64,000 nucleotides of DNA from Nannocystales bacterium. GTDB lineage: Bacteria > Myxococcota_A > Polyangia > Nannocystales > Nannocystaceae. The stretch covers positions 1 to 64,000 of the forward strand of contig JBOEGF010000040.1 of the NCBI GenBank assembly GCA_050633305.1. Reading direction: 5' to 3'. Below are positions 1-64,000 of this stretch, in pieces. Numbering within the stretch: the first letter of the stretch is position 1; every line of letters begins with the position of its first letter. The notes under the pieces were generated by a model. It had not been told where the DNA came from, searched no databases, and saw only the letters and a program-made list of their open reading frames with translations. The position numbers were made by a program, and so were the translations under genes.

Positions 1-722
1 CCGAGGCCGTGCTGGCGCTCGTCAATGAGGCGAACTTCGACACTCTCGATCTATCGGTGAGCTCCGGAGGCGTCGGCCTCGACGCTCGCGCGGCGGGTGG
101 CATCGTCGAGCACCGAGCCGGACCCGATGGTGTCGAGGATACCGACGACGACGAGCTCTTCGACACCCTCGCCGAGCTCGACGCGGTCCCGTACGTGGGC
201 GACGTCGCGCTTTCACGGCTGGCGGACTACGCCGCGAGCAACGGGTACCTCGATCCCGAGCCTGAAGCGTGCATTCCCGAGGTGCACCTCTCCTCGACCC
301 ACACCGTCCGGGCCGTGGCCTGGTCGGGGAACCCGTATCTCGACTCGTTCACCCAGCGCATCGAGGTCACCGCCACGCTGCGGCCGGACGAGGATCCCAC
401 AGGCACCCTCCGTCTGGTCGGTCCACGGTGGACCCAGCCGCTGATCGAGTCGACCGGATTCCACGACTCCGGGAACTGGATCACGTTCCACAACAGCATC
501 CACAGCTCCGCGGGCAACAGCCACACCTTGAGGGCTGGGATCAGTACCTGGCCGGAGGCATACGTAGACGAGGACATGGACATCTACGGCTACAACTGGG
601 ATCTGTGGGGCCCCAACAGCCGGGAGGCGCAGTGCCGCGTGTCCTGCGGTGACGTGGTCGTCGACGAGCCCTGCTCCGCCTACGACACCTATGACGCGTT
701 TCTCGAGGACATGGGCTGGTAG
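1..722 (+). CDS. Helix-hairpin-helix domain protein, 5'-partial
   Basis: Frame is open to the window edge. LDARAA..IV.HR.GPDG...DDD..FDTLAELDAVPYVG..AL..L is the HhH (ComEA-like) module common in myxobacterial secreted proteins; C-terminal domain unrecognised. Confidence 0.7.
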   Translation, partial: EAVLALVNEANFDTLDLSVSSGGVGLDARAAGGIVEHRAGPDGVEDTDDDELFDTLAELDAVPYVGDVALSRLADYAASNGYLDPEPEACIPEVHLSSTHTVRAVAWSGNPYLDSFTQRIEVTATLRPDEDPTGTLRLVGPRWTQPLIESTGFHDSGNWITFHNSIHSSAGNSHTLRAGISTWPEAYVDEDMDIYGYNWDLWGPNSREAQCRVSCGDVVVDEPCSAYDTYDAFLEDMGW

Positions 723-826
723 GTCGCGTCGGCGAATCGACGTCCGCATCGGGCTCTGTCTAGGCGGCAACAACGACGGAGCCCGGAAGCGCTGTCGGGT
801 TCTCGTAGCCGTGCGGGTCCCGGCCC

Positions 827-2158
827 CTACACCTCGAGCTCGTGGAGCACACCCGCGTGGAGCCCGGCGAACATCGAGCGAGCCTCGGCGGGCTCCGGCA
901 GGCCCAAGACGGTGTGAACGCTCGGGTCCTGGGCGGGCGTGAGCTCCTCGCGGAGTCGCTCGATGCTGTGCCGCGCGCTTCGGGCTACGCGTGCGCGCTC
1001 GCCCGGTTTCATCCGGCTTCTCGCCCAGCCGTCGATGGCCCAGCTCAAGCGTGCGTGGCGGGTCTCGTCGCGGGCGATCGTTCGCATGGCATGCCGAAGC
1101 GCGGGGTCTTGGGCGCGTCGTGCCTGTGCGTGCGCCACCAGGGCGCCAAACGTCTCGCGGACACAGCCCTCCGCGGCGTTCTCGGCAACCACCGATACCA
1201 TGTCTTTCAGGGGCATGCGTCTCACTCGAGGGGCTCTGGGCAGTCCGCCGTGGCGCCGCGCGAGGCGGGCCATTGTGCGTGCGTGCCGAACCTCATCGAG
1301 GCGGGCGCGTTCGGCCTCGCCGACGAATGGCGTCGGGGCACCGTGCGCGCGGAGCTCTCGGCCGAGTTGCTCGAACGCGGGCACGGCAGCGGCCTCCATC
1401 TCAGCGACCGCGACCAAGGCTCGGCCGACCGGGGAAACGCCTCGGCGCACGTTGTTTCGGCAGTAGCCTCGGGGCAGCCGACCTACCGAGCAGCCAGGCT
1501 CGCCCTCTTCGACGACCTCGGAGTCCAAGACCTCGATGCTCCCATCGGCGCGGACCAACACGACGTGCTGCACCACATCGTCAGGGCACCCACTGCCGGT
1601 CGTCGTGTGAAGCACATGGCCCTCGGCGTGTTCCCCAACGTCGTCTCCCGGCCCGCAAACGATGGCGTGACCTCCGATCTTGGCCCACAGGGCCGCGTCC
1701 CCCGGAGCGTCGATCTCCCCGAGGAAGGCCTGAATGTCGGCCGTCGAAGCCAGCAGTCCGACCTCGTCTCCTCGGGTGAACGCCAACGTCGTGTGAACCC
1801 AGACGTCGCTGAAGCCGCCGCCGCTGAGCAGCTCGGATTCGTACGGCAACATGCCGAACTCGGATGCGCAGGCGTCCGCGTCCGAGGCCCCACCGCACTT
1901 CTCGCCATCTGAATCGGTGACCTGCCCTTGGGAGGGCGGGTCCAGTGGGTCGAACTGGTTTGCGGTCGCTTCGCGCAACTCCATGTACTCGACCGCGTCG
2001 GCCGGTTGCACCGCCATCAAGGGACGAAGGTCGCCGTCCGAGCACAGATCCAACGAGAATTGGTCGAGGTCCAACCCCGGCTCGGCGTCCGACTTGGGAG
2101 TACAACCAATCGCGCTGGCCGCAAGCAGCCCCGCAAACACCTTCTGCAACCGATCCAC
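827..2158 (-). CDS. Ferritin-like (diiron) domain lipoprotein
   Basis: Lipobox SAIGC; Cys-rich N-half; GRLP hinge; carboxylate/His motifs EAAAV, DEVRH, ENAAEGCVRE, DETRH. Confidence 0.8.
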   Translation of the reverse strand: MDRLQKVFAGLLAASAIGCTPKSDAEPGLDLDQFSLDLCSDGDLRPLMAVQPADAVEYMELREATANQFDPLDPPSQGQVTDSDGEKCGGASDADACASEFGMLPYESELLSGGGFSDVWVHTTLAFTRGDEVGLLASTADIQAFLGEIDAPGDAALWAKIGGHAIVCGPGDDVGEHAEGHVLHTTTGSGCPDDVVQHVVLVRADGSIEVLDSEVVEEGEPGCSVGRLPRGYCRNNVRRGVSPVGRALVAVAEMEAAAVPAFEQLGRELRAHGAPTPFVGEAERARLDEVRHARTMARLARRHGGLPRAPRVRRMPLKDMVSVVAENAAEGCVRETFGALVAHAQARRAQDPALRHAMRTIARDETRHARLSWAIDGWARSRMKPGERARVARSARHSIERLREELTPAQDPSVHTVLGLPEPAEARSMFAGLHAGVLHELEV

Positions 2159-2505
2159 AGCGAGAGTCTACTGCAACAGCCACGCCATGCCCCGATTCCG
2201 GGCGCTTCGAGGAGTGGTGCTCCGCGGGACCGAGACGTCGGCGTCCGGTCCATGGCGCTCGTGTCGTGGGTCCGACAGAGCGAGGCGTCGCCCATTCGGA
2301 TGCTCAACGGCAAGACCCCTCGGTGGCGTACGGTCATCGTCCACACTCTGCTCGTCCCAGAACCTCCGAGCAGGGTGGCCACTCGCGCGGGCCGGTCAGC
2401 GGTTTGCCAAGCAGGTGAGCGTCGGCGTGGATTGATTTCGAGAGTGTTGGAATCGATTGGGGTTCGGAGCGCCACTGAAGGGGCCGAAACCACGAAAGCC
2501 CGGAC

Positions 2506-2988
2506 GTGCACACCAAACTTCGCCTGCAATCTCTGAGCCTCTTCTTGCTGCTTCCGTCGTTCGTCTCCGCATGTGGACACGGCGATTCTTCGAACACCGA
2601 CGAGTTCCGCGTGGTTGTGTTCGATGGGGAAGACGTCGCCGCTCGACTTTCCGCCGATCCCGAGCAGCGTTTCTTCGTCGATCTGCGAGAGGACGTTGTC
2701 TACGAGTTCGATCAGAGCGAGGCGGAGATCGACTTCTCGGCCTTCGACCTGCAATGCCCGTCCATGAGGTTCCCGGTCGAACTCTTGGGGTGGATGGAAA
2801 CCGGAGCGGTTCTCGATACCTCGCTCACCCAGCAAACTTGGTTCTCCGTCGCCCGATGGGAGGGGACGGCGGAGGACTCTCATCGCATCAGCGGCCCGCC
2901 GATGATGGAGGAGTACCTCGGCGACGGATGCTGGTTGCACTGTGACGGAGGCGGAGAGGACTGCGTAGAATGCTGCGCCGGGTCGTGA
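2506..2988 (+). CDS. Hypothetical lipoprotein
   Basis: Signal peptide with lipobox VSAC; typical codon usage; Cys-rich C-terminus. Confidence 0.6.
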   Translation: MHTKLRLQSLSLFLLLPSFVSACGHGDSSNTDEFRVVVFDGEDVAARLSADPEQRFFVDLREDVVYEFDQSEAEIDFSAFDLQCPSMRFPVELLGWMETGAVLDTSLTQQTWFSVARWEGTAEDSHRISGPPMMEEYLGDGCWLHCDGGGEDCVECCAGS

Positions 2989-3156
2989 CGGCTGAGGGTC
3001 GCAAGCCTCGTTGAGCCGGATCCACGAGCGAGCCGGGCACAGACCAGGGCGCAGGAGCCTATTGCATCGTGCTTGGTCGTGCTCTGGTTGATGACCGGTG
3101 GTTCCGGGTGCGGAAGCGATGCCCCGTTGGGGGGGACACCGATGACACGACGCCGT

Positions 3157-4524
3157 TCAGAGCACGAAGTGCTGGAGTGTAACTTCCGACACGGGTGACT
3201 CTGTGGCTGACACCACGAACAGTCCGCCCGCGTCATCGGGCATCGCTTCCAGTGCCGCTCCGTCGGTCGCGCGACTCCATCGTAGCTCTCCGTCGTCCGT
3301 ATAGACCTCGACCGACTCGCCATTGCGAATCACGACCCCATTCGGGAACGACCCTACGACGAAGCCCTGTGTTGTCCGTGGCTCAGGGGCTGAGGGGATG
3401 CCCTGCGGGTCGATGCGCGTGCGTTCGGTTTCCGTCCAGACGACGATCTCGTCGCCGTGGGAAAAGGCGCGCGGTGCTGTTTGGCCTTGGGCGGGCCACG
3501 TGGTCGACGTCCACTTCGGCACGGTGAGAATGTCGACGCCGGTGTGCAGCGCCACGTCGTTGGCCTCCGGATCCCACACCAGGACGGTGACCTGTTCGTC
3601 TCCGCCGACGACGAGGCCCGCAGGGTGCAGCGAGAGCGTCGGCCCGAGGTTCGGAAATCCTGCCACGACCTGGGAGTTCCCCGCCGCGGTCGTGTGCCGC
3701 AAGGACGCGGGCGTGACTTGGTGGGGTCGGTGCAGGCTGAGGAGCCCTTGGTTCATCCAGCGGATGTTGCGGCACTGCCCCCACCCGTCAAGAGTCTCCT
3801 CCCAGATCAACTCGCCGTCCGGCCCAAGGCGACGAACCTGGCTCGGCTGCGGCTCCCCCGGGCTGCCCGAAGAAACGACGCCACCATCAGGAGAGGCGGT
3901 CATGCACACTTGCATCGCGCCAGAGCCCGACGGTGGCACCTCGGCACCAAAGACAACCGTCCCGTCTCTGCCCACCCGCGTGAGGAGCCCTCCTGGCGGG
4001 GAACTCGAGCTCGCAAACACGTACGCGTCGCCATCGCGGACATCCAGCACCTCGAACCGGGCCGATGCCAGATCGACCGAGTGCGCCCACGTGGGCGTGC
4101 CGCTGATCTCGCACAGCTGGCTGCAACCGTCTGCATCCGAAACGTTGCCGTCATCGCATGCCTCCGCATCATCGAGCTGACCATCGCCACAGACGTGGAC
4201 CTCGGCGGTTGTACTGTCGCTGGACCCCTCCGACGGAACGGACCCCGTACTCGTGCCGGTACTCGTGGACATGCCCGGTCCCGGCCCGCTCGAGCCCTCA
4301 TCTTCCGCCTCAGCCCCGGTTGACTCCCCACCGGGCGTCTGCCCCGTCACGGAGTCGGTCAGCGCCGTCGTGGGTCCACAGCCCCAGCAAGCCAGAAAAC
4401 CCCCCCAGAGTATCCTGACTCCGGTTCGTCGACCGAGATCCGCTGTCCATCGCACGCGCAGTCCTGAGTTGATGGGCGGCTCAAACGGGTGATCTTTTTC
4501 TCCAACCGCCAGCGATGCGTCCAC
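3157..4524 (-). CDS. Lipoprotein with myxobacterial Cys-rich repeat and probable beta-propeller; true start probably ~4420
   Basis: LACWGC lipobox, S/T/G linker, CGDG..D..EACDDGN..DADGCS..C repeat. Confidence 0.7.
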   Translation of the reverse strand: MDASLAVGEKDHPFEPPINSGLRVRWTADLGRRTGVRILWGGFLACWGCGPTTALTDSVTGQTPGGESTGAEAEDEGSSGPGPGMSTSTGTSTGSVPSEGSSDSTTAEVHVCGDGQLDDAEACDDGNVSDADGCSQLCEISGTPTWAHSVDLASARFEVLDVRDGDAYVFASSSSPPGGLLTRVGRDGTVVFGAEVPPSGSGAMQVCMTASPDGGVVSSGSPGEPQPSQVRRLGPDGELIWEETLDGWGQCRNIRWMNQGLLSLHRPHQVTPASLRHTTAAGNSQVVAGFPNLGPTLSLHPAGLVVGGDEQVTVLVWDPEANDVALHTGVDILTVPKWTSTTWPAQGQTAPRAFSHGDEIVVWTETERTRIDPQGIPSAPEPRTTQGFVVGSFPNGVVIRNGESVEVYTDDGELRWSRATDGAALEAMPDDAGGLFVVSATESPVSEVTLQHFVL

Positions 4525-4606
4525 GCGGGCGAAACAGCGGGGCTCCGTCTAGCTTCGGGGTCGCGGGCGGTTGGGCATGATCGCCCACAGGAGGGTGCTC
4601 GGGGGG

Positions 4607-6208
4607 TCACGGACGGCCTGCGGAGCCCCCCAGGTCGCCCAGCAACGCCTTGAGCGTCACGAAGACACGGTGTCGACGGTCGAGCTCGCAAAGGGTGAGG
4701 CCACGGCACTCGTAGCCGAGCGCATAACGAGCGTCGAGATCCAAGAACGGCAAGATCTTGAAGCTTGCGCCGACATTGGCGTAGTGGGTCCCGAACCGTG
4801 CTCCCTCCGCGCCCTGTTGCTCGTGGATGAGGTTGTACTGCATTCCGACGCCCAAGCGCTCGTGGGCGAGGATGTCCAATCCCGCGTTGGCCGTGATCGC
4901 TTGGTACTTCTCGTCGGAGAGCAACGCGGTGTCGTTCGGGTCGACGACGTCGTTGAGGACCCGCGAGCCGTTCGCAAATGGGCGAACGCGACCGTCCCAG
5001 AACTTCAGCATGAAGCCGCCGCGCAGGTTGTAGCCCTCGAGCTTGGCATCGGCGCGGGTATTCGTGTTGGTGTTCGCCTGGAACCATTGGCCGGAAAACT
5101 GGGCCGAAACGTACTTGTGGTCGTAGCGAAGCGAAGGCGAGACCAGGTACACGTGGAACGTCGGCGTGGGAAAGCCTCGAGCGTCCCGGCCAACCTCTGA
5201 CCACGGCACCTGATAGAAGCGGGAGAACGGCGGAAAGGTGCCGCCGATCATGACGGTACCTGTGGTCGAAGTGGGGTTGCCCGCGTTGGTGGTCAACCCA
5301 AGTCGCAACCCTTCCAGAGCCCCCTTTTCCGGACCGTAGCTGATGTGCAGCCCGTTGCCCCGGTTGAACCCGGAGTACAGCAGAGGATTTCGTGCAAAGT
5401 CATCGGTGAGCAGCAGGTTCCCCACCGCGTAGAACGAAACGAAGTCGAGGCTCGTGGGGTCCGTGATCCGCCCCGCGTCCACACGGAGACCTCTCCACTG
5501 CAAGCGCATGAGCTGGTTGCGAACCTGGATGGCCGCTTGGCCCTCCCATACGCTGGTTCCATAAGGCCCGGCGTTGAGTTCGAGCTCGCTGACAAGCGAG
5601 AAGACCTCACCGTAGTGGGCGCGTACGCCCAGACGGGACAACGCGACGGTCGTGAACCGATCCTCGCGACGGTCGGGGGACATCTCGGTGCCCGTGTTGT
5701 CGATGTGCTCGTAGTAGCCACCACCGACGACGGCGATGAACGGGTTGATGTGGAGCGTCTTGCCCTTGATATCCTTTGCAAACCCGACCCCGTCGGGGCG
5801 CTGAAGCTCACGCTGTTCGACGGTCAGGCTCTCATTGGCGGTCGGTGGCTCGAGCGTGGTGACCGGTGACGTGGGCTGCGGTGTCGTTACGACCGTGGTC
5901 GGCTCGGGCTGTGTTTCCGGCTTAGCCTCCGGTTCCGGCTTAGCCTCCGGCTCCGGCGTTGGTTCCGGCTCCGAATTAGCCTCTGGCTCCGGCGTTGGTT
6001 CCGGCTCCGGCGTTGGTTCCGGCTCTGGACTCGCGGCGTCCGGAGATGTCGACTCCTCGGTCGGGTCCGCGTTCTCGGGCACGGACGAGACCTCGGGCAA
6101 GCTCGGCTCAGGTTGCCGAGCTGCGTAGGCAGGAGTGGCGCACTGCAGAGCCGCAATGGCCCCAACAGTCACCCAGGGGCATGCACGAATCATGAGTCGA
6201 CGTCTCAT
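4607..6208 (-). CDS. Probable outer-membrane beta-barrel/porin with Pro-Glu repeat linker
   Basis: Signal peptide (AYA), PEPEPT repeats, then amphipathic beta strands rich in aromatics, Gly and Asn. Confidence 0.65.
   Translation of the reverse strand: MRRRLMIRACPWVTVGAIAALQCATPAYAARQPEPSLPEVSSVPENADPTEESTSPDAASPEPEPTPEPEPTPEPEANSEPEPTPEPEAKPEPEAKPETQPEPTTVVTTPQPTSPVTTLEPPTANESLTVEQRELQRPDGVGFAKDIKGKTLHINPFIAVVGGGYYEHIDNTGTEMSPDRREDRFTTVALSRLGVRAHYGEVFSLVSELELNAGPYGTSVWEGQAAIQVRNQLMRLQWRGLRVDAGRITDPTSLDFVSFYAVGNLLLTDDFARNPLLYSGFNRGNGLHISYGPEKGALEGLRLGLTTNAGNPTSTTGTVMIGGTFPPFSRFYQVPWSEVGRDARGFPTPTFHVYLVSPSLRYDHKYVSAQFSGQWFQANTNTNTRADAKLEGYNLRGGFMLKFWDGRVRPFANGSRVLNDVVDPNDTALLSDEKYQAITANAGLDILAHERLGVGMQYNLIHEQQGAEGARFGTHYANVGASFKILPFLDLDARYALGYECRGLTLCELDRRHRVFVTLKALLGDLGGSAGRP
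5905..6030. repeat. Coding 18-bp tandem repeat (EPEPTP/EPEAKP)
   Basis: Repeated ccggctccggcgttggtt / ccggcttagcctccgg units. Confidence 0.85.
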
Positions 6209-6217
6209 CGGAACGTT

Positions 6218-7477
6218 CTAGAATCCCAGCTTCTCGCCGATGATGCCGTGTGCCACCGTGCTGCGTGCTGCACCGTAGTGGTTGCGGAAGAGACCGCAGA
6301 AAAAGTAGTTCGAGGTGTCGAAATCATTGAGCCCGATGGTGCGGTTGTCTGCTCCGAGCAGGGCGGAGCTCGTCTGGGACACGAAGAGGTCTTGCTGCTC
6401 TCCACCGTCCAGGTCTTCCATGACGATCGTTGTCCACTCGAGCGTGTGGCCTTCACAGACATCGTGGCCAAACGCATTCACTCCGTCCGAGCACGGGGTT
6501 TCATAAGCCCCTTCAGGGCCGTTCAAGGGGATCGTGAAGTAGGTGGGCGAGTACGCCGCGCGGTTGCCCATCTCGCAGGTCACCGTCCCTCTCATCGTGG
6601 GGTTCGTGCCGCACAGCGGGAAGCTGGACACCCCGTGGTTGGGACCGGCGAGAATGAAGGCGTGGTCGATCTGCGGGTACGGATTGAACCCTTCATTCAC
6701 GATCAGACGACGCAGGGCATCGCGGGTCACCGTCGCGCCCAGCGAGAAACCCACGACCACGAAACGGCGATCCGGGTTCTCTTCCATCATGGTGCGGATG
6801 AACGACTGGGCGATGGGCACAGCCCAGCCGTGGTCCATGTTCCTCGCCGCGTTCTCGGTGTCGTTGTTCGTGTTGGGATCGTCGACGAGGTCGAACCGCA
6901 GATCTGCGGCGACCGTTCGGAAGCCGTTTGCGGCGAGCAGTTCGGCCAGCTGCTCCCCGCCTTCGCCGCCCAGCGGGGTCTTGCAGGACCCCGCTGGGTC
7001 GAACGTCTCCCACGAGTCGGGCGTGTCCGAGTTGCCGTGGACCAGCAGGACGATCGGCTTGCTCGTGTCTTCTTGGTCTGTGTAGTCCTTGGCAGCGCAT
7101 GGGTAGCCGTCGATCGACGCGGGCGTGTAGGCGAGACCTTCCGCGCTGCAACCCACATGCGCCGCGAGGTCGTCGCGGTAGTTGACCTCGACGGCGTCTT
7201 GTGCATCGTCGAAACTGGGCAGGTCCGGTGTGCCGGTGCCGGTGCCGGTCTCGTCGTCATCACCCGATTCGTCGTTGCTCGTGCCAGTCGTTCCCCCGGG
7301 GTTGTCGGTGCCGTCGCCGGGGGTGCCCGTCTCATCGCTCGGGCCGCTGGTATCACCCCCGCTGGTGGGGCTTGCAGTCTCCCCATCGGTGTCGCCGCCG
7401 CCGAGGTCGGTGCACCCGGAGGCGAGCAAGGAGGTAAGAAGGGCGGTGGCCCACGGAGTTTTCGTCGCGTTGTTCAT
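6218..7477 (-). CDS. Lipoprotein alpha/beta hydrolase (class 2 lipase-like)
   Basis: ATG at 7477 (MNNATKT...LASGC lipobox); IVLLVHGN oxyanion region; GFSLG nucleophile elbow; AGPNHG. Confidence 0.85.
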   Translation of the reverse strand: MNNATKTPWATALLTSLLASGCTDLGGGDTDGETASPTSGGDTSGPSDETGTPGDGTDNPGGTTGTSNDESGDDDETGTGTGTPDLPSFDDAQDAVEVNYRDDLAAHVGCSAEGLAYTPASIDGYPCAAKDYTDQEDTSKPIVLLVHGNSDTPDSWETFDPAGSCKTPLGGEGGEQLAELLAANGFRTVAADLRFDLVDDPNTNNDTENAARNMDHGWAVPIAQSFIRTMMEENPDRRFVVVGFSLGATVTRDALRRLIVNEGFNPYPQIDHAFILAGPNHGVSSFPLCGTNPTMRGTVTCEMGNRAAYSPTYFTIPLNGPEGAYETPCSDGVNAFGHDVCEGHTLEWTTIVMEDLDGGEQQDLFVSQTSSALLGADNRTIGLNDFDTSNYFFCGLFRNHYGAARSTVAHGIIGEKLGF

Positions 7478-7706
7478 CGGGGAAGTCCTCGATGCAAATA
7501 TGACACATGAACCACCATTCATATTTGGGCGAAAGGCTAGTTTGCGCCACGAATCCAGACGAAACACCGCGCGACAAGCTTTGATGCGCAAATGGCGCCG
7601 CTGCGACGGCCGACACGCGGGCGTGGTGAGGGCGGCGCGGCCATGCGACGCCTCCGCGGATGAACATTGGCGCTCGGTCCTGGACGGCGCGGCATATCGA
7701 GTTCTT

Positions 7707-9029
7707 TCAGCAACCCGAGCCTGACTCGTCGAAGGTCCAGCAGCTGCCGAAGCGGTACATGGGAACCTGCGCAATGTAGCCGTATGTCGAGCCGCAGCCG
7801 AGGTAGCCGGCGACGTCCAGGCGCTGTGAGACGTAGTGGATCGTGCAGCTGCCGCTGGCCACTTCGTCGGCGGTGATGGGGTCGCCGGTCTCTCCGGAGC
7901 CACCAGAGCTTTCGCCGCTGCTCGAGTTGTCGCCGGTCTCTCCGCCCGAGCTCTCGCCCCCGCTGGAGCTGCTGCTTGTGCCTGCGCTACCCGCCCCGTC
8001 GCCGAGCAAGCCGAAGAACTCGGCCTGACGATAGGCGGCACAGACTCCGCGGTCATCCATGTACGCCGCAGCGCCTCCACAGCCCGAGCTGGGGTCGATG
8101 GCGAGTGCGTGCCCCATGCCCGAGACGGTGACGTGCTCGACGAGGAGCTCGCCACCGGAGTCGTATCGGTCTCGCGACTGCCCGTCGACGACGTCGGTCG
8201 AGCTCGGCGTAGAGGAGATGCCATGGACATTCGACCATTGCTCGGCGAGCTCGACTCCATTCATGGGAGCCACAATGCTGTCTTGCGTGCCGTGCCAGAT
8301 GGAGACTCTTGGATAAGGGCCTTCGTAGGTGCCGTACGCGTTGCGCACGAGGTCTCCCCACTGCGACGGCGACAGGTTCCGCCCCGGGTTTTGGCAGCTG
8401 AACGCGCCGGTGACCGACGTCGCGCATCGGTATGGGACACCCGCGTTGATCGCTCCTCCTGCGAATCGATCGGGCCACGTCGACAACATCACCGCCGTCT
8501 TGGCCGCTCCGGCGGAGAATCCAACCGCGAACACACGGTCCTCGTCCGTAGCGAAGTTGTCGAGCACGTAGTCGACCATCGACACAATCGACTGGTTTTC
8601 GCCCTGCCCACGGACCAGGTTCGCCTCATCGCCATACTCCCCCGCCCAGTTGAAGCAGCGCACCGGGTTGTTGCCGGTGGTTTGTTGCGGGTACACGAGA
8701 TAGAAGCCCTCGTCGTCCGCGAGTGCTTCCCATCCAGAGGTCCGGAAGGTCGAGACTTGCTGGGTGCACCCGTGCATCAAGACGACGACCGGCGCATCGG
8801 GAGCGACGGTGTCGGGTGCATAGAGGAACATCTGCAGTCCCCCAGGGTTGGCACCGAAGTTTTGAATCTGTTGAAGGGTTCCGGTTCCGTTTCGGAGCTC
8901 CGTTGACCCCGTGTCACTCTCCGCGCTCTGACACCCGCCGAGGAGGAGTCCGCCGAGGAGCACCCCCACGGCCACACGCTGCGATCCGCTCTCGCTCCGA
9001 CTCCGACCACTGAATACGCTCGATTTCAT
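7707..9029 (-). CDS. Extracellular PHB depolymerase-family esterase (LpqC-like), lipoprotein
   Basis: NFGANPGGLQM, VVLMHGCTQ, YPQQ..N...CFNW, GFSAG, WHGTQD, GMGHA; S/G linker and small C-terminal binding-type domain. Confidence 0.9.
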   Translation of the reverse strand: MKSSVFSGRSRSESGSQRVAVGVLLGGLLLGGCQSAESDTGSTELRNGTGTLQQIQNFGANPGGLQMFLYAPDTVAPDAPVVVLMHGCTQQVSTFRTSGWEALADDEGFYLVYPQQTTGNNPVRCFNWAGEYGDEANLVRGQGENQSIVSMVDYVLDNFATDEDRVFAVGFSAGAAKTAVMLSTWPDRFAGGAINAGVPYRCATSVTGAFSCQNPGRNLSPSQWGDLVRNAYGTYEGPYPRVSIWHGTQDSIVAPMNGVELAEQWSNVHGISSTPSSTDVVDGQSRDRYDSGGELLVEHVTVSGMGHALAIDPSSGCGGAAAYMDDRGVCAAYRQAEFFGLLGDGAGSAGTSSSSSGGESSGGETGDNSSSGESSGGSGETGDPITADEVASGSCTIHYVSQRLDVAGYLGCGSTYGYIAQVPMYRFGSCWTFDESGSGC

Positions 9030-9165
9030 ATGAATACTGAATCATGTGTCATGTTTAAAAGGAAGGCAGCTCCCGGTTTTAGGGCTTCTCCGGCCCGCCG
9101 GTTTCTCTGGGCATCAAGACGGAATCCGGGCCTGGACCTACGGATGAGGTCGAGGGCCTGCTCGG

Positions 9166-10134
9166 CTAAACGATGCGGTCCGCGAGCGCGTGCGCGCTGT
9201 GCCAAGCGCCCTCGAGTCCAGGTCCCCCGCACCAATCTCCACAGGCGCCCGCCCGGGCCTCGGCATCCCATAGGCAGCCGTCGGCCAAGCCCGCGGACCC
9301 GCGCGCGTACTGCCACCGGTGTGCCTTGGCGTGCCGCACCGGCCCGAACGACAAACCCGAGGCTGCCTCCATTGAGCGGAGCAGTGCCTCGATCACTGCC
9401 TCGGGGTTCGACTCCCACTGCGCCTGGCTCCACTCGCTTCGCGCGTGCAGAACCCATCCGGGTGTGGCGTCACGGCCGGGCTTGCTCGCCTGAGAGAACG
9501 CGCGAAACACCGGACCACGTTCGAACTCGGCCGCGTCGAACCCCGGGGACCATGGCTGCTCCGGCACGACCATCACCGACCAACATGGTGCCATCGACAC
9601 CGCCCTCGCGGCCTCCTGGAGCGTCGGTGCGTCTCCCAGCAGCGGCGCCGCCTGGCCTGAAGGCGTGTTGACGATGACGGCACCGAAGATGCCTAGCGCG
9701 GCCCCATCCTCGTCCCGCAACGCCCATTCACCACCGGCTCGCGCGATAGACCCAACCCGAACCCTGGTGCGAACATTCAGACCCGCGGCCAAGGCCGCCG
9801 GGATCGAGCTCATCGATGGGGTTCCGACCCACGCCGAGGGGCGCCACACCGTCCGCGTCGCGTCGGCCCCGACTCTCCAGAACCGCCCTTCCCACCGGGC
9901 GACGAACCCCTCGGCCGCCCACCCCTGCACCACGGCCTGAAACCGTGGCGACCGAGCGGTGAACAAGGGGGCCCCGTGGTCGAACCTCGTGGTTTCGGCC
10001 CGCCGGGTCGACAGGCGGCCACCGGGTTTGCGCCCTTTGTCGAACAGAACAACTGTGAGCCCCGCCGCGACCAGCCGCCGGGCGCAGAGGATGCCCGCCA
10101 ATCCCGCACCCACGATGGCAACGTCGGCTTTCAC
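9166..10134 (-). CDS. Renalase-like NAD(P)/FAD-dependent oxidoreductase
   Basis: GAGLAG dinucleotide motif, DKGRKPGGRLSTRR, FDHGA, HRWQYA, CGDW. Confidence 0.9.
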   Translation of the reverse strand: MKADVAIVGAGLAGILCARRLVAAGLTVVLFDKGRKPGGRLSTRRAETTRFDHGAPLFTARSPRFQAVVQGWAAEGFVARWEGRFWRVGADATRTVWRPSAWVGTPSMSSIPAALAAGLNVRTRVRVGSIARAGGEWALRDEDGAALGIFGAVIVNTPSGQAAPLLGDAPTLQEAARAVSMAPCWSVMVVPEQPWSPGFDAAEFERGPVFRAFSQASKPGRDATPGWVLHARSEWSQAQWESNPEAVIEALLRSMEAASGLSFGPVRHAKAHRWQYARGSAGLADGCLWDAEARAGACGDWCGGPGLEGAWHSAHALADRIV

Positions 10135-10408
10135 GCACGGGACCTAGCCGCCCTCGCGCCGTTTGCAAGAGACCGCACGGTCGCGCCGTGACGCGCCGGG
10201 CACCATCGAAACCCTCTTGGCCCCACCGTGACGCTCGGCGACTGCCGTCTCTCCCGGATTTCTCGGCCACCGCGTACCTCGACCACGCCGCCATCTCGTC
10301 CTGTGCGGGCTGGGGCCTACGAGCCTTTGACGCGCCCTGCATTGCGAGTGGGCCGCACTCGGCTACTCCAGCGCCGGTCAGCTCGGCAACGAAGCTCCGC
10401 CGAGCGCC

Positions 10409-11500
10409 CTACCGCGGAGCGGCCCTGCGGACTCGTGCGGGAAACTCTGCCACGCAGGCCAGCTGCACCGTTGGTGTTTCGGTGGCGCAGTCGGAGACGC
10501 AGCGTAGGGGCGCGTCGTCGGTTGCGATGGCAACCTCCTCGCCCGTCATCGTCTCGAGCCGCGCACCCCGAGGAACGAGGAAGCTCGCTGACGGACCGGT
10601 GGGGGCAATCATGCCTCCAAGAATTCCGGTGGCGTTGGCGTCGATCTGTTCGTCCGGGACCCATCCGATGAGGTGGATGCCCTCCGGGGCAAAGAGCTCG
10701 GTGACCGCGACCTTGACCTGCCCACGCGAGATATCCGAAAGCCGATGAACGCTTGCGAACCCTGAGATGCGCCCGAATTCGGGCCCGCCAGGTCGGCTCC
10801 GGACCGCAATGGAGTCTTTCGCGCGGATCAGCGTGAGTGTGTCGGGAAGAACGCGGGGGTCGGATTCTGCCGCGAGGTACGTGCGGCCTAACGAAGATTC
10901 GGGGACCCAGCCTCGCGCTTCGAGCTCCCCGCGCATGAATACCTCTTGTTGCCCGTTCTTCTTCTTCCCCACCTCGACAACGGAACCCGGAGCGAGAGAA
11001 ATACCGACATCGTCCTTGGCGCTCGGCTGCGGCTTCGCCAGCACAAACTCCGTCGCGACAGGAAGCAGTCCGTCGTACTCCACCTGCAGTTGGATCGACA
11101 GAACCTCGGAGGAGCAGACGACAGCGACAGGTTCGCCGGGCTTGGGTTGTTCGGTCGGGCCAACAAGCACTCGTGGAGGTCCGAACGGTGATGGCGGCCT
11201 CACTTGGGTCGACGCACTGGCAACGATGACCATGCCCGAGGGGGACAGCAGGGTGACAGTTTCGCCGAAGCGCGCGCGAGCCTGACATGCGCTCGGCTCG
11301 GCACAGGGAAGCTCGACACCTGCGAGTGGGTCACCGGCGATGGGCGGGGGGGCGTCGGGGATCTCCGTCTCGGACTTCGCGTCAGAGTCGGCCGGGCCGG
11401 AAGAGGCAGAGGTGACGGGCGGGCTCGACGCGGCGCTAGGGTCGGTCTTCGTGGCGCAGCCGGCCAAGACCGCAAGAGCGAGAAGGGTGTGTCGTGCCAT
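10409..11500 (-). CDS. Hypothetical lipoprotein
   Basis: LAVLAGC lipobox; repeated GWVP motifs (SH3-like strands). Confidence 0.65.
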   Translation of the reverse strand: MARHTLLALAVLAGCATKTDPSAASSPPVTSASSGPADSDAKSETEIPDAPPPIAGDPLAGVELPCAEPSACQARARFGETVTLLSPSGMVIVASASTQVRPPSPFGPPRVLVGPTEQPKPGEPVAVVCSSEVLSIQLQVEYDGLLPVATEFVLAKPQPSAKDDVGISLAPGSVVEVGKKKNGQQEVFMRGELEARGWVPESSLGRTYLAAESDPRVLPDTLTLIRAKDSIAVRSRPGGPEFGRISGFASVHRLSDISRGQVKVAVTELFAPEGIHLIGWVPDEQIDANATGILGGMIAPTGPSASFLVPRGARLETMTGEEVAIATDDAPLRCVSDCATETPTVQLACVAEFPARVRRAAPR

Positions 11501-11642
11501 TCGTCAGACCGTCCTTGTCGCGGAGTTTGCCACGGCGTGCCCGTTCGCTGTCGCCGGAGACGTGGTCACCGTCGCGAACCGCAACGGGGACTGCCCGTCA
11601 CGACCGGCCGCACACCCGCGTGCCGTTCGAGCAAGCCGCCGT

Positions 11643-14459
11643 TCAGCGCAGTGCTTGGCGTGCCGCGTCCAGTTCGGCATCAAGGCTTTCGTTGTCGGCC
11701 TCGCTCGTGAGCGCTGCGGCTTCGTCCAGCGCCGAGCTCGGGTCGTCCCCGCGGGCGTGGGCGAGTCGGGCGGCCTCGAGGGCCGTGCGGGCGCGCGCAA
11801 CCGGGGACCCCCCTGAGGCCTTTGCGGACTCGAGAGCCTGGCCAGCCTCGGCGTATCGTTCGAGATGCCGAAGGTCGGTGGCGACGTGCCGCCAAGGGAG
11901 TACAAGGCGCACATGAGGGGCTTCGTAGTTGGCCTGTTCGATGCGAAGGGACTCGCGATGGTCGGCGAGTGCGGCCTCCCAGTCTTCGCGGGCTCGATGA
12001 ATGTCGGCGCGCTGCTGAAGGGCCACGGAAACCCAATAGTGATCGTCCCCGAGCCCCGCGCGGCACAGCCGTTCGTCGATGTCCGCGGAGGCGAGGGCTT
12101 CGTCGAGACGCCCGAGTTGCATGAGTACGCCTGCACGAACCCGGTGACCCGCGCCGCCGACCCGGTAGTGCTCGCGTCCGAACGACGTAGACAACAGTTC
12201 GATCGAAGCGTCGGTGACCTCCAACGCCTTTTCGGGCTGGCCCGCCTCGAGCCACGCGATCGCCTCGTTGTTGAGCATGACCGCCGGTTCCTTGCTGTTC
12301 GGAGGCGAGGTGGTCCGCGCGATGCGGCTGGCCTCACGGGCATGTACGAGCGCTTGCTCGAAGTCCCCCGCACGCGCGTGATTGGCAGCGAGGATGTCAT
12401 GCAGGTCGACTTGGGTCGGGTGCTCGGGCCCCAGCGTTTTGGCGATGTTCAGCGCTCGCAAGAGCGTCGCGCTGGCGGCGTCTTGGTGCTTGCCCCGGCT
12501 CTGAGCGTTGGCGAGCTGGAGGAGACGCGGGACCAGTGTAGGGCTCTGCGGGCCGTCGAGGTCTTCGAGAATCTCGATGGCGCGCTCGATCAGCGCGGCG
12601 CCTTCGTCGAACTCGCCTCGGTGTTGATACAGATTCGTGCCACGAACGTGTAGCAACCGGGCGCGTACCCGTCGTCCATCGGGAAGGCGATCGGTGGCCG
12701 CGGCGGCATTGTCATAGGCGAGCTGGGCGACGTCGTACTTGTCGACGGTGCGCCCGACCGCGTCGGCGTAGTCGGTCCAGGCTTCCGCCTCTAGCTCCGC
12801 GTCACCGAGATCCGCGGCCATGCGTGCGGCCGTTTGCAGACGAAGCACCGCGTCGGCATGGTTTCCGTCGTAGCTGAGCGCGAGCCCCTCGGCGAGAGTG
12901 GCCTCGGCGAGGACGGGCGTCTTGGGGTGGCTCGCAGCACGTTCCGCGAGCTCGAGCGCACCCTCGTGGGCGGTTTGCCACTCTCCCACGCTGCGTAGCG
13001 CGCGGAGACGGGCGAGCTCGTCGAGGATTGAAAGGTAGTCGGCCGCGCCTTCGGGGTCGGCAGGGATCGCGGCATCGTGTCGGGGGTCGACGGGGTTGCT
13101 GCACCGACCGACGTCGGGCAGCTCGCGGACCGCCCCGGCGAGGTTTCCAACCGCCGTGCCAGGGGCGGAGGCTACCGCCTCGATCAGCCCGTTTGCGCGT
13201 CGAAGTTGGGTATCGAGGCACCGCACGCGGGCATCGTGTTCGGCGCCCGAGAGCTCTGCTCGCATTTCATGGGCCCGACAGGTTTCATCGAAAGCATTGG
13301 CCCATCCCTCGAGCCAGAGTTCGAGCCGAGCGGAGGGGGGGCCCCACAGCTCGAGCGCAACCGAGACCCCCGAGCGGCCGATGACCGATTCGATGGCGTC
13401 GCGTCGTGTCGCGTTCCAGACCTCCTCGACCCGCGCGGCCCCGCCATCACAATGTGGGCCCGAGGGTTGGGGCTCGGTGGGGCGGAGAACAGCCACGAGA
13501 CCCGCGGCAGCGGCCGCGGCCAATGCCCACGAAGTCCAGCCGCGTCCCCGGGTTCGTTCGAGGGCGGCGAGCAGGCCATCGAGGGTCGGCCAGCGCGCGT
13601 GTGGATCGTCGGCCATGCCGCGTCGAAGTGCAGTCCACACGGCACGCGGAGTGCCTGCGACGCGGGTCGGCACGTCCTCGGTCGAGGTGGGTCGTCGGCC
13701 TGTCAGGACTTCGACCGCTGTCACGCAGAACGCGTACTGGTCGGCAGATTCGGTGACCTGCTCTCCCCGCGCCTGCTCGGGAGGCATGTACGCGCGCGTG
13801 CCTGGCTGAGTGCCCTGTGCGGTCAGTGAGCCCGGGGCGCCATCCGTCGAGTGCGAGGTATTGCCCTGCGGCGAGGTCTCGACTTCACCCGGATCGGTTC
13901 GTGCCAGTCCGAAGTCGGCGACTCGCGCACGGCCATCCTTTCCCAGGAGCACGTTCGAGGGCTTGAAGTCGCGATGCACGATTCCCGCAGCGTGCGCTGC
14001 CACCAGCCCCTCACCGGCTTGCAGCAGCAGACCGAGCGCATCTTGGAATCGGGTGCGGTCATACGTGGAGTGCTCTTCGGCCCACTGCCGAAGGTTTCCG
14101 CCGCCGAGGAGCTCCATCGCGACGAACACTTCGCCCTCGTGCACACCGACTTCATGGATCGTCACCACATGCGCGTGCTGGGAACGCGCAAGCACTCGCG
14201 CCTCTCGCAACATCCGCGCTCTTGCCTGTTCGATTTCCGAGTCGGTGCCCTCACGCGTTCGTACGAGCTTGAGTGCCACGTAGCGGTCGAGCGATGGGTC
14301 ACGCGCCCGAAACACGACGCCCATGCCTCCATGGCCGAGCGGTTCGCAAACCTCGAAGCGACCCACCTTGGGCAACGGGGCGGACACGTCTCCGAAGAGT
14401 CGTTGACTCAGCGCTGCGCGCAGGCGTGCAGCTTCGATACTCTCCGGAGCGCCTCCCAT
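11643..14459 (-). CDS. Ser/Thr protein kinase with TM segment and TPR repeats
   Basis: GHGGMGVV, VALK, HRDFKPSN, DFG, YMPPE; TM segment; C-terminal TPR-like repeats. Confidence 0.95.
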   Translation of the reverse strand: MGGAPESIEAARLRAALSQRLFGDVSAPLPKVGRFEVCEPLGHGGMGVVFRARDPSLDRYVALKLVRTREGTDSEIEQARARMLREARVLARSQHAHVVTIHEVGVHEGEVFVAMELLGGGNLRQWAEEHSTYDRTRFQDALGLLLQAGEGLVAAHAAGIVHRDFKPSNVLLGKDGRARVADFGLARTDPGEVETSPQGNTSHSTDGAPGSLTAQGTQPGTRAYMPPEQARGEQVTESADQYAFCVTAVEVLTGRRPTSTEDVPTRVAGTPRAVWTALRRGMADDPHARWPTLDGLLAALERTRGRGWTSWALAAAAAAGLVAVLRPTEPQPSGPHCDGGAARVEEVWNATRRDAIESVIGRSGVSVALELWGPPSARLELWLEGWANAFDETCRAHEMRAELSGAEHDARVRCLDTQLRRANGLIEAVASAPGTAVGNLAGAVRELPDVGRCSNPVDPRHDAAIPADPEGAADYLSILDELARLRALRSVGEWQTAHEGALELAERAASHPKTPVLAEATLAEGLALSYDGNHADAVLRLQTAARMAADLGDAELEAEAWTDYADAVGRTVDKYDVAQLAYDNAAAATDRLPDGRRVRARLLHVRGTNLYQHRGEFDEGAALIERAIEILEDLDGPQSPTLVPRLLQLANAQSRGKHQDAASATLLRALNIAKTLGPEHPTQVDLHDILAANHARAGDFEQALVHAREASRIARTTSPPNSKEPAVMLNNEAIAWLEAGQPEKALEVTDASIELLSTSFGREHYRVGGAGHRVRAGVLMQLGRLDEALASADIDERLCRAGLGDDHYWVSVALQQRADIHRAREDWEAALADHRESLRIEQANYEAPHVRLVLPWRHVATDLRHLERYAEAGQALESAKASGGSPVARARTALEAARLAHARGDDPSSALDEAAALTSEADNESLDAELDAARQALR

Positions 14460-14847
14460 ACGACAGCGCGTGGAATCGTCTCACCTCCAGAGCTCAAACG
14501 CGATCCATCGGGTTCGATCGGCTGCGCCGGAAGGTCGACTCGCTCCATTGCGATGGCTCTGCGCCCGAGTAGACCGCGGCGCGGAGTCAGCTTTGGTTGA
14601 GGAGCGGGCGAGGACCGGGGACGAAGAGGCAGGCGGTTGTGACGAAGGCGACCCAAAGGCCCGAGCGACGGGGGCCAGTGGACTCTGCCCTTGCGGGGTC
14701 GGGGGCTTCCAGACTTGGGCGACGAAGTCCTGGCCGTCTGTGGACACGTGAGGGCTCTTGCGGCAAGCCGGTGACGCCGGTTTCGACGCGCGAGTCGAAC
14801 CGCGGTAGGACATGGAAGGTGCGGCCTGCCCCTGCGTTTGGTCCGGT

Positions 14848-15861
14848 ATGAGCGTCGTCTTCCTGCTGGCTTCGGCGATTGCCCTCGGGGAGCCCGAGGC
14901 CGGGGCGGCGGTGTCGTTGCAGTGGAGCGCCCCCGCGGGCTGCCCATCGGCGGACGCCGTGCAGCGGGACGTCGACGCGTTGTTGGGCCGCGGGAGGGCG
15001 GAGGGCGAGCCCCTCGTGGTCGAGGCGGAGGTGGCCGCCGACCGAGACGGGTATGTGCTGCGGCTCGTGATGGAGACCCGCACCGGTCGGGATGTGCGCC
15101 GAATTCGTGCGGACGCATGCGAGCAGCTTGCACGTGCGACGTCGCTGATCATCGCGACGCTGCAAGACCCGGTCGCGGCCTCCGATCACGTGGCGTACCT
15201 TCAGCGTCCACGCGCCGACGGGCCGCCGACAACTCCTGCCCCCGAGCTTCCTTCGATCCCAGTCGAAGAGTTCGAGCCGCGGCCGCCGGAGCCCGTGTCG
15301 CCGTCGGAGGCAGAGACGAGAGCGTCCGAGCGATGGGCGACCCCGTGGCGGGCCGCGATTCGGCTCGACGGAGTGGCTGGCTCTGCGACGCTGCCGCGTC
15401 TCGACGGTGGTCTGGCGTTCGCCGTGGGGATGACCGCGCCGCGAATCCGACTGGAGCTCGGGGTGTCACACATGTTCGCGCAAACGGAGGCCCACCCCAC
15501 GTTGCCGAACGTCGGCCTACGCGTACGCGCGACCACTGCGGTGGCGCGTGGGTGTGGAGTGCTGACATGGGGTACGTGGGAGTTCCCGCTGTGTGTTGCC
15601 GGGGAGCTCGGGGCGACCGCCGCCCAAGGTGTGGGGTCGGCGGTGCGTGAGGCCACGGTGGAGCGCGCTGTGTATGCCACGGCGCTCGCGGAGGCCCATG
15701 TCGTTTGGCGGGCGACCGATCGGTTCTCGATCTGGGCGGGCGCGCAGGGGGTACTGAACCTGACCCGCCCGAGCTTCACGGTGGACACGCTCGATCCCTT
15801 CTTCAAGGCGCCGTTGGGCGGGGGGCGCGCGAAACTCGGGGTCGAGGTGCGATTTCCATGA
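14848..15861 (+). CDS. Hypothetical exported protein (W.AP..CP N-domain plus beta-barrel-like C-domain)
   Basis: Signal peptide, WSAPAGCP motif, Pro-rich linker, beta-strand C-terminus; stop overlaps the next ATG. Confidence 0.75.
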   Translation: MSVVFLLASAIALGEPEAGAAVSLQWSAPAGCPSADAVQRDVDALLGRGRAEGEPLVVEAEVAADRDGYVLRLVMETRTGRDVRRIRADACEQLARATSLIIATLQDPVAASDHVAYLQRPRADGPPTTPAPELPSIPVEEFEPRPPEPVSPSEAETRASERWATPWRAAIRLDGVAGSATLPRLDGGLAFAVGMTAPRIRLELGVSHMFAQTEAHPTLPNVGLRVRATTAVARGCGVLTWGTWEFPLCVAGELGATAAQGVGSAVREATVERAVYATALAEAHVVWRATDRFSIWAGAQGVLNLTRPSFTVDTLDPFFKAPLGGGRAKLGVEVRFP

Positions 15862-17153
15862 CTGGGTCACGAATCCGTGAGCAGGTGGACACTGCAGGTA
15901 GTGGCCCCGTGCGACGATCGAGCGTCTACAAGGAGAACTTCCGGTTCGTGTGGAACTGTCTGCGGCGCTTCGGAGTTGGCGGGGCCGAGCTCGAGGACGC
16001 GACGCACGACGTGTTTTTGGTGGTGTTCCGGCGGCGATCCGAGCTCCTGGGCGCCTCGAACGAGCGCGCGTGGCTGTTCGGGGTCATTCGGCGTGTTGCC
16101 GCCAACTACCGGCGAGGCGCGGGCCGCCGGGCTCGTCGGCTCGACGCCGTGAGGCAGGTGCAGCCCCGCGCTACGCGGCCCGAGCGAGACCTCGAGCGTA
16201 CCGACGCGGCGCGGGTCGTTGGTCGATTTCTCGATGGCCTCGCCGAGCCGCATCGCGACGTCTTCGTTCTGATGGAGCTGCAGCAGATGACGGCGCGGGA
16301 GGTGGGCGAGCTGCTCGACCTGAACCCGAATACCGCATCGGCGCGGCTGCGGTCGGCCCGGAAGGCGTTCGATCGCTTTGCGGCCGCCGTCCGTCGGGAG
16401 AATGGCTGGGATGGCGACGCGGTCGTCGCTCAGCTGCAGTGTTCGGTCACTGCCCCGAGTGACGCTCGCAAGCGAGTTGGGGCCACCCTCGCAGTGAGCT
16501 TGGGGTCCAAGACCGCCATGGCGGTCGGGGTGGCGGCGTGGGCAAAGACCGCAGCGATCGGCCTCGCTGTGGGTTGCGGAGGGTTGGCGGCACTCGCCGG
16601 GATTGCGTCGGCAATGCCAGGCTCATCCCCCGCCTCCGCCGCGCAGCATTCCCCTCCCGCGTCTGCCGTGGTGGACCCCGTGCCCGCACCAACGCCGCGC
16701 CCGCTCGTCGCCGAAGCCGAACCGCAGCGGCCGCCCACCCCGGAGGTCTGGCGGAAACGCCCGGCGACTACGGCGGCTTCGAAGCGGCCTCGCCGAAGCG
16801 CGCGTCCCCGACCCCAAGCGCCCACGCACCCGCAGGAAGAGATGCAGGCCGCGACCGACCGACTCGGGGCGCAGACCGAGCTGCTCGCGCGGGCCCGAAC
16901 GGCACTGACACGAGGGGAGGGACAGGGCGTTCTTCGTGCGACGGCCGAGTATCGTCGACAGTTCGCGACGGGACCCTTTCTGGCCGAGATCGAGTTGCTC
17001 GAGATTCGGGGGCACTGCCGTACCGGGGACACGACAACGGCCCGAACGTTGGGCAAGCGCTTTCGACGAGCGCACCCCGATTCGTCCCATCTCGCCGTGC
17101 TCGAAAAGACTTGTGCCGCACCGGTCACGAAAACGGACTCGGCCGGAAACTGA
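15858..17153 (+). CDS. ECF RNA polymerase sigma factor fused to TM + Pro-rich + TPR-like extension
   Basis: FVWNCLRRFG..DATHDVFL..AWL (region 2) and NPNTASARLRSARK (region 4), followed by a hydrophobic segment and helical domain. Confidence 0.88.
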   Translation: MTGSRIREQVDTAGSGPVRRSSVYKENFRFVWNCLRRFGVGGAELEDATHDVFLVVFRRRSELLGASNERAWLFGVIRRVAANYRRGAGRRARRLDAVRQVQPRATRPERDLERTDAARVVGRFLDGLAEPHRDVFVLMELQQMTAREVGELLDLNPNTASARLRSARKAFDRFAAAVRRENGWDGDAVVAQLQCSVTAPSDARKRVGATLAVSLGSKTAMAVGVAAWAKTAAIGLAVGCGGLAALAGIASAMPGSSPASAAQHSPPASAVVDPVPAPTPRPLVAEAEPQRPPTPEVWRKRPATTAASKRPRRSARPRPQAPTHPQEEMQAATDRLGAQTELLARARTALTRGEGQGVLRATAEYRRQFATGPFLAEIELLEIRGHCRTGDTTTARTLGKRFRRAHPDSSHLAVLEKTCAAPVTKTDSAGN

Positions 17154-17162
17154 AACACTACG

Positions 17163-18365
17163 ATGGCACGCACATCTTCTCGCCTCCCAATCGCATCCCT
17201 CCTGTGCGCGAGCATCTGGCTCGTCGGATGCTCCATCCCCACCAAGTCCAGTGGTGAACTCGAACCTTCGGACATGAACGAAGGCGGCGAGGGCGATGGA
17301 GGCGACGACCCCGTTGCGCTGCCGCCGGGCGAGTGCGTTGGCGATTGCACCGTTGCGGCCGAGTCTCTGTGGTCCCGCGTCGTTCCAACCACGACGCCTC
17401 GCTTCTGGGCCTGCGACGTGCAGATCGATGCATCGGGCCGCGTGGCGTTGGCTTGGCGTATGGAGGGCACGGCCGAGCTCCCGCGGGGGCGCACTGGCAT
17501 CGACCTCATGAACGCCGACGGCACGCTCGCCCACACCACCGAGTACGACGGACAAACGTTCGCATCGTTGGCGTTCGCGAGCGATGGCACGCTGCGCGCC
17601 CGTGGTGTCACCATCCAAGACGGCGGCGATACGCAATGGGTGATGGCGCTGGACGACGAACTCGCACCGACCTGGTCGATGACGTATCCCGAGGTCGGCG
17701 GCAACGGTCAGTGCGACTGGGGCTGGACGGGAGCCCTGGTCGATGCAACCGACCATGTCGTCACATACGACTACTCTCCGCAGCCCATGGGCACATCTTT
17801 CGTTCGCCGCCATGCGCCAGATGGAACGCTGCTCTGGGAGGTCGAAGCGGGCGGCAACCCAGGCTGGACTGGTCTGCCCATCGCGGTCGGCGAGGACCAG
17901 AGCATTCTGTACGGTGAGGTGCTCACGTACGATGCCTTCGAAGAGACCGTGGTCCACAAGTTCTCGTCCAACGGCACCGAGCTGTGGACGGAGACCGTCC
18001 CCGATGAGCTAGCAGGGATCTGGGCTGCCACTGACGGCGGGGCCTACGTGCACACACGCAGCTTCTACGATCGTGATGGGCACACGCACCGTCTAGGCCC
18101 CGACGGGGCCTTCCTCTCCGTCTCACCCCCGAAAGAACGCTTCTTCGAGATCATCGCTCCAGCAGCCGACGGCTCCGGGTTCTTCGCCGTTCATGACGGT
18201 GCGTTGATCCGTACCGATCCTGAACTCGACACGATCTGGTCGACGGACATTGAACAAACCAGCACCGTCGTCTTCGCGTCGGCCGTCGCCGACGACGAGC
18301 AAACCTTCGCGTTCGCATCGGCAGAGACCGACAACTACTGGATCTCCGTGCTCGCCAAGCCCTGA
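17163..18365 (+). CDS. Lipoprotein, probable beta-propeller
   Basis: LVGC lipobox; repeated DGTLLW/NGTELW blades; 9 bp after the sigma gene. Confidence 0.7.
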   Translation: MARTSSRLPIASLLCASIWLVGCSIPTKSSGELEPSDMNEGGEGDGGDDPVALPPGECVGDCTVAAESLWSRVVPTTTPRFWACDVQIDASGRVALAWRMEGTAELPRGRTGIDLMNADGTLAHTTEYDGQTFASLAFASDGTLRARGVTIQDGGDTQWVMALDDELAPTWSMTYPEVGGNGQCDWGWTGALVDATDHVVTYDYSPQPMGTSFVRRHAPDGTLLWEVEAGGNPGWTGLPIAVGEDQSILYGEVLTYDAFEETVVHKFSSNGTELWTETVPDELAGIWAATDGGAYVHTRSFYDRDGHTHRLGPDGAFLSVSPPKERFFEIIAPAADGSGFFAVHDGALIRTDPELDTIWSTDIEQTSTVVFASAVADDEQTFAFASAETDNYWISVLAKP

Positions 18366-18535
18366 GTGTTGCGTCGGCCGGGTGGCGCAGAGTACGGGGT
18401 GGCCGAGACGGGGGGCACGAGCGGCAGTGGCGGGAGTTCCGGGACGACTGGCGATACCGATCCAGACACCGACTCAGGGAGCAGCACGAGCATGGGGGGT
18501 CCGGACTACGGCGTCCCCGAGACCACCGGTCGCGA
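18366..18535 (+). pseudogene. Fragment of a YGV-repeat S/T/G-rich lipoprotein
   Basis: GGAEYGVAETG...GGPDYGVPETTG with no signal peptide or proper start. Confidence 0.45.
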
Positions 18536-18657
18536 AGGGCGTCGCGAGCCTCCCCAACGGACGAGCCTGGCTGGACGACAGGACCGACGGCGATTTTTTT
18601 GACGACTCTGCAATCCGCCGACGCACTCGCGGCGTTTTAGGGAAGGAGACCTCAACA

Positions 18658-19770
18658 ATGACCCTTTCCAGAATCCAAAAAAGCTCGATCGGTGGCCTCT
18701 CCGTGGCCACTCTCCTGCTCGGCATGGCGACTCCGGCCGCTGCCGCCGGCGTCTTCCCCACCGCGTCACCCTCGTCCCTGCTGCTTGGCGATGGCAGGGG
18801 GCCGCTCTCTTCCGACGTCCAAGGAATGTTCGGGACTCCGTCTAGCTCATTGCCACCGACCGACGACAGGGGAACGCCGGGAGAGCCATCGGAGGGGCCC
18901 AATGACGGACCCCAGCGAACCCCACCCGAGCCGACCGCGGGCGCGCCGTACGGCATTCATTTCGGCCCCTATGGCCTCTGTATCGACCACGCCGATTGGG
19001 AGGAGGTCGGCCCCACCGATGTCGTCTTCGACCATGAACGCCGCCTTATTGCGATCAAGCCCAGCTTCGAGTTTGAGACGTATGTCGAGATCTACGTCGA
19101 CGACAACGGCACCGTCAGCGCCTACGACGATGATCTGGTCATTACGATGGATGTCTACGCCGATGGTGTCGACCTGCACCTCGAGTTCGTCGAGCAGTAC
19201 TGGGAACCGGGTGCGGAAGATGACCCCGGCGGTGGCCTTACCACTGAAAATACCCCCAAGAACCTCTATTGGAAGAAGATCGAGTATCTTGGATCCAGTA
19301 CCACTCCCTCGGCTGTGTTGAATAGGCACGCCATTCCGATGAAAGCTCGTGGTCACTTCGCCGCCTTGGCCGCGGATGTTGCCAGAGGGTTCAATGGTGG
19401 CGACGCCCCCGATTGCGTCCGGGCCTCCAATTTGGACGACATCATTCTCGGAGGCGGGGGCGCCGACCACCTCGAAGGCATGGCAGGCGACGATGGCATC
19501 GCGGGCGGAGACGGTCCCGACACCCTCGAGGGGGGCTCCGGCGATGACCGCTTGTATGGAGAAGGCGATGTCGACCATCTGATCGGTGGCGGTGACAACG
19601 ACTGCATGGACGGTGGCGAAGGCCATCGTGACTTGCTCGAAGATAATCACAACACCGTTGACGCCAATCGCTATATTGAGGACCCGGGAACCGTCAACGG
19701 AGTTCACGTCGATTCTATCGACCATATCCTTGAGGAATCGCCCACGTTCACTGATATGTGCTTTGGCTGA
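18658..19770 (+). CDS. Secreted RTX-type calcium-binding repeat protein
   Basis: Signal peptide; GGxGxDxL nonapeptides (GGGGADHL, GGDGPDTL, GGSGDDRL, GGGDNDCM). Confidence 0.85.
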   Translation: MTLSRIQKSSIGGLSVATLLLGMATPAAAAGVFPTASPSSLLLGDGRGPLSSDVQGMFGTPSSSLPPTDDRGTPGEPSEGPNDGPQRTPPEPTAGAPYGIHFGPYGLCIDHADWEEVGPTDVVFDHERRLIAIKPSFEFETYVEIYVDDNGTVSAYDDDLVITMDVYADGVDLHLEFVEQYWEPGAEDDPGGGLTTENTPKNLYWKKIEYLGSSTTPSAVLNRHAIPMKARGHFAALAADVARGFNGGDAPDCVRASNLDDIILGGGGADHLEGMAGDDGIAGGDGPDTLEGGSGDDRLYGEGDVDHLIGGGDNDCMDGGEGHRDLLEDNHNTVDANRYIEDPGTVNGVHVDSIDHILEESPTFTDMCFG

Positions 19771-20290
19771 ACCCGGCAGCGAAGCGCCGGTTCGGACAGC
19801 ACGACCGGCGCTCGTCCCTTGACGCGCGGCGCCACGGCGTACGCCTCCCGGGGACCGAGTTCAGTGTGCAGCTCACGATGACGCCACCGCCGTGTTGCTC
19901 TGCGGCCACAGGCTCGCCTGTGGGGGCCAGGGTCGCTCATCATGGACAATCAGACCCCGGAGCTTCGGATAACCCCAGCTGACGCGGACCTCGCCGGTTG
20001 GGCGCGTCCTGTGATGGTCGTTCGGGCGACCGGGCGTGCGATAGGCCCAGCCCGACAACGGCGAGCTCCTCGAAGAGTATGGCGAAGAGCCGTCGGCCCG
20101 CGTGAACACGGGGCGACGATGCGTTGCCGCTCGAGCTTGAGCTTGGTGTGCGGGCAGTGCCCGCTTGTACGGCGGAGGATGGCAACCGACAGCGCGGGGG
20201 GCGACGGAGTAGACTCGTGTCGCTGCCGGTTGTACCCCTGCGATCGCACGTCTGCGACGCGGCAGGCTCACCGCCGCGATCTGAGGTCGT

Positions 20291-20914
20291 TTGCGGTGGT
20301 ACGCTCCGTGCGTGCCAGAGAGCGCAACCGAGCTCGAATTGTTGGCGCAGTGGTGCGACGGCTCCGACCGAGCCGGAGACGAGTTGCTCCGCAAGTCGTT
20401 CCCCGTCCTGTATCGGTTTTTCATCAACAAGGTCGGTGACGCGACCGACGACCTCGTGCAGCAGACGCTGATCGGCTGCGTACGACACCGCGACAAGATC
20501 TTGGATTCGGGCGCGTTCCGGATGTACTTGCTCAAGATCGCGCGCAGTCGCCTGTACGACTACCTCCGCGCGACGCGGCGCCGCGCAGGCCACATCGACG
20601 ACGATTTTTCGCATGTCTCGGTGGCCGAAGCGGGCACGGGCGGGACCACTCGATTCGGGAAGGCGCAGGCTGCGACGCGGGTGCGTGAAGCGCTGCAGCG
20701 GCTTCCTGTGGACTTGCAACTCGTCGTGGAGCTCCACTACTGGGAGGAGCACACGACCGCAGAAATCTCCGAGGCGCTCGAGCTCGCCCAGGGAACCGTC
20801 AAGAGCCGCTTGCGACGGGCCCGAGAGCAGCTCCAACGCGAACTCGGGGATGGCGCGGACGTCGACGCGCTGGTCGGACGCGCGATGCCCAAGGTGGAGT
20901 CGGGCGCTGCGTGA
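20291..20914 (+). CDS. ECF RNA polymerase sigma factor
   Basis: DLVQQTL (region 2); EISEALELAQGTVKSRLRRAR (region 4). Confidence 0.92.
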   Translation: MRWYAPCVPESATELELLAQWCDGSDRAGDELLRKSFPVLYRFFINKVGDATDDLVQQTLIGCVRHRDKILDSGAFRMYLLKIARSRLYDYLRATRRRAGHIDDDFSHVSVAEAGTGGTTRFGKAQAATRVREALQRLPVDLQLVVELHYWEEHTTAEISEALELAQGTVKSRLRRAREQLQRELGDGADVDALVGRAMPKVESGAA

Positions 20915-20949
20915 TCCGAATGACGCGGGCGGGCGTTTAGGCGAGTACG

Positions 20950-23871
20950 GTGTCTAGCTCCTCACCATCGGACGAAGAAACCGAAGACGGCTGCGACCCA
21001 GGGGCTGACGGGCTCGATGCCGCCGTGCGACTCGCGCGGATCCGCCAGCGTATGTTCGCTCGCCTGGAGCCGGCTCGGATCGCGCAGTACCACGTGATGC
21101 GGCGCATTGGCGGCGGTGCGATGGGGCTGGTGTTTGCCGCTTGGGATCCCTCCCTCGACCGGGCCGTCGCGATCAAAGTGCTCCGCGACTCGGACGGCGG
21201 GGATGGCGGGCAGTTGCGGATCGAAGCGCAGGCCCTCGCGCGGCTGGGCCATCCCAATGTGGTGACGGTGTTCGAGGTGGGCGACCACGACGGGCGGCTG
21301 TACCTCGCGATGGAATACGTCGAGGGGCAGACACTGCACGCGTGGATCTCCGAATGGAGGGCAGCCCGCCGCCGGGACTGGGCCGCGTTGCGCGAGGTGT
21401 TCGTTCAGATCGCAAAGGGTCTGGCAGCGGCACACTCGGCAGGTGTCGTGCACCGCGACGTCAAACCGGAGAACATCATGATCGACGCCGAGCAGCGCGT
21501 ACGGGTGATGGACTTCGGGCTGGCCCGTCATCGTCCGCCTGCACGTGATGATGCGGCAGCGCTGGATACGGCGGACTCCAACGGCGACGTCGCGTCCACG
21601 CTGACGCGCGTGTGCGGCACTCCGGCCTACATGGCGCCGGAGCAGCTCGAGGGGCGTCCGGCGACAGTGGCCGCAGACCAGTTCGCCTTGGGGGCGACGC
21701 TGTTCGAAGCTGTGTACGGCCGCAGGATTCGGTCGGGGCCGCTGGCGGTATTGGCAGCATCGGCGATGGATCCCATCGAGGTGCCCGCGTCGCGAGGCGT
21801 GCCGCGGGCGCTGCGGGGGATGCTGACGCGCCTGCTGGCAACCGAGTCCGAGCAGCGGTTCGGCTCAATGGACGAGGTCGTGGCCGAGCTGTCGCGGCAG
21901 AGTCGGCGCGGCGCGAACCGGTGGACCGGGGGAGCGATTGCGATGGTGCTCGGCGCGGGTGGGCTTGCCGCGGGATGGGCCATGGGCGCGCCCGAGGACC
22001 AGCGGTGCACGGGCGCAGGGGAGCAACTCGCTGGTGTTTGGGACGAGGCGACCGCGACCGAGGTTGGGCAGGCGATGCTGGCCGAGCCGACGGGTCTCGG
22101 CGCCTCGACATGGGCTTGGATCGGCCCCGAGCTCGATGCGTATCGGGATGCGTGGATCGCCGAGTATCAGGAGACCTGTCAGGCCACCCACGTGCGGCGC
22201 GAGCTTCCGCTGCCCGAGATGGAGCGGCGCGTGGCGTGTTTGTACGACCGCCGCCGTCACCTCGCCGTCGCGGTCGATCTTCTCAGGGGTGCGGGCCCGC
22301 GGACCCTTGCCCGCGCAGACGGCATTGTCGCTGCGCTGCCCAGCACCACCGCGTGTGCGGACCCGGACTACGCGGCGAGCGAGCGCTTTCCGGGGACCGA
22401 CGACGAGCCGGCGCAGCGGCGCGCGGAGGCGATTGTGGCTGCGCGCGCCCGCTTCATGATCTCGGAGACGACCGAAGCCCACGCGGAGGTCCAGGCCGCG
22501 CTCGAGGACGCGCGGGAGGCCGGCGACGGCGTGGCCGAGGCCCGGGCGCTCCTGTTGCTGGGGCGGATCACCGCCAACTTGCTGCGTTTCGACGAGGCAC
22601 GCACGCACCTGGTCGCCGCGTATGAGGGCGCGCGACGGCACGAACTTCCCGTCGTCGCCGCGGGTGCTGCCCTGACGCTTTCCAAGCTCACCACGCGCGC
22701 GCTGGGGCGCATCGAGGAGGGACGGGTTTGGCAGTCGCTCATCGCACTGGAGTGGCCAGCGACGGGCAATGTTCGGCGTACGATGCTGCGGGCGTTGGCC
22801 CGTGCGATGGTCGAGCGCACCGCCGGTGATTCGGAGGCTGCGTTGCGGGCCGCCACCGAGGCAGTGGCCCTCGCGTCGAAGTTAGGGCCGGAGCACCGGC
22901 TGGTGGTCGCTCAGGTGCGACGGGCCTTGGCCCGCCTCTACTTGAGCATGGGTCGGCTCGAGCCGGGTGCCGCTCTCGCGGAGCAGGCGATCACGGACCT
23001 GGAGGCGTTCGTGGGCGTCGGCCACCCGGCCACGGCGAGTGCCTTGGCCACGGTCGCGCTGGCTCGGCGACACCACGGAGATATGGAGGGGGCGGTGCGA
23101 GCGAGTCGGGCCGAGTTGGTGGCGACCGAGCGCGGGCTCGGAGAGGACCACAAGCCGCTCGTACCAGGGCTCGAAGCATTGGCGAGCGCGCTGGCCCAGA
23201 CTGGTGCGGTCGAGGAGGCGTTGGAAGCCTTGGACAAGGCTGACCGTCTGCTCGAAGACGGAGGCAGCCTTCTCACCCGGGCGCGAATCGTTTCGCGTCG
23301 CGGCATGATTCTCGCGGATCGGTCGCCCTCGGAGGCCGCCGATGCGCAGCGTCGTGCGTACGACTGGGCACGCGAGGCGATCGGTGACGACAAGCGCGAG
23401 ACGCTCCTGTTCCGGGTCTCGCTGGCCGTGGCGTTGCGTCGCGCGGGCAAGGAAGACGAAGCGGTCCCATTGCTACGAGGGGCCCTCGAACAGCTCGAAG
23501 GTGCGCTGGGCGACGACGAGCACGCCGACATCGCGGACATCCACGGCATTCTTGGCAGCGACGCGCTGCGGCGTGATGACTACGACGCGGCGGTCAAGCA
23601 CTTTGGGCGCGCTCTGGAGATCTGGGGCGACGAGGCGGGCAGTTCGTACGCCCGTGCGCCCCTGCACATCGGGGCGTGCTCTGCCGAGACGAAAGCCGGG
23701 CGCCCGGAGGCTGCACTTGCGCATTGCGAGGCCGCGCAGGTCTTGGTGGCACGGAGCCGAGGGATCGCTGACGGTACGCCCGAGCGGATGCACGAGGCGT
23801 TCGCACTGACGCTGGCTGCCCTGGGGAAGACGGCCGAGGCCGAGCGACATCGCCGTCTCGCGCAGCCGTGA
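20950..23871 (+). CDS. Ser/Thr protein kinase with TM segment and TPR repeats
   Basis: GGGAMGLV, VAIK, HRDVKPEN, DFG, GTPAYMAPE; paralogous architecture to 11643-14459. Confidence 0.95.
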   Translation: MSSSSPSDEETEDGCDPGADGLDAAVRLARIRQRMFARLEPARIAQYHVMRRIGGGAMGLVFAAWDPSLDRAVAIKVLRDSDGGDGGQLRIEAQALARLGHPNVVTVFEVGDHDGRLYLAMEYVEGQTLHAWISEWRAARRRDWAALREVFVQIAKGLAAAHSAGVVHRDVKPENIMIDAEQRVRVMDFGLARHRPPARDDAAALDTADSNGDVASTLTRVCGTPAYMAPEQLEGRPATVAADQFALGATLFEAVYGRRIRSGPLAVLAASAMDPIEVPASRGVPRALRGMLTRLLATESEQRFGSMDEVVAELSRQSRRGANRWTGGAIAMVLGAGGLAAGWAMGAPEDQRCTGAGEQLAGVWDEATATEVGQAMLAEPTGLGASTWAWIGPELDAYRDAWIAEYQETCQATHVRRELPLPEMERRVACLYDRRRHLAVAVDLLRGAGPRTLARADGIVAALPSTTACADPDYAASERFPGTDDEPAQRRAEAIVAARARFMISETTEAHAEVQAALEDAREAGDGVAEARALLLLGRITANLLRFDEARTHLVAAYEGARRHELPVVAAGAALTLSKLTTRALGRIEEGRVWQSLIALEWPATGNVRRTMLRALARAMVERTAGDSEAALRAATEAVALASKLGPEHRLVVAQVRRALARLYLSMGRLEPGAALAEQAITDLEAFVGVGHPATASALATVALARRHHGDMEGAVRASRAELVATERGLGEDHKPLVPGLEALASALAQTGAVEEALEALDKADRLLEDGGSLLTRARIVSRRGMILADRSPSEAADAQRRAYDWAREAIGDDKRETLLFRVSLAVALRRAGKEDEAVPLLRGALEQLEGALGDDEHADIADIHGILGSDALRRDDYDAAVKHFGRALEIWGDEAGSSYARAPLHIGACSAETKAGRPEAALAHCEAAQVLVARSRGIADGTPERMHEAFALTLAALGKTAEAERHRRLAQP

Positions 23872-23887
23872 GGACTTTGTGACGCCG

Positions 23888-23907
23888 CTCTAGCTCTAGA
23901 GCTAGAG
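23888..23907. repeat. Perfect 20-bp palindrome at the upstream end of the IS91/ISCR element
   Basis: CTCTAGCTCTAGAGCTAGAG is its own reverse complement. Confidence 0.85.
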
Positions 23908-23920
23908 GTCCTGGCCGACG

Positions 23921-25474
23921 ATGCGCAGGCCGGCCCACGCCGTGGGCCACGGGGCCAGCGGAGCGCCGTGCAACCTCCGGAAAATGCGGCGCTGCACGAG
24001 CGGCCCGGCGCGCGCATCAGCAGCGCCGTGCAGTGGCCAGTTGTCATGGGCAGCTGCGGTACGTTCAGCGGACACCACCCAGGGGAGCGACGCTCTCGCC
24101 GTCGTTCGCGAGCACTGGCCCGCCTTCCGGGAGCAGCTCGAGGAACGTGTGGGCTCGCTGCCAGGATTCGTGCGCAACGAGCTCGAAGCGTTCATCACCT
24201 GCGGAGACTTCAAGTACGGATTTCTGGTGGCTCAGTGCCGTCGTTGCGGGGACAGCTTGCGCGTTCCCTCCGCGTGCAAGAGCCGAGGCATCTGTCCCTA
24301 GTGCATGGGTCGGCGCATGGCCGAGACCGCGGCGCTGCTGGTTGAGCATCGCTTGCCCGAGGTCCCGTGGCGTCAGTGGGTGCTGAGCTTCGAGGGGCCG
24401 ATGGCGGTGCGGCTGGGCTACGACCGGGGGCTGCTCGGGCGGGTGTGTCAGCGGTTTGCGAAGCGGGTGATGCAGACGCTTCGGGGCCGGACCAAGTGCG
24501 CGCACGGGTTGCGTAGCAGCGGCAAGCTGCACCCCGGAGTGCTCATCGTGGTGCAGCGGTTCCGCAGTGACCTGCGCTTGTACGTCCATCTGCACGCCCT
24601 GGTCACCGACGGCTGCTTCGAGGCGCCGGCAAAGGCAGACGAGGCAGTGATGTTCAGGCCCGCCGCAAGCCTGTGCGAGCAGGACCTGCTGCGGACCCTG
24701 CAGCGCTTGCACGGCGAACTCGCCGAGCACCTCGAGGATGGTGACAGTGAGCCTGTGGGCGAGGCGCTCGCGGCCTGCGTCCAGCTCGCGCTGCCGGCGC
24801 GTACAGTGGGACCCTTGCCGTGCGAATCACGACCGGCTTCGCCGATGCTCGTGCGCGGCTTCGGGATGCAGCTGCACGCGGCCGTCACTGTAGACGGCCG
24901 AGACCGCAAGCGCCTGGAGCGAGTCTGCCGCTATCTCCTGAGGCCGCCCTTCGCCCTCGATGCCGTCCAGCGCACCGCCGACGGACAGGTCCGCGTGCAC
25001 TTCAAGAAACCCAACCGCTTCGGGGCGACCTATGCCCAGATGAGCCCGCACACTTTCCTGGCCCGGCTGCGTGCCCTCGTGCCCCCGCCGAGGGCGCACA
25101 CGGTTCTGTACTACGGCGTCCTGTCGGGTCACCACGCGCTGCGCTCGGCGGTGGTGCCTTGGGCTGAGGAACCTGCGCCCGAGCCCAAGCAGCTCGCGAT
25201 GTTTGTGCCTCGCGGGGCCATCGAGCTCCCGGGCACCACAACCTTGCTCGAGACTCAGCTGCGTGATGCTGCTCCGTCTCGGCTGTCGTGGATGACACTG
25301 CTGGCCCGCGTGTTTCGCATCGACATCTCCGTGTGCGCCCGCTGTAGCGGGCCCATGCGGGTCACTCGGGCCTTCACCACGCCCGAGGACATCGCGGCCG
25401 AGCTTCATGGTGCTCGGCCGCCGCCGCGTGGGCCTCTGCCCGGACAACTCGTACTGTTCTCGGCTCTGCCGTGA
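23921..25474 (+). mobile_element. IS91/ISCR-family rolling-circle transposase, interrupted by one in-frame TAG (24299-24301)
   Basis: Zn-binding CG..GF...C..C...CK.RG.CP*C, RQWVLS, HLHAL (HUH), LERVCRYLLRPP, YYGVL, C..C.GPM; ORFs 23921-24301 and 24305-25474 are in the same frame. Confidence 0.9.
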
Positions 25475-25699
25475 ACGTTCTGGGCTGTGCGCCACGATGC
25501 GCGCCGGTTCGCCCCGGGCTCGTCTCGGCGTGCCTGGATTTTGGCCTCCGTCGCTCCGCGCTGCGCTTCGGGCCCGCCTTTCGCCCACGATGCCTTCGCG
25601 TTCCCAGGCTCAGCCCCAATCCACACCCGGCCGCAGGCCCCCTGCGGAACGACCGCGCTCGCTGGCGGCCCGCCGTACTCCGCAGCCCCTGCTTTTCCC

Positions 25700-25746
25700 A
25701 CTTCATTTCGCTTAGACGCGCGCGCGGAGGCGAGACGAAATGAAGT
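25700..25746. repeat. 11-bp inverted repeat downstream of the transposase (candidate oriIS region)
   Basis: ACTTCATTTCG (25700-25710) ... CGAAATGAAGT (25736-25746); left arm recurs at 49191 and 50281. Confidence 0.7.
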
Positions 25747-26086
25747 CGGAGGACAGGGACGGCTCGGGTCGCGGGCTGGCGGCAGGGTTCGCAACGGTGT
25801 CGAGACACCCCAACTATGGCGCTGCCCGGGCTTCGTCCTCGCCGTGGCTAGACATCAGCTCGCGGACTTTTCGCTCTGAGTCAACGCCCATCGGATCATA
25901 TCCGGGATGGACGCAGCGACGCAGCAGCCCCCGCATCGCGGAGAACGGCACAAGCGGGTTCCACGAAGGCTAGGACGTCCGCCACCGCTGCACGGCGCTT
26001 GGCACAGCAGGGAAGCGGACAAGGTCCGGACGACCCCTCGGCACTCGAGGCGAGGCGTTTCGTCGCGGGAGACTCCCACTGATTAG

Positions 26087-27580
26087 TCAAGTATCGCTCG
26101 TGTCATCTACCTGGCGAACCGGCGGCAAGTCCGACGTGAGCCAAGCGCGGAGCGCGTCCGCAACCTGCTCAGCCTGAAAATATTTGGTGTGAGCAACTCC
26201 CAGCTGCGCGTCGAGTCGCTTCGCTCTTTCGCCGTGGATCCCGGGAAAGCCCGGACCGGCGGCCTCGAAGCAGCCTTGTGTGGGCACGACGAGGTCATTC
26301 TGTGAACCTGAGAAGACTCCCTCCATGATTCGGGTCTTTGCCCAATCCGCGAGCGCAGGCTGGGTCGGTCGAAAATCTGAAGCGATGGCGCACAGCTGAA
26401 CAGACTCGGGGACTTCCGTTTCGTTCATCCTTCGCAAGAAGTCACCTTGTGGGTCCATCGAAACCAAGCCGGGAAGCTTCACTGCAGCGCCGCTGGCAAC
26501 TTCCTTCACGATCTCGAGAATGGGCTCAAGGGCGTCCGTGAATCCGTTGTCCGGTAGCCAGGACAGCAGATTGATGAACACATCAAGAAGCGAGGACAGG
26601 TGATCGAAGTCTGCCAGACGTGTGCCGTGATGCGGGGTTCCGACAAACACAATCTGCTTTACGGCCGCGACTGGCGGGCTGTCGGGGAGTCCCCCCGCGA
26701 TGCCGCGGGCGACCAACCCTCCACGAGAATGGCAGACGATATCAAGAACTGCACCGTCGACGAGTCGCTCCCGCAGCCACTCCACGTTCTGCGCTGGATC
26801 ATGGCTTAGTGTTGGGTGGTCGAAAGCGAATACCTTGCCCTCGTACCTCTCGTGAAGCTCGACGAGCAGTTCGTGAGGGAGGTCGCCGAATGCGCTGTCT
26901 GCACGGCTGAAGGTCCCGTGGACGAACAGCAGGGCACGTTTGTTCTGGAGCGACGCAAGGAAATGCTCGTCGAGCTCTGCTCCCGTGTTGCGGTAGTCGT
27001 CCGGTCGGAAAGTCCGAAGTCGGTAGCCGCGTTTGTGGTCTTCCCAAGCCGCAACAGCCTTTAGGCCGACCATGCCGGCTACTCGCTTCAACAGCTTCGC
27101 GGCGAAGACTCGAATGACCTTCCGCCCGAGGGCACCTGCCCATCCTCGACTTCCGTCTGACGTTGCGCCTGGCGGGAGAGCGACGGATCCGCTCATGCGG
27201 TAGGTGTTTCGACCTCCCTGTGCCTTTGGGAAGCACCAGCGTATGATCCCCCCCTCGTCGGTAACGATTGCGAACTGGGCCCATTCCGCAGGCGCCGGCT
27301 CGACCTCCAATTCGATTGTGGGCTCGTCTGTCTGTCCTGATCTGTCGCCGCCGATTCCGCCCCCGGGGACCTCGCGAGACTGATCGATCTCGACGTGGTG
27401 AATTGCTTCGACGTCAAGGCCTCGAAGAGCTTCTTCGAGTCGTCGTTGGACCGGGTCGGCAGCTCGCAGACTTTCGGCCGCTGCCATTACTCTCTCTGCC
27501 CGACCCATGAGGCCACGGGTCCGCAAGCTAACTCCGTCTCCCAGGTCGACCGGGCTCCCATTCGGATCAAGATATTTCAT
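26087..27580 (-). CDS. Alpha/beta hydrolase (PGAP1/lipase-like) with N-terminal extension
   Basis: LLFVHGTFS, FDHPTLS, CHSRGG nucleophile, GTPHHGT, NDLVVP, HTKYF; no signal peptide. Confidence 0.88.
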   Translation of the reverse strand: MKYLDPNGSPVDLGDGVSLRTRGLMGRAERVMAAAESLRAADPVQRRLEEALRGLDVEAIHHVEIDQSREVPGGGIGGDRSGQTDEPTIELEVEPAPAEWAQFAIVTDEGGIIRWCFPKAQGGRNTYRMSGSVALPPGATSDGSRGWAGALGRKVIRVFAAKLLKRVAGMVGLKAVAAWEDHKRGYRLRTFRPDDYRNTGAELDEHFLASLQNKRALLFVHGTFSRADSAFGDLPHELLVELHERYEGKVFAFDHPTLSHDPAQNVEWLRERLVDGAVLDIVCHSRGGLVARGIAGGLPDSPPVAAVKQIVFVGTPHHGTRLADFDHLSSLLDVFINLLSWLPDNGFTDALEPILEIVKEVASGAAVKLPGLVSMDPQGDFLRRMNETEVPESVQLCAIASDFRPTQPALADWAKTRIMEGVFSGSQNDLVVPTQGCFEAAGPGFPGIHGERAKRLDAQLGVAHTKYFQAEQVADALRAWLTSDLPPVRQVDDTSDT

Positions 27581-27587
27581 TTCGTTC

Positions 27588-29651
27588 CTACTTGAATCTC
27601 ACATTCGGGTCGCCGAACAGCTGATAGGCGAGGTGAGTCGTGTGGGGTTGGTCGCTGAAAGCACGCCGAACGTTGCGAAGTGCGGCGCCGGCTGTGAGCC
27701 CTTTCGTGACCCCAGCATAAAAGTGAAGAGCCACCTCCTTCGCAATGCCGTCGTTGACCTTCCAAAGAGGAGCGACGACGGCAGACGCTCCGGCGACAAG
27801 CATTGCGCCTGGGAGTCCCGTGAACAGAGATAGCGTCGGCTCCGAGACTCCGGCTTCGCATGCGTTCAGAAAAACGAACGGTTTCGAGGTGAACCTAAGG
27901 CCTCGGACCGACAGGGGGCGTAGCGTTTCCTTGTCACCGAGTATCAAGCCGCCCTCGCCCCCGCCGTACTGACCGTGGAGCGCGAAGTGGACGACCTCCG
28001 GGACAGACTGGCCGTTGAACGCTTTGACGACGTTGGCGTAGTTTGATTGCTGCATCGACGCTTGGTAGAGGGTCGCGAGCGCGTCGGCTTCTTCCTGTGC
28101 TTCCGGAAGAGCGCGCCATCTCGCTCCTTCGTACTTGCCCAAGAACACCGTCATCGGCGTCTGACGGCACTCAGACGGGGGGGGCGTCGTCGGCCGTTGC
28201 CTTGCGAGAGTCCACCGGCCGACTTCATATTGGGCGCCGAGGAACGGCGGCGCGTTCGGGTCGCGAAGCTCATCGACATCGATCAGTGCGAGTTCCCAAG
28301 GAACGGCGGGCTCGTCTGTGAGGATCTGGACCGATGGCACCCTGTCGGCCCGGGGTGGCAGCGCTCCCAGGATCTTCCACAACAAGACTGGAGCGACGTC
28401 TCGGATATGGTCGCCGACCCCGCGCATTGTGTCTCGCGTCTCCTCGGGCGTGAGGTCTGGGACGAGTCGCAGGAGGTCAAGCACGAACTTGCGGGGAGGG
28501 GCGGGTAATAGCTCCACCAAAGGTGCCTCAGGCACGAGCTCTCGCACAGTCTGGTGCGGGCTACGGAAGTTCCATTGTAGCGCGTCGCCCTGCGATACAA
28601 TCTCGATCGTCAGATCGGGCGCCCCACTAGGCTCAGCCAAGGTAACCCGACCCGGGGACTCTTCGTCCGATTGGGGAGCCTTGTGATCTCCCCCGACCCC
28701 AATGAACCGCATAGCAAATCCGATGGTCCGGCCGCCATGCGCGTATGTCACAGCGATCTTCCGAATTCCGCTAGCCTCGGCGGTGAGGTGCAGAACTTTC
28801 CGCGGAAAGTCCGCACCCTCTGGAGTGACTTCGAGTTCTTGAGTCCACGACTCGCCAGCCCTCAGCGAGAAACCGTGGGCGGAAACGGTTGCCGTGAGCT
28901 TGAGCGTGTCGTTGAACAGCCGCAGCGGCGAGCCAGCAACACCTGGCGTCGGAAACGCTGACAGGCCAAGCGTGAGGACGAACTCTTCTCCAATCTGCGT
29001 TTCATCTGGTGCGTCGAGCAGCCCGTAGGCGGTTCGGTGCCCAGAGTTCTGACTGCTCTTTGGAGTGCTGTTCGGTGCGGGCCGTGCTGAATCAACGACG
29101 TAATAGGCAGGTTCGCCTCCCCTGAGGAGCAGACCTTTGAAGTCTGGAGGGAGGGGGTCAACATCTATCTCTGCCGATAGGAGCGCACGGCTTTCACGCA
29201 GGTCGACAGCGGAGAGAAGCGATTGGTCTGGGGTGATCGTGCGAGCAACTTCATCGGCTGGCGCAAGGTCTATGTCTGGCGGGCTCGTGGTGCGGTTGCC
29301 GTCGCTCGAACCTTGTTGGCCCTTGCCGTTCTTCCGTCTCCTTCGCCCCTTCTTCGCGAGAAGCCTCTTCTCAAGGTTCTTTCTGTCGAATGCGAACCAC
29401 AACCAGCCCAACTCATTGTGCCATCTCTGAACCAGGACTAGTGAGTTTTTCGGGTGGTGTTTGAGGGCCTTGAGTACGTCACTGACGCTCCAGTCCGCGT
29501 CGATTACTGCGGCGGGGCGTCGCCAGCGGGCCTGCGGTGTCTGTTCTTGAGTCGCGCGCATTTCCTGTGTCGCAAGTTGCTGGCCGCGCGGCGAGTGTCC
29601 GCGCTTGCGCCTGTGGCGGCCGGATGGAGTCGCCCGGGAAAGATCGAACAC
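27588..29651 (-). CDS. CHAT (caspase-like) domain protein
   Basis: VPWEL, LP.AQEEA, VHFALHG (His), FLNACEAG (Cys), APLWKVND, AYQLFGDP. Confidence 0.92.
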   Translation of the reverse strand: MFDLSRATPSGRHRRKRGHSPRGQQLATQEMRATQEQTPQARWRRPAAVIDADWSVSDVLKALKHHPKNSLVLVQRWHNELGWLWFAFDRKNLEKRLLAKKGRRRRKNGKGQQGSSDGNRTTSPPDIDLAPADEVARTITPDQSLLSAVDLRESRALLSAEIDVDPLPPDFKGLLLRGGEPAYYVVDSARPAPNSTPKSSQNSGHRTAYGLLDAPDETQIGEEFVLTLGLSAFPTPGVAGSPLRLFNDTLKLTATVSAHGFSLRAGESWTQELEVTPEGADFPRKVLHLTAEASGIRKIAVTYAHGGRTIGFAMRFIGVGGDHKAPQSDEESPGRVTLAEPSGAPDLTIEIVSQGDALQWNFRSPHQTVRELVPEAPLVELLPAPPRKFVLDLLRLVPDLTPEETRDTMRGVGDHIRDVAPVLLWKILGALPPRADRVPSVQILTDEPAVPWELALIDVDELRDPNAPPFLGAQYEVGRWTLARQRPTTPPPSECRQTPMTVFLGKYEGARWRALPEAQEEADALATLYQASMQQSNYANVVKAFNGQSVPEVVHFALHGQYGGGEGGLILGDKETLRPLSVRGLRFTSKPFVFLNACEAGVSEPTLSLFTGLPGAMLVAGASAVVAPLWKVNDGIAKEVALHFYAGVTKGLTAGAALRNVRRAFSDQPHTTHLAYQLFGDPNVRFK

Positions 29652-29769
29652 GGTCTGAGTCTGTTGAGGCGCCGAGTCTGCCGCGGTGAGACCATGTTGA
29701 AGCCACTATCTGAGCTATTTTCGTTGTAGTCGTGAAACCGCGTAGGAAGCAAGGAAAGAAGACGCTTCG

Positions 29770-30200
29770 GGTCGGAAAGGTTCCGCCAGCTACACGTAGT
29801 TACGCTTGAAGGCCTTCACCAACGCCTCGGCCACACCGTTCGATTCGCTCGAACAGGCGGGCGTGTTGCGCGGCTTCAGGTTGCACTCCGAAGGCGAACA
29901 GGCGCGAGTTATTCGCGACGTCCGGCGGCCCGTCGTCGGTGTGCCACTTGATCGGACTGGTGGCCTTCGGTCCGCCAGAGGATGCCTCGACGCTTAGCGC
30001 GAGCACGTCGCGGAAATCTGATCCGTCGAGATGGCTGTTTGCTCCGACCCCGGCCAATGGCGTCGCGGTCGCGGCAGTCGAGCCTGAAGGCCGTGCACCT
30101 TCTCGCTGTTCCAACAAACGAACCTCGAACAGATCGCAGCATGTCGCGGGCAAGCGTGATGATCGTGCCTCGATGGCCCCTCTCCGGCTCGGGCCGAACT
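29770..30200 (-). pseudogene. IS3-family (IS2-like) DDE transposase remnant
   Basis: Frameshifted pieces LDCRDRDAI, PIKWHTDDG, ESNGVAEALVKAFKRNYV resemble the IS2 OrfB integrase core. Confidence 0.75.
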
Positions 30201-30876
30201 TCGGAAGCTGCACGCCAGAAAGGAGGCGGTGTCCCGTTCAAGCGGGGCCTACATCAGTTAGGCTCATTTTAGTCTCCCTCATATCGGCAAAACGAGTCCG
30301 TCTCGTGGCGACGTGCCGAGCCACGACACCGTGCTGGCAGGCGTGTCGCCGATCTAGCAGCGTCGCTGGATTCTCCCGCCGAAAGAGTGACCGGCGGGCC
30401 GGTTCTGAGGGGCCTTCGCACAAAGACTACGTGATTCGCAACGTGATCTGCAGCGAGCCTTGACCCCTCAGCCACTGCTACTGCGCAGAAAAACTCGTTC
30501 GCTCGCGGCTTCGCGCCCGGCGTCGGTCTCCAGCTTTTCGTTCTTGTGCGCTCCCTGCGCTTCACGAACGGTGGAGAGCTGGCCGAAGTCGGCAACGGTT
30601 CGGGCCCACCCTTTCCCTTCTCGGGACTCAAGAGGTCGCTCGCGAAGACGAATTCGCAGTTGACCATCCGATATGACCGCCTACGCTGTGCGATAGTGTC
30701 CTACTCCCGCCGAAATACTTTTTTGCAAAAAACGGTAGCGCAAAGAACAAAAAAGGACTCGAAACCTCTTTCGAGCAGCTGCATACTCAGCTAGTCAGGC
30801 ACCGAGCTACTTATTTGGTTCAGCCGAACTTTTCCGCCAGCCTGACCACCTCAGGCTTACAGAGACTAAGACCAAG

Positions 30877-31158
30877 ATGCCCACGGACGACATGGAGATG
30901 GGGCCCGGAACCCTCGAAGTCCGCCTGTTCGGGACCTCGAACCAGCTCCGAAGGATTGTCGCCTTCGTCGAGGAAAGAGGGGGCGCCTCAGACGTGCGCC
31001 TTCGGCGAGACAAGACTGGCTTTGTCGGCCGAGTGTACACGATAAGGCGCGGGCGCGAACTCGCGCGCCTACTGCGGCGCGTATTCGCGACGGACGTGCG
31101 TCGGGCCACCGTAAAGCCTCCTGCAATGCCCTCGTCGTTGCGCAGCGCGACGGGCTAG
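30877..31158 (+). CDS. Small hypothetical protein
   Basis: 93-aa ORF behind an AT-rich promoter-like stretch; no recognised motif. Confidence 0.4.
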   Translation: MPTDDMEMGPGTLEVRLFGTSNQLRRIVAFVEERGGASDVRLRRDKTGFVGRVYTIRRGRELARLLRRVFATDVRRATVKPPAMPSSLRSATG

Positions 31159-31186
31159 TCAAGGCCTTGAATACTGGCCAGTGACC

Positions 31187-32428
31187 TCACGGCAATTGGT
31201 CCAGTTCGTGGATGATCTTTTGGAGGTCCGGTCTGTTCCCAATTTCGGAGTGGCACGACCAACCGTGGTGCTGGAGGAGCTGCCGAACTTCGCGGGGCTT
31301 CAAGCGCGGCTTTCCCTGGTGGTCCCGATAGCCCTGCACAACGGCGACGATCCCAGCCACCACAGCGGCTGCGGCCGACGTGCCTTCGAAACTGTCGACT
31401 AGACCGGAGTTTGGGTCGGGATCGAGCGCGCCGGGGCTGATCCCAGACGTTGCATCGGCGGCGAGGAGCCCCTCCGGCGCGTTGCAGTTGATTACCCCGG
31501 ATCCGTAGTTCGTAGTCGCACCCCGTTGGCCATTCGCGGCACTCGCTGCAACGAGGATCGCACCGGAGTTGTGCCTACGGCTCGCCGCGAATGGGTTCTT
31601 CCAAGAGTGGTCGAAATCGGGGTCCGGCTGGTCCAGCGCTGAGCTTGTCAAGTCTTGCCCTCCATTCCCAGCCGCTTCGACAACGACTACGCCCCGCTGA
31701 GTAGCATCCAGGATCGCCTCAAACTCCTCTTGGAACCACTCCACCGGCACGAACTCACCCGACACAGGGTGTTGAATCTGAGTTTCTACTAGCAGCACGG
31801 ATCCCTCATCAAGGTCGTCGGCAGCTTCTTGAATTGCCTCAGATACGCCCGCGTAGGAGTCCACCGACACCCCTTTGAAGATGGCGGCAGGCGCCACACC
31901 AACGAGCGAGGTGTCCGCGGCCACGATGCTCGCAACCGCCGTTCCGTGGGCGACCAAGTCCTCATCGGCGGACTGTGTGGTACCGACGATGTCGCGCCCG
32001 TTCGTGTTTCGGAGCACTTGGTGGGAGAAGTTCCATCCCCACTCAACGTCGTTGACCTGTACTTTTCCTCGGCCCGCCCCACTTGCGAGGCCGGTAGCCC
32101 AATCATGGTTGATCGGCTTCGTTCCGCCCGTGCAAACCCAGCAACCGGCTGGTTCCGCCGGGGGTTTCGCATACGCTGCGCGGACACCAGGGTGGCTGCG
32201 GAGGAACTGAGCCAGTTCTGACGCCGGGGTGTTCCCCTCCAGCCGAATGACCGCGATACGGTTGGTTTGATCGATCTCGACTCTACCGCTGCTGGGTTTA
32301 CGAAGGACGCGGCATCGGCTTCCCGGAGGAAGCGCAGAGAGCCAACCCGGTCCAGCCCCGGAAGCCCAGATCACACCTTCCTTTGGCACAGCCTCCACGG
32401 CGAGGACGAGCACAACTTCTTCGTGCAC
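31187..32428 (-). CDS. S8 (subtilisin-like) serine peptidase
   Basis: DVEWG (Asp), HGTAVA (His), EAAGNG (oxyanion), FEGTSAAAA (Ser); no evident signal peptide. Confidence 0.92.
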   Translation of the reverse strand: MHEEVVLVLAVEAVPKEGVIWASGAGPGWLSALPPGSRCRVLRKPSSGRVEIDQTNRIAVIRLEGNTPASELAQFLRSHPGVRAAYAKPPAEPAGCWVCTGGTKPINHDWATGLASGAGRGKVQVNDVEWGWNFSHQVLRNTNGRDIVGTTQSADEDLVAHGTAVASIVAADTSLVGVAPAAIFKGVSVDSYAGVSEAIQEAADDLDEGSVLLVETQIQHPVSGEFVPVEWFQEEFEAILDATQRGVVVVEAAGNGGQDLTSSALDQPDPDFDHSWKNPFAASRRHNSGAILVAASAANGQRGATTNYGSGVINCNAPEGLLAADATSGISPGALDPDPNSGLVDSFEGTSAAAAVVAGIVAVVQGYRDHQGKPRLKPREVRQLLQHHGWSCHSEIGNRPDLQKIIHELDQLP

Positions 32429-32545
32429 GGGCGCACGTTATCATCCATTCGAGTCGGTTAGTCTTGCTCGCGCAGCACCCGAACCAATCCTCTTGCGATC
32501 CGAGGGCATTGGAGAAGCACGCGAGCTGCACCCTTTCTAGGTGTC

Positions 32546-32686
32546 GACCCGGCTCCCAGACCCAGGGTTGTTGGCCCGGCGAGTCGGCCGATCGGCGCGC
32601 AGGGAGGTGACGATCGACGCGAGGGGATGAGAAAGCCGCGCCTCGGGGCAGGCAGTCGCGGACGGGCGGGGCATTTCGTGAGCCAC
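32546..32686. repeat. ~140-bp repeat, copy 1, containing the REP-like GACCCAGGGTTGTT
   Basis: Aligns with 34590-34728 (ggcccggcgagtcggccgatcggcgcgcaggg.ggtgacgatcgacgcgaggg...). Confidence 0.9.
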
Positions 32687-32754
32687 AGCCGACGAGAAAC
32701 CAGCACCCCCGGACGAGCACTGGGCTCGCCTGCTTCGCCTGAAACCGCGAGGGT

Positions 32755-33714
32755 TCAGCTTTTTGCGACGTCAACGGCCACGCCGAAGCGCCGGACCATC
32801 AGGTACGTACCGCGCGGAAAGACCGCATCGCGCTTGCCGCTCTCAAAGAGCAAGCGTGCGTGCTCATGCTCCTCCAGGAAGGCCGCGTTGCGCTGGAGGG
32901 CTTCGATGCGGGCCCACTTGTTCTTGCCGGCGACGGTCGGCCGAATGCCGCGCCGCGGAAGGCGGTTGGTGGGCGAGGAGTCGGTCGGCTGTCGACGAAC
33001 ACGCCTCATGCCCATGAAGGACCCTCCGCTCTTTCGAAGGGCGTCCGCCATCGCGTGGCTTCGCTCGCGAGCCTTGTCGCGAAGTTTCTCGCGAGCTTCG
33101 GTATCGGTGAGGGCTGGGTAGAGCGCCTCGGGTCGCACAAGCGTGAGGACCTCTTCGTCGAGGGTGTTGTCGCTGAAGCCGTCGAAGAAGCCCTCGGGCC
33201 GCGGAATCGTCTTCGACTGGCCATGGTCCATGCTCCAGCTGCACACGCCATCCCAGTACTCGGGAAGCTTGACGAGGCCAGCCTCGACGACGTTGCACAG
33301 GGTGTACAGGCACTCGTCTTCGATGGCGTCGCCATCGACGAGGCTGACGGCGTTGTAGGAGCCTGGCGCGAAGAAGTTCTCCCACCGGCCGAGGTTGGCG
33401 TTCCCGCCTCGGGCGACGAACTGGTTGAGCTCGCGAAAGAAGACCGGGCGCTGCCCACGAACGTCGGCGAAGACCACGTGATAGTGGTTGCTGAGGACCT
33501 GAAACTCGTGGATCCGGACGCCCGAGATGCGGGCAGCTCGAGCGAGGCAGTAGAGAAAGAGTTGGTCGGTGGGGGCGCTGGGCCGCAGAAAGAAGCGGCC
33601 CTCGCTGCACTTGCGCGTCCCCATGACGACCTCTCCGACCTCGATGAACCGCGGCCGAGTCATGAGGACGGCCTCCACGGAAATCCTGCCGAGCGCGCGC
33701 AGGTGCTGCTGCAC
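32755..33714 (-). mobile_element. RAYT-like / IS200-family HUH (Y1) transposase
   Basis: SNHYH (HUH), RWENFF, Y..CNVVEAGLV, FPRGTY. Confidence 0.85.
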
Positions 33715-33894
33715 GCGCGGTCAAGGCAGGAAAGCTTCGAGGAACGCACCGGTCATCAGACACAGCAAGGAGTCAACCATCTTCGCGAGCGGTAGAAACC
33801 GCATGTTCCGGGCGGGCTGGAAGACCCTTGCGCAACGGTGCCCGCCCCTGGGCCATACGGTTGGCCATGGGGCCACCGCCGGTACCCCCGCCGA

Positions 33895-33908
33895 AACAAC
33901 CCTGGGTC
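33895..33908. repeat. Inverted copy of the 14-bp REP-like motif
   Basis: AACAACCCTGGGTC is the reverse complement of GACCCAGGGTTGTT at 32559-32572 and 34572-34585. Confidence 0.85.
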
Positions 33909-33969
33909 GGGGTCTTTCAGCCACGTGCGGCGGCGTGGCAGGACTGATAGGCCGGCATGGGGCCCAGGC

Positions 33970-34521
33970 TCATCCTTCTCGAGTCCAGATCTTGATCTCG
34001 TTGCTGCACGCAACAACCAACGTCGTCCCGGAGGCAGAGAACCCGTATGCAAACGGGGCGTCCCAATCCCACACCTTGTGGAACGTGCCGTTCTCGTAGA
34101 AGCCGGGTTTGTCCGGTTCCTCCACCCAGACCACCTCGTTCGGCCAGGCTGGCGCAGCGCGGCCGACTCCCCATCCGTCCGATGTCGTCGTCGCCAACCC
34201 ACCCCCGATGAAGCTCCCGGCCACCCGCACCATCGCGCCACCGAGCGGGCCGACACCCTCGGCAAGGAGACGGCTCGTATCGAGCCACGAACCGGAGTCG
34301 TCGTCTGGGACGCGTTCCAGGGTGTCGCCGGTCTTGCAGTCGAGCACGTAGCGGCCCGCACCCGAGATCGAGAGCAGGAACGCTCCCGATTCATCGAGGC
34401 CAACGGCATAGACGCCCCCGGCGACTCCGTTGTTCGCTCGTTTCCAAGGAGACGGGGGGTCGGACTCTGGTGCGGCGGCCCAACGCTCGCGCAAGGTTCT
34501 CTGGTAGCGAGAGTCCGACAC
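33970..34521 (-). CDS. Hypothetical protein (beta-rich, 183 aa)
   Basis: Plausible GTG start at 34521; good codon usage; the ORF part further upstream runs through repeat DNA. Confidence 0.65.
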   Translation of the reverse strand: MSDSRYQRTLRERWAAAPESDPPSPWKRANNGVAGGVYAVGLDESGAFLLSISGAGRYVLDCKTGDTLERVPDDDSGSWLDTSRLLAEGVGPLGGAMVRVAGSFIGGGLATTTSDGWGVGRAAPAWPNEVVWVEEPDKPGFYENGTFHKVWDWDAPFAYGFSASGTTLVVACSNEIKIWTREG

Positions 34522-34548
34522 TGCGAGGCACGTTAGCAGAGGCTGTTG

Positions 34549-34728
34549 GACCCGGCTCCCCGCGGCTCCCGGACCCAGGGTTGTTGACCGACCCGGCTTC
34601 CCCACCCAGGGTTGTGGCCCGGCGAGTCGGCCGATCGGCGCGCAGGGGGGTGACGATCGACGCGAGGGATGAGAAAGCCGCGGCTTGGGGCAGGCAATCG
34701 CCGACTGGCGGTGCGTTCCTTGAGTCAC
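34549..34728. repeat. ~140-bp repeat, copy 2, with two REP-like motifs
   Basis: GACCCAGGGTTGTT at 34572 and ACCCAGGGTTGT at 34604, then homology to 32561-32686. Confidence 0.9.
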
Positions 34729-34981
34729 GCCTGGCTCGCCCGCACGGGTGGGTTCCGGTGGCGAACTCGTGGCCCAGGGGATCGAGTGCGAGGAGGAGTG
34801 AACGCTCACGGCGTGCAACCTCGCGCTGATCGTACCGTCGGATCGGCATGCATGCGGTGGTTCTGGGGATGGCCTCCTCGTCGGCACACCACATCCGCGA
34901 AGAGTTGGGGATGGACGAAGCGGACGCCGAGGCCGGGCCTTTTCGGTGGTCGAGGCTGTCGCCCGTTCGCGCGGAGGCCAC

Positions 34982-36172
34982 GTGATCGTGGCTTCGCGTC
35001 GTCCCCTCTCCGAGGTCCTGCTCCTGCTCCTCGTCGCCTGTGCGCCTGCGCCCGCGGCATCGCCAACCGACGTGCCGCCGCCGAAACGCTCGCAGCAGTC
35101 GCCCCCCCAACCTGTCGCCGCAGCACAGGACGACTCGACCACCATGCCGCAAGACGACGGTCCTCCTGACGAGACGGTGGATGCTCGCTTGCTACGGCGC
35201 GTCGTCCGAGCGCGGACCGAAACCGGCGAGGTCTACGTCGAGTCGGAGACCGAATTTTGGATCACCGATGACGCCGTTCGGACGAAGAAGGGAGCGTTGG
35301 GCGTGGCCCCGCCGGTCGACCTGCTTTGGCGCGAGGGTGAGGGCACGTGGTGGGTCTTCGATCATGCGGTGTGCCCCTGGTTCGGGTCCACCGACGGCCG
35401 GGGGCACATCTCGCAGGAACTCCGCATCCCGCGAGGAGATGACGGCGAACTCGAGGTTCCGGACCCGGTACTGACGAAGGTTCCCGATGCGTGGGCCAAC
35501 CCCGAGGGCGACGGCTTGCCCGGCACCGAGGTGTATCGCGTCGGTCCCAAGACGCGAAAAGGGATGACGACGTTCCTCTGGGTCTCCACGGATACACCTC
35601 TGTCGGGCCGCGACTTCGCCGACGAGCTTCGTCGCCGGCTCTCGCCCCCATGGTCCGCCGACCTCCAGCGACTCTTCGCTGCGTTCGACCAGCTTCCCGG
35701 CTACCCCGTCGCTTTCCGGAGCGAGATGGGCTCCTACGCCGTCGTCGAGATCGGTCGGGCACCGATTCCCGCGAGCGAGCTTTCGAGCGGCGACAGACAC
35801 CGAAGTGACAACTGCAATGGGCTCTTCACCAAAGATGTCTTGGAGAGGTACGCGGCTGAGCGAAACGCCGGCCGAGAACACTACGGCTTGGACATTCCGT
35901 TCACACCGTCTACAGGCGACCCCTTTCCGCCCTCACTGCCCGGAGGATCGTGCAAGCCGCGACCCGAGAGCTGCGTGGAGGCTTGGAACGGGGTCGAGAC
36001 TCAGTTCCTGGACTGGTGTGAACCATCGCAGTTCGATTTCTACAGGCCGTGCCCGCGCGATGGAGTCGCGTTCGTCTGCGAGGGCCCGCAGCGAGAAACG
36101 TTGATCTATCGGTACGGAGGGCGGAACGGTGGGCGGGAGTGTCCGGAGGGAACGGTCCGGTTCGACCCCTGA
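34982..36172 (+). CDS. Hypothetical lipoprotein
   Basis: LLLLLVAC lipobox; Cys-containing C-terminal domain. Confidence 0.65.
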   Translation: MIVASRRPLSEVLLLLLVACAPAPAASPTDVPPPKRSQQSPPQPVAAAQDDSTTMPQDDGPPDETVDARLLRRVVRARTETGEVYVESETEFWITDDAVRTKKGALGVAPPVDLLWREGEGTWWVFDHAVCPWFGSTDGRGHISQELRIPRGDDGELEVPDPVLTKVPDAWANPEGDGLPGTEVYRVGPKTRKGMTTFLWVSTDTPLSGRDFADELRRRLSPPWSADLQRLFAAFDQLPGYPVAFRSEMGSYAVVEIGRAPIPASELSSGDRHRSDNCNGLFTKDVLERYAAERNAGREHYGLDIPFTPSTGDPFPPSLPGGSCKPRPESCVEAWNGVETQFLDWCEPSQFDFYRPCPRDGVAFVCEGPQRETLIYRYGGRNGGRECPEGTVRFDP

Positions 36173-36174
36173 CG

Positions 36175-36420
36175 TGTCTTCCGAAACCGGCAAACCATCG
36201 AACCGCCCGGATCTCCGGGAGCGACAGGTGCGACGTGGCGGAGCTGTGTTTCTCCATCGACTCGGATGGCAACGGCACCTGCGAAAAAACTGGCGGCTGC
36301 CAGCCCGGCGCGGTCTGTCCAGCGCCGGAGGTCGTGCCAGGTTGTGAAGACGAAACCGGGTGCAGCAACCCCTGGTGCGACTTGGCGGGTCCTCAGTATC
36401 CGCCGACATCGACCGCGTGA
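36175..36420 (+). pseudogene. Fragment of a Cys-rich lipoprotein like those at 39.4-42.4 kb
   Basis: CDVAELCFSIDSDGNGTC..CQPG..C..PEVVPGCEDETGC..WCD parallels the paralogue Cys pattern. Confidence 0.45.
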
Positions 36421-36514
36421 TGTGGTTCGAGCACGTGGGTCTCTGCGCGGTGCTGTCGTGACCCGCTGAGGCCCTTCAAGCCTCCGGCCTCGTGGACTAT
36501 CCTCCGCCCACCGC

Positions 36515-37594
36515 ATGAGTGCCGACGTCAGCTTGCTCGTCTTCTACCTGCTGCTTGCACTGGGCGTGTCGTTCGCGTGCTCCATCTTCGAAGCGGTGCT
36601 GCTGTCGATCACGCCTGGCTACGTGGCAGCGCTCGAGAAGGACGGTAGCGCTGCAGCCGAACGCATCACTCGGCTCAAGGCGAGCGTCGATCGCCCGATG
36701 GCGGCGATCCTCAGCCTCAACACCGTGGCGCACACCGTGGGCGCAGCGGGAGTCGGTGCTCAGTCGGCGAAGGTCTTCGCCAGCGTGCCGATGGGAGTGA
36801 TCTCCGGAGTGCTCACGGTGTTGATCTTGTTCGTCTCGGAGATCGTCCCGAAGTCACTCGGCGCGACGAACTGGAAAAAGTTGGCCCCGGCGGTTGCCGC
36901 GGCGCTCGTGCCCGTCACGTTCGTCATGACTTATACGGGCTTCGTTCCGGTCTCCAACTGGATCACGCGCAAGCTCGGAGGCGGCGAGCACGGCACGGAG
37001 CCGAGTCGCGAAGAGATCAGCGCGATCGCGGAGCGTGGGGCCCAGCAAGGCCTCTTCGCAGGCAGCGAGGGGCGGGTCCTGAACAACCTGTTTCGACTGG
37101 GGGAGGTGCGGGCAACCGATGTGATGACCCCTCGCACGGTCATCTTTTCTCTGTCCGAGACCGAGACCGTCGGCGCCCTCATCGAGCGTGACGAGGCGTT
37201 CCGCTTCTCTCGCATTCCGATTCACCAAGGCACGCTCGATCAAGTCACAGGCTACGTGTTGCGGAGCGAGATCCTGCTGGCTGCGGCACGCGATGAGCTG
37301 GATACGCCGCTGTCGGACCTGCAGCGTGATCTCAAGACTGTAGGTGACGAGCTGCCGCTGTCCGAGCTCTTGGAGCGGCTGCTCGAGCAACAGACCCACA
37401 TGGCACTGGTCATCGACGACCACGGCACCGCCACTGGCCTCGTCACGCTCGAGGACGTCGTCGAGACCCTGTTCGGGACCGAGATCGTCGACGAGGCCGA
37501 CAACGTCGCCGACCTGCGGGAGCTGGCGCGCAAGAAGTGGCAAGAGCGAGCGCAGCGGTTGGGCATGCTCGATGACGCCACGGCCTCGGAGTGA
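36515..37594 (+). CDS. CNNM/CorB (HlyC/CorC) family protein, DUF21 + CBS pair
   Basis: SF.CS..EA, AILSLNT.AH, SEIVPK, DVMTPR, FSRIP, GLVTLEDVVE..G.EI.DE.D. Confidence 0.93.
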   Translation: MSADVSLLVFYLLLALGVSFACSIFEAVLLSITPGYVAALEKDGSAAAERITRLKASVDRPMAAILSLNTVAHTVGAAGVGAQSAKVFASVPMGVISGVLTVLILFVSEIVPKSLGATNWKKLAPAVAAALVPVTFVMTYTGFVPVSNWITRKLGGGEHGTEPSREEISAIAERGAQQGLFAGSEGRVLNNLFRLGEVRATDVMTPRTVIFSLSETETVGALIERDEAFRFSRIPIHQGTLDQVTGYVLRSEILLAAARDELDTPLSDLQRDLKTVGDELPLSELLERLLEQQTHMALVIDDHGTATGLVTLEDVVETLFGTEIVDEADNVADLRELARKKWQERAQRLGMLDDATASE

Positions 37595-37856
37595 CCCACG
37601 GTCTGCACTCGAGCCGCGTCGGTTCCGTCGCCGCAGCCCGGTACATGCTGCCCCTGGGCATGTCGATGACGGTATCGATCCGTATCGGCTTGCACGGGGG
37701 TTCCCGTCATCAGGAAAGACTCCCCGCGGTGGGGTCGCGATCACAATCGTCACTGTCTGGACCGTATTCGTAGCCTCGGAGACGCGCACGGTGATCGGCG
37801 CGCCGCCGCACTCGCTCGCTTGACCTCAAGTCGACTCGAGGTGCTACGAAACAGGG

Positions 37857-38495
37857 ATGAAGGAGGAAATGTCGAAGGCCCGGATGTGGGACGAGCGGTA
37901 CGCCGCCGAGGGGTTCTTGTTCGGGACCGCACCGGCGGCGTTTTTGTCCAAGCATGCGCAACGGCTGTCGCCGGGTGCACGGACCCTGGTGGTGGGCGAC
38001 GGCGAGGGACGGAACTCCGTGTTCCTGGCCGAGGCCGGGCTCGAGGTGACCGCGATGGACGTTTCGGAGGTTGCGGTCGCGAAGGCCCAGCGACTGGCCG
38101 CCGAACGCGGGGTCGAGGTCGCGTTCTCGGTCGCCGACATTCTCGCCTGGCCGTGGACCTCCAACGCCTACGATCTGGTGGTCGCCGTGTTCATCCAATT
38201 CCTCCTCCCCCAGCAGCGCGACGTCGTGTTCGAGGGGCTCAGCGCCACGCTGCGCCCCGGAGGGACGCTGATGCTCCACGGCTATCGGCCGGAGCATCTC
38301 GAGTTGGGAGGGGTGGGTGGTCCCCCGTTGGCCGAGTGCATGTACACCGAGTCGATGCTGCGCGCGGCGTTCCCGGAGCTCGAGGTCGATGCGCTCGAGT
38401 CGTACGACGCGAACCTCAGCGAAGGCGCCGGTCACACCGGAACCTCCGCGCTGATCGACTTCATCGCCCACAAGCCGGGCCCCGGCGCCTCGTGA
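37857..38495 (+). CDS. Class I SAM-dependent methyltransferase (TehB-like)
   Basis: WDERY, GDGEGRN motif I, LRPGG. Confidence 0.9.
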   Translation: MKEEMSKARMWDERYAAEGFLFGTAPAAFLSKHAQRLSPGARTLVVGDGEGRNSVFLAEAGLEVTAMDVSEVAVAKAQRLAAERGVEVAFSVADILAWPWTSNAYDLVVAVFIQFLLPQQRDVVFEGLSATLRPGGTLMLHGYRPEHLELGGVGGPPLAECMYTESMLRAAFPELEVDALESYDANLSEGAGHTGTSALIDFIAHKPGPGAS

Positions 38496-38519
38496 GGTGC
38501 GTGCTAGCCTGGCGCAACG

Positions 38520-38918
38520 ATGGACATCGCAGACGTCGTGAGGCAGTCGGGGCTGCCGCCGTCCACCCTGCACCACTACGAAGCCAAGGGCCTCATCGCG
38601 TCCACCGGCCGGCGGGGCCTACGGCGCCAATACGGCGAAGGCGTGCTCGACCGGCTCAAGCTGATCACCTTCGGGAAGACGGCAGGCTTCTCCCTCGATG
38701 AGATCCAGACCGCGCTGATTCCGGACGGCGGCGTGGAGGTCGACCGCGCAGCTCTTGCGGCGAAGGCGGACGAACTCGACCAGACCATCGACGAGCTCAT
38801 CGCGATCCGCGACGGTCTTCGGCATGCCGCCCGCTGCCCGGAGGATCGGCACCTCGAGTGCGACAACTTTCGAGCACTCCTCAAGCGGGCGGGTACGAAG
38901 CGACGGGGCCGTCGCTGA
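38520..38918 (+). CDS. MerR-family transcriptional regulator
   Basis: MDIADV..SGLPPSTLHHYE.KGLI..GR.GLRRQY, GFSLDEI, C-terminal C.....LEC. Confidence 0.92.
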   Translation: MDIADVVRQSGLPPSTLHHYEAKGLIASTGRRGLRRQYGEGVLDRLKLITFGKTAGFSLDEIQTALIPDGGVEVDRAALAAKADELDQTIDELIAIRDGLRHAARCPEDRHLECDNFRALLKRAGTKRRGRR

Positions 38919-39439
38919 GGCCCCGAGTCGGCTGAGGATTCGGATTGTCACATGCCCGAGACCCAGCGCGAAGATGACGGTCAAGCACTTCGACCGCGCG
39001 GGCTCGGGAACGAGAGGCGGACACCGCGAAGCGCCCCCCTCCTTCACTCGCCGACGGGCTGCAGGTTTCTCCCTCGTCGCTGGTCAGTGCGTAGACCGAG
39101 CGATCCATCGGACCGCAGTGCGCATCCACTTTCGACAGCGCAAGAGTCGCTCGGATTGACGAACACCCCCCGGGTCACCGCCGAGCCCAAGTCAATCGAA
39201 GACGCCATCGTCGTCCGGAGCTCCGCAAAAAAGGGCCCGTTGGGGTTCGTTCGAGCCCGCGAACGTCGACGTCGGCGCTGAGTTCGACGCCTCGGTCCCA
39301 CGTCGGCTCCCTCGGACGAAGTCCCGCCGACAGAGGCGTGATGTCACTGCAAGCACCTTGGAGCAGGAAACAACCAAGCCATGAACAGCGCGCTCCCCGA
39401 GGTCGACATGACTCTCCTTCGCGCCGCACACGGCTGTTT

Positions 39440-40396
39440 TCAACCGCCAAAGGGCCAGCACAAGCCGAGGTCCGGATGGTCCGGGTTCGGCGTGAGATAG
39501 AACGGCTGACAGAGCAACCCGTTCGAGCACGACTGCGGGTCGGCCGTGTTGCAGTAGGGCACACAACACGGCTCGTCGTCCTCACACAGCGATGCCGGAC
39601 CTCTGCCGGCTTCGTAGTGCCTCGTGCCATCGGGGCAGGGCACGAACGCCCGATCCACACAGGCGAACGCATCGTTCGGTGTCCAGGCACAGGTCGCCTC
39701 GTCACCGCACTGCGCGGCGAGTGGGTCACAGGGCGGCAAGCACAGCGGCAGAGCGTCCGAAAAGAGCAAGCAGCTCTCGCTCTCGCTCTCGCATGACGGG
39801 TCGAGCAGGGCCCCCGTGCAATACGGCGCGCACACCCCCTCGAGCGTGTCGGGGTCGACGTCCCAACACATCGACCCGGCGCCACACGAATCGATGCCAG
39901 ACACGGCACTCGCTTCGGCCGTGCATGGTTCGCCGGGCTGAGCGGGCTGCTCGACGAGCGGGACACAGCGTGTTGAGTTCCAGACCGAACCGCCGTCGTT
40001 CGCCCAGGCTCTGCACGTCTCCCCCTCGTTGCAGTCCTGGTCGAAGAGGGAGCACTCCGGGAGCGTGCAATGTGCCAACACGCCGTCGGGAAGCCCCGAG
40101 TCGCACGAACCGGTCGGATCGATGAACAACCCGTCCCCGGACTCCGAGCCCGAGCCGTCCGCCGCGCCCATCGTCGAGTCCGAGTCCGAGTCCGAGTCCG
40201 AGTCCGAGCCTGCCACCGACGTGCCACCGAGCCCTCCCGAGGTTCCCACCGGTCCGGAGGGCCCAGATGTGCCCGCAGTCTCCACGCCAGTCCCGCCTGC
40301 GCCCGTCGAAGCGTCAGTGCCGGGGGCGATGTCCGTGCACCCGGCCACCAGCAAGGCGCAGACAAGGCCATAGGGTTTCGGTGGTCGCACGTGCAT
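39440..40396 (-). CDS. Cys-rich myxobacterial lipoprotein, paralogue 3
   Basis: LVAGC lipobox; QDC.EGE.C..WANDG..WN..RC, SGIDSC..G.MCW.VD..TLEG.C. Confidence 0.85.
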   Translation of the reverse strand: MHVRPPKPYGLVCALLVAGCTDIAPGTDASTGAGGTGVETAGTSGPSGPVGTSGGLGGTSVAGSDSDSDSDSDSTMGAADGSGSESGDGLFIDPTGSCDSGLPDGVLAHCTLPECSLFDQDCNEGETCRAWANDGGSVWNSTRCVPLVEQPAQPGEPCTAEASAVSGIDSCGAGSMCWDVDPDTLEGVCAPYCTGALLDPSCESESESCLLFSDALPLCLPPCDPLAAQCGDEATCAWTPNDAFACVDRAFVPCPDGTRHYEAGRGPASLCEDDEPCCVPYCNTADPQSCSNGLLCQPFYLTPNPDHPDLGLCWPFGG

Positions 40397-40404
40397 GGTT
40401 TCGC

Positions 40405-41388
40405 CTAGTTCGCCACGCTGCAGAAACCGAGCGGGTTCACTTTTGGAAGGTCCCCTTCGAAGTACGACAGACACTCCGCGTCGGGGCCACAGGAGTCCGG
40501 GACGGTGATGTCGCAGAACGCAGTGCAACACGGCAGGTCGTCGACGCAGCCTTCGATCGCATCGGGGGCTGCCCAGAATGTCCCCGCAGGACACTCCGGA
40601 TGGAACACATCGAGGTGAACGGGATCGCCTTCGCGGATGCACACGAAGTCGTCCTCCGATCCCGGGTAGCAGCCGAAACCGTCAGCGCACGCGGACGCGA
40701 GTGGGTCGCACGAGGGCAGGCAAAGCGGAAGGACGCCGTTATTGAACTCGCTGCAACGCTCGTCCACATCGGAGCAGCGGATTCCCCCACCGCCGAAGAA
40801 GTCGCAGTATTCGACACACGTGCCCTCCAACGTTTCGGCGTCGACGTTCCAACACATGAGCCCGATGTCACAGCTGTCGATACCCGAGGCCGCGCTTCCT
40901 TCGGACACGCAGGGCTCCCCCCGTTGGCCCGGCTCGGGATCCACGGGTCCGCAGCGGGTCGAGTTCCACATCGGAGAGCCGTTGTTCGCCCAAGCCTTGC
41001 AGGTCTCCCCCTTTGCACAGTCCTGCGCCTTCGGGTCACACCAGGTGCAGTGCGCCAAGACGCCATCGGGCAGGCCGGCGCCGCACCAACCCCCGTCGGG
41101 GTCGATGATGAAACCTCCATCGTCACTCGAGCTGCCCCACGTGCCGCTGGTGGTGCTGCCCGAGGTCCCCGGTGGAGTCCCGGTCGGGTCGGGTGGCACT
41201 CCGGTCGTCGGGGGCATCGGAGTCCCGCTGGTGGAAGGGTCGGGTACGTCGCCTGACGCCGACCCCGGCGCATTCGACGAGGTCGATCCCCCGGAGGGGT
41301 CGTCCTCGGCAACCACGGGCCGGCAACCCAGCGCCGCGACACAGAGTCCCAACAGGGCGAGGTTCGTGAACTGACTTCGAGAGGACAT
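40405..41388 (-). CDS. Cys-rich myxobacterial lipoprotein, paralogue 2
   Basis: ALGC lipobox; same Cys pattern. Confidence 0.85.
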   Translation of the reverse strand: MSSRSQFTNLALLGLCVAALGCRPVVAEDDPSGGSTSSNAPGSASGDVPDPSTSGTPMPPTTGVPPDPTGTPPGTSGSTTSGTWGSSSDDGGFIIDPDGGWCGAGLPDGVLAHCTWCDPKAQDCAKGETCKAWANNGSPMWNSTRCGPVDPEPGQRGEPCVSEGSAASGIDSCDIGLMCWNVDAETLEGTCVEYCDFFGGGGIRCSDVDERCSEFNNGVLPLCLPSCDPLASACADGFGCYPGSEDDFVCIREGDPVHLDVFHPECPAGTFWAAPDAIEGCVDDLPCCTAFCDITVPDSCGPDAECLSYFEGDLPKVNPLGFCSVAN

Positions 41389-41393
41389 GGGAC

Positions 41394-42353
41394 TCAGTCG
41401 GCAACGCTGCAGTAGCCAAGCGGGTTGTAGATCTGCATCGTCGGTTCGAAGTACGGCACGCACTCCACATCGGGGCCGCAGGCCTCGGGGTCCTCCACGT
41501 GGCAGTAGGAGGTGCAACACGGCTCATCGTCGACGCAACCCTGCACCGCCTCCGCGCTCGCCCAGAACGACCCCGGTGCACACTGCGGATGAGAGACTTC
41601 GCCGAGTTCCACCCCCGCGCCCTCTCGCAGACACACGAAAGTCTGCTCGGAGCCCGGGTAGCACCCGAACCCCTCGTTGCAGTCGGGCACGAGCGGATCG
41701 CACCAGGGCAGACACACCGCGACGTTATCGTCGTTGGCCACCATGCAGGTCTCGTTGGCGTCGGCACAGGCGGGGTCGTCCGCGCTCCCGCTGCACAGCT
41801 GCGCGCAGGTGCCCAGAAGCGTGTCCGGATCGACGCCCCAGCACATCAGCCCGACATCACAGCTGTCGACACCCGAAACAGCACTGCCCTCGACACTGCA
41901 CACCTCGCCCACCTGTTCCGCGTCCGGGTCCGCAAAGACGGGAACGCATCTTCGCGCGTTCCAGGCTTCGCCACCGTCGTTGGCCCAAGGTCGACACGCC
42001 TCGCCTTCAGGACAGTTTTGCTCGAATGTGCTGCACTCGAGGCCCACCCCGCAGTGCGCGAGGTAGCCGTCCTCCAGCCCGGCGCCGCACCCCGAAGTGG
42101 AACCTAGGAAACCACCGCCATCATCCAGACCGTCGTCGCCGGACGACGGGAGTCCCGTATCGACGGACGTCGTCGCCTCCCACGGGCCCCCGGATGTCGA
42201 ACTCCCAGCCGTGTAAACCCCGCTCGTGGGCGAGATCAAAGTGTCCCCCGCAGAGCCCGTGCTGCCGGCTTCAGTCGATGGGTCCGCTGAGACCACCGGA
42301 CCGCAACCGATCACCACAACGAGTACCAAGGGTATGGGTTTGAGATCCTGCAT
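41394..42353 (-). CDS. Cys-rich myxobacterial lipoprotein, paralogue 1
   Basis: VIGC lipobox; same Cys pattern. Confidence 0.85.
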   Translation of the reverse strand: MQDLKPIPLVLVVVIGCGPVVSADPSTEAGSTGSAGDTLISPTSGVYTAGSSTSGGPWEATTSVDTGLPSSGDDGLDDGGGFLGSTSGCGAGLEDGYLAHCGVGLECSTFEQNCPEGEACRPWANDGGEAWNARRCVPVFADPDAEQVGEVCSVEGSAVSGVDSCDVGLMCWGVDPDTLLGTCAQLCSGSADDPACADANETCMVANDDNVAVCLPWCDPLVPDCNEGFGCYPGSEQTFVCLREGAGVELGEVSHPQCAPGSFWASAEAVQGCVDDEPCCTSYCHVEDPEACGPDVECVPYFEPTMQIYNPLGYCSVAD

Positions 42354-42357
42354 CGCC

Positions 42358-42530
42358 TCAGCTCGCGACGTCGCAGTGGCCGACTGCGGCCTGTTCGGGC
42401 TGTGGGTCGTCCAAGTACGGCAGGCACTCCACGTCGCTCCAGGCCTGAGGATCGTTCACTTCGCAGAAGGAGGCACGGTCGTCCTCGGGGCACCTTGCGA
42501 CGCCATCATCGGGACCCGTAGCCGCCCGGG
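42358..42530 (-). pseudogene. 3' remnant of a fourth paralogue
   Basis: ASFCEVNDPQA..DVECLPYLDDPQP...VGHC matches the paralogues' C-terminus; 4-bp gap to the next start. Confidence 0.65.
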
Positions 42531-42728
42531 GCCAAGCCAGCACACGCATATCCAAAGCTAACTTATCCACTATTCCTGTCAAGAGGTTCCGGCGCGACCC
42601 GCGAAAAAGGGCCCTCGACCCGAGCAGGCGCTCTCGAGGGTTCTCAGGCACCACAGGAACAGTCCCGCGTACGGCCCGTTGGGCCCGGGTCCAGCCATCC
42701 CGTCGGACGAATGGCGCTCACAGGAGAG

Positions 42729-44438
42729 TCACACGCAGACTTGACCGAGCGGCACAGCCAACTCGCAGGTCACCCGCACCGTCGTTCCGGCGGGGACCGG
42801 CGCGTCGTTGCGACGCTCGACGACAAACTCCAAGATGGCGCCGAGGGTCGTGCACTGTGTCGAGAGGTCGTCCAAGGGCGTGGCGGTGGCCCCTGTTTCG
42901 TCCGTCAGCCGTCGAAAGCATGCATTCGCCTCCTCGGAGGGGAACGACCAGGTGTCCCCATCGATGACGCAGGCCTGCACCGTGACGTCGGGCATTCCGT
43001 CACCAAACTGCTCAACGACGGAGCAGGTGGGTTGCAGTCCCGGGATGTCTTGGTCGCTGTCGGCGACGCACCCGCCGACGCACGCACGCTCGCTGATCTC
43101 CCCGATGGACCCGGCGATGTCGGCCAGCGCGACGCCATAGTCAGGGGAGCAGATGGAGAACATGTTGCGCGTCTCGTTGGCAAAGGCCTCGGCAAACTCG
43201 CGCAACCGCACCGGGGGGATACCGGGAGGACTCAGGACGGTCTCAGTACCCACCCCGCACCCGGGGCCGATTCCATATTGCCCGTTGAACTCCGGCAACG
43301 CCGAGTCCGCGTAGAAGTGCTCGCCGGTCTGGGGGTGGCCCAATGGCACGCCGCCCAGCAGCGCGACGAAGACCTCTCCCTGTCCGCCGGCCGCTTGCTT
43401 CTGTTCGGCGAGGTCGCGCAAGGTGTCGACATATCGGTCGACGGGGAACAACACCGCTTCATCTTCAACCTCGGTCTCCAGCCCGTCCCGGTCGAAGTCG
43501 ACGGCCTCGCAGTCGTCGTATACGCCGGGTCCGCCCGCACACCGAACGCCGGCGCCCCAGCATGCGCCCGAGGTCGCGGCCGTCGGGTCGCTCCAGAACA
43601 CTGATCCGAAGTCGCGCAGCCAGTTGTGGTTGTCGAGGGTGGCGGAGCAGTCGGCCTCGTCGGTGACGAACACGACAGCCAACAGGGCATCGGGTCGAAA
43701 GAACCCTGGGGCGTCGTTGACGATCGCGCGGCGCATCGACTCGAGCGGTGCCTCAAAGCCGGGGCCGTTGATCCCCTGAGGGCCGATGCACTGCAAGGCC
43801 TCCGTGAGGCTCACGCCTGGCGGCAGGTTGGTCGACCCGTTGCTCTTCTCAACCCACGGGTCCGGCAAGTCGATGCTGTCGAGCTCGCAGACATCCAAGC
43901 ATCCGCGTTGGCGCTCATCGATCATTCCGAGCGCGCCACTGAAGATGAACTCGGGCAGTCGGGACCGGCAGCTTGTCGCGCGTATCGATCCGCTGCCGTC
44001 GGTCGTGGCGACGCCGATTCGGTAGTTCGCGCCAACTTGCTGCGATTCCAAAACGTCGATGAACGAGGCAAAGCTCGCGGACAAGGTGCCTTGCTCGTCG
44101 CCCATGGACCCGGAGTTGTCGACGACGAACAGGACGTCGACGGCACGCCGCAGCGTCACATCCACCAAGCACAGCTCCGGCGTGTCCTCGCAGTTGAGCG
44201 CTCCGGTCGAGGTGCTGGCGTCCGTCGTTTCCCCTGTGCCGCTGGTGTCACCGGGGGAGGAGGTGACCGAGTGGCTGTCGTCGGTGTCCCCGCTCGACCG
44301 AGTCCCATCGCCGGTCGCGCCGACCGTCGCACTCGCGCCGTTCCCCCCCGTCGCCCCCGCGAAGACTCCCGTAGGCGTGCGACCGCACCCAAGTCCGAGC
44401 AGGGGGGAGAGAGCCAGGAACGCTGCCAAGGACCGCAC
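42729..44438 (-). CDS. vWA-domain Cys-rich lipoprotein (CglB-like)
   Basis: LGLGC lipobox; VDVLFVVDNSGSM (MIDAS), GFEAPLE, FFRPDALLAVVFVTDEADCS. Confidence 0.85.
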   Translation of the reverse strand: MRSLAAFLALSPLLGLGCGRTPTGVFAGATGGNGASATVGATGDGTRSSGDTDDSHSVTSSPGDTSGTGETTDASTSTGALNCEDTPELCLVDVTLRRAVDVLFVVDNSGSMGDEQGTLSASFASFIDVLESQQVGANYRIGVATTDGSGSIRATSCRSRLPEFIFSGALGMIDERQRGCLDVCELDSIDLPDPWVEKSNGSTNLPPGVSLTEALQCIGPQGINGPGFEAPLESMRRAIVNDAPGFFRPDALLAVVFVTDEADCSATLDNHNWLRDFGSVFWSDPTAATSGACWGAGVRCAGGPGVYDDCEAVDFDRDGLETEVEDEAVLFPVDRYVDTLRDLAEQKQAAGGQGEVFVALLGGVPLGHPQTGEHFYADSALPEFNGQYGIGPGCGVGTETVLSPPGIPPVRLREFAEAFANETRNMFSICSPDYGVALADIAGSIGEISERACVGGCVADSDQDIPGLQPTCSVVEQFGDGMPDVTVQACVIDGDTWSFPSEEANACFRRLTDETGATATPLDDLSTQCTTLGAILEFVVERRNDAPVPAGTTVRVTCELAVPLGQVCV

Positions 44439-44944
44439 GAAACACCTTCCAAGCCGTGCGCGAGTGGGGGCGCGCGACAGCGCACACGGGCGCCGCGATG
44501 CAACGGTAGTCGCGGCTGGCCAGGAGTACAAGCGATCTGGGTTTTTTTGGGCGGCCGCGAGCTCCACAGGACTCTCTACGAAGTTCGCCGGGCGCTCGGG
44601 GCGGAAGTGCGAACATGGTAGGTGGATTTCAACAGGGTCGCTCTTCAACCACTGTGTTTCGACCCGCTTACACGCAGGGTACTTTGAACACGAGTGTGAA
44701 CCGAAGAACTGAGGTGGCGAATGGTGACGGTATATGAAACGTTGGGCCTCCGGAGGTGGTCGGCTGCGGGGCCCCTTTCGCCCCCTATGCCTCCGGTCTC
44801 CCACGCCCAGTCCTTATTCACCCCCCTGCTGGCCCGCTCCCCTTGGACCGCGCTCGCTGCCCGCCTGCCCTACTCATCCGCTCCTAATCGCTGCCGAGCA
44901 TCTCCGCGGCCTTCTCTGCGCCAGCACCCTCGCGCCCGAGCGCC

Positions 44945-45496
44945 ATGTCGGCGCCCATGCGTACACCGGACTCGGCAAAGCGCCGCAGCCGCCCCAGACG
45001 CCCCTCCGCGGGCTTGTTGGACTTGGCCAACACGCGGGTCGTCTACCGCCGGTCTGGAGAGCGCCTCGCTGTCCGTGAAGAGCTGCGGGTGTACGATCCT
45101 GCCATGTGCAGGCTCTCCGAGCGGATCGTACTGTGTTCTTGCGATGGCGAGACCCTCGCGGATCCAGACTGGATTCTCGAGCGTCAGGACCTGTCCATCC
45201 CGGTCTCGCATCGCCGCGGTCGCGCGATGATGCCGCGCTTCAACGCAGACGAGCAGAGCTGTATCGATGCGATTCGCGTCGCGCTCGACGCGGGGGAGGC
45301 GTTCGACTTCGAGTACAGCCCGCAGGAAGGGGATGTGTTGCGATTGGGCGGGGTGTTGGTGGACGGGGCCGCTCAGCGCCGCAACGTTCGCTTCCGCGTT
45401 GTCAAAGGTCGCTGGCAACACGACCGCAGCACGGGGCTGGCAGGCTGGCGGGTACAGATGGTCGAGCAGAGACGTGGAGAGCTCGCCGGGCGCTGA
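44945..45496 (+). CDS. Hypothetical protein
   Basis: 183-aa ORF with genome-typical codon bias in its 3' two thirds; start uncertain. Confidence 0.5.
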   Translation: MSAPMRTPDSAKRRSRPRRPSAGLLDLANTRVVYRRSGERLAVREELRVYDPAMCRLSERIVLCSCDGETLADPDWILERQDLSIPVSHRRGRAMMPRFNADEQSCIDAIRVALDAGEAFDFEYSPQEGDVLRLGGVLVDGAAQRRNVRFRVVKGRWQHDRSTGLAGWRVQMVEQRRGELAGR

Positions 45497-45641
45497 GAGC
45501 CTTGGTTCGCGAAGTCCTGCTGGTCCCCGGTCCGTGGACGTCCGCAGCCGCGGTACAAGAACACCTCGCCCCGGGCTGGGATCCAAACCCAGCTGTGGAG
45601 CAAGCCGTTCGGCCCACCGCCGAAAACGCCCCCAACCGGAG

Positions 45642-48008
45642 CTATCTGGCGACAAGAAGCACGACGCTGCGATCGGCGACGAGGATCTGCCCGCCCGATG
45701 TTGTCTGAGCTGCAGGCTCGGCCACAGGTTGTGCGACATTCGTGTCAGCTGCGAGGTACCACTGAGTCCCCGCGGGTGGGGGAGGCAGGTTCGCCGTGAT
45801 CGAGCCTCCCCAGCCGTTGTAGCCCAAGTAGATCGCGTCCGCGGTCTCGCCTTCGACCCCGGCGGTGGGCAACAGCATTCCGACGTAGTGGAATGATGTG
45901 TTGGTCCGATAGCTATCGTCCATGTCGAGCCCGCTGTCATCGAGCCAGCGCGCATCGAGGTAGAAATCGCCGTTGCGTGCGATCGCAGGGTGCCGGGCTC
46001 GAAAAGAGGTCATCGAGCGCACGAAATCGACGAAGTCGGACTCTGTTTGTGTCTGCTCCCAGTCGAGCCAGTTGGCGGGCGAGTCAATGTTGTAGGGGTT
46101 GTTGTTGCATTGAAGCGTGCGCAGGAACTCGTCGCCCCCGTTGAGCATGGGTACCCCCGCCGCACTCATGAGTAGAGCGACACCCGAGCGGGCCACCTTT
46201 CGACGTGCAAACGCGTCGCCCCAGTCGCGCGAGTCGTTCTGGTCAGAGCCCCCGTCCGAGGGTCCGTAGGGCCATTTTTGGTCGTTGGCCTTGTCGTCGC
46301 AGGCGTACAGGTCGTGCAGTGTGAAACCGTCGTGTGCGACCAAGAAATTGAGCGACGCCACGGGACCTCTCCCGTCGTCTGCGTAGAGGTCAGGGCTTCC
46401 TTGCAGTCTGCGGATGATGTCGCCTGGGGATACGTTCTCGTCGTCGTAGCGGTTTTGGTCTCGTCGAATGATGTCGCGGAACTGGCCGTTCCACTCTGAC
46501 CACCCCTGCGGGAAATTGCCGATCTGATAGGTCCCAGGGCCGATCCCCCAAGGCTCGGCCAGCAAGTCCACGCCCGCTCCACCCCTGGCGTCACGGGCCG
46601 TCAGGGCAATGTCGCTGAGCAGTCCCGTGCCGCTAAAACTGAAGCAGTCGGTCTCGCAACTGTTGCCCAGTACCGACGCGAGGTCAAAACGGAACCCGTC
46701 CACGCCCAGCACTTCGTGGGCATAGCGCAGCGACTCGAGGATCAACCGCTGGGTCGGTTCGCGGGCCACGTTGAGGTTGGGGCCCACCCCCGAGTTGTTG
46801 ACGTAGCCAAGCCCACCATCGGCGGTCTCGTAGTAGTTGGCGTTGTCGAGGCCTCGCATCGAGAAGATCGCCGCGGTGTCAGGGCTTCCCCAGGTGTCGG
46901 TTTCAACCGAGTGGTTGTAGACCACATCGATGAACACCTTGATCCCCGCCGCGTGAAACGCTTCGGCCATTTCGCGAAACTCTCGGGTGGGGCCGCCTGG
47001 GGACTTGTCGCACGCATAACGACGGTCGGGGGCAAAGTAGTTGATGGTCGAATATCCCCAGTGATTGTCGTCGCCATTGACCAGGTCGTTTCGGTCGTTG
47101 TCGGTCTCGTGAATCGGGAGAAACTCGATTGCTGTGAACCCAACATTCGCGAGGTGCTCGGCCTTGCTCGCAGCAGCGGCATAGGTCCCGCGACACCCTT
47201 CGTCGAGTGAGGTGTCCGCGAACGTGAGGCCACGAACATGCACCTCGTACACAACGTCTTCGGTGAATGGACGCTCGGGCCCAGCAGGCAGGGCTGGAAG
47301 ATCGACGAGGGCGATGCTCTTCGGCACCCGCTGCGCAGAATCGATCAGCCTGTAGTCGGGGCCTGATGCGTAGACATCGTAGCCGCCGTGCTCCACCGAC
47401 TGCGGGTCGTGGCTGATCTCGCGCGCATAGGGATCGATGAGCAGCTTGTTGGGGTTGAAGCGATTGCCATCGCTGTCGACATCCGCAACGAAGCCGGCGA
47501 TCGAGCCTGGCTCCCACGTTGGGTCGTACGGCCAGTTGGGGCCCCAGGCTCGAAAACCGTAGTAGATTGTCTCGAGCCCAGCGTCCTGCAGCTCCTCTTC
47601 GCCAAACGCGGTGCTCCAGTTTCCTCGACCGTCGTTCTCGAGGGATGCGGTGAGCACCGGGGTCCCGTCGTGTGCTTCGGCAAAGATCCAAACTTCAACT
47701 CGCGTTGCCGCGCCAGAGTAGACCTCGACTTCCCACGCTTCGAAGGGTTGGGATCCCGTTGAGGATCCAGTGCCGTCGGTGTCTCCCGTTCCACCCGTCC
47801 CGCCGGGCGTGGATGAAGTGGAAGTGGAAGGAGCTGGGATGGTGGTCGCCGAGGTTTGACCCGTGGTTCCTGCCTCGGAATTCGTGCTCAGGCCAGTCCC
47901 ATCATCCCCGCATCCCAGCAGGACAACGAGAGCCGGAAGACACACCACCCAACCTGCGAACGACCGACGCACCGTGGCATCTTCTCCAATCGATCCGGCA
48001 CCGTCCAC
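45642..48008 (-). CDS. Isoamylase / glycogen debranching enzyme (GH13), lipoprotein
   Basis: LLGC lipobox + S/T linker; NPNKLLIDPYA, YEVHVRG, WGY, DVVYNH, DGFRFDLA, AEPW, HDGFTL, GDE. Confidence 0.93.
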   Translation of the reverse strand: MDGAGSIGEDATVRRSFAGWVVCLPALVVLLGCGDDGTGLSTNSEAGTTGQTSATTIPAPSTSTSSTPGGTGGTGDTDGTGSSTGSQPFEAWEVEVYSGAATRVEVWIFAEAHDGTPVLTASLENDGRGNWSTAFGEEELQDAGLETIYYGFRAWGPNWPYDPTWEPGSIAGFVADVDSDGNRFNPNKLLIDPYAREISHDPQSVEHGGYDVYASGPDYRLIDSAQRVPKSIALVDLPALPAGPERPFTEDVVYEVHVRGLTFADTSLDEGCRGTYAAAASKAEHLANVGFTAIEFLPIHETDNDRNDLVNGDDNHWGYSTINYFAPDRRYACDKSPGGPTREFREMAEAFHAAGIKVFIDVVYNHSVETDTWGSPDTAAIFSMRGLDNANYYETADGGLGYVNNSGVGPNLNVAREPTQRLILESLRYAHEVLGVDGFRFDLASVLGNSCETDCFSFSGTGLLSDIALTARDARGGAGVDLLAEPWGIGPGTYQIGNFPQGWSEWNGQFRDIIRRDQNRYDDENVSPGDIIRRLQGSPDLYADDGRGPVASLNFLVAHDGFTLHDLYACDDKANDQKWPYGPSDGGSDQNDSRDWGDAFARRKVARSGVALLMSAAGVPMLNGGDEFLRTLQCNNNPYNIDSPANWLDWEQTQTESDFVDFVRSMTSFRARHPAIARNGDFYLDARWLDDSGLDMDDSYRTNTSFHYVGMLLPTAGVEGETADAIYLGYNGWGGSITANLPPPPAGTQWYLAADTNVAQPVAEPAAQTTSGGQILVADRSVVLLVAR

Positions 48009-48254
48009 GGACGATCACCAGTCTGGAAGTCGTGTGCAGACAGGCGTGTCAGCGAAATGGAGCCGGTCGCTCATCGCATCAAGGGTGCATGCTGCGGCGG
48101 GGTCGACCTGTTCGTAGCACGAGCGCGTTCCACCCCGCGAAGCCCAGAATGGCGACGAACGGAAGCAGCATCCGGTCTGGCTCCAGGTCGAGTGTCGTGT
48201 GCTCGCTTCGAGCCGCGAGCACGGCCAGTGCGAGGAGGAGGAAGCCGAGACTCA

Positions 48255-48773
48255 ATGTACGCCCACGAGCTCGTGCACGCCATCGCCTATGACGACTTGG
48301 TGGGCCCGGCGGTGGAGGACATCGAGAACTCTGGCTTCTACTTGGAGGGCTGGGCGGAGTACGTGGCGCTGCAGGTCGATCCAGGCAAGACCGGGTTCTC
48401 GCTCTTTGGCTTTGATGAGGACGTGGTCGTCGGCCACTGGCTGCTGGAGGGCGGGCCCACGCTGGCGGACTATCGCGAGCGGCATGAGGAGCTGAGCCTG
48501 CGCTGCCAGGGGCAGTCCTACATCCTGCGGGCGTCATGGTTCCGCTACGTGAGTGAGGAGCTGGGGCGGGAGGTCTTGTTGGACCTGGCGGCCGGACGTG
48601 AAGGCTGGGACCGGGAGGCCGTCGAGGCCGTGCTGGGGGCGTCCCTCGAGCAGGTCGACGCCGACTGGGAAGCGTGGGCGACCGCCCGCTACGAAGCGTA
48701 CCCCAACGCCGACGCCGAGGCAGAAGCCTACCGTACGCAGAAGATGGCCTGGTACGAGCCATGCCTGGAATGA
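48255..48773 (+). pseudogene. Gluzincin-type (peptidase MA-like) domain, probably N-terminally truncated
   Basis: HELVH plus downstream EGWAEY; the coding-like sequence starts right at the HExxH motif. Confidence 0.55.
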
Positions 48774-48829
48774 CGAGTCTGTCAGAACAGCCTTCGTGCA
48801 TGAACAACGTCGCGCCTTGTCGAGACTCC

Positions 48830-49075
48830 ATGTCCACAGCCGACCAGGTTCACGAAGGCTTTGTCCATGCGACTTCGCGACGCTTGCTGGCGGCAATCTG
48901 TGATGCTGGCGTGTTTTGGGTGTGCGCACTGCCGGGCGTCGCCGTGGGGATGGATGTTCTGCTGACGGATCTCCACTACACCTACATGGGGGAGCGGATC
49001 GACCCTTGCCTGGGTCCACACTCGGATGTTGCGGCCGTCGGCCTGTTGATCCTCGGGGGGGCACATTGCAGCCGA
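48830..49075 (+). pseudogene. RDD-family membrane protein remnant, cut by an IS end
   Basis: AT..RRLLAAICD motif and a TM segment, then runs into transposase-derived sequence. Confidence 0.5.
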
Positions 49076-49200
49076 GCTTCGTGGTGCTCGCACGGCCCCC
49101 ACGGCCCGAGCCTCGCGGACAGTTGCCCTTGTTCTCGCTTCCCTGACGAGGGTCCCGGCCAACGAATGCGAGCCTGCCTCTGACCTCCCTCTTCATTTCG
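49075..49200 (+). mobile_element. IS91/ISCR 3'-end remnant A
   Basis: Encodes ARPPRPEPRGQLPLFSLP* (cf. ARPPPRGPLPGQLVLFSALP*); ends in TCCCTCTTCATTTCG. Confidence 0.75.
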
Positions 49201-49253
49201 CCCAACCGCCGGCGTTCCAATCGCTGGGCGAGTCGGCAGACGTCGAAGCCTAT

Positions 49254-49928
49254 TCAGCGGTAGGGGGCCGCACCGGACGGGAGCGGCTCTCGGATGACGC
49301 GGACCAGATTGACAACCTTGGCGCCGGACAGAGCCACTTGGGCTACGAGCTTCTCGGCAACCGTGTGTAGGACCAGACGCGCACTCAGCAACAGAATGCC
49401 CACCAAGATGCCGAAGCCGGTACTGTGCACGGCGACTGAGATGTGCATGGCCAGGGCGCCCGCACGCTGGGCGGCGGAGACTGTCGCCAGGCAGCCGAAT
49501 CCGGAGATCATTCCAAAGGTGGTGCCGAGCAGCCCGACGAGCATCGCAAGGCTGGCCAAGGTCGCTAGGCTTGGCAGGAACCGGCGAAGGCTCGGCACGA
49601 TCAGCATCTGTTCCTCCTCGACCGCCGACTGGGCACGCACCGGGTCGACCCCCGCCATCAACCCAGCTCGAACCACTCGTTCGATGTAGCAGTGCCCCGC
49701 GCAAAGCCGCAGCGCGGCCGCGGTGTCCCCGGCGAGAATGCACCCCTGCACCAGCGCCATCAGTTTGGGGACGTTGGTGTTCAGCCCGAGGCGGAGCCAC
49801 CAGCATCGCTCGAGCACCACCGCGAACCCGACCACCGCGATCAGTAAGATGGCGTGCATGACGGCTCCACCCTGCTGGTAGAACTCCGCCCACGTTTGCG
49901 AGTCGACCGGCACGAAGGGGTTGGACAC
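49254..49928 (-). CDS. MotA/TolQ/ExbB proton-channel family protein
   Basis: GG.VM..I, ER, L..LA.LA...GLLGT..GMI..F, IS.A...T..GI. Confidence 0.88.
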   Translation of the reverse strand: MSNPFVPVDSQTWAEFYQQGGAVMHAILLIAVVGFAVVLERCWWLRLGLNTNVPKLMALVQGCILAGDTAAALRLCAGHCYIERVVRAGLMAGVDPVRAQSAVEEEQMLIVPSLRRFLPSLATLASLAMLVGLLGTTFGMISGFGCLATVSAAQRAGALAMHISVAVHSTGFGILVGILLLSARLVLHTVAEKLVAQVALSGAKVVNLVRVIREPLPSGAAPYR

Positions 49929-49968
49929 GACGAAAGGAGGCTCGGTTTTACCGAGCTGTTCGGCAACG

Positions 49969-50290
49969 CTTTCGCGTCGACACCTCCGCATGCGCCCGCT
50001 GTGCATGGGCCCAGAGGTGTCACTCGGACCGGGACAACCCCTGAGGACATTGCCGCCGAGCCTCGCGGACAGCGACCCTTGTTCTCGCTCCCCTGATGAG
50101 CGTCCCGGCCAACGAAGACCGTGCTGGCGCTTGCAGCGGCGCGCTGGCCTGGTGCGTCCGCGCCTCGCTTCTGAGACCCTTCGTCACTCTGGTGCGCGAA
50201 TACACGGCCCCGGCTCGACACAACGCGCACTCTCGGCGGGAGGCCCCCTTCCGCTCTCCGAGCCTATCTCTGAGCTCCCACTTCATTTCG
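49969..50290 (+). mobile_element. IS91/ISCR 3'-end remnant B
   Basis: ttcgcgtcgacacctccgcatgcgcccgctgt..gtcactcgg..cctgaggacattgccgccgag aligns with 25314-25402; ends in TCCCACTTCATTTCG, identical to 25696-25710. Confidence 0.8.
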
Positions 50291-50357
50291 ATAAACCGCA
50301 AACCTCTCCCGGTCTTTTTCTTGTCATTGGGCCGAGGTGAGGCGCGAAGGAGAGCGC

Positions 50358-50933
50358 ATGAACCTCACCGCTCGTTTTCTGCGACGCACCGCCCCCATCG
50401 CTCTCGCCACCGCCGCGCTCCTCACCGCAGGAACGGCCGCCGCAGCGTCGTACTTCTATCCCTTCACCAGTCTCACCGCCGGCACCCAGTACGTCGTGGG
50501 AGATTCGCTGACTCCTGCCGGTTCCACCGTCGAGTTCAAGCAGTTCCAATGGTGGAATGGCACGTGGACTGCCACCGGTTTCGCTGAAGTGGACCTTAGC
50601 GCACGCGCAGGTGGGTTCGCCCACGAACTCGAGCTCAACAACATCAACGTCCGCGTCACCCCCGACACCCCCGCAGTCTTCGCGTCGTACCGCTACGCCT
50701 ACCTGGGCGGCAACGTGAACATCGGGGTCAATGGCGACCTGCGCAATGTCAGCCGCCCCATCTTCGTCAACGGTGACGTCGTCGGCGGTTGCGACGTCAC
50801 CGTCACCGAGAACGCGATCCCCGGGGGCTTCAACGGGTCGGTTGAGATCGACTGCCCCGCCGGCACCGAGATCGACATGTTCGGCGTAGGCGGCCAAGAA
50901 TTCTGGATCGACAACGTCTTCTTCGAAGACTAG
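50358..50933 (+). CDS. Secreted beta-rich hypothetical protein
   Basis: AAGGAG RBS, signal peptide, strong codon bias, GGQEFWIDNV end. Confidence 0.75.
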   Translation: MNLTARFLRRTAPIALATAALLTAGTAAAASYFYPFTSLTAGTQYVVGDSLTPAGSTVEFKQFQWWNGTWTATGFAEVDLSARAGGFAHELELNNINVRVTPDTPAVFASYRYAYLGGNVNIGVNGDLRNVSRPIFVNGDVVGGCDVTVTENAIPGGFNGSVEIDCPAGTEIDMFGVGGQEFWIDNVFFED

Positions 50934-51189
50934 CTAACAGTCGTCCGACCCCAACCTGGGGGCACCTCCGGAGCTCCGGGCCCCAACGGTTCAATGCTTC
51001 TCCCCGTTCGTCGAAGAGACCCATCTCGTCCCCCGCCTTCGGGGCTGGAGCCCGACCCTGTCCCAGGCCCGGGAACAACGAGGTTGACAGGCGGTCGTTC
51101 AATATCAGCTCGAGTCCAGGGCCAGCAATCCTTCGCATATCAACGCCGTTCCCGACGACGCCCCTGCGTCGCTTCTCGGCCGCCTATGC

Positions 51190-52644
51190 CTAGGCAGGCT
51201 TCCAGCCCTTCTTGATCTCGCTGGCAAGGAGTTCCTCGGCGAGTGCGGTTGCGGTGACCTCATCGGGTGCCAGCCGGACCGTTCGCTTGAGCGGGTCCTT
51301 GCGACCGGGGCTGTAGTCGGTGAAGTGCACGACGTACGCGGGAAAGAGGGGGTCGACGCTGTCCTTGTTGGTCTTCCAAACCAACAGCTTGCGAACGGCG
51401 GTCTTGCCCTTGGTCACCTTCGTGAACGCTTCTCTGCGCACGACTTCGCTCTTGGGCAACTCGGCCGGAGGCGCGGAGGTATCCGCTTCGGTGACAAGGA
51501 CGCGTTCGAAGACCTGTCGAACGGGTACATCGCCCACGACAGCTTCTTTGTCGTCGCGGACGCGTACCAGGCGAGGGTGCAGGATGCTGACTCCGGGCAT
51601 TCGCCGCCTCGCCTGCCACGCGTCGTCGTCATGGACGAGGACCATGCGCTGCACGGGGTCTCCGGCGGACGTGTCGCCTTGAACATCGCTGATTCGGATC
51701 TCTACGACGACACTGGGACGCACGGTCTGAAACAAGGCGCCTCTCGTGTTCGCCTCGCTGTAGTTTGAGGTACAGCTCAGCGGCCGCACGGCCTCGCCAA
51801 GCGTACGCCTGTGATCCTCACTTCCGAGGTTTCCACAGTGTCCGATGACTTGATACGTGCCGTCGGGTCGAATGAGGGCCAACAACAGGGAGCTGAGCTG
51901 GGTCGGGTCTTCGGTACGCTCGGTGTAGCCGATGACGACCGCGTCGATGGTGACGCTCGGCTTGACCTTGTAGGTGTGCTGCGACGGGGTGCGCACGACG
52001 AGGCCCTCCGCCTTGCCCCCTGCTGCCCAGGTTTCGAACAGCTCGGAGACCTCGGCTTTGGTGTCACAGCCCTCGCTCTTGACCGCGCGCAGTCGCTTTC
52101 CGCCGCCGAGCAGACGCTGAACGACGTCGAAGCGCTCCTTGTAGCTTGTCAACGGCATCATGGCGTCGCTGTCTCCGCCCCAGACGAGGTCGAAGGCCAT
52201 GAACGCTACGCGCTCGACCTGCGCCTTGGCCTCCCCCGAAAGGGCGCTCGCGAGGTCGCCGTGCCGAGAGCGGCCTTCTTTCCGAGCGGCGAACAGCTCG
52301 CCTGCGATCACGGTTGTGCCGCGGGTTTGCGGAAGGGCTTTCCGCGCCTCCTCGAGGACCGGGATGTTTCCGCTGAGAACTCGGCCTGCGGGGTTGGCGA
52401 GAAACACGTCTCCATCCTCGAACACCATGCACCACTGCTCACCATCGACTTTCGGAGAGACAAGGTACGGACCCGGAGGCAGGCGTCCTTCGAGCTCGTC
52501 GGGAACCAGGGCGGTGTAGCGGCTCGCGATGCCTCGTTTGTAGCGACGGATGGCGCTGGCAAGTTCGGGGTGGGTGACGGAGCCGGCGGGGCTGTGTTGG
52601 CCTTTGCCGCACGGCCGTGCGCTTTCGGTGTTGAAGCTGGGCAT
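51190..52644 (-). CDS. ATP-dependent DNA ligase-like protein with C-terminal WGR-like domain
   Basis: Motifs I KVDGE, III AGELF, IIIa MAFDL, IV EGLVVR, V YKVKP; OB fold ending HPRLVRVRDDK; extra ~90-aa domain ending AEELLASEIKKGW. Confidence 0.85.
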   Translation of the reverse strand: MPSFNTESARPCGKGQHSPAGSVTHPELASAIRRYKRGIASRYTALVPDELEGRLPPGPYLVSPKVDGEQWCMVFEDGDVFLANPAGRVLSGNIPVLEEARKALPQTRGTTVIAGELFAARKEGRSRHGDLASALSGEAKAQVERVAFMAFDLVWGGDSDAMMPLTSYKERFDVVQRLLGGGKRLRAVKSEGCDTKAEVSELFETWAAGGKAEGLVVRTPSQHTYKVKPSVTIDAVVIGYTERTEDPTQLSSLLLALIRPDGTYQVIGHCGNLGSEDHRRTLGEAVRPLSCTSNYSEANTRGALFQTVRPSVVVEIRISDVQGDTSAGDPVQRMVLVHDDDAWQARRRMPGVSILHPRLVRVRDDKEAVVGDVPVRQVFERVLVTEADTSAPPAELPKSEVVRREAFTKVTKGKTAVRKLLVWKTNKDSVDPLFPAYVVHFTDYSPGRKDPLKRTVRLAPDEVTATALAEELLASEIKKGWKPA

Positions 52645-52648
52645 GGCG

Positions 52649-53365
52649 CTACTGTGCTTGGTCGGCCTTGGCGGGAGCGGGGCGCTTGAGTTCGAGGTGG
52701 CTGAGGTGGAGCAACAAGGCGAACTTGTCTCCGTCGACGCGGCCCTCGAGAAAGGCTCGATACGGGGAACCGTTCTCCTGGAGCACCAACGGCTCCTTGC
52801 CGGTGCTGCCGCCTCCGAGCAGGACGACTTCGTCGGACTTCGCGAGCTCTTTCGCCATCGCGGCCAAAAAGTCGAAGCTAAGACCGTCGACGTGGGCGAG
52901 GGCGATGGTGCGGGTGAACGCGAACTTCCGGACCGCGTCTCGCTTCTTCATTGTCTTGCCTGTCCAGCGGACGGGCAGCTCGGCATTGACGTTGGCGTGC
53001 TGGTCCTGTGGAGCCCGGCGCTCGCGTTCGCTGCCGTCGGGGTTGAGGATGACCTCGACGGTATTTGGGATGGCATGCATGACGTCACCCTTGGCGGTCA
53101 AAAACACCCGGGCTGAGGGGACGAACTGTCGGCCGACAATCTCGAGGTCAACCTCGGGATCCCCGGCGACAAGCTGGTCGCCATAGTCCGCGCCTAGGGT
53201 CGCCTCGAGCTGCCCGTGCATGGTGGCAGGGGTCGCGGCCAGGTAGCGTCGAAACTCGATCTCTTGACCCGGCAAGCCTGGCTTGGGACCTGCGGGTGCT
53301 TTGGCGGAGGCGAAGGTGACGGTGGCATCTCGGCCGCCGGCGTTGGCGATATGGATCTGTCGCAT
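52649..53365 (-). CDS. Hypothetical protein, putative divergent Ku-like subunit B
   Basis: ATG at 53365 with GAGGA RBS; FTRTIAL..AMAKELAKSDEVVL..AFLEG..LLLHL..ELKRP resembles the Ku core second half. CDS solid, Ku identity inferred. Confidence 0.55.
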   Translation of the reverse strand: MRQIHIANAGGRDATVTFASAKAPAGPKPGLPGQEIEFRRYLAATPATMHGQLEATLGADYGDQLVAGDPEVDLEIVGRQFVPSARVFLTAKGDVMHAIPNTVEVILNPDGSERERRAPQDQHANVNAELPVRWTGKTMKKRDAVRKFAFTRTIALAHVDGLSFDFLAAMAKELAKSDEVVLLGGGSTGKEPLVLQENGSPYRAFLEGRVDGDKFALLLHLSHLELKRPAPAKADQAQ

Positions 53366-53378
53366 GGTCTGACGTCCT

Positions 53379-53981
53379 CTAGAACATCTCGAAGTCGAGT
53401 TCGTCGCTGTCGTCCTCGTCATCCTCGTCGACGGGGAGGACGGGCTGTTCGAGGGTGCACCACGGGGTCTCGAACGCGTCACCCAGCAGCGCAAAGGTGC
53501 CGTGTTCGTTGGCCACCAGGAACGCGGTCTCGACGTGATAGTCGGCTCTCATGTTGAAGGGAAACCGGAAGATGCTCCCCTCATCCAGCCGGGCTTGTAG
53601 CGCGTCGTCGACTTCGTCTGCATCGAGCATGTAGACCGTCGTGACCGCCGCGTTCAGGAGAGCGTCCGGTTCGACCTCGATCAGCGCCTGTGCGGCACCG
53701 AGGGTCGAAGGGTGCTTCTCGACCGGTTGCCCCTCGGTGTCCAGGCCTACGAGCTCGCTGCCCTGCACCCATCGACCCGTCCGGTCGAAGTAGCCCTGGC
53801 TGGTCATCCCGGACGTCACCAGCATCGAGCCGTCGTCCGTCAGGGTCGCTCGCTTGCACGGGTCGCCGTCCGAGTCGAGGGGGATTCTCTTTCGGGTCGC
53901 GTACAGCTTCTTGCGGTCGAGGCGGGAAAACCCGAAGCTGGATTCGTTTCCATCGAGGGTGACGACGATCGTCCTGGCCAT
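53379..53981 (-). CDS. Hypothetical protein, putative divergent Ku-like subunit A, acidic C-tail
   Basis: YFDRTGRWVQGSELVG, VEPDAL..VYML, L..RL..G.IFRFPFNMR..AFLVAN resemble Ku ring and barrel segments. CDS solid, Ku identity inferred. Confidence 0.55.
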   Translation of the reverse strand: MARTIVVTLDGNESSFGFSRLDRKKLYATRKRIPLDSDGDPCKRATLTDDGSMLVTSGMTSQGYFDRTGRWVQGSELVGLDTEGQPVEKHPSTLGAAQALIEVEPDALLNAAVTTVYMLDADEVDDALQARLDEGSIFRFPFNMRADYHVETAFLVANEHGTFALLGDAFETPWCTLEQPVLPVDEDDEDDSDELDFEMF

Positions 53982-54270
53982 CTACGGCGAGTCTATCAGC
54001 CGTGGGTCGACACGCGATCCTCGCGCCCGCCGACAACCCGGCCGGGCCGGAGGCGTCGAGTTGCCCGATGCCGGAGCTGGCGGGGAACAGCAGCAGCTCT
54101 CCCAGCGCGGTCAACTCTCCCAGCCATCCTCCGCCAGGACCCACCACGTATGGACTCGAGAACGAACTCCACCCCCAGAGTGCGCCTCAGGTCAACGACT
54201 GGCGGTGTAGAAGCGAGGAGCCGGTCCTCTTCACGGCTGTTCGCCGCGCCGGTTTCTTCACCGTGGGTCT

Positions 54271-54864
54271 CTAAGCAACCGGTTTGAGGCGACCGTCGGG
54301 TAGGATGAGGGCCGCGGTCTCTTGGCGACAATGGTTCGACACGATGAGACCAGAGAGCGTAAGCGTTGCTCCGGTGACGGGCGTGGTCACGGGGTTGGTG
54401 GCGTAGCGAACGACCTCGCCGGTTTGGGGCTCGAGCTGATACCAACGTGTACGGTCCCGCCCGATGACCCAAGCATGTCCTTCGACCCCTCCCTCCACAG
54501 ACAGCTCGCCGATCCCGACCGCCGCGGTGTGCCCCATGGCGATGAGTAGAGAGACCGTCGCGATTGAAAAGTCCTCACAATCACCACGACCACGCCGTAT
54601 CGAGGTCCGTGGCGACAGTGCCTCCTCGACAGGGACCCGGCGTGAGATCTTTCGGCGACCACCCGCCGATCGACGCGAGACCCGTTTCGTATCCCGCTTG
54701 TAGTTGAGCAGGCCTTGGATGACCGTTGAAGCGGCAACCGACGCGGGGCAGGTCCCCGACCTCAGCGCGCGGGCCTGCGGGACGAGATGCTTGACCTCGT
54801 CGGGGCGAATCAGTAGAGACCAAGCCTGATAGCTATCTATTCCTGATCCTCGAACCGAACCCAC
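54271..54864 (-). CDS. Transglutaminase-like cysteine protease
   Basis: GDCEDF.I...SLL...G, GHAWV, W..LEP. Confidence 0.8.
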   Translation of the reverse strand: MGSVRGSGIDSYQAWSLLIRPDEVKHLVPQARALRSGTCPASVAASTVIQGLLNYKRDTKRVSRRSAGGRRKISRRVPVEEALSPRTSIRRGRGDCEDFSIATVSLLIAMGHTAAVGIGELSVEGGVEGHAWVIGRDRTRWYQLEPQTGEVVRYATNPVTTPVTGATLTLSGLIVSNHCRQETAALILPDGRLKPVA

Positions 54865-55086
54865 CGCGTAGTCTTACTATTGAATCGCTGGCGCCAGGCG
54901 CGCATTCCGTAGGGGCATGCAGTTGATTCCGAGCATCCACCCGGTGCGTTCCCCGAAACGGCCCGGTCCCCGACCCAGTTTGCGCAATGCTTGCCCAACA
55001 TGGGCACACCGTTGCCCATGTTGAACCCGAGCCGGCAGGTGCGTGCGTCCGGGCGTGTTGGCCGTTCACGAAAGAGCAAAAGGTGT

Positions 55087-55650
55087 CTAGGGTTCTACGT
55101 CGATTTCAAGCGCGTCCGAGCGATCGTGAAATTCGGGGTGGAGTCGCGCGAGGGTCTCTCTCGAGGTTGGCACTTGCTGTGCTGTACAGTGAGGGTTCCA
55201 GAAGGCGCTCGGTCCAGTTTGAATGATGAAGTGGCCCGAGACACCGGCGCTAAACTCTCGAAGGAGAAATCGCTCTCTGCGGAGCCAGTAGGTGGGGTCG
55301 CCTGGGGCGACGTATGGTCTATTCCGGTCTCCCCCGGCAATCGCGTTGGAGAGGCCGCCCCAGTGAGACCTCCTGTTGATCACCCTGACTTGTCGTACTG
55401 CGAATGCTTCGCGGCGCTGCTGGGTTCCCCTGAACCAACCGAAAATCTTCGCCGACAGGCTGCCGAGGTTATGGACACCGTTGATGGTGAGACCGATGTA
55501 TTGCCGTTCGTGCATCGGCTGCCGTCCTCGGAGTGCCCGACTCAGGGGGATTGCGTAGTTGAAGATCGATGCGACGCAGCAAGAGCCGCAGTTCGGCTTC
55601 GTTCCTTGCTGGACCCACGCGGTTTTGAGGTCGTCTTGGTTGATTGCCAT
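55087..55650 (-). CDS. Putative C39-like papain-fold peptidase
   Basis: ATG at 55650; Q.....CG..C.A near the N-terminus, GHFII and WNP downstream. Confidence 0.55.
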   Translation of the reverse strand: MAINQDDLKTAWVQQGTKPNCGSCCVASIFNYAIPLSRALRGRQPMHERQYIGLTINGVHNLGSLSAKIFGWFRGTQQRREAFAVRQVRVINRRSHWGGLSNAIAGGDRNRPYVAPGDPTYWLRRERFLLREFSAGVSGHFIIQTGPSAFWNPHCTAQQVPTSRETLARLHPEFHDRSDALEIDVEP

Positions 55651-56006
55651 GGTACGAACCAGTGAGGGCAGGCTCGTCCTCCCCGACGATGTTCGACGGG
55701 TAGTGACCATCCGAGGCGATCGGATTGCGGCGAACCGAAGAAAACCAGTCTTCCGCCAACTTCCCGAAATGCGGTGGTCCCGGCACGCGGGTACGACGAG
55801 CTCGAGACGGTCGACTTGCCATAGGGCCGACCTGTTCCCCGTCCGGGGGGTCGTGAGTCCCTGGGACACCCGGCCGCGCCCGCTACATCCAGACGCCGTT
55901 CGAGCCGTCGCCACCGTCTCGGCTGGAGTGTTCACGGGGTGGGCGATGAAGGGATTCCCAGCTCGACGCGGGAACCAAACCGGCGGCATCGGCAGCATGA
56001 CCACCG

Positions 56007-57104
56007 ATGCTCTTGCCTCTCTTCCGACGTTCAATCTGCGGGTTTGCCGCTCTGACGGTGTCTCTTTGCGCTGCCTGTGACGACACAAGCCGCCCTGAAA
56101 CGCCGCCGGGGCTGGAAGAGCCCGTGGCGACGAGCCCGGCGATCCATTCGCAATGGACCGGCGAGGGGTCAGCGTGGGACGGGTCCAACCACCCCGATGG
56201 CGAAGGCTACCGCCTGCACTACGTCACTGGTGGGTGGGTGATCGAAGCGGACCTGGACGTCGTTTCTCTCGTCGTTCCCGACCCCCTCTCCCAGTGCGGA
56301 AGTCGAACGGCCGAGTGGGCGGAGCATGAGGAGCAAGCCAGCGCCGGCGTCTTCGCTGCGATCAACGCGAACTTCTTCGAGTGCGATCTTTCCGGGGACG
56401 AGTTCAGCGGACGCAGTTGCCCGACGAAGGGAGAACGCTTTTCCGAGTCCGGCGCCCTGGCTGTAGAGCAGTTCCCGATTGGGGTGCACTGCGGCGATGG
56501 GAACTGTTTCGACAACTCGAAGCATTCGTCGGCGAAGTACATGAGTCATCTCGTCGTCGCTCGAGATGGAGGCGTCGACCTGGTCGTGTACGAGGGGGCG
56601 GGCGCTCCGGCAGAGCCGCCGTTCTACACACCAGCCGGGCACACGAGCCCGGGCGCTGTTGCGGATGCAAACATCGCGATGGCGGTCAGCGGGGCACCGA
56701 CGCTCATCCGCTCGGGTGAGATCAACGACTCCGCGACCGGGTGGAGTTCGCTCCACTACTACGAAGGGCTCGCCGACTCAGGCACGATCCCATTCGTCGG
56801 TGTGAGCTACGACCGCAAGACCCTCTACCTCGGGCTCGTCCGTGGCGGAGCACGTCTCGCCGCGCAGGAGCTCTTGCGCGTGTTCCCGGGCCAGGTCGAG
56901 CACGCCATGTCGTTTGACGCCGGTGGTTCGCCATCCTTTTGGTTTAAGGGGGCAAGCGGGGCGGACGCATATCGGAAGGTGCCGACCAAGCTCGGCCTGG
57001 CTTCGTCCGCGAACCGTCGCCCCGGGCGAGGACGCTCGCGCTGCCTCGACACCGAGGCACCACCACCCAGCCCTACGGACCCCGACGCTCCGCAGCCCGA
57101 GTAA
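56007..57104 (+). CDS. Phosphodiester glycosidase (NAGPA-like) lipoprotein
   Basis: LCAAC lipobox; AAINANFF, AVSGAP.L, AMSFDAGGS. Confidence 0.75.
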   Translation: MLLPLFRRSICGFAALTVSLCAACDDTSRPETPPGLEEPVATSPAIHSQWTGEGSAWDGSNHPDGEGYRLHYVTGGWVIEADLDVVSLVVPDPLSQCGSRTAEWAEHEEQASAGVFAAINANFFECDLSGDEFSGRSCPTKGERFSESGALAVEQFPIGVHCGDGNCFDNSKHSSAKYMSHLVVARDGGVDLVVYEGAGAPAEPPFYTPAGHTSPGAVADANIAMAVSGAPTLIRSGEINDSATGWSSLHYYEGLADSGTIPFVGVSYDRKTLYLGLVRGGARLAAQELLRVFPGQVEHAMSFDAGGSPSFWFKGASGADAYRKVPTKLGLASSANRRPGRGRSRCLDTEAPPPSPTDPDAPQPE

Positions 57105-57492
57105 GGGCAAACCGCCAACGGCTTGGACCCACGCCGTTCAAGCTCGTTCATGGAGGCACTACGCATCGGCGTGGCCGTGGTCTGGTCGGGCGCGGCCAGG
57201 ACGGACGTGGCAGCGTGTGGGGTACGGCCGTCGAGCTGAGTGCCCCCGCCGAGGGAGGCGGGATCCGCGGTGGCGATCGGACCCGACGGCACGCTGGTCG
57301 CCGGGTGAGGCGTCGGCCCCTTCGGAGTCCCAGGCCCTCTCGGTCGTGGTCTTGCCCCGATCGCACAACGAGCATCGTCGCATTCCGCCCCGACACGGTG
57401 GGTGGGCCGGCCGGCCCACGCCGGCGTCACGGCGATTTCAATCGTCGTCCATGGACCTCTGTCCTCATTGTTCTGCTCCTACGATAGGTCGC

Positions 57493-57879
57493 ATGGCCAG
57501 CATTCTTCGGATTCGGGGCGACCAGCTCGACGCGTTCTCCGCCGCCCACCGTAACGCTGATCGAGAACAGGCAGAACACGAGTCTCTCGCGCTGATTCGA
57601 CAACACTGGTCGGCGCGCGTCGTGGGCAAGACGGACGAGGAGGTCCACACTCTCGTCCGCCAGCTTCTTGGTCGCGCCGAGGGGTTCGGCCTCACCAGCG
57701 TCGAACACGGCGTACGTTTCGTGAACGCCTCGATGGCGCTCGGTCCGGGTTTTGAAGACGACCCCCAAACCCCGTGGGCCCGTCCGCTGCTGACCTCGTC
57801 GCGCACGGCCGCAATGAAGTCGGCACGCCTCTCCGAGGAGACGCGTCGAGAGCTGGGTCTCCGGGCAGGGGAGCGCTGA
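57493..57879 (+). CDS. Small helical protein of the type found beside secretion-system effectors
   Basis: LRIR.DQL.AF ... A..FG ... LG.GF..DP..PWA..LL pattern. Confidence 0.65.
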   Translation: MASILRIRGDQLDAFSAAHRNADREQAEHESLALIRQHWSARVVGKTDEEVHTLVRQLLGRAEGFGLTSVEHGVRFVNASMALGPGFEDDPQTPWARPLLTSSRTAAMKSARLSEETRRELGLRAGER

Positions 57880-57881
57880 TC

Positions 57882-60093
57882 GTGGTCGCTCGACGCATCC
57901 GGGTACCCAAAGACAACGACTGTTTCTACCACGTGGTCGCCTACTTCTTGGGGCGCCACCACCAGTCGATGCTTGAGACGAGCGCGATCCGTAGGAGGCT
58001 CGCTGGACGCCTCGCAACCGACGTGGTGCACACGCCACACGATGACCTCGACCACCTCAGCGGCACCTGGTTGTATGAAGAGGAGGACATCCGGGCCAAC
58101 GTGGCATTGCTCGAAACCCCGGAAAGCGCGAAGCATCAGCGAGTCCTGAGGGAAGCCGCAGGCGCCCATCGCGACGTTCCGCACAATATCCTCGACTATG
58201 TCGTTTGGTCGCAGTTGACGGCGACCGAGGTCGAAGGTTTCGAGCACTGGTACCAGAAGCGCCGTGACATGCAGTGTTTGGGCCGAATGCTGCGCAAGTA
58301 CACGATCTGGGGCGACGACCTGATGGCGGCACATTGCGTTCGAGAGGTCTACGCGCGGGAACTCGCGACCTACGTGACCACCGAAGCGGTCCGAGACACG
58401 CTGCGCGACGACGAGCTGGTCCAGGTGCGCAACGAGGTCTGCACAGGAGCGGCCTTCTCCCCGGGCACGGCCGTCATCAATCTGCTCCAAGTCAACGGCG
58501 AACCCCACTTCGACGCGGTGCTCTTCTACGACATCGAGGAACAGGCGGCGATCTTGCTCGCGTACGAGCAAGCCGAGGCGGAAGTCCAAGCGTCCGTCGA
58601 CCGCTCGAACGTTGCGCCGTGTCCGTACCGACTGACCAAGGTCGCGATCCTTCACGGCGATGATGACTCGAGCAGTTTCGTCAAACACGTCAACCTTCCC
58701 CGAACAGGCAGCTGGGCGGGCTTCACGAAGGCGGACGAGCTCGACGAACTCTCGCCGCGGCTCCGTCTCGCCCTGACGTTCGAGGCCGAGTGCCCCAAGG
58801 ACCGAAAGGTGTCCATCAAGCTGGTCCCCACGTTGGGTGGAACCCGGGACTACGATCCAGAGTTTCAGCGTCTCGGCTCGGGCCCCGAACGCGCGAAGAA
58901 CGGCAACTACGGATGGGCGTGCCTGGACAACGGCCTGATTGCACAGAGCAGCCGTGATGGTTTTCTCAACCCCGATGCCCGCGGTGGAACCGTCGACCCG
59001 ACAACTCCGCTCGAGATCTGTGTCGACGGTGCCAAGACCGTCTTCGTCGAGGGCCTCTTCCTCCCCGCCTCGGGCGGCATCGAGTACCACGTCGAGGTCA
59101 CGGACATCTTCGGGACCGTGAAACGCAGCGCCAATAGCGTGCGAACGACCCGGACCTTGTTCGTGCAATACCTGCTTGGTGAGGGCATGGACGACCGCAG
59201 GGATCTCCTGGAGCGGGTCTCGGCGGAGCTGCCCGAGCGACTGGCCCCCCTGCACGTCAATCTCGTCGCCGTCCCGGGGGCGTTCGAGACGAGTGTGCCT
59301 GCCCAAGTCGAGGACGACGACGATCACCCCGATGGAGTCCTGGAGAGCCGACTGCGCGTCGCGGCCCAGAAGGCAGCCGACTACAGCCCCTACTTCTTCA
59401 ACGTCGCGTGGATCGACGAGTTCGTTAAGGTCCGCCGCGTGCCGGTCGAGCACACGGTGTTCTTGGGCTCACTGCGGGCTGGACAGCGAACCACGTGGCC
59501 CGGCTGGGAACCCGACACTCGAGTGACGAGGCCGTACCGGCGGATCACGGTGCGCTGTCGCGGGATGTCGTTCTCGCCTAGGGACGCGGGCTACGAAGGC
59601 CGCACTTGGTTCTACCAACCTACCGACGTGGAGCTTCAACGGCTCTGCGAGGGCTACGAAGACCAGCTCGCGGACATCGACACGCGGATCGACGCCGCCG
59701 AACGAGCCTGGATCGAGTGGATCGAGGCCCAGGAGGGTTTTCAGACCCAGCGTACGAGGGTTCGTGGGCAGCTCGACGCCGGGCACCTTGACTACACGGA
59801 AGAGGACCTGCTCGAGGAGTGGAAGAAGGAGAACCGAGACATGTACAAACCGCCGCGCGTCGAGGGGAACGACCTGACCGTGACGAGGCCTCGCGCGCAT
59901 CCAGGAGCAGCTCCCGGGCGTGGACCTCAGCGAAGAGGACGACGTCATTGCGGCGGTGTCGAAGTTGGAAGTCGGGCCAAGGGGCGTCTTGCGTGCACTC
60001 TGCGAACAGGCTGCAGCGGAGAGCTGGCCCGAGCACTGGGAGTGGGACGTCGTCGACGCCCCGGAGCAGATCCTTGCGGCACTGGGATCCTAA
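57882..60093 (+). CDS. Large protein with N-terminal OTU-like protease domain; apparent frameshift near 59885
   Basis: VPKDNDCFY, WGDD, HFDAV; genome-typical coding continues in the +1 frame from 59890 to TAA 60091-60093. Confidence 0.6.
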
Positions 60094-60238
60094 AGAGACA
60101 TCGGGCTTCAAGGTCCTCAGCCACAACGCGTCCGGCTTGCCGGGCGGGTCCGGGCGCGAAGTCGAGCTTCGGCCCGCGTGCCATCGCGCGAGCAGGTGAG
60201 AGTGACGGTCCGCGGTCCCGGCTGCACTACCGCAACCG

Positions 60239-60838
60239 ATGAAACACGTCGCTTGCATCCTGGTGTTCGCTCTTGCTGCCGGTTGCGGCCATGGCGTGAC
60301 CGCCGACCCAGCCGTCATCAACTTTTCGTCCGAAGGAGGGGCGCGCCCTCTGGAAGAGACGCTCGATCGGGCGCAGGGCAACTGTCTGCAGAATCAGAAG
60401 ACGGCGACCTGGTTCCTGGCGCTCAGCGGAAGCCTGGGCGTGGCGGCGGGGTCTACGGGGATTTCGACGCTCGCTTTCGAGAGTACGCGGAGCAAGCAGG
60501 GGGCTGCGATCGCGTCGGTGACCTCGGGTGTGCTTGCGGCCGGCTTCGCGGCGGGGGCAGCCGGGATGCAGACTCGATACAACGAGAAACACTGCCCAGA
60601 GATCATGGGCTATTCCCACGGTGTTCTACGCCAGAAGGTTCATGACAAGTTCGGAGAGGAGGCGACGAAACACGTGGACGTACTTCCCATCGAGTCACTC
60701 GACATGACCGACGACGAGGCTCCCAACGACGAGGAGTCGAACGACGATGAGCAGCCGGTGGAGGGGGGTGGTGGCGGGTCCGAAGAGGACGACGGGCCTG
60801 AGCCACCGATCGTTTCACTCGTCGGACTCCGGCGCTGA
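60239..60838 (+). CDS. Hypothetical lipoprotein with hydrophobic hairpin and acidic tail
   Basis: LAAGC lipobox; two Gly/Ala-rich segments bracketed by Cys. Confidence 0.65.
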   Translation: MKHVACILVFALAAGCGHGVTADPAVINFSSEGGARPLEETLDRAQGNCLQNQKTATWFLALSGSLGVAAGSTGISTLAFESTRSKQGAAIASVTSGVLAAGFAAGAAGMQTRYNEKHCPEIMGYSHGVLRQKVHDKFGEEATKHVDVLPIESLDMTDDEAPNDEESNDDEQPVEGGGGGSEEDDGPEPPIVSLVGLRR

Positions 60839-60879
60839 CGAGAGTCGCCCGCCACAACCCCGCAATGCCGTTTTATGAC

Positions 60880-61020
60880 TTGACGATCGGGGACACCCGT
60901 GCGCTCGCGAAATGCACGTAGCACTGCGGCGTGCTGTGGACTCAGCTCCTCATCGGCCGTCTGTTGGCGCGCAGTACGGTCGACGTGGATGACCGGATGG
61001 ATCCGGTTCCGCACATTCCC
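60880..61020 (-). pseudogene. Carbamoyltransferase (NodU/CmcH) C-terminal scrap
   Basis: VIHVDRTARQQT...VLRAFRERTGVP matches the HVDGTAR.QT...L.AF...TGVP pattern. Confidence 0.55.
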
Positions 61021-61378
61021 GGCCCGCGGGGGCAGCCAAGATCGAACGATGCCGAGCGCACAGGTTCAAACTCCGCTCGTCCCTGCGCGCATCCGACGGG
61101 TTTGCCGTCCGGGAGCAGTTCTGCAACGTGCGGGATCGCGCGACGGTGCTGGCCGTGGCTGGCTGGCTGTCATGTCTGAGCGCCGTACGTCCCGCGCGGC
61201 GCCCTGGAGAGTGACGCTCTCCCCCTCCCGCGCAAGCATTGGCCCTCGTTTCGTATGGCTCTTCGCGGTACGCCGCGGAACAAGTTCCGGGGTCGAACAG
61301 ACGCTCGCAGCGCTCCAAGCCCGTAGACTTCCGCTCGCCGTCGCGACCGGCAAGCCGATTGAGAGTTAAGGGCGACGA

Positions 61379-61936
61379 TCAGAAGTCGAAGTAGATGAAC
61401 GAGGGCGGCAGGCAAAGGTCGTCGTCGTCGTTCGGGACTCCGTTGCGGCCGGCGGAGCAGACCGAGAACGTCTCCCCTTCGACCGCGTACGTGAACCGCC
61501 GACCCCATCCGTCGGTCAGCTCTTCGGCGTCCGCGACTTCGCGGAGTGCGCTGGGGAGTCGACCCCGAGTCTCGCGGTGGGCTTCGACGGCGGCCGCGTG
61601 GGCTTCGAGACGCTCGATCGTGTCGTCGGCCTTAGCCAAGAAGGCCGTCCCGTCGGACCCTAGGCAGGCGCGTGTCAACGTACCGTCGGCATCGTCCGGC
61701 TCGGAGAGTTTCAACCCGCAGCGTGCGAAGTCGTCGGCGACCCGGGGGGGCAGGGCAGCAAACTCGCGCTCGCACTCCATCGGCGGCAGGGCGTCTGCGT
61801 CGATTGTTCGGAGGTGTTGGCATGCTCGTTTCCACAGCTGCGAACCGGACTGCGTCGAGGTGCAGCCCGCCAGACTCACGGCGAGAGCATGGATTGCGAT
61901 GTTCCGTCTGAGCATCGTCTGTGAAGCGTATTCCAT
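61379..61936 (-). CDS. Lipoprotein with GspG-like C-terminal domain
   Basis: SLAGC lipobox; DGWGRRFTY...SAGRNG...DDD resembles the pseudopilin DPWG..Y...S.G.DG...DD motif; no prepilin N-terminus. Confidence 0.7.
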   Translation of the reverse strand: MEYASQTMLRRNIAIHALAVSLAGCTSTQSGSQLWKRACQHLRTIDADALPPMECEREFAALPPRVADDFARCGLKLSEPDDADGTLTRACLGSDGTAFLAKADDTIERLEAHAAAVEAHRETRGRLPSALREVADAEELTDGWGRRFTYAVEGETFSVCSAGRNGVPNDDDDLCLPPSFIYFDF

Positions 61937-61942
61937 GACCGT

Positions 61943-62971
61943 CTAGAACGGGGTGTCGTCGTCCTCGAAGGAGGGCCGTTCTTCGGTCTCGTCGGGAACG
62001 GAGGCCTCTGGCTCATCACTGGCGAAGTCGCGACCCTCGAGTGTCCGCGTGCGCTCGAGGACCGCGTCTTCGGTGGGAGCCCCGTCGACGACGAACGGGA
62101 GCCAGTCGTTCGTGACCCACTTGAAGGGCGCACCGAACTCGGACCGTGCGCCAAGGCTGACGTCCGAATCGCCCGGCCACCCCGCGTACTGGGTCAGATG
62201 CAGGAGCAGCCGCGGTAGCGCCTGCCAATCGCCGGGGTTGTCGTCTTGCCCCTTGTAGTAACGAAGCGCGCCTCCAAGGCAGCAGACCGCATCCGTCGGA
62301 CGATGTGCGGTGCCGTTGACGCCCCATCCCGCCACGGCGAACGCGGCCTCGCGGTGTTCCCCTTCAATGTAGGCACCATTCCAGGTGAACTCCGGCGGAT
62401 AGGTGAAACTGAGCTCGCCCGGCACGAGCTCCGCCGAGCCCACACCGGCCCAGAGTGCGCCGGCCTCGACCGGGCGAAGGCCGTCGACCTGCGGGAAGTA
62501 GCGAAGTGCGACCTGCGGTTCCTCGCGGTGGCAATCCTCGCGGATCCGAGTGCCTTCGAAGAAGCTCAAGATCCCGGTGCGCGGTAGTGGTAGGCCGTGA
62601 ATCATCGGCAGTGCGTCGAGCCGGAGCTGCGCGACGAATGGCAGCCGAATCCCCGGAGCGTCACCGCGCCACAGCGGCCACGCGTCCGGGCCGGGCAGGA
62701 CCGGGTCGCCTCCGATTCGGGAGCCGAGGGGATCAGCGTCCCCCGGAAGAGGCGTGAGCGGAAGCGTTGCGAAGGGCAGGCCGCTCTCGAAGCCGCGCCG
62801 GATGAAGTGCGCTGCAAACCGGTGTTCCCCTGGCAGGAATCGAGCGTCGTCGCGAAGGCGGTCGAGCGTGGCGCGCACGCGAGCGCAGTGCTCCTCCTGC
62901 GCGCGCGCCTTTTCTTGCGCATCGGCGATGTCCACGACGTCGAGGACGAGCACCGCGCTCCTCGGTTGCAA
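61943..62971 (-). CDS. DUF1963 (YwqG-like) protein
   Basis: SRIGG.P.LP...WP, LPFVAQL.L..LP, LP.TG.LSFF. Confidence 0.75.
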   Translation of the reverse strand: MQPRSAVLVLDVVDIADAQEKARAQEEHCARVRATLDRLRDDARFLPGEHRFAAHFIRRGFESGLPFATLPLTPLPGDADPLGSRIGGDPVLPGPDAWPLWRGDAPGIRLPFVAQLRLDALPMIHGLPLPRTGILSFFEGTRIREDCHREEPQVALRYFPQVDGLRPVEAGALWAGVGSAELVPGELSFTYPPEFTWNGAYIEGEHREAAFAVAGWGVNGTAHRPTDAVCCLGGALRYYKGQDDNPGDWQALPRLLLHLTQYAGWPGDSDVSLGARSEFGAPFKWVTNDWLPFVVDGAPTEDAVLERTRTLEGRDFASDEPEASVPDETEERPSFEDDDTPF

Positions 62972-63629
62972 GCATCGACGCCCTCGCTGGGAGGAATGAC
63001 GGGTCCCGCGAATCGGCCTCGCGGATCCACGCGAACTCAGCGTCGGAGTTTCGCGTATCGCGACAACGTCTCACCCCTGCGACAGAAGGTCGCGGCCCGC
63101 AGCGAGCTCAGGCTCCGCGAGAACCTGCTGTTCTTGTGTCTGGGGCGCCTGAAGGCGGTGGGCTCACACTGCTGAGCTACGTCGGCGGTCTCCTGTTGGA
63201 TCGCACTACATTGAAGCGCAACACCGCTCAAGGTCCGGGGCGAGGGCATGGCGCACGTCACGAACTCGACGTTCAGCAAGAACTCGGCCCCCATGCGGTG
63301 AACGGCGACGGCAACGGTGGCGCGGTGTCGGTGACCCACAAAGGCGAGGCGGTTCAAGAGCACGCGACTTTGTGGGGGGATCTGGCCGATATTGCAGGCG
63401 GGACCGCAACGGAGATGACCACGCACCTCACGTTGCACAGCAGTCATGTCGCCAACTCAGGTTCCCAGGACTGCGAGATCAATGGCGCGGGCCTATAGGG
63501 GCACCGGCGTTTTCGGGTTCTCAGCTCGGGGGTTCGACTTGGAAAACCCGTGATCGATTCGTGCTCTGCCTCGTCTACTGCAGCACCGACCCACGATTGG
63601 CCGATTCGCAACGAGAAGCAGAGCCCCAC

Positions 63630-63819
63630 AATGCCCTCTCGACTACCGATACTACTTCTGTGCGCAGGTCTGTGCGTGATCGCCAGCGCCTGCTCATCGG
63701 ACAGTGTCGAGGAAACCGACCCCCGCTCTTGCCCGATGAGCCAGTCCGGCGCGCCCTACAGCCGAAGGGTGGCGTCGAGCGCTAGGGTGATCTCGGTTCC
63801 GCGTCCAACTGCGACGTAG
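63630..63819 (+). pseudogene. Lipoprotein N-terminus, apparently truncated
   Basis: MPSRLPILLLCAGLCVIASACSSDS signal/lipobox, stop after 63 codons. Confidence 0.35.
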
Positions 63820-64000
63820 CTGCTTCCTGACTTGGCGACGGGACGCTGCTCGATGAATTCCGCCTTGATCATTTTGCCGAGACACAGCGACAACCCCCGA
63901 TTGGTCACTGGCTGGAGCAGCGTCCCGAGCCGCGTGAACGTGCAAGGATCCCGGACCAATCGAAGCACCGGCAGCGTCCACGCTCGCCGGGCGGTTCTCC

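Follow-up and report, generated by a model that had tools for sequence, protein, structure and literature searches.

The minus strand of the 64,000-nucleotide Nannocystales stretch analyzed here (the window) carries a CHAT protease gene followed by a gene for an alpha/beta-hydrolase, and this pairing is conserved. The initial annotation of the region had stated beforehand that non-conservation of the pair would count against it, and this test came out in its favor. We found a caspase-clan protease upstream of or fused to the hydrolase in 69 of the 71 informative loci among the best 80 of 565 confirmed metagenome matches to the hydrolase. From sequence conservation, we consider it highly probable that the hydrolase is proteolytically processed by CHAT. 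We lean only slightly toward the whole chain, in which CHAT cuts a lipase zymogen that acts in cell death or defense. The initial annotation had proposed a CHAT-activated zymogen lipase for abortive infection. The zymogen-plus-CHAT part is well supported, if indirectly, because the pair is conserved, fusions exist, Arg motifs lie in loops, the protease has Arg-type S1 acids, and a hydrolase cut at R/G has precedent (slashes mark cut positions); the abortive infection part is an analogy. Few substrates are known for stand-alone bacterial CHAT proteases, and the pair offers a named candidate substrate, precise positions for the predicted cuts, and an expected specificity for cutting after Arg in a widespread, DUF-only family.

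The protease and hydrolase genes

The hydrolase gene (26087 to 27580, minus strand) encodes 497 amino acids, comprising a prodomain and a lipase-like DUF7379 alpha/beta-hydrolase, and its product is a predicted zymogen. As annotated initially, the CHAT gene lies 7 bp upstream, and both ORFs were found on the minus strand. The junction reads TAG-GAACGAA-ATG, and an AGGA motif resembling a ribosome site overlaps the CHAT stop codon. When read from a GTG codon, the CHAT ORF spans 27588 to 29651 (minus strand, 687 aa), and all CHAT residue numbers given here are counted from the GTG at 29651. The true start is probably the ATG at 29561 (gene 27588 to 29561, minus strand, 657 aa) because the GTG falls within a decayed insertion sequence remnant (29618 to 30169) and the closest CHAT homologue begins at the position matching the ATG.

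The hydrolase matched the Pfam profile DUF7379 (PF24096) with an E value of 1.5e-51 (175.5 bits versus a cut-off of 33). Its catalytic triad, S285 (CHSRGG), D429, and H464 (26189 to 26728, minus strand), did not vary in any of the 119 hydrolase rows; thus, catalysis is under selection. In 148 divergent representatives, the three residues were retained in 142, 146, and 146 proteins, respectively. The top fold match of the predicted structure was phospholipase PlaB (Z 18.8, rmsd 3.2, 233 residues aligned), and a Streptomyces lipase (Z 18.1, rmsd 3.0, 214 aligned), BlEst2 (Z 18.0, rmsd 4.4, 238 aligned), and Tle4 (Z 15.6, rmsd 3.4, 236 aligned) were also matched. Hence, the profile match, the Ser-Asp-His triad, and the lipase-like fold that characterize DUF7379 were all found. 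The lipase fold leaves the substrate unfixed, and lipid hydrolysis is suggested by analogy. The cytoplasmic location assigned initially agreed with an N-terminus that was not hydrophobic (best 19-residue Kyte-Doolittle mean of 0.23 in the first 25 windows).

In the case of the protease, the match to CHAT (PF12770) had an E value of 2.7e-24 (86.6 bits versus a cut-off of 24), which places the protein in that Pfam family. The His/Cys dyad reported as intact was confirmed, as H559 and C598 were invariant in 34 of 34 CHAT rows. The separase-like protease domain (27588 to 28619, minus strand) matched separase 5fc2 best (Z 24.8, rmsd 3.5, 299 aligned) and also matched Csx29 7y9x (Z 23.0, rmsd 3.9, 310 aligned). 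Two acidic residues, E521 after beta-1 and D634 where the helix following the W630 strand begins, were likewise invariant (34/34). In C. elegans separase, Glu917 and Asp1082 have been modeled as holding the P1-Arg (PMC4626109), and positional correspondence predicts that E521 and D634 are Arg-type S1 acids. CHAT specificity does vary: craspases cleave after Met or Leu (PMC11506125). Self-cleavage of CHAT in its linker was also considered and was unsupported, with the motif present in 16 of 30 rows versus 13.2 by shuffling.

Two modules precede the protease domain. The first is TCAD7-like (residues ~45 to 177; 29121 to 29519, minus strand), a weakly CBS-like candidate sensor that matched TCAD7 with an E value of 6e-5 here and down to 1e-20 in homologues. 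Comparison of TCAD7 with a CBS profile by hhalign gave a weak match (probability 17 to 23%, E about 1e-3; E 9e-4 at 23%), and shuffles (30 and 60) gave at most 0.7%. One homologue had a weak Pfam CBS match (E 0.007), and no CBS match for TCAD7 was found among PDB sequences. This module is exchangeable, since homologues carry HEAT, BON, or kinase-like domains in its place. The second module is an Ig-like beta-sandwich (residues 206 to 321; 28689 to 29036, minus strand) of the macroglobulin/complement kind, which sits where distant fusions carry DUF7363. It aligned with C3, CD109, and alpha-2-macroglobulin (Z 9 to 10, ~100 residues, rmsd 2.4 to 3.3).

Predicted cut sites in the prodomain

The prodomain (residues 1 to ~190; 27011 to 27580, minus strand) had been described initially as a leader with Arg sites in flexible Gly-rich loops. 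Rather than a loose peptide, AF2 predicted a folded beta-sheet domain with pLDDT of ~95 in the strands. The domain is related to DUF7362 in homologues; with E values of up to 1 allowed, 11 of 70 family members matched that profile (best 2.1e-7), as did distant fusions.

Four x-R/[GSA] motifs occur family-wide in variable prodomain loops, each in 108 to 119 of 119 homologues. Three are present in the Nannocystales copy. Predicted cut site 1 is R39 (SLR/AA; 27464 to 27466, minus strand), with R in 111 of 119 rows and A, S, or G at P1' in 106, and it lies in a low-pLDDT block (31 to 40). Predicted cut site 2 is R80 (GDR/SG; 27341 to 27343, minus strand), with R in 108 of 119 rows and S at P1' in 85; pLDDT was <50 at 79 to 81. 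The predicted decisive site is R145 (GSR/GW; 27146 to 27148, minus strand), with R in all 119 rows, G at P1' in 106, and S in 13, and R occupied this position in 141 of 148 divergent representatives. Family site 3 (near residue 121; 116 of 119 homologues) is deleted in the Nannocystales copy. Thus, three of the four leader Arg sites noted initially (SLRAA, GDRSG, and GSRGW) proved to be family conserved. The fourth, RTRGL, was rejected as a cut site because P22 is nearly invariant at that position in the family.

Several comparisons set these arginines apart from their surroundings. Flanking conservation was 0.43 to 0.59 around the four R-[GSA] motifs versus 0.68 to 0.91 around conserved core arginines, and TR[GSA] occurred 252 times in 22,614 prodomain residues versus 8 times in 35,796 core residues. 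When the 148 representatives clustered at 50% identity were examined, R[GSA] was present in the four loops in 114/137, 114/142, 131/147, and 140/148 proteins, and the counts exceeded the within-loop shuffle expectation of 70 to 89 in all four. The same representatives showed no R[GSA] excess in three control loops of the hydrolase core. The Arg motifs were also kept in C14-fused forms and distant fusions, as read by eye.

The amphipathic basic segment noted in the leader was located directly after R145. Residues 146 to 163 (27092 to 27145, minus strand) form a cationic amphipathic segment and predicted membrane anchor, which would become the new N-terminus if R145 were cut. The 14-mer helical moment averaged 0.47 in the family and was 0.58 in the Nannocystales copy (background mean 0.26, 95th percentile 0.49). 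This amphipathicity is moderate, at about the 93rd percentile for 14-mers and unremarkable for 11- and 18-mers. The segment had a net charge of +2.4, the prodomain fragments preceding R145 were net acidic (-4 and -4), and the model placed the basic stretch at 154 to 162 within the prodomain sheet as one of its strands.

The small residue after the Arg and the G-L-x-G-A-x-G-K-K pattern that follows are strongly conserved in the family. This conservation would also fit an alternative in which the cut pieces oligomerize and permeabilize the membrane without catalysis, in the manner of EACC1/Pepco, with the lipase as an accessory. Such a role would explain why four cuts exceed the need for freeing one enzyme, and strand pairing with the N-terminal fragment keeps EACC1 latent in a similar way (PMC12642450). 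The invariant catalytic triad argues against it, as does the finding that Pfam searches at E up to 1 linked none of 70 hydrolase family members to EACC1, Pepco/Trypco, or CATASP, and we regard this alternative as very unlikely.

We consider it most improbable that the logic is reversed, with CHAT inactivating or degrading a toxic hydrolase or with the uncut hydrolase serving as a securin-like CHAT inhibitor. Several exposed Arg loops could be degradation or bait sites, and the alpha-2-macroglobulin-like Ig domain on CHAT would suit such a scheme. The predicted cut sites, however, all lie N-terminal to the catalytic core, before H221, so cutting would leave the core whole; conservation just past R145 has the pattern expected of a neo-N-terminus; and cleavage activates all four modules described in PMC12642450.

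In the activation scheme that we prefer, the prodomain would keep the hydrolase latent at rest. The exchangeable N-terminal module of CHAT might then sense a signal, possibly an adenine nucleotide if TCAD7 is CBS derived, although this step is weakly indicated. The next step has the strongest indications: CHAT would cleave at R39, R80, and R145, with the P1-Arg bound through E521 and D634. The resulting 38.5-kDa product would begin G146-WAGALGRKVIRVF, and this segment would refold as an amphipathic helix that anchors the cleaved enzyme to the inner membrane. By analogy, lipid hydrolysis could then lead to cell death or arrest, a suicide defense against phage or other invaders.

Distribution and genomic setting

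Among the best 80 of the 565 matches, a homologous CHAT lay directly upstream of the hydrolase in 52 loci, and a C14 caspase domain was fused to or abutted the hydrolase in 15; two further loci were cut by a contig end yet matched the C14-fused module. Nine loci had too little upstream DNA and were left out of the informative set, and two (L002 and L066) had the hydrolase without either protease type. The pairing stood at 63 of 65 once six near-identical copies were removed. Three single-chain proteins (P0161, P0198, and P0185) carry the hydrolase fused to this Ig-CHAT module, with E values of 3e-163, 9e-144, and 2e-75, respectively, and distant relatives were DUF7362-DUF7379-DUF7363-CHAT chains. 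A quick tree of 71 hydrolases contained seven changes among four partner arrangements, all of them caspase-clan, and placed the Nannocystales hydrolase on a long branch (1.14). Clustering the ORFs of related loci revealed no conserved third gene.

The hydrolase family is large (1,860 clusters at 50% identity, E up to 1e-30) and its distribution is patchy. None of 6 congeners carried it; within the order, it was found in 4 of 72 genomes at E <1e-100, and a phylum survey found it in 2 of 301 at E up to 1e-90. A GTDB scan with a single protein gave one weak, unrelated locus, no relative was found on viral contigs, and plasmids yielded only nine matches, which were partial and distant.

A broader reading would extend the scheme to phospholipase zymogens across phyla. 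Each would be locked by a beta-sheet prodomain that has to be opened by up to four Arg-loop cuts, made interchangeably by CHAT or by a C14 caspase. The final cut would convert a buried beta-strand into an amphipathic membrane anchor at the N-terminus, and TCAD7, as a degenerate CBS domain, would gate CHAT via adenine nucleotide. This proposal is tentative, and we think it rather doubtful in its entirety. If true, it would describe a lipase death pathway that is switched on by caspases and differs from the published one, and DUF7362, DUF7379, DUF7363, and TCAD7 would all gain functions at once.

The Nannocystales pair sits in a genomic island. The atypical codon usage and the insertion sequences on both sides that had been noted were borne out: the codon adaptation index fell at the 5th to 6th percentile of 4,622 long ORFs picked mechanically from the genome, and both flanks were multicopy. 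The GC content of the pair was 61% versus about 65 to 66% for the genome. The left flank is an IS91/ISCR-like element (23905 to 25725, plus strand; transposase 24305 to 25474) that is multicopy in the genus. The right flank is a second multicopy mobile element (32550 to 33915, minus strand) with 18-bp inverted ends and an ORF (32755 to 33714) that weakly matched a REP tyrosine-transposase. The remnant at 29618 to 30169 (minus strand), which we take to be of the IS3 family from its motifs, shared 71% identity with an ORF for an integrase-type transposase located on contig C51 and carries frameshifts and stops. Flanking ORFs encode transposases, a subtilase, a kinase-TPR protein, and an ECF sigma factor. 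The subtilase (31187 to 32428, minus strand; Pfam S8, E 8e-18) was rejected as a third component because it had no phmmer match in 80 related loci. Nothing matched in Rfam.

Because site 3 is lost, the branch is long, and the remnant ends 57 bp upstream of the ATG at 29561, the Nannocystales copy may be unexpressed. Under this alternative, the family works as proposed and the copy described here is silent cargo parted from its promoter by insertion. It would be consistent with the lack of a sigma-70-type promoter in 25700 to 31300, a search with little power when the genome is GC rich. Nonetheless, both frames are open, and the copy retains all its catalytic residues, three cut sites, and an intact coupled junction, whereas the remnant has decayed; we therefore think silent cargo quite unlikely.

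Defense context and related systems

The evidence from neighboring genes for an anti-phage role was modest. PADLOC 2.0.0 (2023; older than the 2025 work) had no match for CHAT or the hydrolase at E up to 0.1, and neither protein matched NCBIfam. Only 9 of 126 neighboring ORFs (raw count), in 6 of 18 loci, matched PADLOC at 1e-10, and several of these nine were generic kinases or ATPases. Conflict-type neighbors included nSTAND1 (L057), EAD1 plus trypsin (L055), an OLD/AriA-like ATPase (L042), a methylase plus PD-Lambda-5 (L010), and SIR2-ATPase plus HNH beside IS5 (a Ruegeria fusion). Many related loci lay amid ordinary genes, such as LysM-SLT, PagP, sulfatase, and antiporter genes.

The sparseness of defense neighbors would suit a switch with the same cleavage and a non-lethal outcome, in which the lipase or esterase remodels the membrane or makes a lipid signal in stress or development. 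BON, kinase-like, and HEAT domains among the N-terminal modules point the same way, as do the peptidoglycan-amidase-type domain on 7 of 11 distant fusions, the kinase-TPR genes adjoining C14-fused forms, and hosts rich in CHAT and kinase signaling (the Nannocystales genome had seven CHAT matches). We rate this outcome as unlikely, given that patchy, IS-flanked spread and exchangeable modules suit conflict systems better than housekeeping signaling and that the sole tested caspase-hydrolase pair kills cells (PMC12642450).

That pair is LcCaspase-LcHydrolase of Lysobacter capsici, in which the caspase cuts the hydrolase at two R/G positions to yield fragments lethal to E. coli; Evans et al. name no substrate for the hydrolase (PMC12642450). 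As in the Nannocystales pair, a caspase-clan protease adjoins an alpha/beta-hydrolase that is closest to lipases and has conserved R/G motifs, and the proteases carry a variety of N-terminal or sensor modules. The architectures, read by eye, differ. LcHydrolase has 296 aa, begins at the HG strand (H8-G9) without a prodomain, and has its two cuts, at R73 and R117, within the core, between the HG strand and the nucleophile. In the Nannocystales hydrolase, the HG strand (H221) follows a 190-aa prodomain that holds all three of its sites (four in the family), and the protease is of the CHAT/separase type with Ig and TCAD7 modules, unlike LcCaspase. Toxicity has been demonstrated for LcHydrolase, whereas the Nannocystales pair is known from sequence. 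Of the features defining the Evans/Kaur module, a linked caspase-superfamily protease (69/71 informative loci, best 80 of 565) and conserved R/G motifs were found; a prodomain-less hydrolase of ~300 aa with two core cuts was not (497 aa with a prodomain). If our reading is true, the pair would represent another way of building a protease-licensed lipase effector, with a removable multi-site prodomain and a neo-N-terminal membrane anchor rather than the internal excision in LcHydrolase, and CHAT and C14 caspases would be interchangeable on one effector.

The logic of a protease-cut hydrolase is already published (Kaur 2020, Evans 2025), and the prodomain-bearing CHAT version is a variant of it; since the general idea is in print, the surprise is limited. 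The arrangement itself could already be in Burroughs and Aravind 2020 (CATRA), the Kaur 2020 source data, or the Evans 2025 supplementary figures. In the open full-text literature that was searched, we found no mention of DUF7379, DUF7363, or TCAD7 and no description of a CHAT plus DUF7379 pair.

The initial annotation had cited type III-E CRISPR and SAVED-CHAT systems as precedent. The shared CHAT fold stood, and the Kaur/Evans caspase-hydrolase module proved to be the closer parallel. Csx29/Craspase (type III-E), SAVED-CHAT (type III-B), DdvA, and separase share the CHAT fold and His-Cys dyad (Z 18 to 25), and in each the protease is expected to stay inactive in the absence of a signal. The Nannocystales CHAT differs from Csx29 and SAVED-CHAT in having no TPR or SAVED domain (Pfam, PADLOC), and the window contains no Cas genes; an array search found none, in agreement with the stated absence of CRISPR. 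Its predicted Arg specificity is separase-like, unlike that of Csx29 (Met or Leu), and its predicted substrate is the hydrolase.

The VMAP/MoxR-vWA ternary systems (Kaur 2020, PMC7159879) are similar in that an alpha/beta-hydrolase gene always accompanies the caspase-superfamily domain, and Pfam TCAD7 ("ternary complex associated domain") occurs on CHAT. The Nannocystales pair differs as a stand-alone two-gene unit, and no MoxR, vWA, VMAP, or GAP1 was found beside it or among the scanned neighbors in related loci. The DUF7362-DUF7379-DUF7363-CHAT fusions have the same hydrolase family, an Arg-motif prodomain, and an Ig-like domain before CHAT. They are single chains with the hydrolase first, whereas the Nannocystales arrangement has two genes with CHAT first, and one of the fusions (L087) carries TCAD7 too.

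The CHAT-hydrolase pair and its genomic surroundings

The CHAT open reading frame (ORF; 27588-29651, minus strand; Pfam CHAT, E = 2.7e-24) lay 7 bp upstream of an ORF for a 497-aa hydrolase (26087-27580, minus strand; Pfam DUF7379, E = 1.5e-51). A weak Pfam match to TCAD7 was found at the CHAT N-terminus, and neither protein was matched in PADLOC or NCBIfam. The GTG start that the initial annotation assigned to CHAT fell within a decayed, frameshifted transposase remnant (29618-30169, minus strand; contig C51 carries a longer transposase ORF with 71% identity), and the closest homolog (protein P0124, 46% identical over 94%) began at a position matching an ATG at 29561.

The pair sat in a 6.8-kb stretch bounded by two multicopy mobile elements, and codon usage was atypical in both genes (CAI at the 5th to 6th percentile). 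A tblastn search of the 11-Mb genome revealed no close paralog of CHAT or of the hydrolase and, among the matches listed for six congeneric genomes, the bounding mobile elements alone were seen. Genome size, GC, and gene content point to a probable myxobacterial host. The same codon-atypical island carried a subtilase (S8) gene (31187-32428, minus strand) with apparently intact Asp, His, and Ser motifs and a weak PADLOC subtilase match (E = 1.3e-8); this gene was not found beside homologs of the pair in related loci. The multicopy element at 32550-33915 had 18-bp inverted ends and a 318-aa ORF that had no Pfam match and only a weak REP tyrosine-transposase match (E = 0.03); additional copies of its end motif lay around 34563-34643. 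Elsewhere in the window, an ECF sigma factor gene followed by a Ser/Thr kinase-TPR gene (20291-23871, plus strand) immediately preceded an IS91-like element, and an 18-bp tandem repeat at 5898-6041 probably encoded a Pro/Glu-rich linker.

Recurrence of a caspase-clan partner

The pairing reported in the initial annotation was real and conserved, as a CHAT or C14 partner recurred across metagenome loci. In 80 metagenome loci, representing the best 80 of 565 confirmed hydrolase matches, a CHAT homolog ended between -23 and +124 bp from the hydrolase start in 48, and a CHAT C-terminal tail was seen in 4 more. The hydrolase was fused behind a C14 caspase module in 14 loci (11 identified by Pfam scan and 3 near-copies by profile match), the C14 module was an abutting ORF in 1, and 2 loci that were incomplete at the contig end matched the C14 module. 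Nine loci were uninformative for the upstream partner. Two loci, L002 and L066, were exceptions in which no caspase-clan protease was found in the 2.6 kb and 0.57 kb, respectively, available upstream of the hydrolase.

Among the representatives, some single chains combined the hydrolase with the same Ig-CHAT module and others with a C14 domain at the C-terminus, and DUF7362-DUF7379-DUF7363-CHAT chains were present in relatives of the host. A hydrolase tree (quick mode, SH-aLRT support only, midpoint root, locus L033 left out) required 7 changes among four partner arrangements. Partner and gene order have switched more than once, and caspase-clan identity and the Arg loops have been retained. 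Of 11 distant DUF7362-DUF7379-DUF7363(-CHAT) fusions in the host's family, 7 (L089, L090, and L094-L098) had an Amidase_2 domain, a peptidoglycan amidase or recognition domain, ahead of the prodomain; this domain may be a cell-wall sensor or second effector.

Conserved arginines in the hydrolase prodomain

Members of the hydrolase family were about 490 aa long, and the match spanned 96% of the length, leader included. There were 702 matches at E values up to 1e-10 (7,996 candidates scored), and those with source names were from Acidobacteria, Actinobacteria, Chloroflexi, Bacillota, Gemmatimonadetes, and Proteobacteria. Clustering at 50% identity gave 1,860 clusters (E up to 1e-30). In the AlphaFold2 model (pLDDT 89.7, pTM 0.91), the prodomain was a folded beta-sheet domain, and the alpha/beta core resembled lipases and phospholipases in a fold search; S285, D429, and H464 were invariant in 119/119 rows. 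Proteins P0253, P0277, and P0261 had two hydrolase domains in tandem, which ran on into CHAT in P0253 and P0277; P0253 also had a TPR-S domain. In three genomes of one related genus (L083-L085), a close-type hydrolase ended open frames of 1,255 to 1,397 aa; the 500 residues preceding it had no Pfam match, and the N-terminal part lay beyond the locus edges.

Four arginines were conserved within otherwise variable prodomain loops of 119 aligned homologs: R39 (111/119), R80 (108/119), a third near residue 121 that was deleted in the window copy (116/119), and R145 (119/119). The residue after each of them was G, S, or A, and T was the most frequent preceding residue at three of the four sites. 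Flank conservation was 0.43 to 0.59, versus 0.68 to 0.91 for conserved core arginines. A strand arginine of the prodomain (RTY; 101/119, flank 0.53) had no small residue after it. The RTRGL motif, which the initial annotation had listed among the Arg sites, turned out to be a local replacement of a conserved Pro in the window copy.

In 148 divergent representatives, sites were found in 114/137, 114/142, 131/147, and 140/148 of the four loops, counts that all exceeded within-loop shuffle expectations (70, 76, 89, and 70), and three core control loops showed no excess over such shuffles. Three or four sites were present in 121 of the 135 representatives with a full leader. R80 was retained at the exact alignment column in only 61/148 because its loop slides. 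Judged by eye, the motifs persisted in distant fusion proteins despite changed surrounding sequence. The low-confidence stretches of the hydrolase model were the loops at R39, R80, and R145. Proteolytic processing of the hydrolase at Arg is very likely. The family pattern after R145 (G-L-x-G-A-x-G-K-K-x-L-K-V-L) was cationic and moderately amphipathic, and the two fragments preceding this segment each had a charge of -4.

The CHAT protease, known systems, and a possible defense role

In the CHAT model (pLDDT 78.4, pTM 0.72), a TCAD7-like module and an Ig-like sandwich similar to macroglobulin domains accompanied a protease domain that matched separase, Csx29, DdvA, and SAVED-CHAT in a fold search. 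Apart from the H559/C598 dyad, E521 and D634 were the sole invariant acids of the catalytic half. A modeling study assigns the separase P1-Arg anchors to a Glu that follows beta-1 and an Asp that begins helix alpha-4 (PMC4626109); E521 and D634 appear to occupy these positions, as placed by secondary structure rather than superposition. A scan of 26 CHAT N-termini, the window's included, gave 14 TCAD7, 3 HEAT, 1 BON, 1 kinase, and 1 spurious VPS13 match, and 6 had no match. Against a CBS-pair profile derived from the genome, TCAD7 gave a weak alignment (95 columns, probability 23%, E = 9e-4; at most 0.7% in 60 shuffled controls), so a CBS relationship is a lead only.

In the closest published system, from Lysobacter capsici, LcHydrolase is reported to be cleaved at two R|G sites by LcCaspase, yielding fragments that kill Escherichia coli (Evans et al. 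2025, PMC12642450). That enzyme lacks a prodomain, and its cuts fall within the core, whereas the sites of the window hydrolase are in a prodomain; therefore, the window system would work alike but departs from the LcHydrolase architecture. The word CHAT is absent from the main text of that paper, as far as it was accessible. In VMAP systems, caspase domains always have an alpha/beta-hydrolase neighbor, according to Kaur et al. 2020 (PMC7159879). The CHAT-hydrolase pair is not described in the accessible portions of PMC8195603, 10.1101/2023.06.23.546230, PMC11506125, and PMC13069673. The pair would be a differently built variant of an already published protease-activated hydrolase logic.

A defense role for the pair is suggested mainly by analogy. 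Sporadic spread, IS flanks, exchangeable N-terminal modules of CHAT, and conflict-type neighbor genes at some related loci argued for this role. However, neighbor genes were ordinary at many related loci, and PADLOC matches, an uncontrolled count, occurred in just 9/126 neighboring ORFs (143 ORFs were 200 aa or longer; the scan covered 126 of these, all but the 17 longest). No copy of the system was found in viral contigs. We consider the full predicted death and defense mechanism to be only slightly favored.

Several related loci had additional genes next to the system. In L032 (1064-7580), the CHAT-hydrolase pair was immediately preceded, on its own strand, by genes for a glycosyltransferase and a long trypsin-like protein, with similar genes in L048, and in L055 (157-1730) a trypsin gene and an EAD1 protein gene held the corresponding position, also on the same strand. 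Beside IS5 on a Ruegeria pomeroyi megaplasmid (L101, 7608-14412), genes for a SIR2-like/ABC-ATPase fusion and an HNH-like protein came after a hydrolase-CHAT fusion; this cluster is a candidate defense operon in a culturable host.

Follow-up and report, generated by a model that had tools for sequence, protein, structure and literature searches.

Three co-oriented genes lie close together on the minus strand of the window (the whole stretch of 64,000 nucleotides that was analysed), at the positions given in the preliminary description and with gaps of 13 bp between A and B and of 4 bp between B and the ligase gene:

53379..53981, minus strand: gene A, 200 aa, putative divergent Ku-core subunit
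52649..53365, minus strand: gene B, 238 aa, putative second divergent Ku-core subunit
51190..52644, minus strand: gene for an ATP-dependent DNA ligase, 484 aa

The reading frame of gene B can be extended to an upstream TTG, yet its homologues begin at the ATG at 53365. Neither a sigma-70 promoter nor a terminator was found above chance at the trio, and the host genome holds no second copy of it. The ligase can be divided as follows, by approximate residues:

N-terminus: short basic helix
~59-226: nucleotidyltransferase domain
~249-366: PF04679-type OB domain
~396-484: C-terminal domain, possibly WGR-like

Both the core ligase motifs and the OB fold that had been attributed to this protein are there. 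The motifs are intact and their catalytic residues invariant in 60/60 aligned sequences; they lie at K65-D67-G68, G115-E116, D152, E213-G214, K226/K228 and R363-D365-K366, which we take to be motifs I, III, IIIa, IV, V and VI, respectively. PF01068 (E 1.9e-9) and, for the OB fold, PF04679 (E 5e-8) score above their cut-offs, the best NCBIfam model is TIGR02779 (E 2e-16, far under its cut-off), and all 27 matches in a PDB sequence search are DNA ligases. Pfam and NCBIfam detect no polymerase, phosphoesterase or large DNA-binding domain in it. The protein had been described as a ligase-WGR, of which the ligase part is confirmed and the WGR part, as written, is not: there is no Pfam WGR match and no W-G-R motif, and in the family WGR (PF05406) is matched by 1 of 51 members, with E 0.54. 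Only the terminal helix aligns with a 10-sequence WGR profile (HH probability 72.5, E 3e-5, 38 columns), and no WGR structure is among the PDB sequence matches of the tail; a WGR-like nature of the C-terminal domain is weakly supported at the level of sequence. The PDB matches that would make the tail a PPR protein sum repeats of one helix, and this candidate was rejected.

All the Ku-like peptide motifs quoted earlier for A and B are present in their translations. Scans of both proteins against Pfam, NCBIfam, PHROGs and PADLOC return no family; neither matches a Ku profile at E<=1; Ku is absent among the best 25 of 32 families when 76 diverse B members are compared with Pfam; profile-profile comparison with 30 canonical Ku proteins gives no link (probability 1.0 for A and 0.2 for B); and Ku is not among the matches of PDB sequence searches with either protein. 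A and B are also barely similar to each other, as the preliminary description had it, with no BLAST similarity (best E 4.3), and their profile-profile comparison, which gives E 0.21 for close sets and E 0.008 when the diverse B set is used, is no more than suggestive of relatedness. The ESM Atlas gave no usable match for A and, for B, a poor model (pTM 0.20) whose matches name no family. A PDB profile match of A to a phage head-closure protein (E 0.014, one hairpin) was rejected because the fold searches give it no support.

Comparison of folds and profiles with Ku had been proposed as a check on A and B, and its two halves came apart: profiles give no link, as described above, but Foldseek against the PDB puts Ku first for both proteins (B. 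subtilis Ku for A, E 4e-5; mycobacterial Ku for B, E 1.5e-5), with bacterial Ku on top, Ku80 next and only Ku chains among the matches listed. The monomer models (pLDDT 80.7 for A and 77.4 for B) both contain the Ku/SPOC beta-barrel, built from N- and C-terminal strands, together with a long bridge insertion, the barrel strands of A covering residues ~5-21 and 97-169 and its bridge ~21-97; these predictions support the earlier proposal that both proteins are Ku-like. VIA, an independent search, likewise ranks bacterial Ku at the top, for A with B. subtilis Ku (Z 9.8, rmsd 4.7, 144 aligned) and M. tuberculosis Ku (Z 9.7, rmsd 8.8, 175 aligned) and for B with Z 12.6, rmsd 2.6 and 109 aligned. 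When the full monomers are compared with Ku, the rmsd is high and TM-scores do not exceed 0.46 for A or B. Compared with viral models, B ranked phage Ku first.

Eukaryotic SPOC barrels, which form no ring around DNA, follow close behind Ku in VIA (Z 8.9 against 9.8 for A, a tie, and 11.5 against 12.6 for B), and the kinship with Ku might be confined to the barrel, A and B being a SPOC-type adaptor or regulator of the ligase that does not encircle DNA. The low confidence of the bridges in the monomer models would fit such a role, as would the strong acidity of A (net charge -24; family median -21 versus -6 for canonical Ku cores), which is a point against the encircling of DNA. However, each protein has a long insertion like that of Ku, and the two insertions are predicted to intertwine; the alignments of A to Ku span the bridge (144-175 residues versus 89-105 for plain SPOC barrels); Foldseek places Ku chains first, not SPOC; and conserved basic residues gather at the predicted ring base, the bridge of A carrying a conserved basic patch of R20, R23, K25, R30, K31, R32 and R44. 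We regard the adaptor role as highly improbable.

The helical Ku C-terminus is missing, as had been suspected: the alignments stop at B. subtilis Ku residue 188 (core 18-244), neither model has a helix beyond its final barrel strand, and the GLVNIP loop, invariant in 30 canonical Ku proteins, has no counterpart in the consensus of A or of B. Canonical bacterial Ku uses this loop and helix 3 in filament formation and synapsis, according to PMC12784961, and their absence is a point against an end-joining role, as end bridging would lack its canonical means. The acidic tail of A ends in a near-invariant LDFEMF-type motif (pattern in 115/120), a candidate partner-binding peptide. In B, two additional helices are inserted at ~47-80, away from the interface predicted with A, and they carry an acidic DPE motif that is conserved. 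Some B homologues end in a lysine-rich, PAKK-type tail, and 21 of 115 have a basic tail of at least 40 aa; a PAKK-type tail is also described for M. smegmatis Ku (PMC3553676).

When modelled together, A and B are predicted to form a large intertwined heterodimer, with a score of 0.81 against 0.00 for the best of 3 controls, and the A-B interface postulated earlier is in this way predicted to exist. Of 157 solved complexes, 116 attain that mark, as do 2 of 215 mismatched pairs, figures that apply approximately to the alignments used, and the score may reflect resemblance to solved Ku dimers. The interface sets A21-87 against B19-46 and B81-109 (316-350 contacts), with at least 86% contact agreement between runs and a partner pLDDT of at least 79; it is bridge-to-bridge, each tail lying onto the other's barrel, like Ku dimers, and the long bridge insertions are predicted to intertwine and so to close a ring. 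Co-inheritance of the two genes also argues for a heterodimer, because 42 of the 43 B-positive genomes in a phylum set of 300 also have A. In the textbook contrast, bacterial Ku is a homodimer and eukaryotic Ku70/80 a heterodimer. In our judgement the trio probably gives bacteria an alternative route of end joining that is based on an obligate Ku heterodimer and for which we infer DNA binding, contact with the ligase, exclusion of homodimers and a function in repair.

Searches recovered 346 homologues of A and 734 of B, and the module is present in at least 420 GTDB stretches. The linkage of the trio exceeds chance: its co-conservation, put forward earlier as a test, is apparent at the 80 best loci from GTDB, of which 73 keep A, B and ligase intact, and A is found elsewhere in 3 of 5 genomes that lack it in the locus. 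Of the three outcomes named beforehand as refuting the proposal (models lacking the Ku barrel and bridge, no interface between A and B, homologues that do not occur with this ligase), none was observed. Across 66 loci, the pairwise distances measured for one gene of the trio correlate with those for the other two (Spearman 0.72-0.80, uncorrected for relatedness). A conserved fourth gene beside the trio was sought and not found, and no polymerase or phosphoesterase family occurs among 72 co-oriented flanking ORFs. In 4 loci the gene directly downstream of the trio is NAD-ligase-like, and 1 locus has a BRCT-ligase-WGR gene upstream of it.

The trio could also serve a different lesion, with A and B as a loading or sliding ring that aids a minimal ligase at nicks, gaps and abasic-site intermediates, in single-strand break or excision repair as for LigC, the WGR-like domain acting as nick sensor, and not at double-strand ends. 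A ligase without end-processing or large DNA-binding domains would suit this role, as would the missing Ku synapsis surfaces and the occasional nick-sealing ligase neighbours (4 loci downstream, 1 upstream); however, a closed Ku-type ring normally loads from a free end (PMC5577460), and the complementary distribution of the module is with Ku and LigD. We hold this role to be quite unlikely.

That distribution is as follows. Among 300 other genomes of the host phylum, 46 have A or B, 62 have canonical Ku and 0 have both, against an expected overlap of 9.5 (hypergeometric 9e-6), and the avoidance is seen inside three families as well (P 0.003); these statistics are limited by kinship among the genomes and by the incompleteness of many of them. 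A second phylum (250 genomes) has 9 genomes with the module, 35 with Ku and 0 shared, which is not significant alone (P 0.25). Outside the eight closest, canonical Ku is missing in 71 of 72 trio genomes, and the LigD polymerase domain (PF21686) occurs in only 3 of 53 B-positive genomes. Strict mutual exclusion is ruled out, as the host genome has a canonical Ku adjoining LigD on C11, 5 of the 7 genomes of the host genus carry both the module and canonical Ku, all of the 8 closest loci are in Ku-positive genomes, and the module-bearing genome G331 is Ku-positive too. The best reading is that the module stands in place of Ku-LigD in most lineages and that both coexist in the host clade.

This coexistence suggests a non-redundant job, and the module is spread patchily over many phyla, two points that would also suit a mobile-element or conflict module in which DNA ends, the element's own or foreign ones, would be capped by the ring and sealed by the ligase, for example to circularise an excised element, to rescue DNA cut by restriction or CRISPR or to provide Gam-like end protection; chromosomal copies would then be domesticated forms and no general repair pathway. 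Outside the window there is indeed a mobile subfamily: of the 13 module copies in genome G018, 6 neighbour DUF2924 and a large serine recombinase, and several adjoin Fic genes; the module is paired with a recombinase in the same way in G557 and G465; and the copy in G024 sits among terminase and baseplate-like genes. Against this, most loci are single-copy among housekeeping neighbours, and the copy in the window shows neither a shift in GC nor, among the ORFs listed, an adjoining mobility gene. Searches of 50,697 phage and 72,556 plasmid records yielded no relative of B, and IMG/VR pattern scans none of A or B; PADLOC models cover neither A and B nor the short ligase, and the avoidance of canonical Ku better fits a shared host function. 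That the trio is such a mobile-element or conflict module is in our opinion unlikely.

As an end-joining system, the trio would work in five steps. (i) A and B, as very divergent Ku-core paralogues, would intertwine into the heterodimeric ring of the models. (ii) By analogy with Ku, the ring would thread onto a double-strand DNA end via its basal basic residues and protect the end. (iii) It would recruit its dedicated ligase, likeliest via the acidic-aromatic C-terminal peptide of A or the acidic insert of B, which would substitute for the missing Ku C-terminal arm, and the WGR-like domain of the ligase would help to engage the break. (iv) The ligase, to judge from its intact motifs, would seal ligatable ends by standard adenylation chemistry; it has no built-in polymerase or phosphoesterase, and damaged ends would therefore need host enzymes. 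(v) The ring left on the sealed DNA would be removed, in the mobile subfamily perhaps by an ATPase of the p97/Cdc48 family. In that subfamily the ligase is fused to a VCP/p97/Cdc48-type ATPase with PF00004 and AAA_lid_3 domains (one module versus two in p97), whose best PDB matches are VAT, p97 and Cdc48 (E ~1e-118 summed over two modules). The p97 family extracts trapped Ku in eukaryotes, according to PMC5577460. More tentatively, and with rather less confidence than in the heterodimeric system itself, we propose that the trio is a second complete end-joining pathway that evolved independently of eukaryotes, with an obligate Ku heterodimer invisible to sequence searches, that it replaces Ku-LigD in hundreds of species without recognisable Ku, and that the ligase-fused p97-like motor of the mobile form strips the ring off sealed DNA.

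The trio resembles several known systems and differs from each: (i) With the bacterial Ku (PF02735) and LigD of B. subtilis and mycobacteria it shares the predicted barrel-and-bridge fold and dimeric ring, as well as an operon with a PF01068+PF04679-type ATP-dependent ligase and an optional lysine-rich tail. In contrast to them, it has two non-identical subunits with no detectable PF02735 sequence link and without the C-terminal helices and GLVNIP filament loop, and a ligase without polymerase or phosphoesterase that scores far under the NHEJ-ligase cut-offs and has a WGR-like tail. A 'nonconventional' class of bacterial NHEJ with Ku and a ligase only has been described (Sharda et al. 2020, PMC7719229). 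(ii) Like eukaryotic Ku70/Ku80, whose Ku80 chains are the next-best structural match, the ring is predicted to be heterodimeric, and the p97/Cdc48-family ATPase of one subfamily parallels eukaryotic unloading; but vWA, SAP and DNA-PK-binding domains and XRCC4/XLF are lacking in comparison with Ku70/80-ligase IV, and the ATPase, unlike p97, is a single AAA module fused to a ligase. Nothing indicates that the module descends from eukaryotic Ku or eukaryotic Ku from the module, an order that structure scores are unable to give. (iii) The bacterial NT-OB_2-WGR ligases, reported from deltaproteobacteria and planctomycetes and not known to have a Ku partner, and AD-Lig W of Prochlorococcus also join an ATP-dependent ligase to a WGR-type module (PMC7470946; bioRxiv 2020.05.11.089284). 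In these the OB domain is of the PF14743 OB_2 type and Pfam detects the WGR, which in AD-Lig W is N-terminal, whereas the present ligase has a PF04679 OB and a C-terminal module invisible to Pfam; OB type and domain order rule out its identity with either, and the two kinds of ligase are distinct because one locus (L026) carries both side by side. (iv) More than one Ku-type gene per bacterium is also known from Streptomyces KuA/B/C, which are PF02735 members, 36-40% identical to mycobacterial Ku and variable in presence (PMC5124664), and from the tandem canonical ku pairs seen in genomes examined here; A and B, unlike these, cannot be recognised by sequence and are almost always inherited together. 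Searches of open-access literature turned up no paper describing the module.

Bacterial end joining has been placed in ~22% of genomes by searches for Ku and LigD domains (PMC7719229). The module occurs mostly where Ku and LigD are absent, and surveys of these domains would therefore score such genomes as Ku-less. If our reading is true, a structure-only Ku pair in ~15% of one phylum (46/300) would revise the census, and expectations for CRISPR editing and break survival would change for myxobacteria, planctomycetes and others. The trio would then offer a three-protein system in which to ask why a Ku ring turns asymmetric and how ligase recruitment works without the Ku C-terminal arm, and the p97-like fusion would be a prokaryotic parallel of Ku70/80 and p97, giving a handle on the unloading of bacterial Ku rings.

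Longer fused forms of A gave 1 match among 8000 scored candidates, which is weak evidence either way. Two fusions were left uncounted: P0389 is a degenerate A-B fusion and P0247 consists of B fused to the ligase tail domain, and both look like deletion products.

We regard the trio formed by the Ku-like genes A and B and an ATP-dependent ligase gene as a real module, and its likely function as end joining by a heterodimeric ring with a dedicated ligase, host enzymes cleaning damaged ends. The three minus-strand genes of the preliminary description are found as ORFs exactly where it had placed them, separated by 13 bp (A/B) and 4 bp (B/ligase), and all the peptide motifs it cited occur in the predicted proteins:

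53981-53379, minus strand: gene A, ORF of 200 aa
53365-52649, minus strand: gene B, ORF of 238 aa
52644-51190, minus strand: ligase gene, ORF of 484 aa
54271-54864, minus strand: transglutaminase-like ORF (PF01841, E 3e-5), in the orientation of the trio and upstream of gene A

An unrelated convergent ORF lies on the other flank. The transglutaminase-like ORF, 290 bp from gene A, was not seen among the clusters of neighbouring genes conserved around the module. The nearest GTDB relatives carry the labels Nannocystaceae and Myxococcota.

A and B have 346 and 734 homologues, respectively, the B profile search giving 552 clusters at 50% identity. Neither protein was named by any family library scanned, and their profiles did not match a profile of 30 canonical Ku proteins. 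Their AlphaFold2 models (pLDDT 80.7 for A and 77.4 for B), however, both matched Ku first in two independent structure searches: in Foldseek, A matched B. subtilis Ku (E 4e-5) and B mycobacterial Ku (E 1.5e-5), in each case with Ku80 chains next, and in VIA the matches to bacterial Ku had Z 9.8 (rmsd 4.7, 144 aligned) for A and Z 12.6 (rmsd 2.6, 109 aligned) for B. Two results count against a Ku reading: TM-scores to Ku do not exceed 0.46, and SPOC barrels follow closely in VIA (Z 8.9 for A, 11.5 for B), as would be expected if A/B were a SPOC adaptor that does not bind DNA. We give that alternative a very slim chance. Ku is set apart by the long insertion, which in A is aligned too: A aligns over 144-175 residues on Ku versus 89-105 on SPOC domains. 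On these models, A and B have a Ku fold that escapes sequence-based detection.

The alignments of both proteins end at residue 188 of B. subtilis Ku, whose core spans 18-244; both therefore lack Ku helix 3 and the arm beyond it, which bears out the suspected loss of the helical C-terminus. Also missing is the GLVNIP loop, described as driving Ku filaments (PMC12784961, PMC12658125). A is nearly collinear with B. subtilis Ku (A 1-171 on Ku 20-188), and end-point offsets, not residue alignment, would place its conserved R30-K31-R32 near Ku R49, a reported DNA contact (PMC12784961), and its R145 near Ku R161. The net charge of A is -24, with the acidity mostly in barrel and tail. B is some 60 residues longer across the same Ku span and, in the models, has an insert of two helices bearing a conserved DPE motif, outside the predicted A-B interface.

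A and B are barely alike, as had been noted by eye, with no BLAST similarity and a between-profile E of 0.008 at best, and they are predicted to pair with each other, in agreement with the A/B ring proposed earlier. The predicted complex scored 0.81 versus 0.00 for the best of three controls. Among solved complexes, 116 of 157 attained that level, as did 2 of 215 mismatched pairs (both figures approximate for the alignments used here). Contact agreement between runs was at least 86% and partner pLDDT at least 79, with 316-350 contacts running bridge to bridge and from each tail to the partner's barrel; this pass may stem from likeness to solved Ku dimers. Among B homologues, 21 of 115 close ones and 11 of 80 distant ones having the anchor motif carry a basic tail of at least 40 residues, many with PAKK-type repeats like those reported on M. 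smegmatis Ku (PMC3553676). The C-terminus of A shows, in 115 of 120 sequences, an acidic run followed by a D-F-x-M-F/L pattern and may be a partner-binding peptide.

The ligase clears the cut-offs of PF01068 and PF04679, and its matches to NHEJ-ligase models fall far short of theirs. K65, D67, G68, E116, D152, E213, K226, K228, R363, D365 and K366, the catalytic residues, are invariant in 60 aligned full-length sequences, so that the ligase half of the earlier "ligase-WGR" label stands. The WGR half is a lead only: the C-terminal 90 residues form a conserved module, which Pfam does not recognise as WGR (one of 51 family members, at E 0.54) and whose terminal helix aligns with a WGR profile of ten sequences at a probability of 72.5 and E 3e-5. 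Two identities were ruled out for this ligase, the NT-OB_2-WGR class and AD-Lig W, both from the work of Williamson and colleagues (PMC7470946; bioRxiv 2020.05.11.089284). The protein contains neither a polymerase nor a phosphoesterase domain, and no polymerase was found among 72 co-oriented flanking ORFs. The trio might instead act in nick or gap repair, with A/B as a loading ring, which we consider quite improbable.

In end joining, the A/B ring would load onto a double-strand end and recruit its ligase through the A tail or the B insert, and the ligase would seal ready ends, leaving damaged ones to host enzymes. This mode of working resembles Ku-dependent end joining, with three differences: (i) A and B fall outside PF02735 by sequence; (ii) unlike canonical Ku, they have no C-terminal arm; and (iii) unlike LigD, the ligase has no accessory domains. 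We found no description of the module in the open-access literature, where comparative-genomics supplements may mention it. The classes of Sharda et al. are based on which Ku and LigD domains were detected (PMC7719229). According to a 2025 Ku phylogeny, the duplication took place in eukaryotes (PMC11936186); the Streptomyces Ku paralogues are ordinary Ku (PMC5124664).

The proposed co-conservation holds: among the best 80 of 420 GTDB stretches encoding B relatives, 73 loci contain the whole trio (two rearranged), five have no A in the locus (three of these genomes encode it elsewhere) and two are cut before the ligase. No conserved fourth gene was found in module loci. A survey of 301 genomes from the host's phylum, scoring 9-10 candidates per genome and possibly missing carriers, gives at least 43 with B, at least 46 with A and at least 42 with both. 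In four loci (L020, L034, L044, L052) an NAD-dependent-ligase-like gene (~615-630 aa, matching the adenylation domain in part and also OB and BRCT) lies directly downstream of the ligase, overlapping the operon end; a related ORF occurs in L082. At L026:3613-5319 a BRCT-ligase-OB_2-WGR gene directly precedes gene A, placing two ATP-dependent ligase classes within one gene run. Partial or decaying forms (L177 in G101, L162 in G556, L175 in G105, proteins P0247 and P0389) comprise A joined to pieces of the ligase, a ligase with an internal deletion, A on its own, and fusions of B to the ligase tail domain and of A to B.

The module largely avoids canonical Ku. PF02735 occurs in 63 of the 301 genomes, and the host alone has both; the 300 others show no overlap versus 9.5 expected (hypergeometric 9e-6, kin not being independent), and restricting the test to the three families that have both and for which totals are available gives P 0.003, with the same dependence among kin. 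A second phylum (250 genomes: module 9, Ku 35, shared 0) does not reach significance by itself, and G331, the genome at the centre of that survey, has both. Ku is present in nine of the 80 trio genomes, namely the eight closest relatives and G331, and the LigD polymerase domain in three of 53 B-positive genomes. In the host (G000), canonical Ku adjoins a divergently arranged LigD on another contig (C11:41272-44356; L001, L002), and five of seven genomes of its genus carry both systems; thus, replacement is the rule but not in the host clade, and for the host genome this makes a pure-redundancy reading less convincing. Pairs of canonical ku matches lie in tandem, one member far outscored by the other, at G163:C16 (both within one 773-aa frame), G177:C291, G264:C109, G387:C252, G467:C223, G483:C2 and G491:C68; they may represent independent moves toward a heterodimeric Ku.

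In one subfamily the ligase (~1030-1120 aa) also comprises a middle domain and an AAA module whose nearest solved relatives are VAT, p97 and Cdc48. The middle domain, between the WGR-like and AAA modules, includes several conserved cysteines and belongs to no Pfam family (P0393 residues ~480-720; L122:4547-7666). A non-random set of 40 regions, selected for divergence or copy number, shows the fusion in G018, G042, G278, G557 and G465; it is interrupted by a stop in G024 and is probably present in G036, where the contig ends. Eukaryotic p97 is reported to extract Ku trapped after ligation (PMC5577460); by analogy, the AAA module may unload the ring in this subfamily. The 7.1 Mb genome G018 has 13 diverged copies of A-B-ligase/AAA (L113-L121, L171-L174; about 70-98% DNA identity among nine compared) on elements of roughly 6-10 kb, several with a Fic gene; six adjoin DUF2924 and a large serine recombinase, a pairing also seen in G557 and G465. 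A role of the trio in mobile elements or conflict is nonetheless unlikely in our view; in the window, its GC content is that of the remaining sequence. The G042 fusion-type trio is flanked by a TOTE-type AEP primase (PF22548) and an AbiEi/AbiEii-type pair (L122:10962-14312, plus strand), which suggests another mobile context.
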